64,000 nt of DNA from IMG/VR virus record IMGVR_UViG_3300042473_001265, positions 1 to 64,000 of that record; one strand, 5' to 3'. This document shows, piece by piece, positions 1 through 64,000 of this stretch. The translations under genes and the position numbers were made by a program. Under the pieces are notes generated by a model. That model was not told where the DNA came from. It was given only the letters and a program-made list of their open reading frames with translations, and ran no database searches. The number at the start of each line of letters is the position of its first letter. Within the stretch, counting starts at the first letter, position 1.

Positions 1-2210
1 GTATTGGCCACCGCAGGAGAGGCATTGCTGATAGCGCCGGCTGTGCCTATGATTTGAGCAGGGATGCTGGTAAACATCAATATGTTGCCACCGCCTGTAT
101 AGTTCCAGGCAAACTGTTGACCTATCACTGGCACGTTGGTATTGGACACACTGACCGTGGCATTGTAGACTATGATACCGTTGGGTATGTTGCTGTTGAC
201 CCATAGTTGATATGTGTTGTTGATCGGCACTGTGAAACTGTAGTTGTTGGTACCTGCAGTCACCGTCCAAGCCCCTTCGACCCTTGTAATCACATCCACT
301 GGTGTGTTGTTGGCATAGTTAACTGCAAAAGTATTGCCGGGTAGTGTTAGATTGCCAGTGTTGTCAAACACAGTTGAATACGCACCAGCAACCAAGGTCA
401 CATTGGCCGTGGTTCCTTGGACATTGCCAGTGATGTTGATGTTACCTGTGAAGTTTTGTGCTGTGATGTTGCCCGTTGCACTGATGTTACCCACGTTGCT
501 GACGTTGAATCCAGCACCGGCCAAGTTGCCACCCAAGGTAGGTGTGGTGGCCAAACTGATGTCCAGGGCTGTGTTTTCCCAACGATTGCCGACATAGACC
601 AAAAACTGGTTGGTCGCAGGTGTGGTAATTTGCACATCACTGAGATCTGTCATGTTAAGATTGGTAGTGGGTCGCACAAACAACACACCTGAGGTTTGAT
701 TGCGGGTCATGATAGAGGCCACGCAGATCTTCACATTGGGTGCGGCAGGTTCTACATTGGTCAGTTTACCAACCGCAGTAGGGTGAACATACAACTGATC
801 ACCCACTGCCCAGGTTTCGTCGCCCACTGATATGGCTGTGTTGGCTGTGCCTCTGGTATCTAATCCACGCACATAACCAAAGTATGTGATCACACCGTTG
901 ACACCGTTGCTGATATCTTGTGTGGCCAAGCCCAAGAATTTTATAGGGTCTGTTGATCCTGTCATAGGACTGGCTTCAATACGACCGGATCCAGCAGTGA
1001 CTCCTGAACAATATACAGCAGTACCGTTTTCGATAATGTTGCCGGTGTCGTTGCGAACCACATAGTGTGTTTCTTGTCCTACCTGTAACACCACGTCGGC
1101 ATAGCTTAAACCAATGTCCAAGGTGCCATCGGAACTATTCCAGGCCATTTGCCCGGCTGCTACATTGATACCGGCTGCGGTGTTGAAAGAGATCACATTG
1201 GCTGTGATGTTGGCTATGTTACCCGAGATACCAGTCAACTGACTACCATTACCAAAGATATAGTTGCCGGTGACGTTACCGGTAGCTGAAATCAGTCCAC
1301 CTGTTAATAAATTACCACTGGTGATATTACCACTTGCGCTCAATGATGTCAGCACACCAACACTGGTAATGTTGCCTTGTGCGGCTGTGGTCACTGTGCC
1401 GGCTGTTGTTGCTGACACAGCCGAAGTGGCATTGGCCACTGTGCCAGTTACATTGGCACCTGTCAAACTGGTCAATGTGGATCCGTTGCCAATGAAGTAT
1501 CCGCCCGAAATATTGCCAGTGGTCGTGATTGTGTTTGATCCAAATCCAGACAACAAGGTAACCACATTGGCGTTGCCGTACGGTACTGGTAATCCGGTTA
1601 GTTGTGATCCATTGCCAATGAAGTACGGTGCTGTGACATTGCCCACAGAACTTAGGCCAATGTTTGTGGTCCATACATTGCCGGTGGCGTTGTACAGCAG
1701 TGTGGCTATGTTGTCACTGGCACCCACTGTGACACCGGATCCATTGGCCGCATTGGCAGTGCTGGCTGTGTTGGACAATTGAATAGTTTTAGAATCGGTA
1801 ACAAGATTACCAATTTGAATGGTGTTGCCAGTCACTGTTAGATTGCCAGTTACCGTCAAGTCGCCCACACCCAATGTGCCGGCCAGCTCTAAGTTTCCAG
1901 AAATGTTGGCATATTGCACATACAACGAACTCCAACGCTGTGTGCTGGATCCTAAGTTGCGAATGTTTGAAGAATTTGGAACAATATTCACATTGCTCTG
2001 CACCACGCCCACGCCGTTGGGCGCCAACACCAAGTTTCCATTGGTGTTGATGGTCAAGATGGTGTTGTTGGCAATCTGCACATTTGAAGCCACTGGGCCT
2101 GCGGTGTAGATTTCTGTGAAATTTGTATTGGTATCAGTAAATGCTGTGCGTAATGGATCGCCCGTTCCGTCATTTGCTGCCGCACCAGTATCTATAATTA
2201 TTTGAGCCAT
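1..2210 (-). CDS. Tail fibre/baseplate-associated structural protein, truncated at the window edge
   Basis: Not in the ORF track because no stop is reached in the window. ATG at 2210 reads MAQIIIDTGAAANDGTGDPLRTAFTDTNTNFTEIY (T4 gp9/gp10-like N-terminal motif), followed by Gly/Asn/Thr-rich repeats. TAAATA lies upstream at 2238-2243. Confidence 0.8.
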   Translation of the reverse strand, partial: MAQIIIDTGAAANDGTGDPLRTAFTDTNTNFTEIYTAGPVASNVQIANNTILTINTNGNLVLAPNGVGVVQSNVNIVPNSSNIRNLGSSTQRWSSLYVQYANISGNLELAGTLGVGDLTVTGNLTVTGNTIQIGNLVTDSKTIQLSNTASTANAANGSGVTVGASDNIATLLYNATGNVWTTNIGLSSVGNVTAPYFIGNGSQLTGLPVPYGNANVVTLLSGFGSNTITTTGNISGGYFIGNGSTLTSLTGANVTGTVANATSAVSATTAGTVTTAAQGNITSVGVLTSLSASGNITSGNLLTGGLISATGNVTGNYIFGNGSQLTGISGNIANITANVISFNTAAGINVAAGQMAWNSSDGTLDIGLSYADVVLQVGQETHYVVRNDTGNIIENGTAVYCSGVTAGSGRIEASPMTGSTDPIKFLGLATQDISNGVNGVITYFGYVRGLDTRGTANTAISVGDETWAVGDQLYVHPTAVGKLTNVEPAAPNVKICVASIMTRNQTSGVLFVRPTTNLNMTDLSDVQITTPATNQFLVYVGNRWENTALDISLATTPTLGGNLAGAGFNVSNVGNISATGNITAQNFTGNINITGNVQGTTANVTLVAGAYSTVFDNTGNLTLPGNTFAVNYANNTPVDVITRVEGAWTVTAGTNNYSFTVPINNTYQLWVNSNIPNGIIVYNATVSVSNTNVPVIGQQFAWNYTGGGNILMFTSIPAQIIGTAGAISNASPAVAN

Positions 2211-2267
2211 TTTGGAATCCTTGTTTGCCGTTTGTATTATTTATGGCTAAATGCTATTCAAAACCGC

Positions 2268-2296
2268 TTGCTTGATGCGCAAAATTGTTGTATACT
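2268..2296 (+). promoter_or_regulatory. sigma70-type promoter TTGCTT-17-TATACT
   Basis: Near-consensus hexamers with 17 bp spacing upstream of the gene at 2354. Confidence 0.6.
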
Positions 2297-2353
2297 AGAT
2301 ACATGCTGTAGTTTAACAGCTAATGTTTATTATCAAAGAAAGGTAACATTTAT

Positions 2354-2620
2354 ATGCGTTTTAACACTGAAACAAAGACTTACAAATTGTTCTCTGCTCT
2401 TCACTCCGGTGAAACAGTGACTGCCAGCCAAGCTGCCAAGCGTTTTGGCATCAAGAACATCTCGGCCGAAGTGAGCCGGATTCGCCAAAGCGGTTTTGCA
2501 GTATATGCAAACAGCCGCAAAGCTGGCAATGGCGTTCAGGTCACTGAGTACGCGATTGGCACACCAAGCCGCAAGTTGATTGCTGCTGGTTACAAAGCCA
2601 TGTCTTTAGGCCTGGTCTAA
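2354..2620 (+). CDS. Small HTH-type DNA-binding protein
   Basis: VTASQAAKRFGIKNISAEVSRIRQSG is an HTH-like pattern; AAGG RBS. Confidence 0.6.
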   Translation: MRFNTETKTYKLFSALHSGETVTASQAAKRFGIKNISAEVSRIRQSGFAVYANSRKAGNGVQVTEYAIGTPSRKLIAAGYKAMSLGLV

Positions 2621-2655
2621 ATCCCCTCGCTGTTCAACTCAAACTGAACACATGC

Positions 2656-2686
2656 AAAAAGGCTGCCGCCCTGGTAGCCTTTTTTC
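2656..2686 (+). terminator. Intrinsic terminator, probably bidirectional
   Basis: AAAAAGGCTGCC-gccct-GGTAGCCTTTTTT. Confidence 0.75.
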
Positions 2687-2715
2687 TTGACTAAAATTCC
2701 TGGTTAGCGTATACT
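2687..2715 (+). promoter_or_regulatory. sigma70 promoter, leaderless
   Basis: TTGACT-17-TATACT; ATG at 2722 follows after 6 nt. Confidence 0.75.
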
Positions 2716-2721
2716 ACAACA

Positions 2722-3177
2722 ATGATAAAACAACTGTTTCAACGCTGGGGTCGACACCGAGTAATTTTGGATCGCACCGCAGAAGAACCCTATCTGGAAC
2801 GATATTATGTATTTCTCAAGGATCGTAAACGTTTTCCGTTCAACATCTTTGTACACAAGTTTTTAAAAAGCGATCCAGATGTGGTGCATGATCATCCGTG
2901 GCCCTATGCCACGCTGATACTGCGTGGTGGCTACTGGGAGTGGGTTCCAGAATTTGATGCTGAGGGTAAGATGGTTGGCGAAACCAGACATTGGCGGGCA
3001 CCGGGTTCGTTTAGAACTGCGGGTGCAAACACCTATCATCGTGTGGAATTGGAACCGGGCGTCACGCCATGGACCTTGTTTATGCCGGGCCCACAGCAAA
3101 GAGATTGGGGATTTTTGGTTGACAATAAATGGATAGCCAATGTGGAATTCTTTGATTTGCGTAGGAAAAAAGCGTAA
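2722..3177 (+). CDS. Cupin-fold phage protein
   Basis: HDHPW...GGYWE...YHRVEL cupin metal-binding motifs. Confidence 0.65.
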   Translation: MIKQLFQRWGRHRVILDRTAEEPYLERYYVFLKDRKRFPFNIFVHKFLKSDPDVVHDHPWPYATLILRGGYWEWVPEFDAEGKMVGETRHWRAPGSFRTAGANTYHRVELEPGVTPWTLFMPGPQQRDWGFLVDNKWIANVEFFDLRRKKA

Positions 3178-3199
3178 AAATGTAGCATAAAAACAACGG

Positions 3200-3228
3200 T
3201 TGACCATTAATGCTCGAAATGCTATAAT
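3200..3228 (+). promoter_or_regulatory. sigma70 promoter, leaderless
   Basis: TTGACC-17-TATAAT; ATG at 3235 follows after 6 nt. Confidence 0.8.
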
Positions 3229-3234
3229 ATACAC

Positions 3235-3585
3235 ATGGAAGCAAGAAACACACCCCGTAAAAAACGATCAGATCGTACGCATGTGATCTACATGCTGCAA
3301 TCTGGTGCGGACTTCTACATTGGCGTAACTGCCAAGACCGAAAGCACTGTGGACAAGAGTTTGGCAACCCGCTTCAACAAGCACATCTACCGCTCGCGCA
3401 GTGAGAACAAAAGTTGGACTCTTTACCAAGCCATGCGTGAGCGTGGTGCTGATTCGTTTGTGCAGGTGATCGTGGATGTGGTTCGTGGCAAGGCTGAAGC
3501 ACATGCTCGTGAGCGTGAACTGATCAAACTGCATCAGCCAAACTTGAATACTGACGTTCGTGGCTGTGCCTATTCTGGAGCATGA
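3235..3585 (+). CDS. GIY-YIG family nuclease-like protein
   Basis: VIY...FYIGVT...R...H...[10 protein letters not shown]...LN. Confidence 0.7.
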
Positions 3586-3586
3586 G

Positions 3587-3802
3587 ATGAACAGTTGGGT
3601 GTTAATTATTGCAATATTCAATCCGGCTGGTGTGTGGCAACATCAATATACCGAACGCCACGACACCCAGCAGGACTGTACGGCACGATCCAAAGCATTG
3701 GAAACTGTCACTGCCAACAATAAATATTTCTTGCGGGGCATTTGTGTAACCAACGATCACTGGACCGGTAAGAAACTCATGCCCGGAGTGAATTTGGATT
3801 AA
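3587..3802 (+). CDS. Hypothetical protein
   Basis: ORF packed between neighbours; ATG at 3587. Confidence 0.55.
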   Translation: MNSWVLIIAIFNPAGVWQHQYTERHDTQQDCTARSKALETVTANNKYFLRGICVTNDHWTGKKLMPGVNLD

Positions 3803-3819
3803 TGTAAGGAAATTGTGAT

Positions 3820-4002
3820 ATGATTCACCTGGATCCAGGACAAGAATGGAACGAGCTGGTTCAGTGTCTGATAAAACAGCGCGGCGCCACTTACACCGCA
3901 GGATACCTGATGGCCATCCTGACCCGGGCAACCAAAGCTGATCAGAATCTACAAAGAGAACTCACTGCCAGATTGGAACTTGAAAGAAAAAAAGTCCGTT
4001 GA
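3820..4002 (+). CDS. Hypothetical protein
   Basis: AAGGA RBS and gene packing. Confidence 0.55.
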   Translation: MIHLDPGQEWNELVQCLIKQRGATYTAGYLMAILTRATKADQNLQRELTARLELERKKVR

Positions 4003-4027
4003 TCATTTGAGAAATATGTTGTATAAT
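3999..4027 (+). promoter_or_regulatory. sigma70 promoter
   Basis: TTGATC-17-TATAAT. Confidence 0.7.
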
Positions 4028-4065
4028 AAGTCGGACTGTAGACCCGGACCCATTTTAAGGATTGT

Positions 4066-4440
4066 ATGAGTGAATTTGTAAACTTTCTCACTGTGCTTGT
4101 GACGATTTATTTTGTTGGTAAACTATTATTTTTTGTTGTCCAACAATACATAGTGTATAGATTGATGACACAGCTTCACCAACTGCGATCCGCAGACCCG
4201 GAGTTGGAGTCAGAAACTCCGGATGTTGTGTTGTTGAATATAGAAAAATTTCAAGATCAATACTACTGCTACAATACCACAACCGGTGAGTTTGTGTGTC
4301 AGGGCAAAAGTATTCCTGAGCTGGACGAACAGTTCCATTCTCGTTATCCCGGAATGCGGGCGTTGATTTCTTCTGCTGATGCTACCGCAGTGCAATCTCT
4401 CTGCAGTGAGCCGGAAATTTCAAAGGTGAACAAATTATGA
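4066..4440 (+). CDS. Membrane-anchored hypothetical protein
   Basis: N-terminal TM helix; AAGGA RBS. Confidence 0.65.
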   Translation: MSEFVNFLTVLVTIYFVGKLLFFVVQQYIVYRLMTQLHQLRSADPELESETPDVVLLNIEKFQDQYYCYNTTTGEFVCQGKSIPELDEQFHSRYPGMRALISSADATAVQSLCSEPEISKVNKL

Positions 4441-5150
4441 AAGTAAAAATTGGACCACACACAAATTATTTCGGTCCTTACCAACTGGCCGAACTACTTT
4501 GCTTCTGGGTCAAAGAACAAGAAGGCGAATACGGCATCAAAAGCAAGCCGCATTGGGTACACCAGTTTGGCGAATGGCTGGCGCACGGCAGCATAGCGCC
4601 TGAACCCCAAGTGGGCGAGATTACCCGTTGGAATCACAATCGTCCGGACACTGTGCTGAGTAAATTCCTGACTTGGATTCACAGTCGACAACAGCGTACA
4701 ATCAAAGTCGAAATTGACCCGTGGGATACTTGGAACATGGATCATACACTGGCGTTGATTGTGTTGCCCATGCTGCGACAACTGAAGGAACAGCAACACG
4801 GCGCTGGCAGTGTTGACGACAAAGATGTTCCCAAAGAACTGCGTAGCACATCTGCAGAGCCCAAAGAAAATGAATGGGACACAGATTCCAATCATTTTGC
4901 TCGTTGGGAATGGGTCCTGGACGAAATGATTTTTGCGTTCAACAGCAAGGTTGACGACAGTTGGGAAGATCAGTTTCACTCCGGTGAACATGACCTTCAA
5001 TGGAAGAAACTGGAAAATGGCAATAGTGAAATGATCAAAGGTCCAAAAGACACATTTGAGATTGACATGAAAGGTCGCATGGCCTACGAAAAACGAATCC
5101 AAACCGGTTTTGCTCTGTTTGGAAAATACTATCAAAATCTTTGGGATTGA
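4437..5150 (+). CDS. Conserved phage hypothetical protein
   Basis: DTWNMDHTLALIVLPML...GFALFGKYYQNLWD pattern typical of large myophages; ATGA overlap. Confidence 0.75.
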   Translation: MKVKIGPHTNYFGPYQLAELLCFWVKEQEGEYGIKSKPHWVHQFGEWLAHGSIAPEPQVGEITRWNHNRPDTVLSKFLTWIHSRQQRTIKVEIDPWDTWNMDHTLALIVLPMLRQLKEQQHGAGSVDDKDVPKELRSTSAEPKENEWDTDSNHFARWEWVLDEMIFAFNSKVDDSWEDQFHSGEHDLQWKKLENGNSEMIKGPKDTFEIDMKGRMAYEKRIQTGFALFGKYYQNLWD

Positions 5151-5151
5151 C

Positions 5152-5847
5152 ATGACAACTGCACTGCGTACAATCAACTGGGACGATTTTCTCACCACTG
5201 ACAACGAGCCTCCTGAAGGACCAATTGTGTTCAAAGATGATCCAATTGCCATGGCCTGCGCCAGCTATAGATTGTCGCAAGAAGGTGGATTTGCCTGGTT
5301 GGATCTGCACTCAGTAACAGTAGACCCTCAGGATCGCGACACAGCAGTTGACATTCGCCGATACTATGCTGATCGACTGTTGATGACAGCACTCAAGTCC
5401 AAAGGTGTCATGAGTGAATTTAGACGCAAGCTGTATGGTGTGGTCACTGGCAACTATCAACTGAAGAAATCTGAAGAAGGTCTGCTGTATCGACTGCCAT
5501 ACTTTTATGCTGAAGACACTGGCCTTGATCATGTGATGAGTCAGACACAGTCAGCATCAATGACCGCCGCTGCCACAGCAAAGATTGCAGGAAAGTTTAC
5601 CCTTGTGAAGAAAATATTTTGCAGTCGTGCTGGGGCCGGATCTCATTGGCAGTTTTGGTTTGTGCGCAACAATTCTCCAGAGCCATACTTGGTAGAAATC
5701 AAGAATGACAATGTGCTGTACAAGTTGTTTGACACCCTGACTCAACAGCCGCAGATGTTTTCCGCGGGCACAACGCACTTCAAACATCATCGCGGCCATT
5801 ATCGGGACAGAGTTTACATCAAAATGACACAGGTTGATCTTGCTTGA
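5152..5847 (+). CDS. Hypothetical protein
   Basis: Long ORF; ATG at 5152 immediately after the upstream stop. Confidence 0.7.
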   Translation: MTTALRTINWDDFLTTDNEPPEGPIVFKDDPIAMACASYRLSQEGGFAWLDLHSVTVDPQDRDTAVDIRRYYADRLLMTALKSKGVMSEFRRKLYGVVTGNYQLKKSEEGLLYRLPYFYAEDTGLDHVMSQTQSASMTAAATAKIAGKFTLVKKIFCSRAGAGSHWQFWFVRNNSPEPYLVEIKNDNVLYKLFDTLTQQPQMFSAGTTHFKHHRGHYRDRVYIKMTQVDLA

Positions 5848-5872
5848 CCATTAATCCCAATTGTGTTATAAT
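5844..5872 (+). promoter_or_regulatory. sigma70 promoter, leaderless
   Basis: TTGACC-17-TATAAT; ATG at 5879 follows after 6 nt. Confidence 0.8.
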
Positions 5873-5878
5873 AACAGC

Positions 5879-6109
5879 ATGATAAAGATTACTTCTGGTC
5901 GACCCTTTCGAACAATCAAGTCTGGCGATCCTGACTGGCATTTCAGCCCCAATGAATTTACTTTGGTGCCACGTGCTGGTTTTGAAATCAGTGAAAAATG
6001 TCCAAAAGAATATCGAATGATCCTTGCAGATTGTATCAACTACGGCTGGATCAAACCTGTTGCCTACATGCAAGATTCTGAATATACCTGGGAGTTATTG
6101 AAAAAATGA
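5879..6109 (+). CDS. Hypothetical protein
   Basis: Start placed from promoter geometry. Confidence 0.65.
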   Translation: MIKITSGRPFRTIKSGDPDWHFSPNEFTLVPRAGFEISEKCPKEYRMILADCINYGWIKPVAYMQDSEYTWELLKK

Positions 6110-6504
6110 GCATGCACCTACACCATCCTGCCCTCAGTCTGACAGGCAAACGCAAGGGCAAGGTCAAGTTTCGCAACGCTGCCGAAGCACAACGAGCACG
6201 AGAACTTGATGCCAGCTGGAAAGAGATCTTAAAATCTCAAGGTGTGGCAGCGGAAGAAAAACGCCGGGCTAGAGCCATGCGAGCAGAACCCTTGCAGTAC
6301 AATCTCTCATCCTCAAATGATCGTGCCAACACCAGGCATATTCCCAGTCTGGACACAGGACATTCGGGTGCATTACGCACCAAAGACATTCCCAAATACA
6401 CTGGCACAAAAATTCTCGGTATTGGCACCATGCACAAGAGCAATGCAGTTCCGGTGTTCAGCTCGGAAGAAGCACATGACATCGCAACCATGCGCCGCGG
6501 CTAA
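6106..6504 (+). CDS. Conserved basic phage protein
   Basis: YTGTKILGIGTMHKSNAVPVFS..EA.DIATMRR motif common in T4-like phages. Confidence 0.7.
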   Translation: MSMHLHHPALSLTGKRKGKVKFRNAAEAQRARELDASWKEILKSQGVAAEEKRRARAMRAEPLQYNLSSSNDRANTRHIPSLDTGHSGALRTKDIPKYTGTKILGIGTMHKSNAVPVFSSEEAHDIATMRRG

Positions 6505-6739
6505 ACACACAGTGAGAACCTATCAGCCCTGGGCCGAAGTGCTGAGTTACTTGCAACAGCATGTGGGCAATTTGTTGCACTGCCGGCCTATCATGATGTG
6601 GCACGGCGAAGGATGGCATATGAGACGCGGCACCTCACATAGACAAGTAGCACCAAGAGGCACCGTGGGCACTAGCTTTTATGATGTGGAGTTTGATGAT
6701 CCCAAACAGGCAGTGGCCTTTGCATTGAAGTGGGCATGA
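6476..6739 (+). CDS. Small protein, C-terminal F-x-L-x-W family
   Basis: Ends VEFDDPKQAVAFALKWA. Confidence 0.6.
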   Translation: MTSQPCAAAKHTVRTYQPWAEVLSYLQQHVGNLLHCRPIMMWHGEGWHMRRGTSHRQVAPRGTVGTSFYDVEFDDPKQAVAFALKWA

Positions 6740-6746
6740 CACCACC

Positions 6747-7028
6747 GTGGCCAGCATTGTTCCATTTCAAGATTTTGACGACAGTGATCCTGACATTGAG
6801 TTTCGTCGCCGACGTTGGAAGTATTGGCAGGGCCTGAAAACGACACGCCTGGAATACATGAACAGCTTGATTCCGTTGGGAAAAAAATTTGATGAGCGTG
6901 ATTTTAAAAATTATATCGAAGAAACTTATGGAATACAACTGCATGAAGACGCAGGCGGCAGCATAACAGACACCTATGACATTGTGGATGAAAAAAAATA
7001 TCTTGTGTTTTTTCTAAAATGGTTATGA
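6747..7028 (+). CDS. Small protein, F-x-L-x-W family
   Basis: Ends YDIVDEKKYLVFFLKWL. Confidence 0.6.
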   Translation: MASIVPFQDFDDSDPDIEFRRRRWKYWQGLKTTRLEYMNSLIPLGKKFDERDFKNYIEETYGIQLHEDAGGSITDTYDIVDEKKYLVFFLKWL

Positions 7029-7348
7029 ATATTAAAAGAAAACTTTGGTGGCGATTCATGCCCGGAGTTGTGATCAATGTTCGCTGGCCAACAGGTGCGA
7101 TCGTAGCAGGGCCCGGGCCCGAAGATCCATTCTGGTATGATTTGGGCGGTGCAGCCTATGTGACTTTTGAGTCAGCAGACCCCAATGATCATTACAGACC
7201 TTGGATAGAACAACATGTGGGTCGTCAAGGCTGGGACTGGGACTGGACCGTGGGGCCGTCTATAGATGAGACAAAGAATTATCTGACCATAAAGATTAGA
7301 CGCAAGCATGCCAAATATGCCACAATAGCAGCAATGAGGTGGAATTAG
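7025..7348 (+). CDS. Small protein, F-x-L-x-W-like
   Basis: Ends YATIAAMRWN; ATGA overlap. Confidence 0.6.
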   Translation: MNIKRKLWWRFMPGVVINVRWPTGAIVAGPGPEDPFWYDLGGAAYVTFESADPNDHYRPWIEQHVGRQGWDWDWTVGPSIDETKNYLTIKIRRKHAKYATIAAMRWN

Positions 7349-7351
7349 ATC

Positions 7352-7528
7352 ATGCATCAACCAGCTTGTAAAACTCATCCGGATGCGCCACATGGATTTT
7401 TAAGGAATGCGTCACACACTGAAAATCGATATGTGTGCGAGTGTGAATACTGGACGGAACCCAGCAGTGACCAACATCGACAATTTGATCTGTTTGATAA
7501 CCCAGCGTCCGAGGCATTGAAAAAATGA
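7352..7528 (+). CDS. Small Cys/His-rich hypothetical protein
   Basis: Read manually: MHQPACKTHPDAPHGF...YVCECEYW; fills the gap exactly. Confidence 0.55.
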   Translation: MHQPACKTHPDAPHGFLRNASHTENRYVCECEYWTEPSSDQHRQFDLFDNPASEALKK

Positions 7529-7764
7529 CAATGCAGCGTGGCTACAGTGTGTTCACTGCCGTGGCTGTACAAAATCGAACAACAGCAGTTTCCAAACGGG
7601 ACTACCAAAAATGGCGTAAAGATCACATCTTTAACGCAATAAAATTTGGTGTGGCCTACGGCGATGATTTTTGCAACCACTTCGACATTGTTGACTATAT
7701 ATTGTGTTACACGCGAGACCCTGTCAGGGCCGATGAATACATACAAAAACACTATATCAAATGA
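7525..7764 (+). CDS. Hypothetical protein
   Basis: ATGA overlaps on both sides. Confidence 0.6.
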   Translation: MTMQRGYSVFTAVAVQNRTTAVSKRDYQKWRKDHIFNAIKFGVAYGDDFCNHFDIVDYILCYTRDPVRADEYIQKHYIK

Positions 7765-8159
7765 AGATTGTATTGAATGGGACATTTGACATTGTGCATG
7801 TGGGACATCTGCGCATGTTGGCGCACGCCAGTACGCTAGGCGATCATGTGCTGGTGTGTATTGATTCGGACAGCAGAGTAAAAACGATCAAAGGCCTAGA
7901 CCGACCAATAAACTCCCAACAAGAACGCCAAGAATTGTTGCAAAGTCTTAGAGCAGTGGATCAAGTAAAAATCTTCAACACTGATCAAGACTTGATTGAT
8001 ATTTTAAAAGAGTACAACGCAGACATCATGGTCAAAGGCAGTGACTGGAAAGCTCACGGCTACATTGGACAAGAATACTGCAAACAAACAGAATGGTTTG
8101 ACAGGATCAATGGCTACTCCACAACAGAAAAAATTCAACATATTATTGCTGGGCGATGA
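7761..8159 (+). CDS. Heptose-1-phosphate adenylyltransferase-like protein (HldC/RfaE domain II)
   Basis: NGTFDIVHVGH (HxGH), KGLDRPIN..ER, VKGSDW, YSTT. Confidence 0.85.
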   Translation: MKIVLNGTFDIVHVGHLRMLAHASTLGDHVLVCIDSDSRVKTIKGLDRPINSQQERQELLQSLRAVDQVKIFNTDQDLIDILKEYNADIMVKGSDWKAHGYIGQEYCKQTEWFDRINGYSTTEKIQHIIAGR

Positions 8160-8868
8160 CTGTGTAGACGTTTACCAGTACGGGTCTATAGATCGCATCA
8201 GTCCCGAAGCGCCGGTGCCGGTGTTCAAGCTTCTTTACGAACTGTCACGCCCCGGCATGGCCGGCAATGTCAATGACAATTTGATAGCACTGGGTTGCAA
8301 TGTAAAGTACATCACAGACGGCCCGCCCAGTACCAAAACCAGATTGATCGATGCACGAAGCAAACAGCACATTGTTAGAATAGACAACGATACACAATCA
8401 TCAGGCATACAAGCCGGATCATGGCCCGTGGGCATCAACAACTACGATGCCATTGTGATTTCGGACTACAACAAAGGCTTTGTAAGTTACGAAGCAATTG
8501 AATGGGTACGCAAAGAGTTTCGTGGCCCGATCTTTGTTGATACAAAAAAAACTGAGTTGGCAAGATTGGAAGGATGCATTGTAAAAATCAACGCACTGGA
8601 ACACAGTTTGTTGAAATCCGAATGCAGTGAACTGATTGTGACCAGCGGCAAAGACGGCGCAAAATACAAAGGAAACAGTTATCAAACACCACTGGTCGAA
8701 GTGACAGATGTGTGTGGTGCCGGTGATACCTTTTTGTCTGCACTGGTTGTAGAATTTTTAAATACAGGCTGCATGAAGAAATCCATAGATTTTGCCAATC
8801 GGGCAGCAGCCGTCACTGTGCAACACACCGGTGTGTATGCACCAACACTAGAGGAAATTCAATGTTGA
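8110..8868 (+). CDS. PfkB-family heptose-7-phosphate kinase-like protein (HldA/RfaE domain I)
   Basis: RISPEAPVPV, GMAGNV, ISDYNKG, VTDVCGAGDTF. Confidence 0.85.
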   Translation: MATPQQKKFNILLLGDDCVDVYQYGSIDRISPEAPVPVFKLLYELSRPGMAGNVNDNLIALGCNVKYITDGPPSTKTRLIDARSKQHIVRIDNDTQSSGIQAGSWPVGINNYDAIVISDYNKGFVSYEAIEWVRKEFRGPIFVDTKKTELARLEGCIVKINALEHSLLKSECSELIVTSGKDGAKYKGNSYQTPLVEVTDVCGAGDTFLSALVVEFLNTGCMKKSIDFANRAAAVTVQHTGVYAPTLEEIQC

Positions 8869-9221
8869 GATTAGAAGGTTTTGTAGAAAAAGGCTGGGGT
8901 TCAGAACTGATATGGGCCACCACGGACAAGTACTGCGGCAAGCTGTTGAAATTCAACAAGGATGCCAAATTCAGCATGCACTTTCATGCAGAAAAAGATG
9001 AGTCGTGGTATGTGCTGGATGGAAAGTTTGTTGTCAAGTTTATTGAAACACGCGATGCCAGCCAGCACGAAACAGAACTGACAGCAGGCTGCGTCTGGCG
9101 CAATAGACCATTGCAACCGCACCAGGTGATCTGTTTGGAAGCCGGAACCATCATTGAAGTAAGCACTGCCGACAGTATAGCAGACAATTACCGTGTGGGC
9201 AAGGGTGACAGCCAAAAATGA
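8862..9221 (+). CDS. Cupin, sugar-isomerase-like
   Basis: VEKGWGSE...SMHFHAEKDESWYV...PHQ...EVST. Confidence 0.7.
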   Translation: MLRLEGFVEKGWGSELIWATTDKYCGKLLKFNKDAKFSMHFHAEKDESWYVLDGKFVVKFIETRDASQHETELTAGCVWRNRPLQPHQVICLEAGTIIEVSTADSIADNYRVGKGDSQK

Positions 9222-9700
9222 GAACAGTATATTTAGATATGGATGATGTAATTGCAGACTTCAACGCCTATGCAATCAGTGTGTTGCGTAAAAAACAAGA
9301 TGACGAACGCTGGGAACACAAGGAGTGGACACGACTACGGGATAATCCACGTCTGTATAGAGACTTAGATAAAACAGCAGAAGCGGACACTATTGTTACG
9401 GCTTGCAAAGAAAAATGCAAATCCAATAATTGGAATTTGATGTTTTTAACAGCAGTACCCAAAGGCAATGATGTTAAGTGGGCCTTCTATGATAAAGTGC
9501 ATTGGGCCACCATTCACTACCCGGATATTCCTGTAATGTTTGGACCATATAGTCATGATAAACATGTGCATTGTAACCCAGGTGATGTTTTAATTGACGA
9601 CCGTACCAGCAACTGTGAAGAATGGCAGAATGCTGGTGGTGTTGCTATACAACATCGTGGAGACATTGACAAAACATTACAAGAAATTTTAAATTTATGA
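9218..9700 (+). CDS. HAD phosphatase, 5'(3')-deoxyribonucleotidase-like
   Basis: YLDMDDVIADF, FLTA, K, LIDDR motifs. Confidence 0.75.
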   Translation: MRTVYLDMDDVIADFNAYAISVLRKKQDDERWEHKEWTRLRDNPRLYRDLDKTAEADTIVTACKEKCKSNNWNLMFLTAVPKGNDVKWAFYDKVHWATIHYPDIPVMFGPYSHDKHVHCNPGDVLIDDRTSNCEEWQNAGGVAIQHRGDIDKTLQEILNL

Positions 9701-10473
9701 AAATTTTACTTACAGGTCATAAAGGTTTTATTGGCAGTCACATGTTGACTGCGTTAAAAAACGCAAATCACGAAGTGACCACATACGACTGGAACGACGG
9801 TGCCAGACCCGGTGTGATCGATCAAGATTGGGTCATACACCTGGGTGCCATCAGCAGTACCACAGAGCGTGATGTTGACCGAGTACTGCGTCAGAACTAT
9901 GAATTTTCTGCGGAACTGTTTGACGAATGCAAACGATTTGGTGTGAACTTTCAGTACGCCAGTTCGGCCAGTGTGTATGGCCTGATCAGTGACTTTGCTG
10001 AACACAGTCCAGTTGATCCCAAAACTCCTTACGCCTGGAGCAAGTATTTGTTTGAGCGACATCATGCCCGACATCAAGGTGGCAACACAGCACAAGGGTT
10101 CCGCTATTTCAATGTGTACGGATCTCAAGGTGAAGACCACAAAGGCAATCAGGCCAGTCCGCACAGCCAGTTTCGGCGACAGGCCGAAACCACTGGCACT
10201 ATCAAGGTGTTTGAAAACAGTGAATTGTATCATCGAGACTTTGTGCATGTGAGCAAGATCGTTGACACACACCTGCGGTTCATGTCAATTCCTGAAAGTG
10301 GCATATGGAATGTGGGCACTGGTAAGCCACAGAGTTTTATGGAGGTGGCGAAACAATACGGAGTGCCGATCACCACTGTGCCCATGCCGGATATACTTAA
10401 AGATTCATATCAAAAGTACACCTGTGCTGACATGACCAAATACAATGCCACACTGAAAAAATATTCAGTTTGA
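9697..10473 (+). CDS. hldD: ADP-L-glycero-D-manno-heptose 6-epimerase-like NAD-dependent epimerase
   Basis: TGHKGFIGS, GAISSTTE, YASSASVYG, YAWSK, FRYFNVYG..EDHKG.QAS. Confidence 0.8.
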   Translation: MKILLTGHKGFIGSHMLTALKNANHEVTTYDWNDGARPGVIDQDWVIHLGAISSTTERDVDRVLRQNYEFSAELFDECKRFGVNFQYASSASVYGLISDFAEHSPVDPKTPYAWSKYLFERHHARHQGGNTAQGFRYFNVYGSQGEDHKGNQASPHSQFRRQAETTGTIKVFENSELYHRDFVHVSKIVDTHLRFMSIPESGIWNVGTGKPQSFMEVAKQYGVPITTVPMPDILKDSYQKYTCADMTKYNATLKKYSV

Positions 10474-10499
10474 ATTTGGTCACTGTGTCAAGATAAATT

Positions 10500-10760
10500 A
10501 TGTCCATGTCAACCGCTGTTGCAAAACGATCTAAAACTTTCAGTTTCGAACTGCGAGCAGCTGAGAGTTTTCAACACACCCGAAAAATTTCCAAACCGTT
10601 TGGGGCGCTGGACTCTGTGATCAACTGGTGTAAAAGCGAATGCACCGGTGAGTGGCGCTGGGAATTGGTAACAGTCAGTTCGGATATAAGTCCGGGACAA
10701 TATATTTTTTACTTTGATTCAGATCGCGATTGTGCAGCATTTTCGCTGCAATGGTGTTAG
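10500..10760 (+). CDS. Small protein, F-x-L-x-W family
   Basis: Ends FYFDSDRDCAAFSLQWC. Confidence 0.65.
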   Translation: MSMSTAVAKRSKTFSFELRAAESFQHTRKISKPFGALDSVINWCKSECTGEWRWELVTVSSDISPGQYIFYFDSDRDCAAFSLQWC

Positions 10761-10774
10761 TACTTTTGCTGTAC

Positions 10775-10803
10775 TTGACTCCAAACCCTAGATCAGCTAT
10801 AAT
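10775..10803 (+). promoter_or_regulatory. sigma70 promoter
   Basis: TTGACT-17-TATAAT. Confidence 0.75.
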
Positions 10804-10828
10804 ACAAGCTCACTCACTAGGAAACACC

Positions 10829-11053
10829 ATGGATATTCACCTTACAAATCTCACTCCGTACCAGGTCGAAATGCTGGACACAATGTGGCATCTTGACAGC
10901 GAATCAGAATACCTGGACTGGTACGAACAGCTCACAGCCGAAGAGCAATGCTGTGCCGATGTGCTACAACGCTTGGTGATTCTTGAGGCCATGGAAGAAA
11001 CTCTGGGCAACTGTGCTGAAGCCCGTTCAGTGCTGCAACAATTTCGGTTATGA
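10829..11053 (+). CDS. Hypothetical acidic protein
   Basis: AGGA RBS before ATG 10829. Confidence 0.6.
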   Translation: MDIHLTNLTPYQVEMLDTMWHLDSESEYLDWYEQLTAEEQCCADVLQRLVILEAMEETLGNCAEARSVLQQFRL

Positions 11054-11268
11054 ACCAAGACGGCCGAACAATCGAACATGTGATGCGTGACATCAAGAGC
11101 CTGACAGAGTATCAGGTTCAGATCACTATTCCGGAAGGATTTAGGTTTTCTGGAGTGGTGCCGTTTGACATGAACATTGTGGCCGGCGAAGCTTTTGTCA
11201 CAGTGGTAGCACCCAGCTGGGACGAAGCAGTGTTGAGAGTGCAGGATTTTTTCAAACAACCTCAATAG
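11050..11268 (+). CDS. Hypothetical protein
   Basis: ATGA overlap. Confidence 0.6.
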   Translation: MNQDGRTIEHVMRDIKSLTEYQVQITIPEGFRFSGVVPFDMNIVAGEAFVTVVAPSWDEAVLRVQDFFKQPQ

Positions 11269-11279
11269 GCGAATTTATT

Positions 11280-11624
11280 GTGACTGAAGAAATTGACGAA
11301 CGGCCAACCATGTTTGCCATCATGTGGAACTGCAATGGACTGGAAGCTGTGGTTCGTGTGCCCAATCCGGCTGACCGTACATTTGCACTGTTAAAGGGTG
11401 TTGAACCACCAAGGCCGCCCAACATCATGCATTGGGAATTGCGAGCTAGATACAATAGCCAACGCCACTACGAAATCTACGTCATTACTGCACAACCGGG
11501 TATCACTGAAGATGACATTCGTGACATGTTCGAAGCTGATCCACAAACAGCAGCCGACACCATTCGGCGCATTGGTCACAAGCACTACAGTGATAGACAA
11601 ATCAAGAAAGAGGTGATTGTATGA
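11280..11624 (+). CDS. Hypothetical protein
   Basis: ORF packing; start uncertain. Confidence 0.65.
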   Translation: MTEEIDERPTMFAIMWNCNGLEAVVRVPNPADRTFALLKGVEPPRPPNIMHWELRARYNSQRHYEIYVITAQPGITEDDIRDMFEADPQTAADTIRRIGHKHYSDRQIKKEVIV

Positions 11625-11760
11625 TATCTCCATAAATTATTACCAGTTTCAAGTTATAGTTGACACAAATTAATTTTTATGTTAACATACAATTTCAATT
11701 ATCGATGGACATGCCACTGGCTACGCCGGAGAAAATCACAATTTAAAAAGGTATTTAGAA

Positions 11761-12966
11761 ATGACAACAAACTTTATTTCACCCGCTGTACCGCAGAGTT
11801 ATGCGGATCAACAGAACGCACAGTACAATCACAGTGGTTCTAAATTCGTTGACCTAAAACAGCGTTTCAATGACACACTCTCCACTCTTCTGTCCATGAA
11901 GTCCTCAGGAGTTCGAAGTCAACTCAAGAATGCCATTGCGGTATTCCAAAAAAACAATCCACTTGTTAAATGTTTTGAAGACTTGCAACTATGCGTGGCT
12001 GGTCTTACTCCCATGTCGGACATTTTGATCGACATCACAATCCAACGAATTCTTAACCTAACCTGGGTAATTGAAATACTTAGAAACTTCCGCGAGGTGC
12101 AAGCTGATCCTATTAAACTATATGAGGTCACAGGCGGCGGAGATTTAGCCAAATTATATCCTGTGGGCACTAAATTATTTGCAAGTTGGGACGCCCAACA
12201 CACAGCAATTGTGTATTGGATTATTGCAGTTATGATTTTTAATCAAGATCCTCGTAAGGTTATGGTTCCCAGTATTCTTTACAAAATAAAAAATCGTGCA
12301 GATATTCGTGAAAACTTTGTGAGTGGCAATAGTGACATTGGTAAATTGCGTTTAGACAGTATTGACTTGTACCGTCAGATGGTGCTAGGTGTTCGACTTG
12401 ATGGCAGTAAAAAGAGTGAATGGGTTGAAGCCGAGCTAAAACAACAATACCTAGAACAAGCAGGATTGTTTGTTACAGCGGAAAAGTTTGGAGACACACA
12501 TATGTCAGGTGCTATCAGTCGTATGACAGAAATCGACAAATACACCAGTGACACTATTCGTAAATTCTGTATGTACACTACCACCATTCCTACTCCGCGG
12601 AATATTGTTTCGCAGGAGATTGAGATCATGTGTGCATGGTTTAACATGGCCAAAGAAGATGGAATAGACTACACCGATGATGAAATTGTTAGTCTAGGAG
12701 ATCACTTGCATCAATTATTTGGGTCAGACTTTTACGAATCAAGTGATTTTTGGGTAAAGGTGCGCAAGGCTTATGAGAATTGGCATAAAAAATACTATGC
12801 AAATATGCCGGTACAGCATCAACCCAAACACATCAAGGTGGCTAAAAATTGGAATACAGGTGGTACATTTTTGTGGCATCAATTGTCCAAAACGTGGACA
12901 GGTGGACGCATTCCTGCCTTGAACAGTAGCGTTCCATTTATACCTGCTCGAAAGGATTTATATTAA
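11761..12966 (+). CDS. ParB/Srx-fold (DUF262/DGQHR-like) protein
   Basis: IDITIQR...FASWDAQHT resembles the (Y/I)QR...DGQ(H/Q)R motifs; own promoter TTGACA at 11660. Confidence 0.5.
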   Translation: MTTNFISPAVPQSYADQQNAQYNHSGSKFVDLKQRFNDTLSTLLSMKSSGVRSQLKNAIAVFQKNNPLVKCFEDLQLCVAGLTPMSDILIDITIQRILNLTWVIEILRNFREVQADPIKLYEVTGGGDLAKLYPVGTKLFASWDAQHTAIVYWIIAVMIFNQDPRKVMVPSILYKIKNRADIRENFVSGNSDIGKLRLDSIDLYRQMVLGVRLDGSKKSEWVEAELKQQYLEQAGLFVTAEKFGDTHMSGAISRMTEIDKYTSDTIRKFCMYTTTIPTPRNIVSQEIEIMCAWFNMAKEDGIDYTDDEIVSLGDHLHQLFGSDFYESSDFWVKVRKAYENWHKKYYANMPVQHQPKHIKVAKNWNTGGTFLWHQLSKTWTGGRIPALNSSVPFIPARKDLY

Positions 12967-12967
12967 T

Positions 12968-13543
12968 ATGCCTACACTACAAGAAAGCATGCAGAACATG
13001 CGTGTTAAAAATTATACTAGGGTCAAGCGTAACGACAAGGCATATCGTCAGTGCGAGGAATGGGCAGTTGTAGCCCTTGAACGCCTATTAAAGTTATATC
13101 GTAACAATGTCGTTGAAGAAGATATGCAAGCTCGTTTATGGCGTGATGATATGGACAAAGCTATTCGTCGTTATCAGGAGTATGCTATTCAGGGACGAAT
13201 CAAAAGCCACTACAACCAAAGTGGGGTCAGTTTAGCTGCCAAGGATGTGACGTTTGAGCATGTAATTCCACTTTGTGTGGTTCGTGATCTCTTAATTGAT
13301 GGCAAAATAACTATTCAGCAGGCTATCAACATGCCTACCTGTCGGGTGAGCAAAAAAGTCGACAAAGCCTTGCGTGAAGCCAGTTTGCATGATAGCACTC
13401 CAGACGGATGGACTTTTTTCAAACGCTACCAGCTAATTGCACCAGATATTGAAATTAAAACTTTTAACGGCAAGTCAATAGACAATCTTGACACTTGGAC
13501 GTTAGAAGACCACTATCGTTTTTTTAATGTTGTGGAGGAATAA
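12968..13543 (+). CDS. HNH-like (EHxxP) protein
   Basis: VTFEHVIPL motif; coupled to the upstream gene. Confidence 0.45.
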   Translation: MPTLQESMQNMRVKNYTRVKRNDKAYRQCEEWAVVALERLLKLYRNNVVEEDMQARLWRDDMDKAIRRYQEYAIQGRIKSHYNQSGVSLAAKDVTFEHVIPLCVVRDLLIDGKITIQQAINMPTCRVSKKVDKALREASLHDSTPDGWTFFKRYQLIAPDIEIKTFNGKSIDNLDTWTLEDHYRFFNVVEE

Positions 13544-13544
13544 C

Positions 13545-13976
13545 ATGAATACAAATATGGTAAAACCACAACTTTTAATGTTTGCATACGGGATGAATAC
13601 CAATCAGGATGAGATGACACGCCGTTGCCCTGGTGCCCGAAGCATGGGTCATGCTCGCCTGATTGATCATGTGTTTCGTTTTGCGTTTCATGCTGATGTT
13701 GAAGCATGTGAAGGCAGCTATGTTGACGGAGTACTATGGGAAATCACTCCGGAGAATCTTGAGGCACTGGACCAGTTGGAAGGATATCCCAGCTATTACG
13801 ATCGCTGTGCTCTTGAAGTGGTGCATGAGTCAAGGACCTATCATGCACTGACTTATCGGATGCAGCCAGGACACCCGGATGCTGCACCCATCAATCGATA
13901 TTTTGACCTGGTGCTGGAGGGCTATCAATCACACAGTGTACCCGTAGAACAACTGTATAATTCTATAGTACTTTAG
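13545..13976 (+). CDS. Gamma-glutamylcyclotransferase (AIG2-like)
   Basis: FAYGMN.N...M..RCP, GVLWEI, LDQLEGYP..Y. Confidence 0.85.
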   Translation: MNTNMVKPQLLMFAYGMNTNQDEMTRRCPGARSMGHARLIDHVFRFAFHADVEACEGSYVDGVLWEITPENLEALDQLEGYPSYYDRCALEVVHESRTYHALTYRMQPGHPDAAPINRYFDLVLEGYQSHSVPVEQLYNSIVL

Positions 13977-14023
13977 TACTACTTTTTGCACCGTAAAGTA
14001 GTACTTTTTTTATGTGCGAAAAA

Positions 14024-14086
14024 GGTTGACCCCAAATGCCCAAAATGCTATAATATACACATAAACAGCAAACAGGAGTCAGAATG
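14024..14086 (+). repeat. Promoter+leader+RBS cassette, copy 1
   Basis: GGTTGACC-17-TATAATATACACATAAACAGCAAACAGGAGTCAGAATG. Confidence 0.75.
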
Positions 14087-14359
14087 TTTTACATCGTCGC
14101 AAAAGCTACCGGTCTTATCGTAACAGACGGTCCCAACCGAACCCGTGCATACAAAACTTTCCCTGCGGCTCACGCCACCCGCACTCGTCTTTGCCGCAAA
14201 GCAGGTTGGACTGTGGACCAACTGAACATTGTGAGCCGTGACACTTACCGGACTCCCAAGATGACTGTGAAGAATTTGATGACTGGCGCACCTGTGGAAA
14301 TTGATGCAGACACTCCTTGGTCGTGCAACCCTGCGTCAGAAACTTACTGGTCAATGTAA
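14084..14359 (+). CDS. Hypothetical early protein
   Basis: Strong promoter/RBS; C-terminal KNLMTG.PVEIDADTPWSCNPASETYWSM. Confidence 0.75.
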   Translation: MFYIVAKATGLIVTDGPNRTRAYKTFPAAHATRTRLCRKAGWTVDQLNIVSRDTYRTPKMTVKNLMTGAPVEIDADTPWSCNPASETYWSM

Positions 14360-14362
14360 AAC

Positions 14363-14428
14363 GGTTGACAGTAATTGCCAAAACCGTTATAATTAACACA
14401 TACAGAAACAAAACAGGAGTTAGATATG
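14363..14428 (+). repeat. Promoter+leader+RBS cassette, copy 2
   Basis: GGTTGACA-17-TATAATTAACACATACAGAAACAAAACAGGAGTTAGATATG. Confidence 0.75.
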
Positions 14429-14821
14429 GAATTCGCAATCTTTGCAGCAGTAGCAATTTTGTCACATTTTATTTCAGCAGGAATTGTTGGATCACTCCAA
14501 TCAAAGTTTGCTAAACTGCAAGACTTAGGTGGGATTTTATCTGTAATCTTATTCTTTGGGTTGTACTTTGGCGGGTTAGGGATTTATAATCATTACAATA
14601 AATCCGCCAACATGGAAACAACTGCAACTAAGTTAACCAAACAAATTCTTGAACAAAATAAGTTAACATTCTTGAGGTCCGAAGTTATTGCAAATAATGA
14701 CACTACACTTGTTCAAAAGATATTTACAAAAGAACTTACTACACTAGAGTGTACCAGTACCCTCAAAGATGACATTGTGTCGACTAATTGTAAGCAGACG
14801 TTTAAAATTAATCAAAGCTAA
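14426..14821 (+). CDS. Two-TM membrane protein, AT-rich
   Basis: Two hydrophobic segments. Confidence 0.65.
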   Translation: MEFAIFAAVAILSHFISAGIVGSLQSKFAKLQDLGGILSVILFFGLYFGGLGIYNHYNKSANMETTATKLTKQILEQNKLTFLRSEVIANNDTTLVQKIFTKELTTLECTSTLKDDIVSTNCKQTFKINQS

Positions 14822-14839
14822 TTTACAAAAGGAAAAAAT

Positions 14840-15085
14840 ATGACTATTGTAGTATGCATTATAGTATTTGCAGGGCTTGTTTGGTTTCTTCTGAAAGACA
14901 CACACAAATCTCCAGCGCCCATGACCGAGCATGAATTAGATAACGAAGGGTTGAGTCCTCAAGAAATTCGAAGAGAACTCCGAGCTCAAAGAAATGAAGC
15001 AAGGATTCATAGTCAAACGCAGAGTCAAGCTATTAGAACTGCTAACCAAGTTTCTAAGACCGTTGTTAAAATGTTAAAAAAATAA
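14840..15085 (+). CDS. Small membrane-anchored protein, AT-rich
   Basis: N-terminal TM helix; AAGGA RBS. Confidence 0.65.
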   Translation: MTIVVCIIVFAGLVWFLLKDTHKSPAPMTEHELDNEGLSPQEIRRELRAQRNEARIHSQTQSQAIRTANQVSKTVVKMLKK

Positions 15086-15098
15086 TATGACTGATTTT

Positions 15099-15161
15099 GG
15101 TTGACCAATAATTGCCATTCTGCTATAATTAACACTTAAACAGCAACAAGGAGTCACTATG
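15099..15161 (+). repeat. Promoter+leader+RBS cassette, copy 3
   Basis: GGTTGACC-17-TATAATTAACACTTAAACAGCAACAAGGAGTCACTATG. Confidence 0.75.
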
Positions 15162-15416
15162 TCAGCACTGAACACTTACCTGGATCGTAAAAATTCTTTT
15201 GCCAAACTGTTTGGACAGCGAGCCCTGAGCCTGCAGAACGCCACAGATCGTCAGCGTATTGCAGACAGCATTGATGCTGACCTAAGCCCAGAGAATTTGA
15301 CCTGCGATGGTGAACTGAGCCGCAGTCAAGTTCAGACTCGCTACCGTGCCTTGACAGCCGCCGCCAAAGAACTCCAGAAGCTGGACCCTTCAGTTAAGTT
15401 TTACGAATTTGCTTGA
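15159..15416 (+). CDS. Hypothetical early protein
   Basis: Strong promoter/RBS; LSPENLTCDGELS motif. Confidence 0.7.
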   Translation: MSALNTYLDRKNSFAKLFGQRALSLQNATDRQRIADSIDADLSPENLTCDGELSRSQVQTRYRALTAAAKELQKLDPSVKFYEFA

Positions 15417-15426
15417 GAGTCCAAAA

Positions 15427-15714
15427 ATGAAGTGCAATCGATGCGGACACGATGACCTGGGCACAGGCGACACAGCTCACCCATGCGGTCCTGTAAATGT
15501 CATGCCCATCGTGACTGATAATAAATTCAAGTTCTGGGCTGATCCTAGGTTTGAAATCCTGGCAGAAATGGACAAACTATTGAACGGTAGCAAGATCTGG
15601 GGTGGCCAGGAATGGAGCTATCATCCTATTCATCCTGTGAAATATCGTCCTGTGGCTGAAAAAGTTCGAGCAGCAATGGATGCATTAAAAGCAGAATACG
15701 GAATTGAAGAATGA
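15427..15714 (+). CDS. Hypothetical protein with CxxC
   Basis: MKCNRCGH; gene packing. Confidence 0.55.
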   Translation: MKCNRCGHDDLGTGDTAHPCGPVNVMPIVTDNKFKFWADPRFEILAEMDKLLNGSKIWGGQEWSYHPIHPVKYRPVAEKVRAAMDALKAEYGIEE

Positions 15715-15827
15715 CATTGTATACCATAAGTTGGACTCAACCTTACACAGCCTGGACTCCTTGGGAGTTGCCCATAACTGACCTGACTGCGGCTCAGGCA
15801 GTTATCAAAAGGATTCAAGCACTATGA
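15711..15827 (+). CDS. Very small hypothetical protein (38 aa)
   Basis: Read manually: MTLYTISWTQPY...KRIQAL; ATGA overlaps at both ends. Confidence 0.5.
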   Translation: MTLYTISWTQPYTAWTPWELPITDLTAAQAVIKRIQAL

Positions 15828-16177
15828 ACGGATGGACTACAATTGAAAAAGTTCGCAGACTTGAGCAAGAAGTTGATAAGCTCGGACTTAAATTTGCCAG
15901 ATACCCACACGGTGACTGGACCGAAAATCACAACGCACTTAGCCTTATGCCCAAAGACACAGAATCGTTGCCTATATACAGCAGAGATGCTTCGATATAT
16001 GCCGGAAGTTTGGAGGGGGTAGAACATTGGCTAAAGGGAGTTGCGTGGGCTCGTGAATACGATCTTATGTTGGGAGTATCGACCAGCAAAAAACGAGATC
16101 GTAAAGAACAAGACCAGCGCAATAAACACACCTTGAGTCGTGTGCGCGGTGAAACAGTAGTGCAAAAAGAGCAGTGA
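15824..16177 (+). CDS. Hypothetical protein
   Basis: Gene packing. Confidence 0.65.
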   Translation: MNGWTTIEKVRRLEQEVDKLGLKFARYPHGDWTENHNALSLMPKDTESLPIYSRDASIYAGSLEGVEHWLKGVAWAREYDLMLGVSTSKKRDRKEQDQRNKHTLSRVRGETVVQKEQ

Positions 16178-16208
16178 CAATTTTTCATTGAACTAAACAG
16201 GAGACAAA

Positions 16209-16559
16209 ATGGGACTAGACATGAATGCGTATGTGGCCAGTGGACCCGATCAAGAGGCCAGCTCGCGAGAACTGGCCTACTGGCGCAAGCATCCTAATCT
16301 GCATGGCTGGATGGAACAACTCGCTAAATCAAAAAATCTACAGTACGGCTCATTTAACGGCGTTGAACTAGAACTGACCTGGGCAGACATTGATGCACTG
16401 GAGCAGGCAGTGACGCATAAGCAATTGCCGGGCACTGGTGGGTTCTTTTTTGGCCGCGATGCTGATGAACATTATCGAGAAAAAGATCTTGAATTTATCA
16501 AGGCTGCTCGTGCAGAACTGTTTCTGGGCCTGCGAGTGTTTTACAACTCAAGTTGGTAA
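16209..16559 (+). CDS. Conserved phage protein
   Basis: MGLDM...ELAYWRKHPNLHGWM...GFFFG...YNSSW; AGGAG RBS. Confidence 0.75.
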   Translation: MGLDMNAYVASGPDQEASSRELAYWRKHPNLHGWMEQLAKSKNLQYGSFNGVELELTWADIDALEQAVTHKQLPGTGGFFFGRDADEHYREKDLEFIKAARAELFLGLRVFYNSSW

Positions 16560-16738
16560 TGCCCATGTCAAAATACACCATTGAGCAGGACGAAGAGACC
16601 GACATGTATCATGTGGTATCGTGGACAGCCGATCCAGTGGGTCGCACCGGATCAATCTTGGCCCGCTTTCACACCTACCGCAGTGCAGTTGAATACATGC
16701 TGGACCAAGGACTAGTAACAGACAAGGACGAACAATGA
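16559..16738 (+). CDS. Hypothetical protein
   Basis: TAATG overlap. Confidence 0.5.
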   Translation: MPMSKYTIEQDEETDMYHVVSWTADPVGRTGSILARFHTYRSAVEYMLDQGLVTDKDEQ

Positions 16739-16863
16739 TCAAACTTATTACGGGATTTGTGTTGGGTATGGTTGTGAGCCAAGTTGGATTTGGTGGAATT
16801 GCCAAAATTCTGGACAACTCGGTTGAACGGGCCAAGACCCAAGTGGATATTTTAGCCAAGTGA
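16735..16863 (+). CDS. Small membrane protein
   Basis: Read manually: MIKLITGFVLGMVVSQVGFGGIAKILD. Confidence 0.55.
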   Translation: MIKLITGFVLGMVVSQVGFGGIAKILDNSVERAKTQVDILAK

Positions 16864-16989
16864 TTTTGGCAAACCGGAATACAAATTATGGTTGACCATT
16901 TATTACAAATCAACTATAATATGTATATGTGTTAGGAAATGAGTCTTAACATATTTTTAAACTTAGATAGGCAACTTTAAAGGCAATTT

Positions 16990-17337
16990 ATGACAAACGA
17001 AAAGACATTCACGGTAGTTGGTACAGCAAAAAACGCAGACGGTACTGTCAAGGCCCGTTTTGCAAATGACTTGGTATCTCGTATCAAGATTTTGAACAAA
17101 GCAGGCTGCACGGATATCAACCTGCAAGAACTGCCACACGCAATGACCAAGTTGGAAGCTCTACAGTTTCTGACCGCACAAGGCGTGGCGGGCGACGCCG
17201 GCTATGCAGTAGCCAACAAGCTGTCTGAAAAGACAAAAATCGCCAAGCGTGGCGAAGTCAAAATGACTGGCAAACCTGTCAAGGCTGTCAAGTCCAAGCT
17301 CACTGCTGAACAGTTGCTGGAACAAGCCAGCGCCTAA
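16990..17337 (+). CDS. Hypothetical basic protein
   Basis: Promoter TTGACC(16892)-17-TATAAT upstream and terminator downstream. Confidence 0.75.
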   Translation: MTNEKTFTVVGTAKNADGTVKARFANDLVSRIKILNKAGCTDINLQELPHAMTKLEALQFLTAQGVAGDAGYAVANKLSEKTKIAKRGEVKMTGKPVKAVKSKLTAEQLLEQASA

Positions 17338-17354
17338 GCAGACACTGGGTACAT

Positions 17355-17380
17355 AAAAAAGCGGCTTCGGTCGCTTTTTT
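17355..17380 (+). terminator. Intrinsic terminator
   Basis: AAAAAAGCGGC-TTCG-GTCGCTTTTTT. Confidence 0.85.
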
Positions 17381-17407
17381 ATTTTGTTCAAACTGATAAC
17401 TAATGCT

Positions 17408-17647
17408 ATGCTAGAAGATGACACAGACCTAACTGACGATTTAAAAATCCAAATGCTTGGACTAATGTATGTACTTTATGAACACGGCATTGCCGAAGTA
17501 CACATGGGCGGGCTGTTGCGCATTTTGGGAGTGCCAGATGACCTGTCATTGCAGTGGGACGATCGGGTGTTGTGTCTAGATGAGAACTTTGCTAAGTATA
17601 TGAGCGACATGCAGTCGCAACAAAATACCGGCCAATTTCTACATTAA
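17408..17647 (+). CDS. Hypothetical protein
   Basis: ATG 5 nt after TAACTA, a variant of the late motif. Confidence 0.6.
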   Translation: MLEDDTDLTDDLKIQMLGLMYVLYEHGIAEVHMGGLLRILGVPDDLSLQWDDRVLCLDENFAKYMSDMQSQQNTGQFLH

Positions 17648-17892
17648 TGACCATACCATCATACAAAAGCACCACGGCAATTTATATCATAGCAGTGAGA
17701 GATGATAACGCTAAAGAAAAACTCAACCAATGGCTGGCCAGCAATCGCAATGCCAGTGCCAAAGTTGAGGATCATCGCCTACAAATTTATGACCAAAACA
17801 CCCTGAATCTTTTTACCGTAACTTGGTCACACAACATCAGCAACATTACCATTTGGGACTGTTGGAATCGGCGACATATCTATTTGAATTGA
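17647..17892 (+). CDS. Hypothetical protein
   Basis: TAATG overlap. Confidence 0.6.
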   Translation: MTIPSYKSTTAIYIIAVRDDNAKEKLNQWLASNRNASAKVEDHRLQIYDQNTLNLFTVTWSHNISNITIWDCWNRRHIYLN

Positions 17893-17968
17893 CTTGACTT
17901 CTGTGAAAAAATCAGGTATACTGTGAACAGTGTTAAGTAAAACACAAACTTTATAAAGGAAAATCAAA

Positions 17969-18157
17969 ATGACACAACACGAAACAATCGTAGCCGCTTA
18001 TGAATCTTACATCTCTGAAAACGAGAAGTTCACCACCAAAGGTGTAAAAGCTGCGGCTGCTCGGGCTAGAAAAGCTCTACAGGAAATGAGCAAAGGCATC
18101 AAAGAACGCCGCAAAGAAATCACTGCCGAAAAAGAAGCAATGGCTGTTGCCAAGTAA
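17969..18157 (+). CDS. Histone H1-like (Hc1-type) protein
   Basis: KFTTKGVKAAAARARKALQEMSK..KERRKEI; promoter TTGACT(17894)-17-TATACT. Confidence 0.7.
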   Translation: MTQHETIVAAYESYISENEKFTTKGVKAAAARARKALQEMSKGIKERRKEITAEKEAMAVAK

Positions 18158-18280
18158 ACTGCGCAGATAACGGCAAAAACATGCCGTTATTCTAATCAAA
18201 TGAGCAGAACAGGGTTGTTGGTACTAAGTATCTAACGAACCTTTGTTCGTCTAATGTGGTCAGACCACAAAGGAGAAAAT

Positions 18281-18856
18281 ATGATAGCAGTAGCAGATCA
18301 TAATTTTAGTTACAGCAATTGGGTAATTAAAATTATCAGTTTAGTCGGTGTAGTTTTTGCATTGGTAGCAGTTACATCTTGGAAGTTGGACATGTTGTCG
18401 TTTGGACTGGAGTCTTCTCGATACGAGTTTGTTTCGGCCAGTGATCGGGCCAAACAGCTGGAGTGCCTAACACGCAATATTTACTATGAAGCAGCCTCAG
18501 AACCGTTTGAGGGCAAGGTCGCTGTGGCTCAGGTCACGCTGAATCGTGTGGAAAGTGGAAACTTTGCCAACACAGTATGCGGTGTGGTCTATGAAAAAAA
18601 TGTAGTTTACCAACGGGTCATTTGCCAGTTCTCTTGGTTCTGTGATGGCACATCGGTACACAAACCCATACACGCCGCAGCGTGGAATGAAAGTTACGAA
18701 GTAGCCAAGCGGGTGCTGTTGGAAAACTTTAGACTGCCTAGTCTTACCACAGCAGTGTATTATCACGCCGACTATGTAAATCCGCAATGGGGCAAACCCA
18801 AGGTTGCCAAAATTGGACGCCATATTTTTTATTCTGAAAAGGCACAAAAAACATGA
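18281..18856 (+). CDS. Cell wall hydrolase, SleB/Hydrolase_2 family
   Basis: N-terminal TM; CLTRNIYYEA..EPFEGKVAVAQVTLNRV, CQFSW, YYHADYVNPQW, IGRHIFY. Confidence 0.9.
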   Translation: MIAVADHNFSYSNWVIKIISLVGVVFALVAVTSWKLDMLSFGLESSRYEFVSASDRAKQLECLTRNIYYEAASEPFEGKVAVAQVTLNRVESGNFANTVCGVVYEKNVVYQRVICQFSWFCDGTSVHKPIHAAAWNESYEVAKRVLLENFRLPSLTTAVYYHADYVNPQWGKPKVAKIGRHIFYSEKAQKT

Positions 18857-19173
18857 TGTCTGAAAATGTAATGAACAAAATTCGTGAACAGGTGCAATCG
18901 TTTGTGACCATTCAACTCAGCAGGATCACAGCAGATACTCTGGGCTGGCTGGCTGCAATCTTGATTCATTTTTCAACCATTCCCACACTGTTGGCCTTGT
19001 TGAAAGGTGTAACTGATCGTACTCCAGGATTGGATATTGTGTTGTTTTTATGGACCGGATTGTTGTTGTTGTTCATACGAGCAGTGGTACTCAAAGACAT
19101 ACTCAATATCTTGACCATTGGCATAGGGTTCATACTACAAGCTGCGATAATGGCCGGTATTTTATTCAAGTAA
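18853..19173 (+). CDS. Three-TM membrane protein, SemiSWEET/PQ-loop-like
   Basis: LGWLAAILIHFSTIP; three hydrophobic helices. Confidence 0.5.
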   Translation: MMSENVMNKIREQVQSFVTIQLSRITADTLGWLAAILIHFSTIPTLLALLKGVTDRTPGLDIVLFLWTGLLLLFIRAVVLKDILNILTIGIGFILQAAIMAGILFK

Positions 19174-19175
19174 AC

Positions 19176-19970
19176 ATGACACCAAAAAAACAAATCAATC
19201 ACATTGTCAAGTGGTTGAAGCAGTATGCCCGGAGTGCCAAAATTACCACTTTTGTGGTAGGAATCTCAGGCGGTATTGATAGCAGCGTGGTCAGCGCACT
19301 GTGCGCTCTTACAGGACTGCGAACCATTGTGGTACAGATGCCGATTCGTCAAGCCAAAAAACTCAACAATCGTAGCTCACTGCAAGCTGGGTGGTTGCTG
19401 GAACGCTACTCAAATGTCACACACATGAACATGGACTTGACCCGTATTTTCAATGCATTTGACACCAAGCTCAGTCCATTTTGTGCCGCTGACAACGGTG
19501 ATTATACCAGCACGTCTGAACTGGCATTTGCCAACAGTCGAGCCAGATTGAGAATGATGACTCTGTATCAAATTGCACAGGCGCATAATGGCCTGGTGGT
19601 GGGCACCGGCAATCGGGTAGAAGACTTTGGTGTGGGATTCTTTACCAAGTATGGTGATGGTGGTGTAGACATCAGCCCCATTGGTGACTGCATGAAAACA
19701 CAAGTCTGGGCCATGGCAGCAGAGCTGGGCATACCACAAGAGATCATTGACGCACCACCCACTGACGGACTCTGGGCAGACGGTCGTACCGACGAAAGTC
19801 AACTGGGCATGACCTATCCTGAACTGGAACTGGCCATGCGTCAAGACACATACTCAGAATTAGAACTGTATGCTACCACAGCAGAAAAGAAAAAGCTCAA
19901 ACAGTATCGTGAGATTCGCGCCAGAAACCTGCACAAGATGACGCCTATTCCGGTATGCAAACTGAGTTGA
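19176..19970 (+). CDS. nadE: NH3-dependent NAD+ synthetase
   Basis: VVGISGGIDSSV, NSRARLRM, GTGN..E..VGFFTKYGDG..D, PTDGLW...TDE.QLGMTY. Confidence 0.92.
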   Translation: MTPKKQINHIVKWLKQYARSAKITTFVVGISGGIDSSVVSALCALTGLRTIVVQMPIRQAKKLNNRSSLQAGWLLERYSNVTHMNMDLTRIFNAFDTKLSPFCAADNGDYTSTSELAFANSRARLRMMTLYQIAQAHNGLVVGTGNRVEDFGVGFFTKYGDGGVDISPIGDCMKTQVWAMAAELGIPQEIIDAPPTDGLWADGRTDESQLGMTYPELELAMRQDTYSELELYATTAEKKKLKQYREIRARNLHKMTPIPVCKLS

Positions 19971-20000
19971 CTCGTAATATCAATTTTGTTATAGTTGTAC

Positions 20001-20222
20001 ATGACAGTAGTGAGATTAAACGCAATCAAGATAGACGCTGTGTTGACCATAGTTTCTAAACTGACTGCTCAAGGACTGCAACAACATGTGGATTTTGATT
20101 TTGCATACCATCCCGGGTGGGCCAGCAACTTCACCAATGAAACACAGCATGTGAATTTTAAATTCTACAACCAAGCACTTGCCACTTGGTTTGCAATGCA
20201 GTACAGCGGAATCACTGAGTAA
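20001..20222 (+). CDS. Small protein, F-x-L-x-W-like
   Basis: Ends FKFYNQALATWFAMQYS; promoter TTGACT(19967)-17-TATAGT. Confidence 0.6.
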   Translation: MTVVRLNAIKIDAVLTIVSKLTAQGLQQHVDFDFAYHPGWASNFTNETQHVNFKFYNQALATWFAMQYSGITE

Positions 20223-20247
20223 TTTTTATATCAAACAGGAGCAGGCA

Positions 20248-20667
20248 ATGGAATTGACACACGATACATGGGAACAAAATGAAGTGATGAGATTGTTAAA
20301 ATCGCAACCAGGTACGCAATATCAAGAAAGCAACAATAAAGAACGGGCTGTTATCCGTCACTGGGTATCCAACATGTTGCAGCAGGGTCTGGTCACTGTG
20401 GAATTTGTCAAGGCCGACGGATCTGTGCGTCAAATGCAGTGTACTCTTAATTCCAGATACATTCCAGTCTCACCAGAGCCATCACCAATAAAAAACAACA
20501 CAGCGCAGTCGGTTGACGGGATTGACCGCAAAAGCACTGTTACGGAAGATTCAGCAGAATACAAAGAAGCTACTGCTGTTCGAGTATATGACATTGAAGC
20601 AGCAGCCTGGCGCAGTTTCAGATACGATAGGTTACGCAAGATTTCCGCCACAGTGGACTTTCAATAA
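20248..20667 (+). CDS. WYL_2/SH3-like phage protein
   Basis: VTVEFVKADGSVRQMQCTL...VYDIEAAAWRSFRYD. Confidence 0.7.
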   Translation: MELTHDTWEQNEVMRLLKSQPGTQYQESNNKERAVIRHWVSNMLQQGLVTVEFVKADGSVRQMQCTLNSRYIPVSPEPSPIKNNTAQSVDGIDRKSTVTEDSAEYKEATAVRVYDIEAAAWRSFRYDRLRKISATVDFQ

Positions 20668-20675
20668 ATACTCGA

Positions 20676-20894
20676 ATGGCAAAAGAAGAACCAATCAAGC
20701 TCGAAGGTAAAATTGTTGATGTATTACCCAACACCATGTATCGAGTCAAATTAGAAAATTTCGAAAATCCTGTACTGGCTGTGCTAAACGGCCGCATGCG
20801 ACAAAACAACATCAAAGTACTGCTGGGCGACGAAGTAGAATTGGAATTTAGTCAGTACGATCTAACCCGCGGTCGAATTACCCGGCGGCATTGA
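20676..20894 (+). CDS. infA: Translation initiation factor IF-1
   Basis: MAKEEPIKLEGKIVDVLPNTMYRVKLEN...GRMRQNNIKVLLGD.V..E.S.YDLTRGRIT.R. Confidence 0.95.
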   Translation: MAKEEPIKLEGKIVDVLPNTMYRVKLENFENPVLAVLNGRMRQNNIKVLLGDEVELEFSQYDLTRGRITRRH

Positions 20895-20896
20895 GT

Positions 20897-22441
20897 ATGA
20901 ATCAATTTGTTGAATTGCAAGATCAATCAAAAAAAATATTATTTTTAGGCAACAACGACGAGTCAACTGACCATGAAGTATCCGGTTTGGGCGTACATAA
21001 CAGCATTGTCAATCACGGCTTGTTGACTGATCCTGAAGTTGTACCCAATGACCCCGGATACTATCACACCTCAGTGTCGGATATACCTTTTGGAAAATTG
21101 TTAGTATTTGCTCAACAGTTTGATATTATTGTGATGTTGGATCAACCGCAGGCACAGTGGACGCATTGGAAATGCTTGTCGGCTACATTTAAGCTAATGG
21201 TGCAGTTGGAAGAATTAAAAAAAGTTACCATTTTTAGAGAAAATGCCAATTCAAAGAAAATATTCTACTGGGAAGATTTAGTTTACAATAAAAATAAAAG
21301 TTTTTGTATCTATCCTTGGATCAATTTCAACAACACTGGCGACAAAATGGTGTTGTGTGCGCGATCTTCAAAAAAAGTAACCACAGTAGAACAGTTGCAA
21401 GACTGGTCCTCAGACCCCAACTATAATGTCATTCGTGACCTGATGTCGGAAGGCACTCGGCTGCCGGAACATTGCAGTGTCTGTTACAAATACGAGGATC
21501 TTGGTATTGAAAGCTACAGACAGTTTGAAACTTTGGATTGGGTTTCGCAACTGGACCTTGACTCTGTTGATGACTTGAAGAAAATTGAGCGACCTTATTA
21601 TTATGAAATATCATTGGGAAATCACTGCAACATCAAATGTAGAGGATGCCAGCCAGTGTTTAGTAATCCAATTGGAATCGAATCAAAAAAGTTCAACATT
21701 GTACCTCCGGCCAGACTTCAGTGGGATCCTGCTACTCCATCCATAGATCAAATTGACATCAACAAGCTAGACAAGAAAAGTCAAGTGTATTTTCAAGGTG
21801 GCGAGCCCACAATCATGCCCGAGGTGTTGGAATTTATGCAACGCTGTGTGGAGAAAAATAAAACAGATTTTCAACTGTCCATGTGTACCAATGGTGTCAA
21901 AATATCAGATAAGTTTCTAAAGTTGGTTTCTAATTTTTCCAACACAAATTTCAGTTTCAGCATTGACGGATTTGCTCATGTAAATGACTATTGGAGATCC
22001 GGAAGTCAATGGGACACAGTCATAGCCAATGCAAAGTTGTTGCAGTCGCAGGGACACTTTATCAGCATAAACACAGTGCCAGGAATATACAATGTGACCA
22101 ATCTACATCTGTTGTTTGAGTTCTTGGATCGTGAATTCCCGTTCACTGCTGTTTATTTGCAAATAAATTATTTGCCCTGGCAATCGGTATACAATCATCC
22201 CAACGCAGCCCTAGTGATGGAGTCTATGCAGCGATGTATGAATACTTCAACTTATCTGTCCAATGGAAAAAGTTGTAAAACTGCAATAGACAGCATATAT
22301 ACGCACTACTCTGGTAATCCAACTTGCAATATCAATGAACTTCGAGCATTTTTTAATTACAACGACCAATTGGATCGAGCAAGAGGAGTTCGCTTGGCTG
22401 ATTACATTCCTGAACTAGAAGCTGTTAGAAATTTAATATAA
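20897..22441 (+). CDS. Radical SAM protein with Twitch/SPASM-like Cys region
   Basis: CNIKCRGC, FQGGEPT, TNG, FSIDG; upstream FCIYPW...CSVC. Confidence 0.85.
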   Translation: MNQFVELQDQSKKILFLGNNDESTDHEVSGLGVHNSIVNHGLLTDPEVVPNDPGYYHTSVSDIPFGKLLVFAQQFDIIVMLDQPQAQWTHWKCLSATFKLMVQLEELKKVTIFRENANSKKIFYWEDLVYNKNKSFCIYPWINFNNTGDKMVLCARSSKKVTTVEQLQDWSSDPNYNVIRDLMSEGTRLPEHCSVCYKYEDLGIESYRQFETLDWVSQLDLDSVDDLKKIERPYYYEISLGNHCNIKCRGCQPVFSNPIGIESKKFNIVPPARLQWDPATPSIDQIDINKLDKKSQVYFQGGEPTIMPEVLEFMQRCVEKNKTDFQLSMCTNGVKISDKFLKLVSNFSNTNFSFSIDGFAHVNDYWRSGSQWDTVIANAKLLQSQGHFISINTVPGIYNVTNLHLLFEFLDREFPFTAVYLQINYLPWQSVYNHPNAALVMESMQRCMNTSTYLSNGKSCKTAIDSIYTHYSGNPTCNINELRAFFNYNDQLDRARGVRLADYIPELEAVRNLI

Positions 22442-23151
22442 TGTTTAATCTGTCAGATAAAAAAATAGTAAGTTTTGGTGACAGTTTTGTGTTCGGATCC
22501 GAGCAACAACACAACAATGATGGGTCGTTGGGATGGATTGGCAGAGCTGCAACTAGACTAGGTGTTGCGTACAAAACATTTTCTATTCCCGGGTGTGGCA
22601 ACGATCATATTGCTCGACAGATATATTCATATGTTGCAAATAATCCGGTGGAGGACACACTGGCAGTAATTAATTGGACCTGGTGTAGCCGATGGGACTT
22701 TTACATTGGACAAGCCGAAACATGGATTACACTGGGCCCAACTTGTGTTCCGGAAAAACTAAAAGATCTTGTATCACACACGCAGGCAGAAGACATGATA
22801 GATTTTTATAAACATCGTGCTAACAGTAGTATTCTGTGGAACAAGTTTAGAAACTTACAGACCATATTTGCTGTGCAATCATATTTAAAAAGTAAAAATA
22901 TCAACAGTATACAAACATATATGGATTATATGATGTTTGACCAAGAATATGATATTCATTCTCCTGACTATGTAAAAGAATTACAAGCATTGGTCAAACC
23001 AAACTTAGAACTGTTTGAAGGTCAAAATTTTATTGACTGGAGTTATAACAAGGGATTTGAGGTTACCAAAGTTGGCCTGCATCCGCTTGAAGATGCACAT
23101 ATTGCAGCTTGTGAGTTGTGGATAGATAGATATGCACAAGCGTTGGACTAA
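22441..23151 (+). CDS. SGNH-like protein (paralog of 41141)
   Basis: FGDSFVFG, PGCGN, INWT..SR, HPLEDAH. Confidence 0.65.
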   Translation: MFNLSDKKIVSFGDSFVFGSEQQHNNDGSLGWIGRAATRLGVAYKTFSIPGCGNDHIARQIYSYVANNPVEDTLAVINWTWCSRWDFYIGQAETWITLGPTCVPEKLKDLVSHTQAEDMIDFYKHRANSSILWNKFRNLQTIFAVQSYLKSKNINSIQTYMDYMMFDQEYDIHSPDYVKELQALVKPNLELFEGQNFIDWSYNKGFEVTKVGLHPLEDAHIAACELWIDRYAQALD

Positions 23152-23159
23152 ATATTGGC

Positions 23160-23702
23160 ATGCGTGAACAAATTGACCTAATAGAAGCCAGCACTAGACC
23201 GGCCAAGCTGGAAACTACTCCCTTGCCCTACGGCGAAAAAGATCTGATGCCTGTGTTGAGTGCAGACAGCATCAACTATCATTACGGGCATCTGGCCAAA
23301 GGCTATGCCAAACGCTACAACGCTGGCGAAGGCAATGCAGATTTCAATCGTGCTGGCAGTTTTCTACACAACAAGTTTTTCCCTCAGCTTAGGGCTCCCA
23401 AAGGCGCCAATCGTCCCCGCGGTGCAGTACTTGCACTGATAGAAGAAAAGTTCAAAACATACGAAGATTTTAAAGCGGCTGTGAAAGAAGCCGCAATGAA
23501 AATCCAAGGATCAGGTTGGGTATATTTGAGCACCAGCGGCGAAATCAAAACAATTGCCAACCATGCAGTTCGTACAGATATATGCGTACTTATTGATTGG
23601 TGGGAACATGTGTGGGCTACTGATTACCAGTGGGACAAAGAAGCATACCTTGACAACATCTGGAAAATTATCAACTGGGACGTTTGTAACGAAAGACTAT
23701 AA
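23160..23702 (+). CDS. sod: Fe/Mn superoxide dismutase
   Basis: LPY...[37 protein letters not shown]. Confidence 0.88.
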
Positions 23703-24025
23703 TGATATTAGAAGATACAGCAATAGCAAAACTCAAAGACTTGATTGCGGAAGAACGCAATCCCAACCTCAAACTACGAGTGTTTGTGCAAGGCGGCGGC
23801 TGTTCAGGAATGAGCTACGGGTTCACAATGGATGAAGAGCAAAACGATGATGATTTTGACTTTGAATATGACTCAATACAGGTGTTGGTAGACAGCATCA
23901 GCTATCAATACTTGGAAAAGGCCAGCATACGCTACGAAGAAGGCCCAATGGGCGCCAGTTTTTCTATCAACAATCCCGACGCAGTATCTACCTGCGGTTG
24001 CGGCAGCAGTTTTAGTCCAGGCTAA
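23702..24025 (+). CDS. erpA: A-type Fe-S carrier, ErpA/IscA family
   Basis: [17 protein letters not shown]...[11 protein letters not shown]. Confidence 0.9.
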
Positions 24026-24078
24026 CACAAACCCACGAGCGTGAGTAATCTGGTAAATACAATACCAGAGGATTCTAA

Positions 24079-26136
24079 ATGGCTCAATTAATTATCAATG
24101 TAGGCGCTACTCCCAATGACGGGTTGGGCGATCCTATACGCACTGCATTTATCAAAACCAACACTAATTTTAGTGAGCTTTTTGCTAGATCGCAACCCAC
24201 TGCGCCCACCACATTGGTAGGTGCTGTTGGTGACCTAGCAGGCATGACGGCGTACGATCAAGAATACTTTTATTACTGTTTTGAAAACTACGACGGTTCC
24301 AGCATAATTTGGAGAGAAGTTCCAAATGCAGCAGTGGCCAATGTAGCTGTGCTGTCTGCCACGGGAAACATAACCAGCAACTCATTTTTTATTGGCAATG
24401 GCAGTTTGTTAACTGGCGTCGTTGCATCTGCGCCTGTGGCCTTGATCAATGGCACCACAAACATAACCACAGCCGGCAGTGGCAACGCCAACATTTCTGT
24501 TGCAGGCACCGGCAATGTAGCAGTGTTTACCACAGCAGGCGTCAACGTCACCGGCATTGTGTCGGCCAGTGGTAACATTGTTGCGGCAGCTTTTTCGGGG
24601 CCCGGCACTGGTCTAACAGGAACTGCGGCATCGTTGACTGTGGGCAATGCAACCACAGCAGTCACAGCCACCACAGCAGCCACAGTGACCACAGCAGCTC
24701 AGGCCAATATCACTTCAGTTGGTGCGCTGACCAGTCTAAGTGTTGTGGGAAATACCATAACTGGCAATCTCATAGCACTGAGTGCAATATCTGCCACAGG
24801 ATCAGTCAGTGCCGCTGGCAATGTCTCGGGTAATTTTATCATCGGCGACGGCGGATTCTTAAGCAATGTCACTGTGGTCAGCAATGTGGCTGTGACACAA
24901 ATTCAAAACGGCACAACCCTTTTAAAAATTCCCGTATCTGCTGGCAACATTGTCATGGACGTTGACGGCACTGCAAACTTGATGATAGTCAACCCAGCTG
25001 GATTAGAACTAACCGGCAATGCCAACATCACAGGAAATGTGAATTCAGCAAACGCTTATCTAACAGGACGATTTATAGCAGCTGGCAATGTCACAGGCGG
25101 CAATATCACCACTGGTGGACTGCTGGTATCCACTGCAAATGTGCAAGGTACCAATGTCAATGCTGGACAACAAATGTCGGCTGTTGGCAACATCACCGGC
25201 GGCAATGTGCTGACTGGTGGATTAATCAGTGCCACTGGAAATGTCAGAGGCGGTAACATTTTTACATATGGCAATATAACTGGCACCAATTTAACCACTG
25301 GCAACAGTGTTATTAATAGTGAAATCAGCACATCTGGAAATGTGACTGGTGCTAATTTGGTCACTGGTGGCGTTGCTTCTGTTACAGGCAATGTGCGCGG
25401 CGGCAACATAGTGGCAGTGGGAATCTTCAGTGGACCTGCTGCCAGCATCACTGGCAATGTTGACAGTGGCAATGTCAATGCTGGCGTAGTATCTGCCACT
25501 GGAAATGTCAATGCTGCCAACATCTACTTGTCAGGAAGATTCTTAGCAGTTGGCAATGTCACAGGCGGCAACATTACATCCGCTGGCCAGATTGTTACCA
25601 CCGGCAATGTGCAAGGCGGCAATGTCAATTCAACTGCTGCTATATATGCCACTGGCAATGTAGCAGGCGGCAACATTACAACTCCTGGTATCATTGCTGG
25701 CGCAAGTGTCAGTGTCAGTGGTACAGTAACTGGTACATCGTTTGTTGGTGTTGCAACTTCCGCACAATACGCTGATCTAGCAGAAAATTATCTAGCTGAT
25801 GCTGCGTATGCTCCTGGTACTGTGGTTGAATTTGGCGGCACAGCAGAAGTTACCATCGCATCAGATGAAACCCGGCGCATAGCTGGGGTTGTGTCTACCC
25901 ATCCAGCACATTTGATGAACAGTCATTTGACTGGCGAACATGTGGTAGCAGTGGCACTGATCGGCCGTGTGCCAGTTCGAGTACGCGGCACCGTCCGCAA
26001 AGGTGACATGTTGGTGAGTGCTGGTGACGGCTATGCTAGACCAAAACAAGATCCCATTACAGGCACCATCATTGGCAAGGCCCTGGAGGAATCTGTGGGC
26101 GATAACATTATTGAAGTTGTTGTAGGAAGACTATAA
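24079..26136 (+). CDS. Tail fibre/baseplate protein with GNxTGGN repeats and a C-terminal chaperone-like domain
   Basis: INVGATPNDGLGDPIRTAF N-terminus; ADLAENY...ALIGRVPVRV.G...GDMLV...IIGKALE C-terminus. Confidence 0.8.
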   Translation: MAQLIINVGATPNDGLGDPIRTAFIKTNTNFSELFARSQPTAPTTLVGAVGDLAGMTAYDQEYFYYCFENYDGSSIIWREVPNAAVANVAVLSATGNITSNSFFIGNGSLLTGVVASAPVALINGTTNITTAGSGNANISVAGTGNVAVFTTAGVNVTGIVSASGNIVAAAFSGPGTGLTGTAASLTVGNATTAVTATTAATVTTAAQANITSVGALTSLSVVGNTITGNLIALSAISATGSVSAAGNVSGNFIIGDGGFLSNVTVVSNVAVTQIQNGTTLLKIPVSAGNIVMDVDGTANLMIVNPAGLELTGNANITGNVNSANAYLTGRFIAAGNVTGGNITTGGLLVSTANVQGTNVNAGQQMSAVGNITGGNVLTGGLISATGNVRGGNIFTYGNITGTNLTTGNSVINSEISTSGNVTGANLVTGGVASVTGNVRGGNIVAVGIFSGPAASITGNVDSGNVNAGVVSATGNVNAANIYLSGRFLAVGNVTGGNITSAGQIVTTGNVQGGNVNSTAAIYATGNVAGGNITTPGIIAGASVSVSGTVTGTSFVGVATSAQYADLAENYLADAAYAPGTVVEFGGTAEVTIASDETRRIAGVVSTHPAHLMNSHLTGEHVVAVALIGRVPVRVRGTVRKGDMLVSAGDGYARPKQDPITGTIIGKALEESVGDNIIEVVVGRL

Positions 26137-28827
26137 ATGGCACAACCGGTTTGGCTTACTCCTGCTGGTAATTTAGGAACATACCCCGAAGGTGTGTTTT
26201 TTCAGTTTCCGTTGCTGGCCGAAGAGCCAGAGTTGGGTACTCCTGTACTGTATCAGGTCATTGCAGGTGAACTGCCCAATGGTGTGCAAGTTGCTGCCAA
26301 TGGACTGATTGTTGGTATACCAAAAGCCATTGCCAATGTGCAGGGTGTTCCATCAGAAGTTGCCCGTGATGTCACTAGTAGATTTGCTGTGCGAGCATAC
26401 ACCACAACAACCATTGGAAATGTCACCGTAATCAATCGGTTGGCAGATAGAACATTTAGTATCACTGTTGCTGGACAAGATGCTCCGGAATTTGTTACAC
26501 CATCAGGCACCATTGCCACAGTGTTTGACGGAACCCTAATAACAGATTTACAAATTCAATATGTGGATTCGGACGCTACTGATATTACAATTGTAAAATT
26601 GGCAGCAGGCACATTGCCGCCGGGCACTAGCATTTCATTGACTGGCCTGATCACAGGCTTTGTTCAACCAGTGGCACCAAACTCAGCAACAGCTGGATTC
26701 AGCAGAGACGGTCAGGGATTTTCACAATTTCCGTTTGATTTCCCCACACAGAGCAACAATGCAACCTACGAGTTTGTGCTTGAGTTGACAGATGGCAAAG
26801 CCAGTGCATTGAGAACATTTAATATTCAAGTGCTGAGTCGTAACAGCCTAACAGCCGACACCACGGACATCACAGCCGACAATACTTTTGTAACAGCAGA
26901 TGGTACACCAATCAGAGTTCCTGTATTGTTGACACTGCCCGGCAGTGTTGGCACTGTTCGCAGTGACAATTATTTTGCATTCAAATTCAATGCAGTACAG
27001 GCCGACGGATATCCAATTGTTTATGTGTCAGATAGTGCGGTAGAATTAGCATCAATTGGATTGGAGTTGGATCCTGGAACTGGGTGGTTGTACGGTTATA
27101 TTCCCAGCCAAGGCCTGCAAGAAAACATATATGATTTTCAAGTTCGAGTATACCAAGCCGGAGAACCTGATGTCAGCAGTGTCTGGTCAGATTTTTCTTT
27201 AACTGTACAAGGGCCTATAGATACAGAAATAACTTGGCTCACTCCGGCATCCCCTGCAGATCGGGCCTTGGTGCCAAGTCCATTGGGTACCATTGTCAAC
27301 GGTTCTACCAGCATATTGTATGTGCAAGCAGTAAATGCTTCAGGAATTGTGTTGGAATACCAGTTGAAATCAGGCAGCAACAGCAGTTTACCACAAGGGT
27401 TGACGCTGTTGCCGTCGGGTAATATTGCTGGGCGATGCAGTTTTAACACATTTGCACTGGATGGCGGAGCCACAGTATTTGATGTGGCCAGCAACAATCA
27501 AGGCGTAAGTTCACCAACTACCTTTGATCTTACATTTGTATTCACAGTGGAAGCCTTCAGCACCAACACTCAGGTCAGAGTTGACAAAGTATTTTCAATC
27601 CGAGTTGATAGACAGTACAACCAGCCTTATGAGAATCTGTATATTCAAGCAATGCCTCCGCAGAATGACCGAGACTTGGTCAACAGTCTGTTGCAAGATT
27701 CAACCATCATTGCGCCTACTTTGTTATATCGCGAGGACGACCCAAATTTTGGTCGTGCAACCCAAGTTGTTTACGATCACGCATTTGGATTAACGGCTGC
27801 TACCTATGCTGATTATGTTTCAAGTTTGTACGAAAACCATTATTGGAAAAATCTAGTATTAGGCAGCATTGAAACAGCACAGGCAACAGATGATGCTGGC
27901 AATGTCATATATGAAGTTGTTTATAGTCGTATCATTGACAATTTGGTCAATGACCGTGGCGAAAGTGTCAGCAAAGAAGTGGTGTTACCATATCCTATCA
28001 ATGCCAATGACAGCACAGAAATTGACACAGTATTTCCAAACAGTTTGATAAACATGCGTAATCAAGTCATTGACACTGTGGGACAAGTCAGTAACTTGCT
28101 ACCACGCTGGATGTTGTCTCCGCAGGCCAATGGGCGTGTGTTGGGATTTACTCCGGCCTGGGTGATTGCCTATGTGACACCGGGCAACAGTGGACAGATT
28201 GCCTACAACATCCGTACACAATTTGGACAACAACTAAACTTGGTTGACTTTGAAGTTGACCGATACGAGCTAGATCGAGCATTAACTAAGCATTGGGATC
28301 CGGATACATTTAGCCTGGACATCGCCACCGTCACCGTCGGTGCAGGAACACTGGTTGTAACCTATGGTACAGAACCCACCGCGCCATTTGTTGCTGGTGA
28401 AAATGTAACCATTACTGGTGCAAATTCGTCAACCTATAACGGCAGTTATTATGTGGTGTCATGCACAACCACACAAGTGGTACTGAGAATACCCCAAGGC
28501 AAAACACTTGGCATTTATGTGTCAGGCGGCACTGTAAATTCCAAAGCACATTGGATTCCAACCCCACCAAGTTATACTACTTTTGACCAGACTGGTGTAA
28601 TAGTTTCCTGGGTCAACAGTTTGGGACAAACACTGCCGTGGTACAATAGTAACTTTGGTCAAACAGGCCCAGCTTTTGTGTCCTCGTGGACCACTGCTGC
28701 GCCTGGCACAGAGTTTGATGGCGGCAGCATGCAGTTTATAGCACCAGTAGACATGTACGCAACCACTACCGGCTATACAGACTACGATAAATACCTTGTA
28801 TTTCCCAAACGCAATATTTTAGAGTAA
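26137..28827 (+). CDS. Baseplate/virion protein with Ig-like repeats
   Basis: Repeated W.TP.G.LG and G.LP.G..L...G.I.G units. Confidence 0.7.
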   Translation: MAQPVWLTPAGNLGTYPEGVFFQFPLLAEEPELGTPVLYQVIAGELPNGVQVAANGLIVGIPKAIANVQGVPSEVARDVTSRFAVRAYTTTTIGNVTVINRLADRTFSITVAGQDAPEFVTPSGTIATVFDGTLITDLQIQYVDSDATDITIVKLAAGTLPPGTSISLTGLITGFVQPVAPNSATAGFSRDGQGFSQFPFDFPTQSNNATYEFVLELTDGKASALRTFNIQVLSRNSLTADTTDITADNTFVTADGTPIRVPVLLTLPGSVGTVRSDNYFAFKFNAVQADGYPIVYVSDSAVELASIGLELDPGTGWLYGYIPSQGLQENIYDFQVRVYQAGEPDVSSVWSDFSLTVQGPIDTEITWLTPASPADRALVPSPLGTIVNGSTSILYVQAVNASGIVLEYQLKSGSNSSLPQGLTLLPSGNIAGRCSFNTFALDGGATVFDVASNNQGVSSPTTFDLTFVFTVEAFSTNTQVRVDKVFSIRVDRQYNQPYENLYIQAMPPQNDRDLVNSLLQDSTIIAPTLLYREDDPNFGRATQVVYDHAFGLTAATYADYVSSLYENHYWKNLVLGSIETAQATDDAGNVIYEVVYSRIIDNLVNDRGESVSKEVVLPYPINANDSTEIDTVFPNSLINMRNQVIDTVGQVSNLLPRWMLSPQANGRVLGFTPAWVIAYVTPGNSGQIAYNIRTQFGQQLNLVDFEVDRYELDRALTKHWDPDTFSLDIATVTVGAGTLVVTYGTEPTAPFVAGENVTITGANSSTYNGSYYVVSCTTTQVVLRIPQGKTLGIYVSGGTVNSKAHWIPTPPSYTTFDQTGVIVSWVNSLGQTLPWYNSNFGQTGPAFVSSWTTAAPGTEFDGGSMQFIAPVDMYATTTGYTDYDKYLVFPKRNILE

Positions 28828-28871
28828 AATATGACAAATCATAAAATTAACCCCAATAGGAAGACCACTTA

Positions 28872-29921
28872 ATGGCTACAGTTCCTTACCTTTTTGCAGG
28901 CCAAGTTGGTCCTATACCACTGAGTGAATTAGATGCAAACTTTGCCAGCTGTAAAGCCAGCACTACTTTGGCCAATACCGTGGCGGATGCTGCACAGGCC
29001 AATATTACCAGCGTTGGTATACTATCTTCTCTTAGCGTCACGGGCAATGTCAACGGCGCAAATCTACGAACCGCTGGACAAGTAAGCGCCACAGGAAATG
29101 TCAGTGGCAACACTTTTGTTGGGAATGTAAATTTTGGCGCCGGTATAGTAAGTGGCACTGGAAATATCAGCGGTGGCAATTTATTCATAGCCGGCGACGG
29201 ATTGATCATTGGAGATTTGGTAGTGCAAGGCACCACCACTTCACAAAATTCAAACACAATTACTACAAATGATTTAACTATCACAGTTGGTAACAATCAA
29301 AGCACTGGGTCAGCATTGAACAATGGCGGGTTACTAGTTGGTTCTAGTAACATAGCCAAATGGCAATTTAATAATTTGACCACCAGTTGGCAAAGTAATA
29401 TTGCAATTACTCCCACAGCCAATGGCACACTAAGTTTAGGTGGTACTAGTAACTATTGGGGATCAGCATATATTGCCAATGCTTTTCTTACAGGGGGTAT
29501 TGTTGCAGTGGGCACTGTCACCGGTGGCGGCTTCTCAACTGGAAGTACCGTGGTGGCCACTGGCAATATCACTGGTGGCAATATCCGTACTGGTGGACAA
29601 GTAAGCGCCACAGGAAATGTCAGCGCTGCATCAATCACTGCAACAGGAAGCATTACTGCTGCAAATATTGTCTCAGTGGGGCCAGTTACAGCTTCTGCTT
29701 TCAACGGGTCTGGATCCGGACTAACTGGCATTGCTGCCGGTTTAATTGTGGGCAATTGCGGAAATGCATTGGTTGCAAACAGTGTAAGTGCTGGCGGCTT
29801 TACCATCAATGAGTCTAGTGGAATTTTATATTTCAGCTATAACAACACTACCATTGCTACCTTGGACAGCGCCGGAAACTTCACAGCCAAAGGCAATGTC
29901 ACTGCATTTGGATCAATATAA
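28872..29921 (+). CDS. Tail fibre-like protein
   Basis: IPLSELDANF; AAQANITSVG and SATGNV repeats; C-terminal GNFTAKGNVTAF. Confidence 0.7.
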   Translation: MATVPYLFAGQVGPIPLSELDANFASCKASTTLANTVADAAQANITSVGILSSLSVTGNVNGANLRTAGQVSATGNVSGNTFVGNVNFGAGIVSGTGNISGGNLFIAGDGLIIGDLVVQGTTTSQNSNTITTNDLTITVGNNQSTGSALNNGGLLVGSSNIAKWQFNNLTTSWQSNIAITPTANGTLSLGGTSNYWGSAYIANAFLTGGIVAVGTVTGGGFSTGSTVVATGNITGGNIRTGGQVSATGNVSAASITATGSITAANIVSVGPVTASAFNGSGSGLTGIAAGLIVGNCGNALVANSVSAGGFTINESSGILYFSYNNTTIATLDSAGNFTAKGNVTAFGSI

Positions 29922-30817
29922 TGACGTTGCCTAGTTCGGGCCCTCTCAGTCTCACTGACATCCAAGCCGAGTTTGGAGGATCAGCCCCTGTTGGTCTTGG
30001 CGAGTATTACAAAGGCGGCATCTATGTGCCCAGTAGTAGTTTTGCACCTAATGTGCCCACATCTGGGCCAATATCAATCAGCAACTTTTACGGTGCCCGT
30101 AAACTTTCACTATACACTTTCACTTATACTACCGACATCACAATCACTCTACCACTGACGTTTGCCGGAAACATTGTTGTTACTGATATGCTCGGAGGTG
30201 GTGGCGGAGGTGGCGGAAATGACGCTGCTAGAAATGGCTATCCCGGATCTCCTGGTCGAATTATTGCAGGAAATGTAACCGGTGCTGCAGGAGGAGATAC
30301 TGTGATTATTTCCATTGGTGGCGGAGGTGGAGGAGGCTTAAATGGCGGCGGTCGACCTGGCGGCGGCGGCGGGTCTTCATCTGTTGGTTATAATGGAGGC
30401 GTTGGTGGAAGTTCCGGAGCCGGAGGTAGTTCCGGATCAGGTGGTGGCGGTGGGGGCGCAACAGTGTTACAGGTCAACGGAGTTTCCAAAGCTGTGGCCA
30501 ATGGTGGCGGTGGTGGTGGAGGTGCCGGGGTACAATCTGACGGAAGAGCCAATGGCGTAATTGGCCAGGCTGGCACAGTCAACGGCGGCAACGGCACTAA
30601 CAAATCTGGTGACGGTGGTGGTGGTGGCGGTGGTGGTGGCGGTTATAATGGCGGTCTAGGCGGAGACGTGGTTGCCGGCGATAATGGCGCATATTCTGGG
30701 GAAAACGGTAATAGCTTGGTTCCACTCGGTGGTACACAAATTCCAGGCACAAATGGCGGTGGCGCCAATGGCGGCGCTGGCACTGCTGGGCGCATAACAA
30801 TCAGCTACTACGCTTAA
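29921..30817 (+). CDS. Glycine-rich tail tip/adhesin-like protein
   Basis: MTLPSSGPLSL..I..EFGG N-terminus followed by many GGGGGG tracts. Confidence 0.7.
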   Translation: MTLPSSGPLSLTDIQAEFGGSAPVGLGEYYKGGIYVPSSSFAPNVPTSGPISISNFYGARKLSLYTFTYTTDITITLPLTFAGNIVVTDMLGGGGGGGGNDAARNGYPGSPGRIIAGNVTGAAGGDTVIISIGGGGGGGLNGGGRPGGGGGSSSVGYNGGVGGSSGAGGSSGSGGGGGGATVLQVNGVSKAVANGGGGGGGAGVQSDGRANGVIGQAGTVNGGNGTNKSGDGGGGGGGGGGYNGGLGGDVVAGDNGAYSGENGNSLVPLGGTQIPGTNGGGANGGAGTAGRITISYYA

Positions 30818-30881
30818 AATTCAGTATTTTTTAAGCAGAATACAGTTTTGATAAATATTTAAAGATAACTTAGGACATATT

Positions 30882-31790
30882 ATGACCAGTGCAATTAACC
30901 CAAACAACATCGACGGCGCTTACCCAGTTGCCGGGCAAGATAACAATTCGCAAGGTTTTCGTGATAACTTCACAAATACCAAAACCAATTTCCAGTATGC
31001 TGCTGATGAAATCAACGACCTGCAAAGCAAAGTTGTGTTAAAAGCAGCACTCACAGGAACTGTGCTGGACAACAACATGAACGGATCCTTGTTGAGCAAT
31101 GCTCAGATACAAGATTTTTCCCAAACACGGGCAGCGTTGGGAACACTCACCGGTTCAGTTGGCGTCAACTATGCCAACGGACACTATCAAACTGTGACAA
31201 CTGGTGGCAGCATCAGTTTGGCATTCAGTAATTTTTCAGCAGCAGGCACACTGAGCTTTGTGATTGTGCGAGTTACTGTGTCCAGTACAGCACACACTCT
31301 AACATTACCAGCAGCAGTGGGCACAGGATCTTCTGCTGCCAGCGTTTCAGGTATCCAAGGTATTGCAAGCAATGTCATTACTTTTACCGAAACAGGCACA
31401 TACGAATTCCAATTCCATACTGAAGATGGCGGTTCAACTGTTTACCTAAGTGAACTGACTCGTCCACGCAATAGATTCGTCAATCCATTGTTTGTGTCGT
31501 CCAGTGAAGATTTAGCTGCATCGGCCGCGGCCAGTTTGACCCTTGCCACCAGCTATTTTACAACCAGTGCTGCTGAAACAGCCACACTGGCCGCTGGCGT
31601 TGATGGACAGATCAAAACTTTTGCCATGGTTGCTGACGGTGGCGACATGGTGATCACAGTGACCAATGCTGGATGGAAAACATCTGGCACTGGAACAATT
31701 ACCTTTTCTGCAATTGGCCAAGCATGTACCTTACAGTACATTGCCAGCAAATGGTTCTGCACCGGAAACAACGGCCCTGTATTTGCTTAA
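30882..31790 (+). CDS. Virion structural protein
   Basis: YPVAGQDNNSQGFRDNF; TAAATA at 30852. Confidence 0.65.
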   Translation: MTSAINPNNIDGAYPVAGQDNNSQGFRDNFTNTKTNFQYAADEINDLQSKVVLKAALTGTVLDNNMNGSLLSNAQIQDFSQTRAALGTLTGSVGVNYANGHYQTVTTGGSISLAFSNFSAAGTLSFVIVRVTVSSTAHTLTLPAAVGTGSSAASVSGIQGIASNVITFTETGTYEFQFHTEDGGSTVYLSELTRPRNRFVNPLFVSSSEDLAASAAASLTLATSYFTTSAAETATLAAGVDGQIKTFAMVADGGDMVITVTNAGWKTSGTGTITFSAIGQACTLQYIASKWFCTGNNGPVFA

Positions 31791-31834
31791 CCAAACAGGT
31801 TGACTTTACGGTTAACCTGCTGTATAATTAATGC

Positions 31835-32077
31835 ATGGAACATCCGTTGGTAGGCAGTGTAGACTCGTTGACCATTGACGAGCTAGGCTCAAAAATATCA
31901 GAACTCAATAAGAAAATGGGCATTGCTCGACGATTGGGCAATAACGATCTTTGCCGTCAGATTCAAATGGCCATTGAAACACATCAAAACAAGTATGCAG
32001 AAAAAGCTGCTGCACTCTTTAACAAATCTCAAGACGGCAAAGATACAAACTTTGACCAAATAATAGACATATCATGA
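31835..32077 (+). CDS. Hypothetical protein, leaderless
   Basis: TTGACT(31800)-17-TATAAT, then 6 nt, then ATG. Confidence 0.65.
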   Translation: MEHPLVGSVDSLTIDELGSKISELNKKMGIARRLGNNDLCRQIQMAIETHQNKYAEKAAALFNKSQDGKDTNFDQIIDIS

Positions 32078-32685
32078 ATGTAAGATTACAATACGAAGTT
32101 GACTTTACCGCTGGCTTTTTCTTCAATGACATGTTGAGGATGAATAACTACAAGATCCGTTTATGGATGATGACTGCTACCACAGATAGCGAAAGTCATA
32201 ATATCGCATTTGATCGTATCAAATACTTTATTGGACAGTCGTTGGATTCTGGTGTGTTTATCAACAAAGACAATCAAGAACAATGTAAACTGCTGGCCAC
32301 GGCCGGTGTTAAGATCATCACACTGCCCGATGAACCAGTTGACCAGCTGGTTGGCATTATGTTATACTGTAAACTAAATGCAATCTGCGAAGATAGAATG
32401 ATCATTGGTGAAGTAGAAGTACGCAGTGAGCTGGGCGGCGAAGTTACTTACATGCATGGCGAGGACGAACCCATTGGACCATACGATCAAGCTGGTTGGT
32501 GGAACGATGCTAATTTGATTCATTACCATAGTAAAATAACAGAAACTGAAAACATTGTAAGCCTCAGCACCATTGCATCTTGGAGAGAATTAGATCTGCA
32601 TTGGCCCGAAGACGAAATTGACAATTCTCAGAACACCGGCAACACCATAGTGTTTGGTAATTTTGGTAAAGATAACACAAACTGA
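32074..32685 (+). CDS. Hypothetical protein
   Basis: ATGA overlap; long ORF. Confidence 0.7.
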   Translation: MNVRLQYEVDFTAGFFFNDMLRMNNYKIRLWMMTATTDSESHNIAFDRIKYFIGQSLDSGVFINKDNQEQCKLLATAGVKIITLPDEPVDQLVGIMLYCKLNAICEDRMIIGEVEVRSELGGEVTYMHGEDEPIGPYDQAGWWNDANLIHYHSKITETENIVSLSTIASWRELDLHWPEDEIDNSQNTGNTIVFGNFGKDNTN

Positions 32686-33184
32686 ATTTGGACAGTTGAT
32701 ATTCAATCAGGCAGATATTTGTGATCTTTTAATGAAGGGTCATCAACCTGCTGACCTGTCAGGCATGATAGTGGATTCCAGCGTGGCATTGGATGTCATG
32801 AACAATTTATTGGATCCTGCGCCGGAGTTTTATCAACAACACAATCACAATTGCTCAGTTGAACAATGGCATCGGCAACAACAGAGTGTATGGCACATGC
32901 CCGAACAGTATCAAACAATGGATATTGCCGCACATGTGTTATCGCTATGCACAACAGAAGAAGAATTACAACGCTGTGGGCACGAACTGCTGTTGTATCA
33001 AGAACGCAATCTTTTTGATCTGTTGCGGTATATGGTGTACATGGTAGATGTCATGACTGAACACAAGATCATTTGGGGTGTGGGGCGCGGATCAAGTGTG
33101 GCAAGTTATGTTCTTTACAAATTAAAAGTACACCGGATCAACAGCATGTATTATAAATTAGATGTAGAAGAATTTCTGCGTTAA
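32654..33184 (+). CDS. DNA polymerase III alpha (DnaE)-like fragment
   Basis: RC..EL.L......LL.Y..Y.VD......I.WGVGRGSSVASYVLY.L.V..I......L..E.FL; start uncertain. Confidence 0.8.
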   Translation: MVILVKITQTEFGQLIFNQADICDLLMKGHQPADLSGMIVDSSVALDVMNNLLDPAPEFYQQHNHNCSVEQWHRQQQSVWHMPEQYQTMDIAAHVLSLCTTEEELQRCGHELLLYQERNLFDLLRYMVYMVDVMTEHKIIWGVGRGSSVASYVLYKLKVHRINSMYYKLDVEEFLR

Positions 33185-33211
33185 ATAGCTGTATATTTCA
33201 AGGGGATAAAC

Positions 33212-33820
33212 ATGGCAACAAAAGTATATAAATCAGCAATGGGTCGAGTGGTTGACATGGGCGCATTGATGTTGGAAAACGAAAACACTCGAGCAGTAGG
33301 CAACATGAATGTCAACGCCCGTGGCGATGTGCTGGACAGTGGCAATCGTGTAGTGGAAACCAAAAACAGACAGGTTGCCAAACATTATCAACGACAAGTG
33401 GCTGCTCCGGCCAATCATTTGCCAACCACCAGCACCATCGCTGCTAAAAAACAACAAAGTCAAAAAAAAGCTGCCAAAGAAAAAGTTGCAAAAGACACAC
33501 CCGCACCTGTCAAACCTCGTGCTGTGAAAGTTGTCAACGAATCTGTGTTAGATGCGTACAACGATGAACGATTGGTTTCCAACTATGACAAGATGCAAGC
33601 AGGTGAGGATGCGCCAGATATTGAATCAATGGACGAATTGACTGAGTTTGAAGCTGCTATTCCTGAACTGACAGAGGACCCTGTAGTGGTGCCGGAAAAA
33701 GTTGCGGTTCCCCGCGGAGGACTGGCAGCGGCCATAGCACGAACACAGTCAGTCAAACAAGAATTAATGAAAACCCCACGCCAGCTTGCTCAAAACAAGC
33801 CTGGTGTTAATAAAATTTAA
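33212..33820 (+). CDS. Hypothetical protein
   Basis: YKSAMGRVVDMGAL...AVGNMNVNARGD; TAAATA at 33182. Confidence 0.7.
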   Translation: MATKVYKSAMGRVVDMGALMLENENTRAVGNMNVNARGDVLDSGNRVVETKNRQVAKHYQRQVAAPANHLPTTSTIAAKKQQSQKKAAKEKVAKDTPAPVKPRAVKVVNESVLDAYNDERLVSNYDKMQAGEDAPDIESMDELTEFEAAIPELTEDPVVVPEKVAVPRGGLAAAIARTQSVKQELMKTPRQLAQNKPGVNKI

Positions 33821-33822
33821 AT

Positions 33823-34224
33823 ATGAATCAACTTAAAAAAACAGCCTACGGGCACTATGAACTCACAGCAGCCAATGTAAAACCTCTTAGAGATTTTGTT
33901 ATTGTAGCTGACATGGATTTCTCAGAACGCAAACTATCATCTGGTCTAGTACTGTTAAATGACAATGGCACTGGATTAGGTATTCGTCCACGGTGGGGCA
34001 AGGTCTGGGCAGTAGGTCCGCAACAACAGGATGTCAAGCCCGGAGACTGGATTTGTGTGGCACACGGTCGTTGGACTCGCGGTATTGACATCGAAGACAA
34101 CGGCGTTAAAACCAGTATTCGCCGAGTTGACACTGACGACATTTTACTGGTGTCGGATGAAAAGCCCGATGACGATACCATGAGCACTGCGGAACATGTG
34201 GAATCCAAACACAGATTTGGGTGA
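33823..34224 (+). CDS. GroES-like co-chaperonin
   Basis: KPLRDFVIV...SSGLVL...GKVWAVGP...DVKPGD...DILLV. Confidence 0.8.
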   Translation: MNQLKKTAYGHYELTAANVKPLRDFVIVADMDFSERKLSSGLVLLNDNGTGLGIRPRWGKVWAVGPQQQDVKPGDWICVAHGRWTRGIDIEDNGVKTSIRRVDTDDILLVSDEKPDDDTMSTAEHVESKHRFG

Positions 34225-34226
34225 AC

Positions 34227-34703
34227 ATGATTTTTAATCACATCAAACAGCTCAAGGCCGATGGCAAAAAGATTGGCATCACCTTTTCCACCTTTGACAT
34301 GTTGCATGCAGGCCACATTGCCATGCTGTCAGAAGCCAAGAATCACTGTGACTATTTGATATGTGGCTTGCAAACTGATCCCACAATTGATCGACCTGGC
34401 ACCAAAAATGCACCCATACAAAGCATTGTGGAACGACAGATACAATTGAGTGCATGCCGCTATGTGGATGAAGTTGTAGTGTATCAAACTGAACGAGATC
34501 TTGTGGACCTGCTGTTGATTCTTCCTGTAGATGTGCGTATTCTCGGTGTCGAATACGAAGAAAAGGATTTTACTGGTCGAGATCAAGGTGCCATGCGAGG
34601 AATTGAACTGGTATTCAACGGACGAGATCATTCATTCTCCAGTTCAAGCCTGCGCAGGCGTGTGGTGGCTGCCGAAAATGAAAAAGTATTGCTGGCAAAA
34701 TAA
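34227..34703 (+). CDS. Cytidylyltransferase, TagD-like
   Basis: TFSTFDMLHAGH, CDYLICGLQTDP, ER, YVDEV, RDHSFSSS. Confidence 0.85.
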   Translation: MIFNHIKQLKADGKKIGITFSTFDMLHAGHIAMLSEAKNHCDYLICGLQTDPTIDRPGTKNAPIQSIVERQIQLSACRYVDEVVVYQTERDLVDLLLILPVDVRILGVEYEEKDFTGRDQGAMRGIELVFNGRDHSFSSSSLRRRVVAAENEKVLLAK

Positions 34704-34729
34704 TTTAATTAACTCAACGGAAAACTCAA

Positions 34730-34999
34730 ATGAATATTGAACAGTCTGCACTGTTTTTGGCATCAAGCATCTTGGTCGGACTTGGCACAATTGTGTTGAT
34801 TATTATGGTGTTGGTCATCAACAACTTATTTGTTAAATTTTGGAAACCTATAGATGTGTCCAAACACATGTTTCCCAATTCGCAAGCACTGGAAAAAGGT
34901 CTAAATTCCAGATTTGCTGACGCCGCAGAACCCACCGCAGCACCCAAAATAGAACCCACAATAGAGCCTGATACACGCACGGCTCGAGCCAAGAAATAA
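34730..34999 (+). CDS. Membrane-anchored hypothetical protein
   Basis: N-terminal TM helix. Confidence 0.6.
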   Translation: MNIEQSALFLASSILVGLGTIVLIIMVLVINNLFVKFWKPIDVSKHMFPNSQALEKGLNSRFADAAEPTAAPKIEPTIEPDTRTARAKK

Positions 35000-35075
35000 C
35001 ACAACCAATGGCGTTGACAACTGGAGGTTGGCCAGTGTATAATATGTTATTAGCATTAAACAAGAAAGAAATCGT

Positions 35076-36002
35076 ATGGCAATAGCCAAACTTTGGGTAG
35101 AAAAATATCGTCCAGACACAGTAGACGGATATGTGTTTGTGGACGATAATCACCGGCAACAAGTGGCAGCTTGGATCCGAGACGGCACCATTCCGCATTT
35201 AATGTTTTCGGGCGGTCCCGGCACTGGTAAAACTACTTTGGCCAAACTGTTGATCAACGAGTTGGGAATCGATGACTACGATGTCATGTATGCTAACGGT
35301 AGTAAAGAAGCCAGGAAGGTCGAATGGGTAGACAAGCTGATCAGTTTCTGTCAGACAATGCCGTTTGGTGCATTTAAAGTAGTACTAATTGATGAAGCCG
35401 ACTACATGAATCCCAACTCGGTACAACCAGCTCTGCGCAACTTGATGGAAGACTACAGTCACAGTGTGAGATTTATTTTGACCTGTAACTATCCCAACAA
35501 AATTCTCCCACCGATACACAGTCGTTGTCAGCATATTGCTATTCCCAAAACAGATCATACAGAATTCACAGCAAGAGCAGCCACTGTGTTGGTAACAGAA
35601 GGCATTGAATTTGACATTGATACCTTAGACAGCTATGTGAAGGCAACCTATCCAGACCTGCGCAAGTGCTTGAACTTGACACAGCAAAACAGTCAGTCTG
35701 GCGTATTGTTGGCACCCAATGCCAACGATCGTGCAGTGGGTGATTGGAAGCTGGATTGTGTGGACATGTTCAAGCGTGGCAAAATCCGCGAAGCTAGAAC
35801 CTTGTTGTGTCAGCAAAGCACTCCAGAAGAAGCAGATGTTACTTTCCGTTGGATGTATGACAATCTTGATCTGTGGAGTAAAGACGTGGAAAAGCAAGAC
35901 CAAGCAATTATTATTATTCGCAATGGCATAGCAAATATTCCGCTGGTGGCAGATCAAGAAATCAATCTAAGTGCAACAATTTGTGAACTGGCAAGACTAT
36001 GA
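35076..36002 (+). CDS. Clamp loader ATPase subunit (RFC/gp44-like)
   Basis: LWVEKYRP, GGPGTGKTT, LIDEAD, SRC, DLRK. Confidence 0.9.
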   Translation: MAIAKLWVEKYRPDTVDGYVFVDDNHRQQVAAWIRDGTIPHLMFSGGPGTGKTTLAKLLINELGIDDYDVMYANGSKEARKVEWVDKLISFCQTMPFGAFKVVLIDEADYMNPNSVQPALRNLMEDYSHSVRFILTCNYPNKILPPIHSRCQHIAIPKTDHTEFTARAATVLVTEGIEFDIDTLDSYVKATYPDLRKCLNLTQQNSQSGVLLAPNANDRAVGDWKLDCVDMFKRGKIREARTLLCQQSTPEEADVTFRWMYDNLDLWSKDVEKQDQAIIIIRNGIANIPLVADQEINLSATICELARL

Positions 36003-36304
36003 GATATCTAACACTGACTTACTATAAAAAAGCCAATGGTCAAATCGACGAAGTTATGGCTGTTGCTAAAAATTTAAAAACATCAGACTGGCAATTGGCC
36101 AGCGTCATTTTAGATTTCAAACTGCAAAAAGTAGAAAAGTGCAGCATGAATGGCGTACAAGTTCCTAAGGTATGGGACACAGTTGTCAGCTATTACTATC
36201 AACACTACGCCAATATCATTGAACGATTGTTTGAAGAAAACGGACATCCAATTGATATCAAAGTGGATGCTACGGCTGCCCAAAAGCCACTTGACGACAT
36301 GTGA
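35999..36304 (+). CDS. Hypothetical protein
   Basis: ATGA overlap. Confidence 0.65.
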   Translation: MRYLTLTYYKKANGQIDEVMAVAKNLKTSDWQLASVILDFKLQKVEKCSMNGVQVPKVWDTVVSYYYQHYANIIERLFEENGHPIDIKVDATAAQKPLDDM

Positions 36305-36325
36305 ATTTTGTAGTATAATTATGTC

Positions 36326-36958
36326 ATGAAATACAAAAATCTCAACAATGTAGTCCTAATAAAAGCACCTTGCAACAAGGTAATCTTAACAGATGTTGAC
36401 GGCGTGTTGTTGGATTGGGAGTGGGCTTTTAATGTTTGGATGCAAGAACACGGCTTTGAAGAAGTTCCTGGCAGCAAACTCAACTATGATATGTCAGTGC
36501 GCTATGGCATTCCAAAAGAGCAAGTTACCAAATTGATTCGTATCTTTAACGAAAGTGCTGCCATTGGGTTCTTGCCAGCTCTGCGTGATGCCATGTACTA
36601 TGTCAAAAGACTACACGAAGAACACGGATATGTGTTTCACTGTATCACCAGTTTGAGTCTTGATCCCAATGCCGGCAAACTACGCGAAATGAATCTGCAC
36701 AAGTTGTTTGGCAAACAGGCGTTTGAACGAATTGTGTGCTTGGATACCGGTGCAGACAAAGTTGATGCCCTGATGGAATACCAAGACACCGGCTGTTACT
36801 GGATCGAAGACAAACCTGAAAATGCTGTTGTAGGACACAGAGCAGGACTACGCAGCCTCCTGGTAGAACATGGACACAACATGCATTTCTACCACGGAGG
36901 CGTTAGGATAGTCAAAAACTGGAAAGAAATTTACCAGTTGATTACAAGTCAAGAATAA
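36326..36958 (+). CDS. HAD-superfamily nucleotidase
   Basis: ILTDVDGVLLDW, ITS, WIEDKPEN; promoter TTGACG(36291)-17-TATAAT. Confidence 0.8.
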   Translation: MKYKNLNNVVLIKAPCNKVILTDVDGVLLDWEWAFNVWMQEHGFEEVPGSKLNYDMSVRYGIPKEQVTKLIRIFNESAAIGFLPALRDAMYYVKRLHEEHGYVFHCITSLSLDPNAGKLREMNLHKLFGKQAFERIVCLDTGADKVDALMEYQDTGCYWIEDKPENAVVGHRAGLRSLLVEHGHNMHFYHGGVRIVKNWKEIYQLITSQE

Positions 36959-37680
36959 AGTCGTAGCACATTGCCAATAATGGCATGACGCTGAACATCC
37001 CTTGCTTCCAGTGGGCATACTGCAATGCCCTCAACTGCCAGACGGTCTAGCCGTAGACACAGATCCATTAGTCCGTTGTTGCTGCCCGGGCGATCAGTTT
37101 GTTCCACATCACCTGTGACCACAATCTTGCTGCCCACTCCGATACGAGTCATCAGCATTTTCATTTGATTTGGTGTGGCATTCTGCATTTCGTCAGCAAT
37201 GATCCAACTGTGCTTGAATGTTCGCCCACGCATGAACGCTAGCGGTGATATTTCTATCAACTGATTTTCTATCATAGCAGCTATGTCCTGTGCGCGGTAA
37301 GTTTCTCGCAGCACATCTATTAAGGGTCTTGTCCAAGGTTCCATCTTTTGGTTTAGGTCTCCTGGCAAGAATCCGTGTGATTCATCTTCTACACCCACCG
37401 CCGGGCGTGTTAGTACTATGCGTTCGCAAGAGCCTTCCTTAAGGGCTTTGACTGCGGCTTGCATGGCCAAATAGGTTTTGCCGGTGCCCGCAGGCCCAGC
37501 AGTCACTATTATGTGTTGATTTGCATCAAGCAATGCCAACACCAACCGTTCTTGATTTCGTGTTCGCGGAACCAGCGTGATCGCTTTGGGACGATGATAG
37601 TGTCGTTCCTGAGAGAAATCAATGGTGTTTTCTACTTGTGCCATGCGTTTTTGTGCTTTTGCTGATCGTTGTCTGCTCAA
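36949..37680 (-). CDS. phoH: PhoH family ATPase
   Basis: GPAGTGKT, LTRPAV, GFLPGDL..KM.PW, RGRTF, DEMQN, GDVEQTD; likely TTG start at 37680 after GGAG. Confidence 0.93.
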   Translation of the reverse strand: MSRQRSAKAQKRMAQVENTIDFSQERHYHRPKAITLVPRTRNQERLVLALLDANQHIIVTAGPAGTGKTYLAMQAAVKALKEGSCERIVLTRPAVGVEDESHGFLPGDLNQKMEPWTRPLIDVLRETYRAQDIAAMIENQLIEISPLAFMRGRTFKHSWIIADEMQNATPNQMKMLMTRIGVGSKIVVTGDVEQTDRPGSNNGLMDLCLRLDRLAVEGIAVCPLEARDVQRHAIIGNVLRLYS

Positions 37681-37879
37681 AGTGTTTCTCCAAAGTTGAG
37701 GATTTTTAGAATAACAGCAACATGCTGTCACAAGTATTTAGGCATTAACTACAGGAATTCTAGTGGTATTGATATTTGAAATCCACAGCATAAGTATTAG
37801 ACTTGGCTGGTCGTTCACTGTTGACAATTGCTGTGTGTTTTGCTATAATTAACGCATATGATAACAACCGGGATTGACA

Positions 37880-38638
37880 ATGGGCAGTAACGAATATTGG
37901 GCTGGCCGCAACTTAGAAAAGAACCAGGTTCTTCAAGAAACCATTGCTAGGATATTCAGTTTTGAACGAGTAGACGCCGACGGCGGCACTGGAACCAAAG
38001 GTGACATGATCGGCATCAATGGTGACCAACGCACTCACATCAGCGTAAAATATGCTTCGGGCAGCAACACCCAAGTACATCTGCCCACCTTGCACAGTTT
38101 ATCTCAACAATTGGATATGCCACTCAACATCTACCACAAGCTGGATCGTTTTTTGGGTACAAATGATGCAGTGCAATGGGCAGAATGGTCTACTGGATTG
38201 AAACTGTCAACCGACGAAATCAAATACAAACGATTAAACAGTGTCAACATTGCAAATTGGCATGAAGTACCTGCATGGTTCAATGCCAACAGTCGAAAGA
38301 TTGCTGTACTGCTGTTGCAAAGCGTAAAGGAAGAAGAAAAAGCACCGTGGCTTATCTGGGCCAACAAGCGAAAGGGCGGCTTTCAAGCAGTGGATGTAAA
38401 TCAACTGGTGGACTGGATTGTGGAAACTTGCACCTGGGTCACAATGCCGCGGGGCACAGTATTGAGGTGTGCAATGCCCAGCAAAAAAGAAGGAAAGCTG
38501 GGTCGGCCTATCTTTTTTATGCAAATGAAAAATTCTGGTGGCCCACCGGGCGGATATAATCATTGTCCTCAGTTTCATTTGCACAGCAACTGGCCCACAA
38601 AATTTGTTGTGTATCAAGACACTGCCATTCAATTTTGA
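37880..38638 (+). CDS. PD-(D/E)xK restriction-endonuclease-like protein (MspI/HinP1I-like)
   Basis: G..LE, KGD...ISVK...TQVHL, FMQMKNSG....HCPQF; promoter TTGACA(37821)-17-TATAAT. Confidence 0.55.
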   Translation: MGSNEYWAGRNLEKNQVLQETIARIFSFERVDADGGTGTKGDMIGINGDQRTHISVKYASGSNTQVHLPTLHSLSQQLDMPLNIYHKLDRFLGTNDAVQWAEWSTGLKLSTDEIKYKRLNSVNIANWHEVPAWFNANSRKIAVLLLQSVKEEEKAPWLIWANKRKGGFQAVDVNQLVDWIVETCTWVTMPRGTVLRCAMPSKKEGKLGRPIFFMQMKNSGGPPGGYNHCPQFHLHSNWPTKFVVYQDTAIQF

Positions 38639-38685
38639 TACAATAGGTTGGAATTGACGTAAATACAATTTCAACAACATACATT

Positions 38686-39942
38686 ATGACACAACAATTA
38701 ATTTTTACACTGGATGATTTTCTAGCGCTGTTTACATTCAACAAACAGATTTCTTACGAGGATTTTTGCAAACAACTGTCGGTGTTGGACATCAGTGACA
38801 AAACTGGCAATTTTGCAGTGAGAAGCGATATTGACACATTCATTGATCGTGTGGCAAAGAAAGACAATCGTAAACAACGACTGGATTTGTACAAACAAAA
38901 AATGTACCGGATGCTGGTGCTGGAGCCAGAAAAAGCACTGGCAGAATGGTTCCGTCGTTATGGATCAATGACCAACGATTTGAAATTTTACTTTGACATT
39001 CCCAACAACAACATATTCAACGGAACCACTTTCAGCGGAAGAACAAACAGCAAATACGGCAGAGTTTGTAAAAATATCAATTTTGAAACATTTTACAATA
39101 CCAAAAAACTCTACAACAACGATAGTGAATTTTGTTTTGGACTGCTGAAAATAATGTTTGAACAGTTCAAGATACGAAACAGTCTGGCAGCACCGGCTTT
39201 TTTTGATCATATTTGCAAAATTGACGATGACTACGGACAATTCTGTTTGGACTTTATGATCGGCGCCAACAGGGCCAGCATCTTTAATCCAGCCACCTAC
39301 AAAGGCATAATGGAAAATGTATTCCGTGGTGATACTGTATTTGCTCCGGTGATGGGGTGGAATGCTTATCAGCTGGGATTTTACAGCACCAACTGGAAGA
39401 ATTTTGTTGCCACTGATGTTATTCCTGGTGTGGTTCACAACGGCAATTTGTTGCACACTGAATACAACAGTATTAGAAACAACAGCATGTTTGAACTGCC
39501 AGAAAAAACAGTAGATTTATACCTGTGTCCCAGTGAACAATTGGCCAGCCGGCACCAGTTTGATGTCAAGTATAAAAATCAAGTTGATGCAGTGTTGTTT
39601 TCGCCACCGTATTTTGATTTGGAAATCTACGACAGCAAAGATCAAAGTTTTGCTAACTTTCCCAACTACCAGGATTGGCTAACAGGCTATTGGGAAGAAA
39701 CAGTTAAACTGTGCTGCGAAGTGCTGCGACCCGGTGCCAAGTTTGGCTTTGTCATTTCCAACTATCGAAACAAAGCCAAACAAGAAGTGCAGATCAGCCA
39801 AGACATGCGAGATGTAGTGCTCAAACATTTGCCGCTGAGCTCGCAGTACAGAGTGCAATGGAGCGCCATCAGCGGTACTAGACAGGCCAAGAAAACTGTG
39901 GGTGGAAATTTTGAAGATCTATGGGTTTTTGAAAAGAAATAA
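38686..39942 (+). CDS. DNA amino-methyltransferase (N4C/N6A)
   Basis: Motif I-like FAPVMGW, motif IV FSPPYFDLEIY, LRPG. Confidence 0.75.
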   Translation: MTQQLIFTLDDFLALFTFNKQISYEDFCKQLSVLDISDKTGNFAVRSDIDTFIDRVAKKDNRKQRLDLYKQKMYRMLVLEPEKALAEWFRRYGSMTNDLKFYFDIPNNNIFNGTTFSGRTNSKYGRVCKNINFETFYNTKKLYNNDSEFCFGLLKIMFEQFKIRNSLAAPAFFDHICKIDDDYGQFCLDFMIGANRASIFNPATYKGIMENVFRGDTVFAPVMGWNAYQLGFYSTNWKNFVATDVIPGVVHNGNLLHTEYNSIRNNSMFELPEKTVDLYLCPSEQLASRHQFDVKYKNQVDAVLFSPPYFDLEIYDSKDQSFANFPNYQDWLTGYWEETVKLCCEVLRPGAKFGFVISNYRNKAKQEVQISQDMRDVVLKHLPLSSQYRVQWSAISGTRQAKKTVGGNFEDLWVFEKK

Positions 39943-40000
39943 GTCACTGTTCAATTTGGTGAGTTTTTGGTTACAGTGCGGAATTTGACTAAATAACAGT

Positions 40001-40582
40001 ATGGATTTAAGCGACGAAAAAATATTCAAAGACGGTGCAGATTATTGGCAAGTGGCCGACAATATTCGCGACATTTACATGAGCGAAGGTAGCCTGTTGA
40101 CCCTGCTGGACTTTGAACGGGTACTGGACGAACTGGACATGTATGCATTTCAAAACTGGCAGATTGGCGAACTGGTTTCCGGTCCCGACATTGGCAAATA
40201 CATGGTGACTTGTGTGTTTATGTGGCCGGAAAAGCGCATGCCGGATCCGCGTGGCGCCCTTAGATTGTTGCCGTTTGATTGCACTGTAAAGTTCAAGAAA
40301 ACCACAATGAATATTCCCATGCGCATCGAAGAACCGTCGGATTACCGGCCTGGCACACACAAAGCAAGAATGATGACACAAAAAATTTGGTTGGTTGAAA
40401 TCACCATGCCAAAGAGTTTGATGAGCGATATTCGCACAGGTTCAATTGAAATGGAAGATCAAGATATTGACCTAGCAGATCTAGATGACGCCTACGAGCA
40501 GGATCTAGATCAAGAAGAATACCAAAATGACGGACAAGCACAAGATGCACAAGCAAATCTTCTCCAACAACCAGCTGTCTGA
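40001..40582 (+). CDS. Conserved late phage protein
   Basis: LLDFERVLDELDMYAF.NW..GELV.GP...MPDPRG; TAAATA at 39990. Confidence 0.7.
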   Translation: MDLSDEKIFKDGADYWQVADNIRDIYMSEGSLLTLLDFERVLDELDMYAFQNWQIGELVSGPDIGKYMVTCVFMWPEKRMPDPRGALRLLPFDCTVKFKKTTMNIPMRIEEPSDYRPGTHKARMMTQKIWLVEITMPKSLMSDIRTGSIEMEDQDIDLADLDDAYEQDLDQEEYQNDGQAQDAQANLLQQPAV

Positions 40583-41102
40583 AAGCCTCAGCTTTAAAGA
40601 CATGGAGGGCTTGATGAAGCCCACAGTTCATGTGGACGAATTCAGTTCCAAAATGGGCGACGATGATGATATCATTGTGGTCAGCTTCTTTGTGCGCGAT
40701 GCCACTGCGGCCAAGGATCTGATGGCCTGGTTCGAAAAGGGCTATGACTTTGTGTTGGATGCTGACAAAAGCCCAGGCGAAATCAAGCCCAATCGCTATC
40801 TGGTGTATGTGGAACTACGCAGACGCAGCACAGCAGGCCAGCATGTGGAAACATTGATAAAAGATCTAGACACACTGACCGAATACGAGCCAGACGACTG
40901 GACCATGCACTACAAAGGCAACTCGCAGCCGTTCAGCAGAGACGCATTTGACAACACAGTGCCACTGAGTCCCAAAGCCTACAGAGAACGCTACGAAAAG
41001 GATCTCAACGAAGTGCGTGTGGCCGCTGGCCTACACTACAAGCAGATCTACGAAACTGACGCTGAATTAAAATCCCTACAAATGGCCGCTGGCCTGCGTT
41101 AA
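40545..41102 (+). CDS. Putative virion protein
   Basis: QLSE|SL N-terminal segment; VDEFSSKMG.DDDIIVVSF. Confidence 0.65.
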   Translation: MHKQIFSNNQLSESLSFKDMEGLMKPTVHVDEFSSKMGDDDDIIVVSFFVRDATAAKDLMAWFEKGYDFVLDADKSPGEIKPNRYLVYVELRRRSTAGQHVETLIKDLDTLTEYEPDDWTMHYKGNSQPFSRDAFDNTVPLSPKAYRERYEKDLNEVRVAAGLHYKQIYETDAELKSLQMAAGLR

Positions 41103-41140
41103 TCCAACACACACTGCATAAAGCAGGTATATAATTATCT

Positions 41141-41845
41141 ATGAATCTAAAAAGTTTTGGCTGTAGTTTTATCTATGGCAGTGAATTGAGTGACGAAGTT
41201 TTGTGGGATAAAACTGTTGGCCGCAACCCAAAACACAGTAAATCAACATGGCCAGCACACCTAGCACGCCATTTGAACTATAATTATTTGTGCTACGCAA
41301 GGCCAGGCGCAGGTAATTTACAAATTGCTGAACGAGCACTAACGCATTTGGCCACCAATGAACAGGCATTGTTTGTTATAAATTGGTCGTTCATTGACCG
41401 GTTTGACTATTTCATGCTAGACAATCCAAATAAATTTTATGACAATGAATGGAATGAATGGGCTACGCTTATGCCTATCGACGAAACGGATATATCAAAA
41501 ATTTATTACAAACAGTTGCATTCAGAGCTTCGTGATAAACTAACAACTTTGATGAGCGTCAAGTTAGTGGTGGACACACTTAAACAAAAAAATTGTCCAT
41601 TTATAATGACATACATGGACGACTTGATGTTTGATAAACGGTGGCATACTACTCCAGCAATAACAGATATACAAGACTATATTCGTCCGCACATGACCCA
41701 ATTTGACGGCCTGACCCTACAACAATGGAGCAAAAAAAATGGATACCCTATCACTAGTGTAGGACATCCATTGGAGCAGGCACATGCAGCAGCTGGCCAG
41801 TTAATGATTAAAGTTTTTGATACACAAAATACAAACGATCATTAG
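41141..41845 (+). CDS. SGNH-like protein (paralog of 22441)
   Basis: FGCSFIYG, PGAGN, INWS..DR, HPLEQAH. Confidence 0.65.
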   Translation: MNLKSFGCSFIYGSELSDEVLWDKTVGRNPKHSKSTWPAHLARHLNYNYLCYARPGAGNLQIAERALTHLATNEQALFVINWSFIDRFDYFMLDNPNKFYDNEWNEWATLMPIDETDISKIYYKQLHSELRDKLTTLMSVKLVVDTLKQKNCPFIMTYMDDLMFDKRWHTTPAITDIQDYIRPHMTQFDGLTLQQWSKKNGYPITSVGHPLEQAHAAAGQLMIKVFDTQNTNDH

Positions 41846-42545
41846 CATCGCGTTTGAACTCCAACAATTTTAGATTGTATTTTTCAGCAAACTCATTGGC
41901 TATTTCAAAGTTCCATGGGAATATATCCACATACGGTCCTGTTTTGTGTGTGATGCCGGGATTGGCTCTCAAGTAAAATTTGCCTGCAGGCATGAGCAAG
42001 TTCACACAGTGAGCAAATCGTGCTTCGATCTCATCCCGGCTGTTGAAATTGATAGATCCCAGTGCAATAATATGATCATGACTGCTGGGTTTGACTCGGT
42101 AATCTAAAATATCTACTTCAAAGTCCGCAGCATGATTGTACGGATCGATGCCAATTAAATTGTCAATGCGGCCCTTGAACGGATGATAACCGCAGCCCAC
42201 ATCCAGTACAGATTTGGGATTTTGCTTTTGAATTTCTTCTGCCAGCGCCCAGCCTGTATAGTCGTAGTCACCGGTGCGCGGGCGCCAAATTTCTCTAAAA
42301 AATCGATTGGTATAACGTTCACTCAGTGTGTCCACAATGCTGATCAAGGTGCCGGTGAAATCGCAATCTTCCATGGCCAGTTTTGCTTCCACAGCATCTT
42401 TGAATTTTCTGTAGCGGACTGGTGTCCATGGCAATTGATCCACTACTGTGTTTTCTGTAATGTCTGCACAAATTTTGGAGTACTTGGCTAGATTAAAGGC
42501 AATCTCTAAATTTTCTTTAATTAGATTAAAAATCTTGGTATTCAT
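41808..42545 (-). CDS. Class I SAM-dependent methyltransferase
   Basis: VLDVGCG, GIDP, LGSINF, L.P.G. Confidence 0.75.
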   Translation of the reverse strand: MNTKIFNLIKENLEIAFNLAKYSKICADITENTVVDQLPWTPVRYRKFKDAVEAKLAMEDCDFTGTLISIVDTLSERYTNRFFREIWRPRTGDYDYTGWALAEEIQKQNPKSVLDVGCGYHPFKGRIDNLIGIDPYNHAADFEVDILDYRVKPSSHDHIIALGSINFNSRDEIEARFAHCVNLLMPAGKFYLRANPGITHKTGPYVDIFPWNFEIANEFAEKYNLKLLEFKRDANDRLYFVYQKL

Positions 42546-42642
42546 TAAATTTTTCCGTTGTTTGATAAATAAAATTACAAGGAGATAAAAAATTTCTTAT
42601 CTTGCTGTAATTCATCATAACTATTTAATCAAAGGACCGATC

Positions 42643-43596
42643 ATGAAAAAATTACTAGTATCACTTCTGCTGGCCCCGCTAATGGCGGCAGCTTGGCAAC
42701 CCACCAAGCCCGTCACAGTTGTCTACCCCAATGGACCCGGTGCCGGCAATGAAATATCATTCCGTATTGTGGCTGACATTGTGGAAAGAAAGACCGGTAT
42801 CGTATTCAAGGCAGAACACCGGCCAGGTGCGGATGGCAACATTGCTATCAATCACTTTGTAACAGTGCCGCGAGACGGACATACCATTGCAGTGCCAGCT
42901 TGCCAGTCAAACTGGGTCACACCCGAAGTATGGTATCTCAACATGATCAAGTACAATCCCATGGACCTAGAACCCATTGCCAACATTGCTCGCAGTCCCT
43001 TGGCATTCTGGGCGCATCCTTCGAGCAAGATTAACACCCCTGAAGAATTTGTTGCAGCCATTCGCAATCGGCAAAAAATGTCAGTGGCTATAGGAGGTGG
43101 CGGTCACAAACTGGCAGTGGAATATCTTGTGGACAAAGTAAGTGTACCCGGCAGTGACAACCTGCAAACTATAATGTACAAAGGTCCTGCACAGGCCTTG
43201 CTAGATGTCATGGGCGGGCATGTGGAGTTTGGTGTAACTCCTGTGGCTGTGGGATACCCGCTGGTCAAAGCAGGCAAACTCAAATTCATTGGAATTGCTG
43301 ATACTCAACCACTAGCAGGATTGGAAAATATTCCACTAATGAGCAAGGCTGCACCAGGGCTCAGTATTCATGGCTGCTGGAACATGGTATTACCACCCGG
43401 TACTCCTCAAGAAATACAAACATGGTATCAAGATAATTTTGTTCCTGCTATACGATCAGCCGAAGCTGCGGCCAAGTTTCGAGAAAACATGATGTACACA
43501 ACCCCTGTTGAACATACACCGGCTGGTGTCCGTGCCAGTATGGCACGACTACAACAGACCTGGCAACCAGTTGCTCGACGGATCAAACCCGAATGA
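42643..43596 (+). CDS. Tripartite tricarboxylate transporter substrate-binding protein (Bug/TctC)
   Basis: Signal peptide; P.KPVTVV.P..PG, EHRPGADG.I, DGHT, YKG.A.AL.DVMGGHV, P.GTP. Confidence 0.88.
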   Translation: MKKLLVSLLLAPLMAAAWQPTKPVTVVYPNGPGAGNEISFRIVADIVERKTGIVFKAEHRPGADGNIAINHFVTVPRDGHTIAVPACQSNWVTPEVWYLNMIKYNPMDLEPIANIARSPLAFWAHPSSKINTPEEFVAAIRNRQKMSVAIGGGGHKLAVEYLVDKVSVPGSDNLQTIMYKGPAQALLDVMGGHVEFGVTPVAVGYPLVKAGKLKFIGIADTQPLAGLENIPLMSKAAPGLSIHGCWNMVLPPGTPQEIQTWYQDNFVPAIRSAEAAAKFRENMMYTTPVEHTPAGVRASMARLQQTWQPVARRIKPE

Positions 43597-44219
43597 AGTA
43601 TATTTTTCTAGCTGGTGCGCCGGGTTCTAAATGGAGCAGCGTGAGCAAAAACATCTACTACAGCGCCAGTATCGATCGCTCGGACTATCGTGATGAATGG
43701 ACCTATTGGCATGATGCATCGGGCCAGCGTGAACTCATGCACCTGGGAGCATACTGGGATCCTGGCATGGCATGCCCACTGCCCGAAGATCTCACTGTGT
43801 TGAGCCGTCCGCAGCTTGAAGAAAGTTTTGACTATCCGTTTGATAAAAATGCAACCGGAATACGAATTATCAAGAGCCATATCTTTTGCAACCACATTGA
43901 TTTTCTACGAGCCATATTTCCCGAATCACCCATAGTATTGGTGCAACGCAGTAATGATGCCTGCCTAGGATGGTGGGTCAAATGCGGTCATTTTAACATC
44001 ACATACCCCCGGTATGATAACTACTATGTTGATTTAAAAAACATGGCAGTACAAATCAAACAGCAGAATCACTGCATTGACCAGGTCATAGCTGATAGTC
44101 ACAATCCGCAACAGGTTTCAAACAATCAGCAATTATGCAAGACCTTGGGCATTGCACTGCCGCCAGAAGAACATTGGCAAAATTATGCAGCATCGGACAT
44201 AACAGTAACAGTAATATGA
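43593..44219 (+). CDS. Sulfotransferase-fold protein
   Basis: FLAGAPGSKWS, IIKSH, FPESPIVLVQR pattern. Confidence 0.55.
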   Translation: MKYIFLAGAPGSKWSSVSKNIYYSASIDRSDYRDEWTYWHDASGQRELMHLGAYWDPGMACPLPEDLTVLSRPQLEESFDYPFDKNATGIRIIKSHIFCNHIDFLRAIFPESPIVLVQRSNDACLGWWVKCGHFNITYPRYDNYYVDLKNMAVQIKQQNHCIDQVIADSHNPQQVSNNQQLCKTLGIALPPEEHWQNYAASDITVTVI

Positions 44220-44902
44220 AAAATCAAGCCGAATACAACAGCAGTTGGCAATGGTGTGTTGACCACAGCAATTATCACTTTGACAATCGTCGAGTTGAAA
44301 AAACTGGCGAATGGTTTCAAGTGCTGGGACGCTTTGTAGGTAATTGGACAGACGAAGTACAGCAGGCACAAGGCCAGCCCATTACCTGGGCCACTCGTAA
44401 ATTCTACAGTAATGATGATGACACAGTTAGTCCCATGTTGGCACAGGAGCAAAACGATTTGCGCGACACAGGTGCACCAGTTGATCTGCAATTGACCGAT
44501 GCAGTATTTGACATCAGTGCATTTCCCACACTGACAAAGATGAGCAATTATTTTGGAATAGAAGATCCCAAAATTCGCATGCACTTTCAGCAGCCGGGTC
44601 AAATGTTTAATTTGCATATTGACAAGTTGCAAGAACGCTGTCCCGACAATCCCGAGCGTGTTATCCGTATGAGTGTTATGCTGACAGATTGGGAACCCGG
44701 ACAGTTTTACTTGTATGGTACAACAACCTACTCAAGATGGCGAGCAGGCGATGTGCATGTGTTTGACTGGGCCAATGTTCCGCATGCCACTGCCAATGCC
44801 AGTCGCAGTATGCGTCCAGTATTGCAAGTTACCGGACTCAAAACAGACAAGACTCGAGAAATGTTCAAATTAGCAGGACCACTGGTAACATATCCAGTAT
44901 GA
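44216..44902 (+). CDS. 2OG-Fe(II)/cupin oxygenase-like protein
   Basis: QQPGQMFNLHID...W.AGDV..FDW..VPHATAN....R. Confidence 0.65.
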   Translation: MKNQAEYNSSWQWCVDHSNYHFDNRRVEKTGEWFQVLGRFVGNWTDEVQQAQGQPITWATRKFYSNDDDTVSPMLAQEQNDLRDTGAPVDLQLTDAVFDISAFPTLTKMSNYFGIEDPKIRMHFQQPGQMFNLHIDKLQERCPDNPERVIRMSVMLTDWEPGQFYLYGTTTYSRWRAGDVHVFDWANVPHATANASRSMRPVLQVTGLKTDKTREMFKLAGPLVTYPV

Positions 44903-44927
44903 AAAGACAATTATCAAAGGAGTTAAC

Positions 44928-45782
44928 ATGACACAACGCATATTAGTAATGGGCTTACCAGGTTCGGGCAAAACATTCTTTGCAACCGCACTTAAAAAAT
45001 ATTTAGAAGAAAATTCTAATACACTTACTATGCCAGTGAGTCGTATGGTAAATTTAGAACACCCACCATTGACATACACTAGCAAAGTTGACTGGTTCAA
45101 CGCAGACGAAATTCGCAAACAATACAACGACTGGGACTTCAGTCGCGAAGGCCGTATTAGACAAAGTATTAGAATGTTTGATTTTGCTGTGCGATGTTCC
45201 GGAGACTTTGTAATCTGTGACTTTGTGGCACCGCTGGTGGAGATGAGGAACAACTTCAAAGCTGACTGGACCATATGGATGGACACTATTGATGCTGGCC
45301 GGTTTGAAGATACTAATAAGGCATTTGTTCCACCTGAACAGTACGATTTTAGAATCACAGAACAACATGCTGAAAAATGGGCAGAGTTTGTAGGCGATCA
45401 CATTTTGTATAATCGTAGGAGACCGCGGTTTGACTGGCAACGAGAAACGGTGCAGATGCTGGGCCGCTGGCAACCGTGGCATGCCGGGCATCGAGCCCTG
45501 TTTGAAAGACTAATTGCTCGAACAGGACAGGTTGTTATTCAAGTGCGTGATGTGCAAGGTTGGCAAGGATCTAATCCGTTTGCAATCGAACAGGTCAAGA
45601 ATTTTATACGGCGTGATCTAGATCCATTGTTCCAAGGACAATATGAAATACAAGTGGTGCCCAACATTGTACACATTGGCTGGGGCCGCGGAGTAGGCTA
45701 CACATCAGGTGAAGAAACATTTGACGAAACAGTAACCAGCATCAGCGCTACAAATATCAGAAAAAGTATGGGACTGTCGTGA
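44928..45782 (+). CDS. APS kinase (CysC)-like domain fused to an HxGH nucleotidyltransferase domain
   Basis: GLPGSGKT, DFSREGRIRQ, FVAP, F.PPE; C-terminal LGRWQPWHAGH...NPF...ISAT.IR. Confidence 0.75.
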   Translation: MTQRILVMGLPGSGKTFFATALKKYLEENSNTLTMPVSRMVNLEHPPLTYTSKVDWFNADEIRKQYNDWDFSREGRIRQSIRMFDFAVRCSGDFVICDFVAPLVEMRNNFKADWTIWMDTIDAGRFEDTNKAFVPPEQYDFRITEQHAEKWAEFVGDHILYNRRRPRFDWQRETVQMLGRWQPWHAGHRALFERLIARTGQVVIQVRDVQGWQGSNPFAIEQVKNFIRRDLDPLFQGQYEIQVVPNIVHIGWGRGVGYTSGEETFDETVTSISATNIRKSMGLS

Positions 45783-46216
45783 TTCGATATTTAAATCTTC
45801 CTGCTATCCCTGTTGATATCATGTCTCGGTTAAATCGAGACTTTGGTCAATATAAAACAAAGGCCAATCCATTGAATAAAGTCTATGTGTGGAGTGACGA
45901 TTTTAACGAAGAAGTTAACCGCTGGTGTCAACAAAATATATGCGACACTATGTATTGGGGGTTTCAGATCATGACTGGAGATCAACCAATGCACAAAGAT
46001 AATGTCACACTGACCAAGTTAATTTACTTGATCAACACAGGCGGCGACAATGTTTACACTAGATTTTATGATGATGACAAAAATCTCACACACAGTTATA
46101 AAATTGAATGCAATCGTTGGCATTTGCTCAAAGCAGACAGCTATCACAGTGTTGACGGTGTTGAGTCAGGGCAGACGAGATTCAGTCTGACTGGCAGAAT
46201 ATTCCCGGAAGCATAA
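45779..46216 (+). CDS. Small 2OG-Fe(II)/cupin-like protein
   Basis: HKD...YHSV....R.S. Confidence 0.55.
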   Translation: MIRYLNLPAIPVDIMSRLNRDFGQYKTKANPLNKVYVWSDDFNEEVNRWCQQNICDTMYWGFQIMTGDQPMHKDNVTLTKLIYLINTGGDNVYTRFYDDDKNLTHSYKIECNRWHLLKADSYHSVDGVESGQTRFSLTGRIFPEA

Positions 46217-46264
46217 CCGCAATTGTGTTAAATAACTGAGATACACTATTAGAAAGAGCTTATT

Positions 46265-46432
46265 ATGTCGGAAAACAAACCAACTTTTATACAGGCAATC
46301 AAAGCAGCACAGGCAATTAAAACCAAAATTTCACCTGAAACTGCTGCAACTATACAGCAAACAAAGAAAACACCCAAGTCACAGGTCACCACCAACAAGC
46401 CCACCACAAGAACTACAGGGCGCGGCAGATAA
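46265..46432 (+). CDS. Small basic protein (55 aa)
   Basis: Read manually: MSENKPTFIQAIKAAQ...TTGRGR; TAAATA at 46229. Confidence 0.6.
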   Translation: MSENKPTFIQAIKAAQAIKTKISPETAATIQQTKKTPKSQVTTNKPTTRTTGRGR

Positions 46433-46559
46433 GCTGCTAAATAAACTTAACACGGCCCAAGCCTCTGCGGACTGATCATCCTGGCACGCTTGGGTTTTTC
46501 TACGACTGCACATTTTTGTTGCCTGGATAAATACCAGTATCTAACAAGGTGTCAACACT

Positions 46560-47174
46560 ATGCAAATCAGCACTGCACAACTGCAACAAATCATACCCAG
46601 CAATCCATATGTTTCGCAATGGACCGAAGCACTAAACAAAATCTTACCCGACTACGGCATAGATACTCCGCAGCGAGTCAGCGGATTCTTAGCACAATGC
46701 GCCCATGAAAGTGCAGGGTTTACTGCGCTGAGTGAAAATTTAAACTATCGCAAAGAATCTCTACGCCGTGTTTTTGCCAAATATTTCACCAGTGATTCAG
46801 TGGCCGAACAGTATGCACACAAAGAATCCATGATTGCCAACCGTGTGTATGCCAACAGAATGGGCAATGGTGACGAAGCATCTGGTGACGGATATCGCTA
46901 TTGCGGTCGTGGCCTAATTCAGCTCACAGGCAAAGACAACTATCAAGCATTTGCCGAAAGTGTAGAAATGGCTGTGGAAGATGTGCCAGCATATCTGGCC
47001 ACATTTGAAGGTGCAGTGCAAAGTGCCTGTTGGTTCTGGGAAACAAATAATCTAAACCAATGGGCTGACAAGGGCGATATTGTTACACTGACCAAACGCA
47101 TCAACGGCGGCACCATTGGTCTAGAAGATCGCATCAAGCACTACGAACACGCACTGCATGTACTAGGACTATAA
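46560..47174 (+). CDS. Endolysin, glycoside hydrolase family 19
   Basis: FLAQCAHES.GF..L.ENLNY, RMGNG...GDG.RY.GRGLIQLTGK.NY, TKRINGG..GL..R. Confidence 0.92.
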   Translation: MQISTAQLQQIIPSNPYVSQWTEALNKILPDYGIDTPQRVSGFLAQCAHESAGFTALSENLNYRKESLRRVFAKYFTSDSVAEQYAHKESMIANRVYANRMGNGDEASGDGYRYCGRGLIQLTGKDNYQAFAESVEMAVEDVPAYLATFEGAVQSACWFWETNNLNQWADKGDIVTLTKRINGGTIGLEDRIKHYEHALHVLGL

Positions 47175-47175
47175 C

Positions 47176-47658
47176 ATGTGGTTACTGCATTTCTTTTCAG
47201 ACAGTTTTTTACAGTTCGTAGTCAATGCAGTATTAATAACTGGCGCCGTTAGCACAGTTTTATTCTGTTTCTTTCTCAATAAGATTTTACAATTTTTTCC
47301 GCCATTGGCGCCATACTACAAAGCATTGCAAATTGGCAGTATAGTTGTGCTGTTGGCTGGCGTGTACTTTAAAGGTGGCTACACTACTGAAATGATCTGG
47401 CGTGACAAGGTAAAAGAAGTAGAAGCCAAGTTAGCTGCGGCCGAAGCTGAAAGCAAAAAAGAAACTGTAAAAATTGTAGAACGAGTTGTCAAGAAAACCG
47501 AAGTTGTTCAGCGGCGTGGTCAAGATGTTGTTCAATATATTGATCGAGAAGTTGTCAAGTATGATACAAAATTTTTACCTGGTGGTGTATGTGAAATACC
47601 TAAAGAATTTGTCAAAGCACACAATGACTCTGCTACTCCGGTTGAGGCAAAGAAATGA
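47176..47658 (+). CDS. Putative inner-membrane spanin (Rz-like)
   Basis: TM helices, coiled coil and C-terminal Cys; follows the endolysin. Confidence 0.6.
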   Translation: MWLLHFFSDSFLQFVVNAVLITGAVSTVLFCFFLNKILQFFPPLAPYYKALQIGSIVVLLAGVYFKGGYTTEMIWRDKVKEVEAKLAAAEAESKKETVKIVERVVKKTEVVQRRGQDVVQYIDREVVKYDTKFLPGGVCEIPKEFVKAHNDSATPVEAKK

Positions 47659-47924
47659 AATATCTATTATTACTATCAGTAGTACTATTACAGGCCTGTG
47701 GCACAACAGTGCCAGTCTCTGCAAAATTTCCCGACGCCCCGGGCGCGATTGCAACACAAACATGCCCTGCATTACAGCAACTACCGCAGGATCCCAAACT
47801 AAGCGAAGTATCTAAAACAATCACCATCAACTATACCACATACTATGAATGTGCAGTCAAAGTCGATGCCTGGAATGATTGGTATAAAATACAAAAAAAT
47901 ATTTTTGAAAAGGCAGCAAAATGA
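47655..47924 (+). CDS. Putative outer-membrane spanin lipoprotein (Rz1-like)
   Basis: Lipobox LQAC; Pro-rich; follows the Rz-like gene. Confidence 0.65.
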   Translation: MKYLLLLSVVLLQACGTTVPVSAKFPDAPGAIATQTCPALQQLPQDPKLSEVSKTITINYTTYYECAVKVDAWNDWYKIQKNIFEKAAK

Positions 47925-48418
47925 GTGAAGAACTAAAAAGCGCAAGCGAAACAAAAAAAGAAGACTGGATGAACTCAAAATGGCGTCCAGCCATGGGTTG
48001 GATGTACATGCTGACCTGTGTGACTGACTTTGTAATATTCCCAATTCTGTGGAGCCTGCTGCAGACCTTACTCAAACAACCTGTTACTCAGTGGAGTCCA
48101 TTGACACTGCAAGGTGCAGGACTATTTCACCTGGCCATGGGCGCGGTGCTAGGGGTTGCTGCATATGGTCGTACACAAGAAAAACTTGGTGGAGCCAACA
48201 ATGGCGGAATACAAACACCACCAACAGGCTTTTCGCCTGGGCTTACAACAACCAGCACACCATCAACAGGATTTGGTGCCACTACTGGGGGCTTTGGCCC
48301 TCATGCACCCAGCACAAGTTTTGCACCAGCCCCTAGCTGGGGTACAACTCCGGTCTCAACAGCACCATCACAGACATTTGGATCTGGGCCGGCGCCTGCA
48401 CAAAAACCTGAACTTTAA
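47921..48418 (+). CDS. Putative holin (3TM/GTA-holin-like)
   Basis: WRPAMGWMY...TM...LGVAAYGRTQEK. Confidence 0.6.
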   Translation: MSEELKSASETKKEDWMNSKWRPAMGWMYMLTCVTDFVIFPILWSLLQTLLKQPVTQWSPLTLQGAGLFHLAMGAVLGVAAYGRTQEKLGGANNGGIQTPPTGFSPGLTTTSTPSTGFGATTGGFGPHAPSTSFAPAPSWGTTPVSTAPSQTFGSGPAPAQKPEL

Positions 48419-48430
48419 AAGGAACTTAAT

Positions 48431-48553
48431 ATGTTAGATACATTATTTTGGATAGCAGTAGGAGCATTCGTAGGATGGAATTTTCCGCAGCCTTTCTGGG
48501 CAAAGATTATTCAAGAAAAAATTCAAGCCATGATAGCCAAGAAGGGAGCATAA
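48431..48553 (+). CDS. Small membrane protein
   Basis: Read manually: MLDTLFWIAVGAFVGWNFPQPFWAK; AAGGA RBS. Confidence 0.6.
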   Translation: MLDTLFWIAVGAFVGWNFPQPFWAKIIQEKIQAMIAKKGA

Positions 48554-48554
48554 C

Positions 48555-48755
48555 ATGAAAACATTATTAACATTAGTATTAGCCTCGGCATTTGCAATGC
48601 CAGTTATGGCAGCAGACGAAGCACCAAAAACTAAATTTGTATGCAAAGAAGTCAAAGACAGCAAGACAGGCAAATTTAAAAAACAATGTAAACAAATTAA
48701 GATACACAAAAAATACGAAGGCACTGCTGTTCCTGACAAAAAGTCTAAAAAGTAA
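48555..48755 (+). CDS. Small secreted basic protein
   Basis: Sec signal peptide; Cys pair. Confidence 0.65.
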   Translation: MKTLLTLVLASAFAMPVMAADEAPKTKFVCKEVKDSKTGKFKKQCKQIKIHKKYEGTAVPDKKSKK

Positions 48756-48766
48756 CAACTAACTCA

Positions 48767-48801
48767 GCAGTCAGCATAACTATTGTGTTGACTGCTTTTT
48801 T
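48767..48801 (+). terminator. Intrinsic terminator
   Basis: AGCAGTCAGCATAA...TGTGTTGACTGCT-TTTTT. Confidence 0.65.
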
Positions 48802-48812
48802 ACGACTTAAAT

Positions 48813-49601
48813 ATGGATCACTACAAAACACTTGATGTTGCCCGTACTGCCACTCCGGATGAAATAAAAAAAGCCTATCGCAAGCTGGCTTCTCAGCATC
48901 ATCCCGACAAAGGTGGCAACACTGCCAAGTTTCAAGAACTACAAACTGCTTACGACACCCTAAGCGATCCTGCCAAACGACAGCAATACGATAACCCTAG
49001 GCCCAATTTTGGACAACACCCGCATCCGGGCGGACAACAGTTTGACTTTGACACTATATTTGATGTGTTTGGCACTAGGTTTACTCAGAGCACTAGGCAG
49101 CGACCACAAACAGTCATCAGCAGAGTAGGACTGACCATCAGTCTAACTGACGTGGCCACTGGTGGCAAACGCACCATTGGGCTGGGCCACGGGCAAGCCA
49201 ACACTATCGAAATAGACATACCCGCAGGTATCAATCAAGGCGATAGTGTGCAGTACAAAGGCATTGCTCCGGGTGGTGGAGATTTGATAATAACATTCAG
49301 CGTTCGCGACGATCCCAAATGGCAACGGCAAGGAGCAAATTTACATACCGAACAGTTGGTGAATATTTGGGATCTGATTGTGGGTGGTGAATCTGTGGTC
49401 CGGGACCTGTTCAACGAAGAGATAACCATTCTAATACCGCGGGGCACACAGCCCGGTAGTAGATTACGGTTAAGGGGTCGTGGACTGCCCAGCAAAACTG
49501 GCCCAGGCGATATAATTGTGCAGGTACAGGCTGTTATTCCCGATCACATACCCGAAGATTTGTTAAATATGATAGAACAAAAACGAACAACTGTTGGTTG
49601 A
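48813..49601 (+). CDS. DnaJ/CbpA-type co-chaperone without zinc finger
   Basis: J domain with HPD; C-terminal IP.GTQPG..LRLRGRG. Confidence 0.9.
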
Positions 49602-49655
49602 TCTAAAGTTTAGATCGTAGTATAATACTTTAATTGAATACTCACGAAAGACACA

Positions 49656-51929
49656 ATGCAAAATAATCCAGAAATCGATGCTGTAGTCAACAACGCCACT
49701 GCCATTGCTGTGGGACACAAACACGGATATGTGCTGACAGAACATGTGCTGCTGGCCATGGTACAGTATCCATCGTTCCGCAAAATACTAGAAAAATACG
49801 GAACACCAGTTGAACAACTAGAATCTGAATTGCACAACTACCTGCAGAGTCAAACCAGCCTGTTGACAGACCGCACAGATCCCCCACGCAAAACCAATGC
49901 ACTGGAGCGAGTGTTTAATCGGGCGCTGACACAGGTACTGTTCACGGGCCGTAGAACAATTACCTTGTTGGACTTGTATTTGGCCATGATGTCTGAAACC
50001 AACAGCCATGCACATTACTACTTGTTGAAGTATAATGTTCGCAAAACAGAATTTGCTGAATTCTTCCAAAAGAATTACAACATCACTGATGTGGAATTGA
50101 CCAGCGCCAAGGCCGACGAAATTCTTGAAGAACACTGTGTCAATTTGAGTCGCAGAGCAGCCGAAGGTCAACTTGAACCCATGATTGGGCGCACAGCCGA
50201 ACTGGAAGAAATGATCACTGTGCTGGCCCGCAAGTTCAAGGCCAATGTGCTGATGGTGGGCGATCCGGGTGTGGGCAAAACTGCCATCATTGACGGACTG
50301 GCACAAGAAATTCATGCTGGCTCTGTGCCAGAGTTTCTCAAAGGTGCAGAAGTTTGGGGACTGGAAATTGGATCCCTGTTGGCTGGCAGCAAGTATCGCG
50401 GCGAGTTTGAAGAAAAGTTCAAAGATGTTATCACAGCATTGAAAACCAAGAAGAACTGTGTGCTGTTCATTGACGAAGCACACACCATGATGGGTGCGGG
50501 TGCCAGTGGATCCAGCAGTCTGGACTTTGCCAACATGATCAAACCGGCCATCACCAGTGGCAACTTGAAAGTGATTGCCAGTACCACCTGGGAAGAATAC
50601 TACGAATCATTCGAGCGTGATCGTGCGCTAATGCGCCGTTTTCACAGAGTCACCATTGGTGAGCCGGATGCTGCCACCACTGAGCAGATCCTGATTGGCA
50701 TCAGCCCTAGACTGGAATCATTCCACAATGTGATGATTGACACAGACGCCATGTGTGCAGCAGTGGAACTGAGTGGACGCTACATACACGATCGTAAGAA
50801 TCCTGACAAGTCAATTGATCTGCTGGACGGTGCCTGTGCTGCACAGCGAGTGTTGGATCAAGGCACAGTCACAGTGAACAAACACATGATCATGGCACAG
50901 GTCAGCCGTGTGACCAGTATTCCACTGGACCGCTTGCAAAACGAACGCAGTATCAAAATTACCGAACTTGAAAGCAATGTCAAACAATTCCTGTACGGGC
51001 AGGATGCAGCAATTGACACTGTGCTGGAACGAGTGTACATCAACTTCTCTGGCATTGGCAATCCCAAAAAGCCGGTGGCCAGCTTTTTGTTCCTGGGTCC
51101 AACTGGCACAGGCAAAACAGAATTGGCCAAGCTGCTGGCAGAGAATCTTGACATGCACCTGCTGAAATATGACATGAGCGAGTTTCAGGAAAAGCACAGC
51201 ATTGCCAGCTTGATTGGTGCACCGCCGGGCTATGTGGGCTTTGATGACGGCAATGTGGGCGGCGGCAAATTGATCAGTGACATATCCAAGAACCCATTCA
51301 GTGTGCTGCTGTTTGATGAAATTGAAAAGGCACATCCTGACGTGGTCAACATCATGTTGCAGATGCTGGACGAAGCCAAAATTACTGGCAGCAGTGGCAA
51401 ATCAGTTGATGTTAAAAACTGCATCATCATCATGACCAGTAATTTAGGTGCCAGAGACAATGAAAACAACAACATTGGCTTTGGCAAATCGTTGGAAAAA
51501 TACGGCGAAGAAGATCGTGCAATGAAAGACTTCTTCAAGCCGGAACTGCGTAACCGCATTGATGCTGTGTGCAAGTTCAACAAGTTGGATCCATTGGCCA
51601 TCAAGAAAGTTGTGGTCAAGTTCACACGAGAACTACAGCAGAGCCTGTACGCCAAGAACATCAAGCTGATGTTTGATGAAAGTGTTATCAACATGCTGTC
51701 GGAAAAAGGATACGATCCCAAGATGGGTGCTAGACCGCTGAGTCGCAAGATTGACGAACTGATTCGTGTTCCGCTCAGCAAGCGCATACTGTTTGATCAG
51801 ATCAAAGACTGTTCTATATTGGCCATCATGGTTGCTGACGAGCTGATGTTTGTGACCAAACCGCTGACTGGTCCCCTGCCAATTGTGGACGGAAAAGGAT
51901 ATATTTTACTCGATGCCCCTGCTGTCTGA
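49656..51929 (+). CDS. clpA: ClpA-like AAA+ unfoldase
   Basis: Clp N domain, GDPGVGKT, GPTGTGKT, DMSEF.EKH, IGF loop; no ClpB middle domain. Confidence 0.88.
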   Translation: MQNNPEIDAVVNNATAIAVGHKHGYVLTEHVLLAMVQYPSFRKILEKYGTPVEQLESELHNYLQSQTSLLTDRTDPPRKTNALERVFNRALTQVLFTGRRTITLLDLYLAMMSETNSHAHYYLLKYNVRKTEFAEFFQKNYNITDVELTSAKADEILEEHCVNLSRRAAEGQLEPMIGRTAELEEMITVLARKFKANVLMVGDPGVGKTAIIDGLAQEIHAGSVPEFLKGAEVWGLEIGSLLAGSKYRGEFEEKFKDVITALKTKKNCVLFIDEAHTMMGAGASGSSSLDFANMIKPAITSGNLKVIASTTWEEYYESFERDRALMRRFHRVTIGEPDAATTEQILIGISPRLESFHNVMIDTDAMCAAVELSGRYIHDRKNPDKSIDLLDGACAAQRVLDQGTVTVNKHMIMAQVSRVTSIPLDRLQNERSIKITELESNVKQFLYGQDAAIDTVLERVYINFSGIGNPKKPVASFLFLGPTGTGKTELAKLLAENLDMHLLKYDMSEFQEKHSIASLIGAPPGYVGFDDGNVGGGKLISDISKNPFSVLLFDEIEKAHPDVVNIMLQMLDEAKITGSSGKSVDVKNCIIIMTSNLGARDNENNNIGFGKSLEKYGEEDRAMKDFFKPELRNRIDAVCKFNKLDPLAIKKVVVKFTRELQQSLYAKNIKLMFDESVINMLSEKGYDPKMGARPLSRKIDELIRVPLSKRILFDQIKDCSILAIMVADELMFVTKPLTGPLPIVDGKGYILLDAPAV

Positions 51930-52572
51930 ATTTCAATCCGTCAGTAGAGATCGCTTATTTTTCGATCAATACAGGTATTGCATGACCGCTGGCCTTAGCG
52001 AAGCCACTTGTCTGCGACGGCTCACACACAAGTGGATAGATGAAGTGGTACAGATGCGCCGCACCTATCACACCCCCCTGCTGTCTGCCAGAAACCCCGG
52101 CATGCCCGCTGATGTAATTGACAATTTACACAAAATTTGTCAACTGCTGATAGACACTGCATATCCTTTCAAATTGCTAGTGGAATGGGGCAACATTCGT
52201 CTGTACACAAACGATGCTGTGTTGTTTGATCAGTTGTTGGCTGTGGGTCATTTTGCATGGGTCAATTATAAACAGGCCGTGATTGATCGTGTGCGAGACA
52301 CTGTGACATTGAAGAATCCACAACATCAGTATCGCAGCTATTTTGCAAGAGCAAAACTGACCGATCAGCAAAAGCAATCGATTGTGCAGTTCTTAAACAA
52401 TAACCGTGCTGATTTCAGACTGAGTCCCTGTTTGGCCGATTGGACAACACAGCCGTTCAAATGGACAGAACCTTACTATTTCATTGATCATAATGACGCT
52501 GCTTGTTTGACCATGTTGAGCTTGATCAACTCTCGTTTGATAAAAAAGACAAATACCATCGTACAAGGATAA
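51913..52572 (+). CDS. Hypothetical protein
   Basis: Long ORF overlapping the clpA end. Confidence 0.65.
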   Translation: MPLLSEFQSVSRDRLFFDQYRYCMTAGLSEATCLRRLTHKWIDEVVQMRRTYHTPLLSARNPGMPADVIDNLHKICQLLIDTAYPFKLLVEWGNIRLYTNDAVLFDQLLAVGHFAWVNYKQAVIDRVRDTVTLKNPQHQYRSYFARAKLTDQQKQSIVQFLNNNRADFRLSPCLADWTTQPFKWTEPYYFIDHNDAACLTMLSLINSRLIKKTNTIVQG

Positions 52573-52582
52573 GTAATACACT

Positions 52583-52747
52583 ATGGCAAAAATACACGAA
52601 GAAACAGTTGTGATCACACTGAGCAAGTTGGTCAAAGATAGCGATACTGGCACGGAAATTGTCAGCAACGACATTGTGGCAGCCCTGCAAAGTGTAACCG
52701 AAGAACTGCTGGGCGCAGGCATTGTGGTGGAAGTTGTGAGAGCATAA
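52583..52747 (+). CDS. Small hypothetical protein
   Basis: Read manually: MAKIHEETVVITLSKLVKD; TAAGTA at 52570. Confidence 0.65.
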   Translation: MAKIHEETVVITLSKLVKDSDTGTEIVSNDIVAALQSVTEELLGAGIVVEVVRA

Positions 52748-52748
52748 C

Positions 52749-53123
52749 ATGTCTATGACCACACTGACCTTGTTGAGCAATGTAGTTGTGGGCACTCCCA
52801 ACGGCAATTACGATGGCAGCACCACATTCTTTGAAAGTGACCCAGTCAAAGGGGTGGGCTATTATCAGGGTCAGGGCAGTTTACAAACTATATTTGTAAC
52901 AGTAACCAACTTTCCCGGTTCAATGAAATTTCAGGCAACATTGGATTTTGATCCAGTCACTGCCCACTGGTTTGACGTGTATGATCTCACTGACGATTCA
53001 ACAGAATTTCGTTTGCCTGTAAACTTGACTGGCAATTACACATGGCTCAAAGCAGTGGTCACTGGGTTTGAAAACGACGGATCCACGGTGGCCGAGATCA
53101 ACACAGTGGCTGTCACTTACTGA
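52749..53123 (+). CDS. Hypothetical beta-rich protein
   Basis: Gene packing. Confidence 0.65.
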   Translation: MSMTTLTLLSNVVVGTPNGNYDGSTTFFESDPVKGVGYYQGQGSLQTIFVTVTNFPGSMKFQATLDFDPVTAHWFDVYDLTDDSTEFRLPVNLTGNYTWLKAVVTGFENDGSTVAEINTVAVTY

Positions 53124-53124
53124 T

Positions 53125-53559
53125 ATGAACACAACATCAATCACATTTGACCTAGACAGCACTGATTACACTGCTCGATTGGCGTTTGAAGTGTTGTTAA
53201 ACGACACGGTTGTGTTTGCCACAGAGCATGTTACACAACCCACCGCTGTTGAGATCAACATTGCCGATGACGAAGGCGAGCATGAACTTAAATTTGTGCT
53301 GAAAAATAAAACACAAGATCACACCGTTATTGACGAAAACGGCAACATCATCAGTGATGCTGTGTTGTCAATTGCCAATGTAGCAATGGACGAGATCAAG
53401 CTGGGACACATGTTCTTTGAACAAACAGTCTATCATCATGACACCAATGGATCTCAATTGTTTGTTAAGGACAAGTTTTTTGGTGTTATGGGTTGCAATG
53501 GATATGTGAGTTTAAAATTCTCTACTCCGCTTTTCCTATGGTTGTTGGAAAACATGTAA
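53125..53559 (+). CDS. Hypothetical protein
   Basis: Ends FSTPLFLWLLENM. Confidence 0.65.
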   Translation: MNTTSITFDLDSTDYTARLAFEVLLNDTVVFATEHVTQPTAVEINIADDEGEHELKFVLKNKTQDHTVIDENGNIISDAVLSIANVAMDEIKLGHMFFEQTVYHHDTNGSQLFVKDKFFGVMGCNGYVSLKFSTPLFLWLLENM

Positions 53560-53575
53560 GCATAAATATGCTACA

Positions 53576-54352
53576 ATGAATTATCTTGTAATCTACCCTG
53601 GTCGTTTTCATCCATTTCACCGCGGTCATATGGCCAGTTATGATTGGCTGACTAAAAAGTTTGGAGAAAATAGCGTGTATATTGCCACCAGCAATGTGCA
53701 GGCACCCATCACCAGTCCGTTCAATTACAGTGACAAAGTGATGATGATGACCAAGTTGGGTGTTCCGGCTAGCCACATTGCCAATGTGAAGAATCCTTAT
53801 CAAGCAACAGAAATCACTGGTAATCTGTCCGACGACGAAAAAAACAAAACAGCATTGGTATTTGCAGTCAGTGCCAAAGACGCTGAACGCTTCAACTTTG
53901 CTCCAAAAAAAGACGGCACGCCAGGTTATTTGCAACCACTGCCCAAGACTGGCAAAGGCGTAAAGCCCATGACCAAACACGGTTATGTGGCCATCACTCC
54001 CACCATCAACTTCCAAGTAAACGGAGTAGATGCCAACAGTGCCAGTGAAATACGCAGCATGTATATCAAAGGCAATGACCATGACAAGGATCAGGTCATT
54101 GCTGATCTGTACGGACAACCAGATCCGGCAATTCGAGCAATGTTTGATAAAAAGTTAGGCATTGGTGAGCAGATACAACAGCAGATCAACGAAGCACGCC
54201 GCAGTGTTGGCGCTGGCAGACAGTTTGGTAAAACTCAGCTTGCAGAATGGATGCAAAATGTGTTACAATTAGAAAAACAAGCAAACAGTATTGATCTTGA
54301 TTTTTCCCACATCAACCCAGATTATATAGACGAAAAAACTTATAATCGTTAA
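53576..54352 (+). CDS. HxGH nucleotidyltransferase-like late protein
   Basis: YPGRFHPFHRGH, SPF, SASEIR; TAAATA at 53563. Confidence 0.75.
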   Translation: MNYLVIYPGRFHPFHRGHMASYDWLTKKFGENSVYIATSNVQAPITSPFNYSDKVMMMTKLGVPASHIANVKNPYQATEITGNLSDDEKNKTALVFAVSAKDAERFNFAPKKDGTPGYLQPLPKTGKGVKPMTKHGYVAITPTINFQVNGVDANSASEIRSMYIKGNDHDKDQVIADLYGQPDPAIRAMFDKKLGIGEQIQQQINEARRSVGAGRQFGKTQLAEWMQNVLQLEKQANSIDLDFSHINPDYIDEKTYNR

Positions 54353-54364
54353 CGCACAACAAAC

Positions 54365-55240
54365 ATGAAGATAGCAGTAGCAAGTGACATTCACCTAGAG
54401 TTCGGTGACTTGGAAATCGTCAATGACCAAAACGCACAAGTCTTGATATTGTCCGGCGACATCCTTGTGGCCCGGGACATTACGCAACAGGATCCGTATG
54501 GAATAATGGGTCCAGAATATCGCAGCAATCGTTATCATGACTTTATGCAACGCTGCTCTGCACAGTTTCCGCATGTGATCTACATCATGGGCAATCATGA
54601 GCACTACAACGGAGACTTTGCCACAACAGAAAAACACCTAAAAGATGTGTTGGGCTACCTCAAAAATGTGCATGTGTTGGAAAAAGAAACAGTGGTCATT
54701 GATGACATCACTTTCATTGGCGGCACACTGTGGACCGACATGAATCGTGAAGACTCACTCACACTGTACCACATGAGCAGCATGATGAACGATTTTAGGA
54801 TCATCAGCAACAGCACCAGAAATGTCAATTATAGAACCTTTGATGATGTTGACAATCCCGACAAACCAACTTTTAAAACTCGGCCAGCTAGATTCAGCCC
54901 AGAGGATTCTGTAGAACAACATCGTCAATCTGTGGCCTACATTCAGCACTGTGTCGAAGGTCGAGCAGATCAAAAGTTTGTGGTGGCAGGGCATCATGCA
55001 CCCAGCAGACTCAGCACACATGCACAGTATGCCAATGCGACTTTGATGAACGGTGCCTACAGTTCTGAGCTGGATGCGTTTATTGAAGATCATCCGCAGA
55101 TTCGACTGTGGACGCACGGGCACACACATCACCCATTTGACTACACAATTGGCAAAACCAGAGTGTTATGCAATCCACGCGGCTACATCAATCACGAACC
55201 TGCTGCCAGTGATTTCAAACTGCTCACAGTGGAAGTGTGA
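54365..55240 (+). CDS. Calcineurin-like metallophosphoesterase
   Basis: SDIHLE, GDI, GNHEHY, HHAPS, HGHTH, NPRGY. Confidence 0.9.
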   Translation: MKIAVASDIHLEFGDLEIVNDQNAQVLILSGDILVARDITQQDPYGIMGPEYRSNRYHDFMQRCSAQFPHVIYIMGNHEHYNGDFATTEKHLKDVLGYLKNVHVLEKETVVIDDITFIGGTLWTDMNREDSLTLYHMSSMMNDFRIISNSTRNVNYRTFDDVDNPDKPTFKTRPARFSPEDSVEQHRQSVAYIQHCVEGRADQKFVVAGHHAPSRLSTHAQYANATLMNGAYSSELDAFIEDHPQIRLWTHGHTHHPFDYTIGKTRVLCNPRGYINHEPAASDFKLLTVEV

Positions 55241-55306
55241 TTGGCAAAGAAATTTTGCCAGTGGCACAACACATATTAAATATTGCTAACCAACTTTAAG
55301 GAAAAC

Positions 55307-56173
55307 ATGGCTGACGCACAACCAACAACAGAATTGCCCTCAACTCCCGTCGGCGGGCAACAACAAATCCAAGTAAACATTGACTACTTGAAAACCACGC
55401 GAGTACACATCTGTATGCCATGCTATGGCGGTCAGTTAACTGAAAGCACATTCATGAGCTATATCAAATGGAGCAACACTGCACGCCAGTTGGGCATTGA
55501 TTGGACCATGGAAACGCTCACAAACGAAAGTTTGATCAGTCGTGCCCGTAACACACTCACTGCTAAGTTTTTGCACAACAAAGACAGCACACACCTGTTG
55601 TTTATTGATGCTGACATTGGCTTTGAACCCTGGCATATTTTGGTGTTGTTGAACCGACAAGTTGATGTGATCGGCGGCCTGTATCCAATGAAGAGCCTGC
55701 CCATCAAATGGTGTGTAAACGGCATCGAAGGCGGAGAAGAAGGCACCGACGGCCTGCAGGAAGTGAGCAAAACTGGTACAGGATTCTTGTTGATCAAGCG
55801 TGATGTTTTTGAAAAACTAAATGCACACCCTGCTACTAAACCATTTATCAATGACATTGGCTTGTCTGCAGAACTCAACCCCTACATGAAAACCTACTTT
55901 GACACAGCAGTGCGTGAGAATCGCTACTATAGTGAAGACTGGACATTCTGTGAAAACTGGCGTGATCTAGGTGGTAAGGTCTGGGTAGACAAGCGTGTGT
56001 TGTTGCGCCATACAGGCACATATACTTTTGCTCACGAAGCACAAGAAACGCTGATTGACGCATTTACGCCCAATGTGCTGGCAAAACAATCGGCCCTGGC
56101 AGCCCAGGTTGCAACTGCTACACCTGCTGTGGCAGAAACCAAAGTTATTGCTGCCAGCAAGAAAAAGAAATAA
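55307..56173 (+). CDS. GT-A fold glycosyltransferase-like protein
   Basis: PCYGG, SLISRARN, LFIDADI, GTGFLLIKR.VF, SEDW.FC, H.G. Confidence 0.8.
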   Translation: MADAQPTTELPSTPVGGQQQIQVNIDYLKTTRVHICMPCYGGQLTESTFMSYIKWSNTARQLGIDWTMETLTNESLISRARNTLTAKFLHNKDSTHLLFIDADIGFEPWHILVLLNRQVDVIGGLYPMKSLPIKWCVNGIEGGEEGTDGLQEVSKTGTGFLLIKRDVFEKLNAHPATKPFINDIGLSAELNPYMKTYFDTAVRENRYYSEDWTFCENWRDLGGKVWVDKRVLLRHTGTYTFAHEAQETLIDAFTPNVLAKQSALAAQVATATPAVAETKVIAASKKKK

Positions 56174-56193
56174 AACAAACTGCAACACTCCAC

Positions 56194-56217
56194 AAAGCCA
56201 CTTTAACAGTGGCTTTT
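56194..56217 (+). terminator. Intrinsic terminator
   Basis: AAAGCCAC-tttaaca-GTGGCTTTT. Confidence 0.7.
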
Positions 56218-56227
56218 CCATTTGCGC

Positions 56228-56233
56228 TAAATA
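56228..56233 (+). promoter_or_regulatory. Late-type promoter motif TAAATA (representative copy)
   Basis: Same motif precedes many structural and lysis genes (20665, 23149, 24054, 30852, 39990, 46528, 53563); resembles T4 TATAAATA. Confidence 0.65.
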
Positions 56234-56240
56234 TTACATA

Positions 56241-59200
56241 ATGAATATTCTTGAACTTGATTCCTACAATTTGGCCGACGCTGTTAAGTTTAACCAGCGT
56301 TTGAATCCGCGTCTGTGGGACAACAACGAACAGTTACGGCCCGAAGTGCATGATCATTTGCTGCAAATAGCTGATGATTTCCGCGAGTTTTTAGGAGTAA
56401 GCGGATACGATCTCAAAGATATAACCATCAGCGGATCCAATGCTGCGTACACATACACTCCCAATTCTGACATCGATCTACACCTGGTGGTTGATTTGCC
56501 CGAAGCTGACAACAGCGAAGTGTATCGCGAACTGTTTGATGCTAAAAAGTTTCAATACAACCAACAGCACAACATCACCATTGGCAGTCATCCTGTGGAA
56601 CTGTATGTACAAGATGCTAATAAAACACATGTGAGTCAAGGCATTTACAGTGTGTTGAACAATCAATGGATTGATGTGCCCAAGCGTAGAGATGCTGGAG
56701 TAGATGACATATCCACTCGCAGCAAATACGAAGATTTGGCTGCACGAATTGATAGTGCTGTTGCATCTGGTGATCATGATGACATGGCCAAATTGATGAG
56801 CAAAATCAAAGCCATGCGACAAGCCGGACTGAATCAGCATGGCGAGTTTGGTGCAGATAATCTAGCATTCAAAATGCTGCGCAACCAAGGCGCTATCAAA
56901 CGATTGATTGACGCTAGAAACGCTGCCAGAGACCGGGAGTTGAGCCTGCGTGAGCGTGAAATAGTTGTTAAACGACCATTCACATACGGATTCAAAACTG
57001 AAGATGTCAGCAGCAATCCCAGTGGTGTGAGCCCCGAAACAAAAATGTTCTTAAGCGAAAAGCCCGCAGCCAGTGTCGTTGACATTGTGTCATCGTTCAT
57101 TGATTACTGTGTGGAGCAGTTGGGCATTGAGCAACCGCCTCAAGTGAAGTTCAAGAAGGATCCGCAGTGGAGCGCTCGTAACAAAACTTTTGGCCGTTAC
57201 AATTCTGACCATAATCTATTGGAAGTGAGCCTAGCTGGACGCCATGTGATGGACATATTGCGCACAGTGGCACATGAACTCACCCACACCAGACAACACG
57301 AAATAGAAACAGTGCCAGACACTGCCGGCGCCACTGGTAGCCGATGGGAAAATCAAGCCAACGCCCAGGCCGGTGTGCTGATGCGTGACTATGCCGAACA
57401 GCATCCGGAGTTTTTCAACGATGACGGGTTAGAAGAAGGTATCCGGGACAAGTTAGCCACGGCTGCATTGGCAGCATGTGTTGCTGGTTCACCAGGCTGC
57501 GCCACAACCACTCCGATCAACACTGGCGCTGACGCTGTGAAGGCTGCTGTGCGAGCCAGCCAATTGACTCGTGCTGGGTTGGAACACGGAGCAAAACAAG
57601 AACTTAAGAATGTGCTGCGCCGTGGTGCAAATGCCAATGAAAGTTCTGGTTATATTCCAACAAAAAAACAAGCTAGAGATCCACGCTTTAGCATGGCTCT
57701 TACAAAAGATGTACAACCTGGTGCCACAGGTCGAGAAGCCAACAAATTAAACCTTCGCACAGACACGCAAGGCAAGCCGGCACTGTTGATGAAGACTGCC
57801 AACCTGCGTGAAGATCGCATGCAGCGGCAACGGACTGACCCCACATACAATGTGGCTGAAGATGACTTGTCCGAAGTTGATCGCCGGGCTGCGTTAAAAG
57901 CGTTGGGTGCAGGCGCAATGGCTGCTGCGGTACCGGGCGTGGCCAAAGCCGGACCTTTTGTGGATGTTGCTGCCCTAGGAAACACCAATCCTGACCAGTT
58001 CAACAAAGTATGGGTGCCCAGGTACAAAGAACTCACTACTCGATGCCAAGACATCCTGCGCCAATTGATTGCAGCAGCAGGCCCCAAATGGGCGCCGCTG
58101 TTGAAAGGCACTACCATTCGTGTAGTCTCAAGTGAAAATTATGCACAGGCCAGTGCAATTTCGCGCACCATCACTATTGATCTTTCGGTGTTCTGGGATG
58201 CTCCAGATGCGGCCTTGGCATTTACCATAGCACATGAGCTGGGACACATTGCCCTGGAACATGCCACTGGTACCGATGATGCGTCAGCGGACTACAAGAC
58301 TCAAGTACGAGTGGCTGCACAGTATCGGCAAGGCGAACTAGACGCAGACGAGTTCGCAGTGCGCCTGTGCAAGACACTGGGCTACAACAAGGCCGAAGTA
58401 TTCAAATTCATTGCCAAGAACGAAGCAGAATTGCAACTGTTGGATGTTCTGACACAGTCACCTACCAGCAGTCACCCCAGCCAAAAGACACGAATTGAAC
58501 GAGCCAGGATGAATGGGTTTCAGTTGAGCCGGGGCGGCATCGAACAGATGAATGTGTTGAAGCAACACCTGGCCGAAGATGACACTGAACACCGTGATAT
58601 AGTCAACCGCCTGAGTCGTGAACTGAAACTGTATGAAGATCAGGACCTGTTTGAAATCAACATGAGTCCCACAAATCTAAAGAAACTGGCAGCACAAACA
58701 GGCGCCATGGCTGGCATGGAATTTGAGATGATTGTGCCCGGTGCTGATGGCGGCGACGATGCTGCGGATATGGAACCCGACTACGACGCCGACGAAAATG
58801 TCATGAGCATCGAAGATGCAGCGCAGTTCTTTTTTGACGGTGACTTCAACGGTCGAAGAGACATTCAACGCCTGCGTGACAGCATGAGCGAAGATTATCA
58901 GACATGGCTAGGCGATGCATGGATGGAGTATTTTGAAACCTACAAAAACACCATTGTGTTTAGATACGGCAAAGAAAATTGGTCAGAGGCAGACATTGCT
59001 GAAATATTGGGCCTGGACGAAGCCGCAGCAGAAGCGTTGGAAAATCGTGGAGCAAGCCCTGAAGATTACATGGACGCTGCCGAAAAAGTCATTGAAGACG
59101 GTTTGGATCCCTGGCTGAATGATGCGCAGGAAGATGCACAAGAAGACTATTACAATGATGATCATGAAGAGGATTGGCTGAGAAGTGAAGGCATTCGCTC

Positions 59201-60584
59201 AATGAGCGATGTTTCGAGTCAGTACGATATTTCCTGGCCCTATTGGAGCACTCCTGGCAGCGAAGGCGCCAGCATTGAAGAAGTTGCTGATGAATTCCGT
59301 GAGGCCATTGGTCGCAAGGTAAACTGGTCTGCCAACTATCATGGTGGCCGCCGCGAACCCGATGCTTATGTGGTTGAGCCTGACGGCAGCCTGGAACCAG
59401 ATGACAGCAACGATTCTGGACTGGAGTTTGTGAGCCCGCCCTTGCCTGTTGACGACATGATTAGTGATCTAAACAAGGTCCGGGCCTGGGCCAAACAACG
59501 AGGCTGCTACACCAATGATTCAACCGGCCTGCACATCAATGTGAGTGTGCCGGGCTTTGACAACGACAAACTGGACTATGTTAAACTAGCTCTGCTGCTG
59601 GGTGACCAGTATGTGCTGGATCAATTTGGACGCACCGGCAACACCTATGCCAAAAGCGCCATGGGCATGATCAAAGAGCGAATCGCTCAGCGTCCCGAAG
59701 ATGCTGCTGCCATGTTGCAAAAAATGAAAACAGGCCTGGGCGAACTGGCCACCAAAGTTATACACAGCGGCACGACCAGCAAGTATACCAGTATCAATAC
59801 CAAGACTGGATACATTGAGTTTCGCAGTCCCGGCGGCGATTGGCTAAATGAAAACTTTGACAAGATTGAAACCACGCTGTTGAGATTTGTAGTGGCATTA
59901 GATGCTGCCATGGATCCGGCAAAGTATCGCGACGAATACCTGAAGAAGCTGTACACTGTACTCAAGCCTAAAGACCAAAATGATACCTTGAGTTATTTTG
60001 CTAAATTTGCTGCTGGTGAATTGCCCAAGGCTGCACTAAAGAGTTTTATCAAACAAGCACAACTGGAACGCAACAAGGTCAAAGATACCTATGCTGAACT
60101 CACGCCCGGACAAAGCAACTACAAGATCTATCAAATCTCTGATGGTAGAACAGTGGGCACATTCTATGCTGCTGATCAAGCACAGGCCAATGCTGAATTC
60201 ACTGACTGGTTGATGAGTCCCGAAGCTGGCGGCAGAGATGACTTTAGATACGCACCAATTGACACACCAATTCAAGGTCCTGTGGCCACAACACCTGTGC
60301 CCGGCGTCATTGACATTGAGCCAGATGTAGAACAGAACTTTGTTCCTGGTAGCACCCTGGATCTGCAACGCCAACGTCAACAAGCAGCACAGCAATCTGC
60401 CGCTAGTGGAACATTTAGAGGCACATGGGCAATCAAAGACAGCCAAGGCAATACACTACACACCTTCAGCGGCATTGGCAATTCACAAGCAGATGCCAAC
60501 AGAGTTGCAGCAGGATGGCTGGCTCGTGCAGGATACCAAGATGGTATCGAAGTTGCGGTTGTGCCAGTCATGGAGCCGTCGTGA
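56241..60584 (+). CDS. Multidomain polyprotein-like protein (1447 aa): Pol-beta-type nucleotidyltransferase, HExxH zincin, Tat-like signal plus M48-like peptidase, amidoligase
   Basis: SGSNA...SDIDLH; AHELTH; DRRAALK...AKA; AHELGH...ELDAD...SHP...RI; GMEFE...EPDGSL...GLEFVSPP...TGLHINVS...IEFRS. Confidence 0.8.
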   Translation: MNILELDSYNLADAVKFNQRLNPRLWDNNEQLRPEVHDHLLQIADDFREFLGVSGYDLKDITISGSNAAYTYTPNSDIDLHLVVDLPEADNSEVYRELFDAKKFQYNQQHNITIGSHPVELYVQDANKTHVSQGIYSVLNNQWIDVPKRRDAGVDDISTRSKYEDLAARIDSAVASGDHDDMAKLMSKIKAMRQAGLNQHGEFGADNLAFKMLRNQGAIKRLIDARNAARDRELSLREREIVVKRPFTYGFKTEDVSSNPSGVSPETKMFLSEKPAASVVDIVSSFIDYCVEQLGIEQPPQVKFKKDPQWSARNKTFGRYNSDHNLLEVSLAGRHVMDILRTVAHELTHTRQHEIETVPDTAGATGSRWENQANAQAGVLMRDYAEQHPEFFNDDGLEEGIRDKLATAALAACVAGSPGCATTTPINTGADAVKAAVRASQLTRAGLEHGAKQELKNVLRRGANANESSGYIPTKKQARDPRFSMALTKDVQPGATGREANKLNLRTDTQGKPALLMKTANLREDRMQRQRTDPTYNVAEDDLSEVDRRAALKALGAGAMAAAVPGVAKAGPFVDVAALGNTNPDQFNKVWVPRYKELTTRCQDILRQLIAAAGPKWAPLLKGTTIRVVSSENYAQASAISRTITIDLSVFWDAPDAALAFTIAHELGHIALEHATGTDDASADYKTQVRVAAQYRQGELDADEFAVRLCKTLGYNKAEVFKFIAKNEAELQLLDVLTQSPTSSHPSQKTRIERARMNGFQLSRGGIEQMNVLKQHLAEDDTEHRDIVNRLSRELKLYEDQDLFEINMSPTNLKKLAAQTGAMAGMEFEMIVPGADGGDDAADMEPDYDADENVMSIEDAAQFFFDGDFNGRRDIQRLRDSMSEDYQTWLGDAWMEYFETYKNTIVFRYGKENWSEADIAEILGLDEAAAEALENRGASPEDYMDAAEKVIEDGLDPWLNDAQEDAQEDYYNDDHEEDWLRSEGIRSMSDVSSQYDISWPYWSTPGSEGASIEEVADEFREAIGRKVNWSANYHGGRREPDAYVVEPDGSLEPDDSNDSGLEFVSPPLPVDDMISDLNKVRAWAKQRGCYTNDSTGLHINVSVPGFDNDKLDYVKLALLLGDQYVLDQFGRTGNTYAKSAMGMIKERIAQRPEDAAAMLQKMKTGLGELATKVIHSGTTSKYTSINTKTGYIEFRSPGGDWLNENFDKIETTLLRFVVALDAAMDPAKYRDEYLKKLYTVLKPKDQNDTLSYFAKFAAGELPKAALKSFIKQAQLERNKVKDTYAELTPGQSNYKIYQISDGRTVGTFYAADQAQANAEFTDWLMSPEAGGRDDFRYAPIDTPIQGPVATTPVPGVIDIEPDVEQNFVPGSTLDLQRQRQQAAQQSAASGTFRGTWAIKDSQGNTLHTFSGIGNSQADANRVAAGWLARAGYQDGIEVAVVPVMEPS

Positions 60585-61468
60585 GAGCACTAGAATTTTT
60601 ACACGAAGACGAACCAGCAAGAATCAAGATTGGTGGTGCTGAAGCAGCAGCCCGGGCACGAACCTGGATTGAAAAGGTGTATGCCCGTTATCCGCAAACC
60701 ATGCAGAACAATCATGTGATGACCTGGGGCTCGGGAGATGACCAACAGTTTGCAATGTTTGAATTAACTCCTAGCTTCAGCCGGCGTGGCGCAGTTGAAG
60801 TCAAATGGTTTCAAGCGTATCCGCTACGGTCTGGGGTGGGCAGTCGTGCTATGAAAGAACTGCAAGCCATGGCCCGAGAAGATGGAATCAGCCTTACATT
60901 ATTCCCCTGGGACAAAGGACAAGTAAGCCAAAGTAAACTGACCAAATTCTACCGAGGACAAGGCTTTTCTCCAACTGTCAAAGGTGGCAAAGCAATGCAA
61001 TGGAGCCCCGAGCTGGCGGAAGAACTCAGAGTTGATGTACCCAACGAAGAATGGCTTGACGATGCTATTGCGTATGCCAAGCAAAAAAGTCCCGACCGCA
61101 ACGGGTTGCCCTACATGGGCAAGACCACTGCTACTGTTAGACCTGAACCAATGGTATCCATGGATATACTCAAGCGACTACCGGGCATGCGAAACGAACA
61201 GCAAAATGTACGACAAGCGGATCTAGCAGCCATTATGAAAATAATGAAAGACACTGGCAAATTGCCACTGCATAGTTTTACTAATGAAGAATACAAGCCT
61301 TTTATCAATGTGGCCTACGATGGCAGTGCTTGGGTCAACGAAGGTAATCATCGTATCATGGCTGCTGCTGCCCTGGGTTGGAAAGAACTGCCTGTGCAAA
61401 TCAGTTACTTTGATGGCGGCGAACGAGTTGAATCTGGACCCATGTACCCAGGAAAGATTGGACTATGA
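60581..61468 (+). CDS. GNAT-like plus ParB-like two-domain protein
   Basis: GTG start after GGAG; R.GVGS.AM...L.KFY..QGF; NEGNHRIMAA..LG. Confidence 0.7.
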   Translation: MRALEFLHEDEPARIKIGGAEAAARARTWIEKVYARYPQTMQNNHVMTWGSGDDQQFAMFELTPSFSRRGAVEVKWFQAYPLRSGVGSRAMKELQAMAREDGISLTLFPWDKGQVSQSKLTKFYRGQGFSPTVKGGKAMQWSPELAEELRVDVPNEEWLDDAIAYAKQKSPDRNGLPYMGKTTATVRPEPMVSMDILKRLPGMRNEQQNVRQADLAAIMKIMKDTGKLPLHSFTNEEYKPFINVAYDGSAWVNEGNHRIMAAAALGWKELPVQISYFDGGERVESGPMYPGKIGL

Positions 61469-61923
61469 GAGCCAGTGAACTTTTAAACGAAGTAGTTGAT
61501 CTTGACACAGCATTTCCACTAAAGTGGGATCAGCAGTTTGCAGCTCAAGGTGAAATTCATGCGTCGGCCACAGATGCTGACGGCAGAGAAATTGGCATAT
61601 CGTTTACTCCTGCAGGCAATGGTGAAGTAACTGATGTAGCATTTACTCGCGGCGGAACACATGAAATGACTGGGCGTGGTGATGCAGGACGAGTAATGGC
61701 CACTGTGATCAACGCTATCAACACCTATGCAAAAAAATATAAACCACCGTATCTAGCGTTCAGTGCCAAGTCTGGTGGCGGCAGATCCAGTGCATACACC
61801 GCAATGATTCGGCGCCATGCACAGGGATATGAACTAGTGCCCACCGATAAATACCCAGCGGCCTTGAACAACTATCTTGAGTTCATTGGCAGCGATCAAC
61901 CATTTGTGCTGGCAAGAACATGA
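61465..61923 (+). CDS. Putative internal head protein
   Basis: N-terminus MRASELLNE. Confidence 0.6.
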   Translation: MRASELLNEVVDLDTAFPLKWDQQFAAQGEIHASATDADGREIGISFTPAGNGEVTDVAFTRGGTHEMTGRGDAGRVMATVINAINTYAKKYKPPYLAFSAKSGGGRSSAYTAMIRRHAQGYELVPTDKYPAALNNYLEFIGSDQPFVLART

Positions 61924-62705
61924 AAACAAAAGAATTTACCACAGAAGGCTGGAGCCAAAAATACAAAAAAAGTATCAATTGCAGTCATCCCAAGGGCTTT
62001 AGTCAGCGGGCCCATTGCGCTGGAAAGAAGAAGCAAAACGAAAGCGCAGAAATGGAAATGGTGTGTGAAATGTGTGGCCTGTGTGAAACACACGGCGATC
62101 ATTCACAGGACAACTTGGATGAAGCATGCTGGGACACACACAAACAAGTTGGTATGAAGAAAAAAAGCAACAAAATGGTTCCCAACTGTGTGCCTAAAAA
62201 CGAAGAAAAGGAGACCGCAATGACAGAAAATCAAGATGAATTGGCAAGAATACTGGAACTCAGCACAGGAGTAAGTGCAACAGATCGCGTGGAACTAAAC
62301 GAAGAGTTTGATCTAATAGAGTCTATCATTGACAGTCTTGCAGATCGCAATGGGGTAGATGCAGAGACAATATGGGAAGACCTCGACTCACTGACAGATG
62401 ATGAGTTGTATGTGTTTGCAGTGACTACGCCAATCATGGAAGATTGGCAAAAGGCCAACAAAAAGGATCGTACTGCCGGCATGAGTCAGAAAGCTGTCAA
62501 CGCTTATCGCAGAGAAAATCCCGGGTCCAAACTAAAGACTGCTGTAACTACCAAGCCCAGCAAATTAAAGAAAGGTTCGAAGGCGTCGAAACGTCGTAAG
62601 AGCTATTGCAGCCGCAGCCGTGGTCAAATGAAAATGCACAGCATCAGCTGTGCTAAAACTCCGGACAAGGCCATATGCAAAGCACGCCGTAGATGGAACT
62701 GCTGA
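61920..62705 (+). CDS. Putative internal head polyprotein of small Cys/Lys-rich modules
   Basis: MKTKEFTTE; basic modules separated by LDE, LNE and IME linkers. Confidence 0.65.
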   Translation: MKTKEFTTEGWSQKYKKSINCSHPKGFSQRAHCAGKKKQNESAEMEMVCEMCGLCETHGDHSQDNLDEACWDTHKQVGMKKKSNKMVPNCVPKNEEKETAMTENQDELARILELSTGVSATDRVELNEEFDLIESIIDSLADRNGVDAETIWEDLDSLTDDELYVFAVTTPIMEDWQKANKKDRTAGMSQKAVNAYRRENPGSKLKTAVTTKPSKLKKGSKASKRRKSYCSRSRGQMKMHSISCAKTPDKAICKARRRWNC

Positions 62706-62706
62706 C

Positions 62707-62994
62707 ATGAGACTGTATGAATTTGCATTCGGTTCCGGCGTGGACGTCAATGAAAATCTTCGCGACTGGTTCAAAGATAAATGGGTACGCTTTGGTCCCG
62801 ATGGTAAGATACGCGGCGACTGTGCTAGAGGGTCAGAATCTGAAGGCAAGCCCAAGTGTTTGCCACAGTCCAAAGCACATGCACTGGGCAAGAAAGGTCG
62901 TGCAAGTGCAGCAGCCAGAAAACGCAGACAAGATCCCGACGCCAATCGTTCAGGCCCAGCAATAAATGTCAGTACAAAAGGAAAGAAAAAATGA
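62707..62994 (+). CDS. Small basic putative internal head protein
   Basis: MRLYEF...VNE|NLRDWFKDKWV...C.R...PKCLP. Confidence 0.65.
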   Translation: MRLYEFAFGSGVDVNENLRDWFKDKWVRFGPDGKIRGDCARGSESEGKPKCLPQSKAHALGKKGRASAAARKRRQDPDANRSGPAINVSTKGKKK

Positions 62995-64000
62995 ACATAA
63001 ATGATATCATTACAGAATCACAACAAAAATGTCCGCACTGTGGTGGACCTGTGGTGGAATATTCAGAACTAGGCGAGGGCAAAAAAGATGCCTGCTACTA
63101 CAAGGTCAAGGCATCGGCCAAAGTATGGCCCAGTGCCTATGCATCCGGTCGATTAGTTCAGTGTCGCAAAAAAGGTGCTGCCAACTATGGCAACAAGTCA
63201 GAAGGTGTGGCGGAAGGCTTATTAAACGAATTCGCACCAGGTGGAGCTGAAGGTGCTGGACCATATGCATATGGTATAGCTCTAAAAGAAATGGCAAAAT
63301 TGTATGCTGAAGGTGAGTTTGATTTAGTTGACGTCAGCGGCATGGACACAACAAGTCAAAACCAAAGTGATGCCGAAGAAATAAACAGCGTAGCAGATGC
63401 TTTTATCAATCGTGGAATGGAAGCTGGTAGAGAAGCATACCGCATGGTTGACACCATGGTGCAAGAGGACATGGATGAATACCTTGACGGCCAAGGATTC
63501 AATGTTGATGCTGATATCCATGTTGCATACAAAAATGACGTTGACCGTTATAATGCTTCTCCAGAGGGTCAGGCAGGAATCGCTGCGCATGAGGCTCGAC
63601 GAGAAGCCTGGCGGCGGTCAAAGCCGGCCAACCAAGTGATAATACAAGCAATTGATCCCAAAGGCAATTTGCCCATTGACAACACTCGCGTAGTGTTTGA
63701 TGCTAGAGAGTTTAACCTTGAGCCTGGCTTTCTTAAATACTCAATTGAACAAGATATTAAAAAGATCAAAAAGACAGCACCCGGTAGCTTGATTCAAATC
63801 ACCTTGGGCGGCAAACCAACTGATATTCAGGGTATTCTTGACCAATATAAACAGCTCAGCAAGGGGCCACACGATGTGGCGGAAAACTTTGCTGATGGGC
63901 GAAATCCCCAAGACAAGGGCGATGCCAAGCGTCACGGTATCAACACCAAGGCCAGTGTAAGCAGTCTACGCAAAACTGCCAAGCAAGGTGGACGCAAGGG
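62991..64000 (+). CDS. Putative internal head polyprotein, truncated at the window end
   Basis: Read manually: MNINDIITE|SQQKCPHCGG...LGE|GKKDACYYKVK...GVAE|GLLNE|FAP...DVAE|NFADG; open to the window end. Confidence 0.75.
   Translation, partial: MNINDIITESQQKCPHCGGPVVEYSELGEGKKDACYYKVKASAKVWPSAYASGRLVQCRKKGAANYGNKSEGVAEGLLNEFAPGGAEGAGPYAYGIALKEMAKLYAEGEFDLVDVSGMDTTSQNQSDAEEINSVADAFINRGMEAGREAYRMVDTMVQEDMDEYLDGQGFNVDADIHVAYKNDVDRYNASPEGQAGIAAHEARREAWRRSKPANQVIIQAIDPKGNLPIDNTRVVFDAREFNLEPGFLKYSIEQDIKKIKKTAPGSLIQITLGGKPTDIQGILDQYKQLSKGPHDVAENFADGRNPQDKGDAKRHGINTKASVSSLRKTAKQGGRK

What the first reader, a model, noticed from the sequence alone, without database searches (positions are those of the whole stretch)
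57861..58577. Twin-arginine signal peptide buried mid-protein behind a putative cleavage site, ahead of an M48-like peptidase
Seen in sequence: about 545 residues into the 1447-aa protein the sequence reads DDLSE|VDRRAALKALGAGAMAAAVPGVAKA|GP. This has RR..LK, a Gly/Ala h-region and an AxA signal-peptidase site. It is followed by an M48-type peptidase (AHELGH, ELDAD, SHP..RI) that ends at another linker (HLAE). Established: signal peptides normally act at N-termini, and M48 peptidases such as BepA/LoiP act in the envelope. Inference: cleavage after LSE would unmask the signal, so a virion-delivered protease could be exported by the host Tat system, for example for superinfection exclusion or envelope remodelling. 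An alternative is internal initiation at the in-frame TTG 57867 (MSEVDRR), although no clear RBS is seen.
Basis: partly seen in the sequence, partly recalled or inferred. Interest (0 to 1): 0.85.

Follow-up and report, generated by a model that had tools for sequence, protein, structure and literature searches.

The report
Hidden export signal in phage polyprotein
A 1447-residue jumbo-phage protein has a conserved twin-arginine export signal in its middle, directly after a T4-type head-protease cut site, which suggests that a piece of this probably injected protein is sent on by the host's own export machinery into the cell envelope.

Summary
Residues 546-570 of the ORF at 56241-60584 form a twin-arginine signal: RR, a 15-residue Gly/Ala core, then AKA|G. 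An M48-type zinc peptidase follows and ends at HLAE779.

The signal is not a relic. Every homologue carrying this peptidase keeps it. Its codons are under purifying selection. In six related giant proteins it passes the curated Tat model, although the window's own copy scores just below.

Free-standing versions of the same gene read: T4-like capsid-targeting leader (MRAxEFIxE), Tat signal, peptidase. In the giant proteins, nearly every internal signal-like segment (Tat, lipobox or Sec type) lies just after an [L/I/V]-x-E motif, the cleavage motif of the T4 prohead protease gp21. These segments precede envelope-acting modules: the M48 peptidase, or LysM plus a GH19 lysozyme-like domain.

The gene also heads a tandem array of genes with T4 IP-like leaders. 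A homologue of its core module is a mass-spectrometry-confirmed virion protein in phage Atu_ph07.

Best reading: this is a head-packaged polyprotein cut by the prohead protease, which exposes export signals that act after ejection into the next host. Cleavage, packaging and Tat export are all inferred, not shown. I found no prior description.

The parts
56241..60584 (+). Giant multi-module ORF, 1447 aa: a polyvalent, internal-protein-like polyprotein
   Evidence: More than 1000 metagenomic relatives of 900-2000 aa share the core but have swapped middle modules.
56241..56255 (+). N-terminal leader MNILE, with an I-x-E motif. Putative short propeptide or capsid-targeting leader.
   Evidence: ILE, ITE and similar are kept in 11 of 12 aligned giants. 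The NTase homology starts only at residue 9.
56265..56945 (+). Nucleotidyltransferase-like module (aa 9-235)
   Evidence: phrog_36119 E 1.5e-45. Pfam NTP_transf_2 is sub-threshold. Free-standing homologues occur in T4-like cyanophages and Maribacter phages.
57165..57311 (+). SprT-like zincin module (aa 309-357), with HELTH at 57273-57287
   Evidence: Pfam SprT-like scores 17 bits, below its cutoff of 25.6. The HExxH is read directly from the sequence.
57429..57479 (+). Junction L397-E-E399, then a lipoprotein-signal-like segment G400-C413 with lipobox L-A-A-C
   Evidence: The segment is conserved in at least 20 giants and is always preceded by [LIV]-x-E and a K/R.
57867..57875 (+). L543-S-E545: predicted T4-type prohead-protease site (L/I-X-E, cut after E). 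The TTG at 57867 is the Leu codon.
   Evidence: Conserved in 14 of 14 giants. Motif definition from PMC9026906. In L013 the same linker is followed by a different module, so this site is a cassette boundary.
57876..57950 (+). Twin-arginine signal-like segment V546-A570. RR at 57882-57887; predicted signal-peptidase cut AKA570|G571.
   Evidence: TIGR01409 12.5-13.2 bits and PF10518 14.7 bits, both below cutoff. Six other giants score 18.3-22.3 bits against the cutoff of 16.7. Purifying selection. pLDDT below 50, so not part of the fold.
57951..58577 (+). M48-like zinc peptidase module G571-E779. HELGH at 58233-58247, third ligand E699 at 58335-58337, H745-P746 at 58473-58478. It ends at L777-A-E779.
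   Evidence: Pfam M48 43.6 bits against cutoff 20.3. H, E, H and E are invariant in 40 homologues. The profile hits BepA at 1.5e-5 and the M48 structure 3c37 at 1.7e-5. Foldseek hits to 3c37, minigluzincins, ZMPSTE24 and BepA are weak.
58647..58655 (+). L803-F-E805: predicted cleavage site ahead of the amidoligase core
   Evidence: Conserved in 14 of 14 giants. The free-standing Atu_ph07 and RsoM2USA homologues start with a leader ending in L-T/S-E, followed by the same [LI]-[KN]-M.
59265..59840 (+). Amidoligase_2 core module (aa 1009-1200)
   Evidence: Pfam PF12224 33.7 bits against cutoff 22. This is the part shared by the whole giant family.
60581..64000 (+). Tandem array of at least five genes with T4 IP-like leaders. 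Starts: 60581 (GTG overlapping the giant's TGA), 61465, 61920, 62707, 62991.
   Evidence: The leaders resemble T4 ipII/ipIII (MKTYQEFIAE) and ipI. The leader pattern hits 4 genes here and none elsewhere in the window on either strand.

Best explanation
The ORF is a head-packaged polyprotein of a roughly 340 kb jumbo phage of the T4 superfamily. It was built by end-to-end fusion of internal-protein (IP) cassettes. Each cassette boundary keeps a T4-type prohead-protease site, [L/I/V]-x-E with the cut after E.

The segment V546-A570 is the Tat signal peptide that belongs to the M48-like peptidase cassette. In free-standing versions the gene reads: capsid-targeting leader, Tat signal, peptidase.

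Proposed sequence of events:
1. During head maturation the gp21-family protease cuts after E545 and E779. This releases a 234-residue fragment whose first residues are V-D-R-R.
2. On the next infection the fragment is ejected with the DNA into the cytoplasm.
3. The host Tat system recognises it and exports it.
4. Signal peptidase trims it at AKA570|G571, giving a periplasmic zinc peptidase of about 23 kDa. Its target is unknown; BepA-like action on envelope proteins is a guess.

Shown here: the motifs, their conservation and selection, the repeated arrangement of cut site, signal and envelope-acting enzyme, the cassette boundaries, the array of leader-bearing genes, and virion association of a homologous module in a cultured relative. 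Inferred: packaging of this protein, cleavage at these sites, ejection, Tat export, and periplasmic activity.
For: 1. Conservation. All M48-bearing giants keep RR, the hydrophobic core and AxA at positions ranging from 134 to 626. pN is 0.14-0.24 against pS 0.62-0.68 in the 30 signal codons. Six giants' internal segments pass the TIGR01409 cutoff.

2. Free-standing homologues. Among the 92 representatives, many proteins of 200-290 aa start with MRAxEFIxE, then S/T/D-RR-x-F-L-K, a hydrophobic core, AxA and the peptidase. TIGR01409 scores 19.3-25.8 bits in them. Signal-less homologues join the leader directly to the same G-[QP]-[FY] mature start.

3. Repeated pattern. Forty of 42 internal uncharged hydrophobic segments in 120 giants have [LIV]-x-E and a K/R within 16 residues upstream. 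The expectation at random positions is 8.9%. Three signal types occur: lipobox, Tat and Sec-like. A different Tat-like signal (P0061) and Sec-like signals (P0047, P0090) precede GH19 or LysM+GH19 modules.

4. T4-type logic. T4 IP leaders were fetched for comparison. The L/I-X-E motif and the capsid-targeting concept come from PMC9026906. A leader-gene array follows the giant ORF, and similar arrays occur in L215, L224 and L225. The free-standing gene P0141 lies next to a T4 gp13 homologue.

5. Protease present in the lineage. PA5oct gp152 matches Peptidase_S77 at E 5e-24 inside a T4-like head module, and the PA5oct virion protein gp150 starts MKINDIITE. Two related contigs of 349 kb and 286 kb carry both a giant homologue and a gp21 homologue.

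6. Virion association. Atu_ph07 CDS196 is 35% identical to aa 1001-1249 (E 3e-26). It is a virion protein with 14 peptides and 30% coverage, lies two genes from the portal, and gp21 is CDS204.
Against: - The window's own signal scores below both curated Tat models. Ala replaces the usual Phe or other hydrophobic residue after RR-x.
- No gp21 homologue lies in the 64 kb window, and I could not read the rest of the contig.
- Several free-standing homologues have the leader but no signal, so the peptidase does not strictly need export.
- One context (L215) encodes a leaderless Tat-M48 and a leaderless Sec-signal nuclease, showing that ordinary secretion from the infected cell also occurs in this gene pool.
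- After cleavage only 2-4 residues would precede RR. This is short, although the leaderless homologue P0185 starts M-D-R-R.
- The host is unknown, so the presence of a Tat system is assumed.
- All homologues of the peptidase module are metagenomic. None is in a cultured phage, so no proteomic check is possible.
Confidence: 0.6

Rival explanations
1. The signals work in the producing cell, not after ejection. The polyprotein would be cut in the infected cell's cytoplasm, for example by its own SprT-like zincin module, as proposed for polyvalent proteins. The M48 fragment would then be exported by Tat in that same cell, late in infection, for lysis control or superinfection exclusion. In free-standing genes the 'leader' would simply be the n-region of an ordinary Tat signal.
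For: Iyer et al. 2017 predict autoprocessing of polyvalent proteins by their metallopeptidase domains. A HELTH zincin module is present at aa 345-349. Tat signals tolerate long n-regions, so leader plus RR at positions 8-19 could work uncut. L215 shows leaderless secreted versions.
Against: The same leader is on many proteins with no signal at all: 245 of 261 distinct leader-bearing ORFs. It matches the T4 IP capsid-targeting leaders. The junction motif is the gp21 motif. Free-standing genes lack the zincin module yet keep L-x-E. The core-module homologue is in Atu_ph07 virions. The SprT-like hit is below threshold.
Confidence: 0.15
2. The hydrophobic segments are membrane-insertion elements of ejection proteins, not export signals. 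After release from the capsid the fragments would insert into the inner membrane to help DNA entry or to anchor the enzymes.
For: Ejection proteins of other phages (T7 gp14-16, P22 gp7/16/20) enter the envelope (abstracts listed). The segments lie at fragment N-termini.
Against: The segments are short and rich in Ala and Gly: 8-21 uncharged residues with mean hydropathy 0.7-1.8. They carry pathway-specific marks: the RR-x-F-L-K consensus passing the Tat HMM, L-A-A-C lipoboxes, and AxA cut sites whose +1 residue matches the mature start of signal-less homologues. A plain membrane anchor needs none of these.
Confidence: 0.1
3. It is an inert relic. A secreted M48 peptidase gene was captured with its signal and fused in frame, and the buried signal has no function.
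For: The window's copy scores below the Tat HMM cutoffs. Signal-less homologues exist.
Against: There is purifying selection on the signal codons at near-saturated synonymous divergence. RR, the core and AxA are retained in all 17 M48-bearing giants found. Other signal types independently recur at other junctions. Bacterial genomes hold only distant catalytic-core relatives, so there was no recent capture.
Confidence: 0.08
4. Internal translation initiation at TTG 57867 (or nearby) makes a separate secreted peptidase starting M-S-E-V-D-R-R.
For: The TTG is in frame, and the 82%-identical homologue L004 also has TTG there. Only about 40% of genes in the window have a Shine-Dalgarno-like motif, so its absence is weak evidence.
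Against: There is no Shine-Dalgarno motif or promoter-like feature upstream. P0035 has Ile at this position. The L-x-E motif explains conservation of the Leu, and the same motif precedes every other internal signal, where no start codon is required.
Confidence: 0.05

Closest known systems
T4 internal proteins (IPI, IPII, IPIII, Alt) with capsid-targeting sequences removed by prohead protease gp21
   Same: Short N-terminal leaders of the MK-T-x-x-E-F-x-x-E type. Cleavage after Glu in L/I-X-E. Hypervariable tandem loci. Delivery with the DNA. Sources; window genes at 60581-64000.
   Different: T4 IPs are small single-domain proteins that act in the cytoplasm. Here cassettes are fused into a 1447-residue polyprotein with internal cut sites, and some cassettes expose a host export signal after the cut. 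I found no report of an export signal behind a capsid-targeting leader.
Polyvalent proteins of phages and conjugative elements (Iyer, Burroughs, Anand, de Souza, Aravind 2017, PMC5512222)
   Same: Very large multi-domain proteins of phages. Mix-and-match enzymatic modules, including a zincin metallopeptidase. Predicted to be injected and processed into units.
   Different: That paper proposes autoprocessing by the zincin domain. It does not mention signal peptides, the periplasm or twin-arginine motifs anywhere. Here the junction motif points to the prohead protease, and some units are predicted to leave the cytoplasm.
M48 zinc peptidases of the bacterial envelope (BepA/YfgC, LoiP, YcaL, HtpX) and the minimal M48 structure 3c37
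   Same: HExxH, a Glu third ligand in E-x-x-A-D, and a C-terminal H-P-x(4)-R motif. Passes the Pfam M48 threshold. The profile hits BepA and 3c37 at about 1.5e-5. An envelope location is predicted.
   Different: It is a minimal catalytic domain of about 209 residues with no TPR or membrane part. Identity is only about 15-19% and TM-scores are 0.3-0.47. The family is phage-specific. The substrate is unknown. It also resembles the HExxH region of the E. coli Lit (U49) protease.
Bacterial Tat signal peptides (TIGR01409 / PF10518)
   Same: The S/T/D-R-R-x-[F/V/A]-L-K motif, a weakly hydrophobic Gly/Ala core and an AxA cut site. Homologues pass the curated cutoff.
   Different: It lies 545 residues inside the primary translation product, so it can only work after proteolysis. 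The cargo would arrive by ejection from a virion rather than from a ribosome. The window's own copy is below cutoff.

Membership tests
Tat (twin-arginine) signal peptide | Consecutive RR within an S/T-R-R-x-F-L-K-like motif | tested here: met
   D-R-R-A-A-L-K at residues 547-553. RR is present in 31 of 40 aligned homologues.
Tat (twin-arginine) signal peptide | Score above the curated HMM cutoff (TIGR01409 16.7 bits; PF10518 22.7 bits) | tested here: not met
   The window copy scores 12.5-13.2 and 14.7 bits. Six other giants score 18.3-22.3 and free-standing homologues 19.3-25.8 bits on TIGR01409.
Tat (twin-arginine) signal peptide | Uncharged, weakly hydrophobic core followed by a small-x-small signal-peptidase site | tested here: met
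   A 15-residue core with mean hydropathy 1.59, then A-K-A|G. The +1 Gly matches the first mature residue of signal-less homologues.
Tat (twin-arginine) signal peptide | Located at the N-terminus of the polypeptide | tested here: not met
   It starts at residue 546 of 1447. It would become N-terminal only after the predicted cut at E545.
Tat (twin-arginine) signal peptide | Export depends on TatABC and on the RR pair | not testable with these tools
   Needs a reporter assay in wild-type and tatC strains with an RR-to-KK control.
Peptidase family M48 | HExxH plus a downstream Glu zinc ligand (gluzincin) and a Pfam PF01435 score above the gathering threshold | tested here: met
   H665, E666, H669 and E699 are invariant in 40 sequences. 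PF01435 scores 43.6 bits against 20.3.
Peptidase family M48 | M48/minigluzincin fold | tested here: inconclusive
   The AF2 model has pLDDT 79. The best Foldseek hits are all M48 or minigluzincins but weak: E 2e-3 to 0.3, TM 0.3-0.47.
Peptidase family M48 | Proteolytic activity | not testable with these tools
T4-type internal head protein (capsid-targeting leader removed by gp21) | N-terminal leader resembling T4 IP leaders and ending in L/I-X-E | tested here: met
   This holds for the free-standing peptidase homologues and for the five genes downstream. The giant itself has only the short M-N-I-L-E.
T4-type internal head protein (capsid-targeting leader removed by gp21) | A gp21-family (Peptidase_S77) prohead protease in the same genome | tested here: inconclusive
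   None is in the 64 kb window, and the rest of the 340 kb contig could not be read. One is present in PA5oct, in Atu_ph07 as CDS204, and on two related contigs that also carry a giant homologue.
T4-type internal head protein (capsid-targeting leader removed by gp21) | Protein present in virions and cleaved at the motif | not testable with these tools
   Indirect only. Atu_ph07 CDS196, a homologue of aa 1001-1249, is in the virion proteome.
Polyvalent proteins (Iyer et al. 2017) | One phage polypeptide combining several unrelated effector-type domains with a zincin metallopeptidase | tested here: met
   NTase, SprT-like HExxH (below threshold), M48 and Amidoligase_2 lie in one ORF. Homologues swap in GH19, LysM and NUDIX modules.

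The most novel reading that the evidence does not exclude
Jumbo phages of the T4 superfamily use head-maturation proteolysis to arm packaged proteins with N-terminal Tat, Sec or lipoprotein signals. These signals are masked in the precursor. After ejection into a new cell, the host's own export machinery moves the phage enzymes (an M48 peptidase, LysM-GH19 wall hydrolases, lipoproteins) into its envelope. This would be a two-step 'inject, then re-export' delivery route, not described for any phage.
Probability: 0.5. Interest if true: 0.9.

Novelty: new variant of a known kind. Interest (0 to 1): 0.8.

Why it matters
Phage internal or ejected proteins are thought of as cytoplasmic early weapons, such as anti-restriction factors and RNA polymerase modifiers. 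If the model holds, it would show three things:

- Virion cargo can be addressed to the periplasm and outer membrane by borrowing host Tat, Sec and Lol pathways.
- The capsid-targeting leader or cut site doubles as a mask that keeps the signal silent in the producing cell.
- The giant 'polyvalent' proteins of abundant aquatic jumbo phages are cut at defined, predictable sites by the prohead protease.

It also gives a simple sequence rule for finding envelope-directed phage effectors in metagenomes: [L/I/V]-x-E, then 2-4 residues, then a signal peptide. And it makes a directly testable prediction: Tat-dependent export of the V546-start fragment.

Tried and rejected
- gp21 on the window's own contig. 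I tried to find a gp21 homologue on IMGVR_UViG_3300042473_001265. Local tblastn of the PA5oct head module against the window found nothing. Four scans of viral contigs returned lists truncated at 80 loci that did not include this contig. The link could only be made for two related contigs.
- Head genes next to giant genes. Local tblastn against the fetched flanks found none.
- Alignment A1 was too diverse for the bacterial-genome scan. The narrower A3 found only distant catalytic-core relatives.
- CTAAATA as a late-promoter-like motif. There are 8 matches against 5.2 expected, so it is not enriched. I gave it no weight.
- Internal initiation at TTG 57867: considered and judged unlikely.
- Transmembrane-helix reading of the segment: rejected because of its length, its composition and the pathway-specific motifs.
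- The P0061 fragment was cut after its RR by my mistake, so its lack of a hit says nothing.
- Literature searches for any earlier link between capsid-targeting leaders, ejection proteins or the prohead protease on one side and twin-arginine or signal peptides on the other found none. The library lacks most subscription journals.
Full report
**What is there.** The window is the first 64 kb of a 340,172 bp IMG/VR contig, IMGVR_UViG_3300042473_001265 (locus L002). It has 45% G+C and almost all genes lie on the + strand. It encodes a clamp loader, a ClpA/B-like ATPase, a radical-SAM enzyme and an NAD synthetase, among others. The clamp loader is closest to that of Pseudomonas jumbo phage PA5oct (50% identity), followed by Atu_ph07-like and SCTP-2-like phages. 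These are the jumbo branch of the T4 superfamily.

The finding lies in one ORF, 56241-60584, of 1447 aa. Its modules are:
- a nucleotidyltransferase (aa 9-235);
- a SprT-like HExxH (about aa 309-357, below threshold);
- the M48-like peptidase (aa 571-779);
- an Amidoligase_2 core (aa 1009-1200).

**The observation.** L543-S-E545 is followed by V-D-R-R-A-A-L-K, a 15-residue Gly/Ala core, and A-K-A|G-P. After that come HELGH, ELDAD, SHP..R and the end at H-L-A-E779. A strict Tat-like pattern occurs once in the six-frame translation of the whole window, at this site. It appears in 0.07% of shuffles of the protein. The window's copy scores just below the curated Tat models: TIGR01409 12.5-13.2 bits against 16.7, and PF10518 14.7 against 22.7.

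**Homologues: the giant family.** More than 1000 metagenomic proteins of about 900-2000 aa share the N-terminal and amidoligase parts but carry different middle or C-terminal modules, such as M48/U49, GH19 'chitinase', LysM and NUDIX.
- Every member with the M48 module keeps the Tat-like segment, at positions ranging from 134 to 626.
- Six such internal segments pass the TIGR01409 cutoff, at 18.3-22.3 bits.
- In 14 aligned giants, L-x-E is kept 14/14 at positions 522, 543, 777, 797 and 803, 13/14 at 236, and 11/12 at the N-terminal I-L-E. L-x-E motifs inside folded domains are mostly not kept.
- Codon comparison of three divergent DNA copies gives pS 0.62-0.68 and pN 0.14-0.24 for the 30 signal codons. 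This is the same constraint as on the next 45 codons.
- A related giant (L013) keeps the upstream linker ending in D-D-I-V-E but continues with a different module. Another (L155) lacks residues 525-786 cleanly.

So the Tat-plus-peptidase unit is a cassette bounded by the two L-x-E sites.

**Homologues: free-standing genes.** An exhaustive HMMER search with residues 520-800 found 92 representatives. Many are proteins of 200-290 aa whose N-termini read M-R-A-x-E-F-I-x-E (or M-K-I-x-E-I..E). After 2-4 residues come S/T/D-R-R-x-F-L-K, a Gly/Ala core, AxA and the peptidase.
- Twenty-nine of 31 RR-bearing sequences have [LIV]-x-E followed by 2-4 residues before RR.
- They score 19.3-25.8 bits on TIGR01409, except P0135, at 11.9 bits.
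- They end at ..Q-H-L-A, exactly where the giant has H-L-A-E779.
- Homologues without a signal join the leader directly to G-[QP]-[FY].., the same residue that follows AxA in the signal-bearing ones. This supports AKA570|G571 as a real processing site.
- The ESM Atlas places the fragment in an all-viral M48/U49 cluster in which 47% of members carry Pfam TAT_signal.
- Bacterial genomes hold only distant relatives of the catalytic core.

**The leader and the cut site are T4-like.** I fetched the T4 internal-protein genes. ipII and ipIII start M-K-T-Y-Q-E-F-I-A-E|A, and ipI starts M-K-T-F-K-E-F... The review PMC9026906 states two things:
- gp21 cuts after Glu in the short motif L/I-X-E;
- the 10-19-residue IP propeptides are capsid-targeting sequences, which may let T4-like phages package varied proteins.

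In the window, the genes that follow the giant ORF start as listed below. The leader pattern matches four of them and nothing else in 64 kb on either strand.

| Gene start | Leader |
|---|---|
| 60581 (GTG) | (M)-R-A-L-E-F-L-H-E |
| 61465 | M-R-A-S-E-L-L-N-E |
| 61920 | M-K-T-K-E-F-T-T-E |
| 62707 | M-R-L-Y-E-F.. |
| 62991 | M-N-I-N-D-I-I-T-E |

Similar arrays surround the free-standing peptidase genes, and one of these genes lies next to a T4 gp13 homologue.

In PA5oct, gene order around the portal mirrors T4. gp152 is a Peptidase_S77 (gp21 family, E 5e-24). The MS-confirmed virion protein gp150 starts M-K-I-N-D-I-I-T-E.

**The pattern is general.** In the 120 best giant homologues, 40 of 42 internal uncharged hydrophobic segments (17 of 19 distinct variants) have [LIV]-x-E and a K/R within the 16 residues upstream. 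The expectation at random positions is 8.9%.

The segments are of three kinds:
- lipobox type (..L-A-A-C, including G400-C413 of this protein, after L-E-E399);
- Tat type;
- Sec-like.

A second, unrelated Tat-like signal (N-L-E-E|D-I-S-R-R-N-F-V-R.., P0061) precedes a GH19 module. Sec-like ones precede GH19 or LysM+GH19. The modules behind signals are therefore those expected to act on the envelope. The NTase and amidoligase modules have none. Among 261 distinct leader-bearing ORFs in all fetched loci, only a handful carry a signal, as expected if most internal proteins act in the cytoplasm.

- The amidoligase core has free-standing homologues in cultured jumbo phages.
- The Atu_ph07 copy (CDS196, 500 aa) starts with a leader ending in L-T-E followed by L-K-M, like L-F-E805|I-N-M of the giant. 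It lies two genes from the portal, with gp21 at CDS204. It is in the virion proteome at 57.94 kDa, with 14 peptides and 30% coverage (PMC6102473, Supplementary Table S5).
- Two related IMG/VR contigs (349,369 and 286,229 bp) carry both a giant homologue and a gp21 homologue. The homologue on the 349 kb contig is 53% identical to PA5oct gp152.

I could not retrieve the head module of the window's own contig.

**The peptidase.** H665, E666, H669 and E699 are invariant, and A702-D703, P746 and R751 nearly so, in 40 homologues. The AlphaFold model has mean pLDDT 79. The first 25 residues, which are the signal, score below 50 and lie outside the fold. Foldseek and profile searches point only to M48 or minigluzincin structures: 3c37, selecase, ZMPSTE24 and BepA. 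All are weak. NCBIfam also shows weak similarity to Lit and LoiP. It is a minimal M48-like catalytic domain, and its substrate is unknown.

**Mechanism proposed.**
1. The precursor is packaged through its leader or through core interactions.
2. The prohead protease cuts at the conserved L-x-E sites.
3. The fragment V546-E779 now begins V-D-R-R.. This is comparable to the natural N-terminus M-D-R-R of the leaderless homologue P0185.
4. After ejection it is exported by Tat and trimmed at AKA|G.

Tat takes its substrates after translation, which suits a protein that arrives ready-made (established knowledge). The acidic leader or linker may keep the signal silent in the producing cell (inference).

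Rivals are listed separately: processing and export within the producing cell, membrane insertion, an inert relic, and internal initiation at TTG 57867. Internal initiation has no positive support. There is no Shine-Dalgarno motif upstream, one homologue has Ile at that codon, and the L-x-E motif accounts for the Leu.

**Novelty.** The polyvalent-protein paper does not mention signal peptides, the periplasm or twin-arginine motifs. Nor does the jumbo-phage survey. Full-text searches combining capsid-targeting, ejection or prohead-protease terms with twin-arginine or signal-peptide terms found nothing relevant. The library is incomplete.

I rate this a new variant of known kinds (T4 internal proteins and polyvalent proteins), with a mechanism that would be new if confirmed.

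Noticed in passing
window 57429-57479: There is a second masked signal in the same protein. After L-E-E399 comes G-I-R-D-K, a short Ala/Leu core and a canonical lipobox L-A-A-C413. It is conserved in at least 20 giant homologues. The roughly 130-residue module behind it has no Pfam match.
   Followed up: partly
window 60581-64000: A tandem array of at least five genes has T4 IP-like leaders. The first starts at a GTG that overlaps the giant ORF's TGA (GTGA). Gene 61920-62705 has a DUF6321 C-terminus and is Cys- and Lys-rich. Their functions are unknown.
   Followed up: partly
window 48555-48755: A small ORF (66 aa) with a classical Sec signal (..A-M-P-V-M-A-A|D-E) and a very basic mature part lies just downstream of a holin-like gene (47921-48418, phrog_3427). 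It may be a lysis-cassette or secreted accessory protein.
   Followed up: no
window 56227-56233, 23148-23154, 39989-39995, 37735-37741 (-): CTAAATA lies 4-14 nt upstream of several start codons, including that of the giant ORF. This is reminiscent of T4-type late promoters. The motif is not enriched overall (8 found, 5.2 expected).
   Followed up: partly
window 49656-51929: A 757-aa ClpA/B-like double AAA+ ATPase (phrog_4871, E 8e-232) is encoded a few kb upstream of the internal-protein array.
   Followed up: no
locus L215 (Logan ERR2848492 contig), 8426-10609: In a related gene array, a staphylococcal-nuclease-like protein with an ordinary N-terminal Sec signal and a Tat-M48 homologue starting M-D-R-R lack the leader, whereas their neighbours have it. 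Leaderless secreted versions therefore coexist with leader-bearing ones.
   Followed up: partly
locus L202 (IMGVR_UViG_3300033073_000243): A free-standing 228-aa gene reads M-K-V-S-E-I-I-L-E-Q-E-L-D-E|G-W-K-D followed by an Ala/Gly hydrophobic core. This is the same leader-plus-Sec-like-signal arrangement as at the GH19 junctions of the giants. Its domain was not identified.
   Followed up: no
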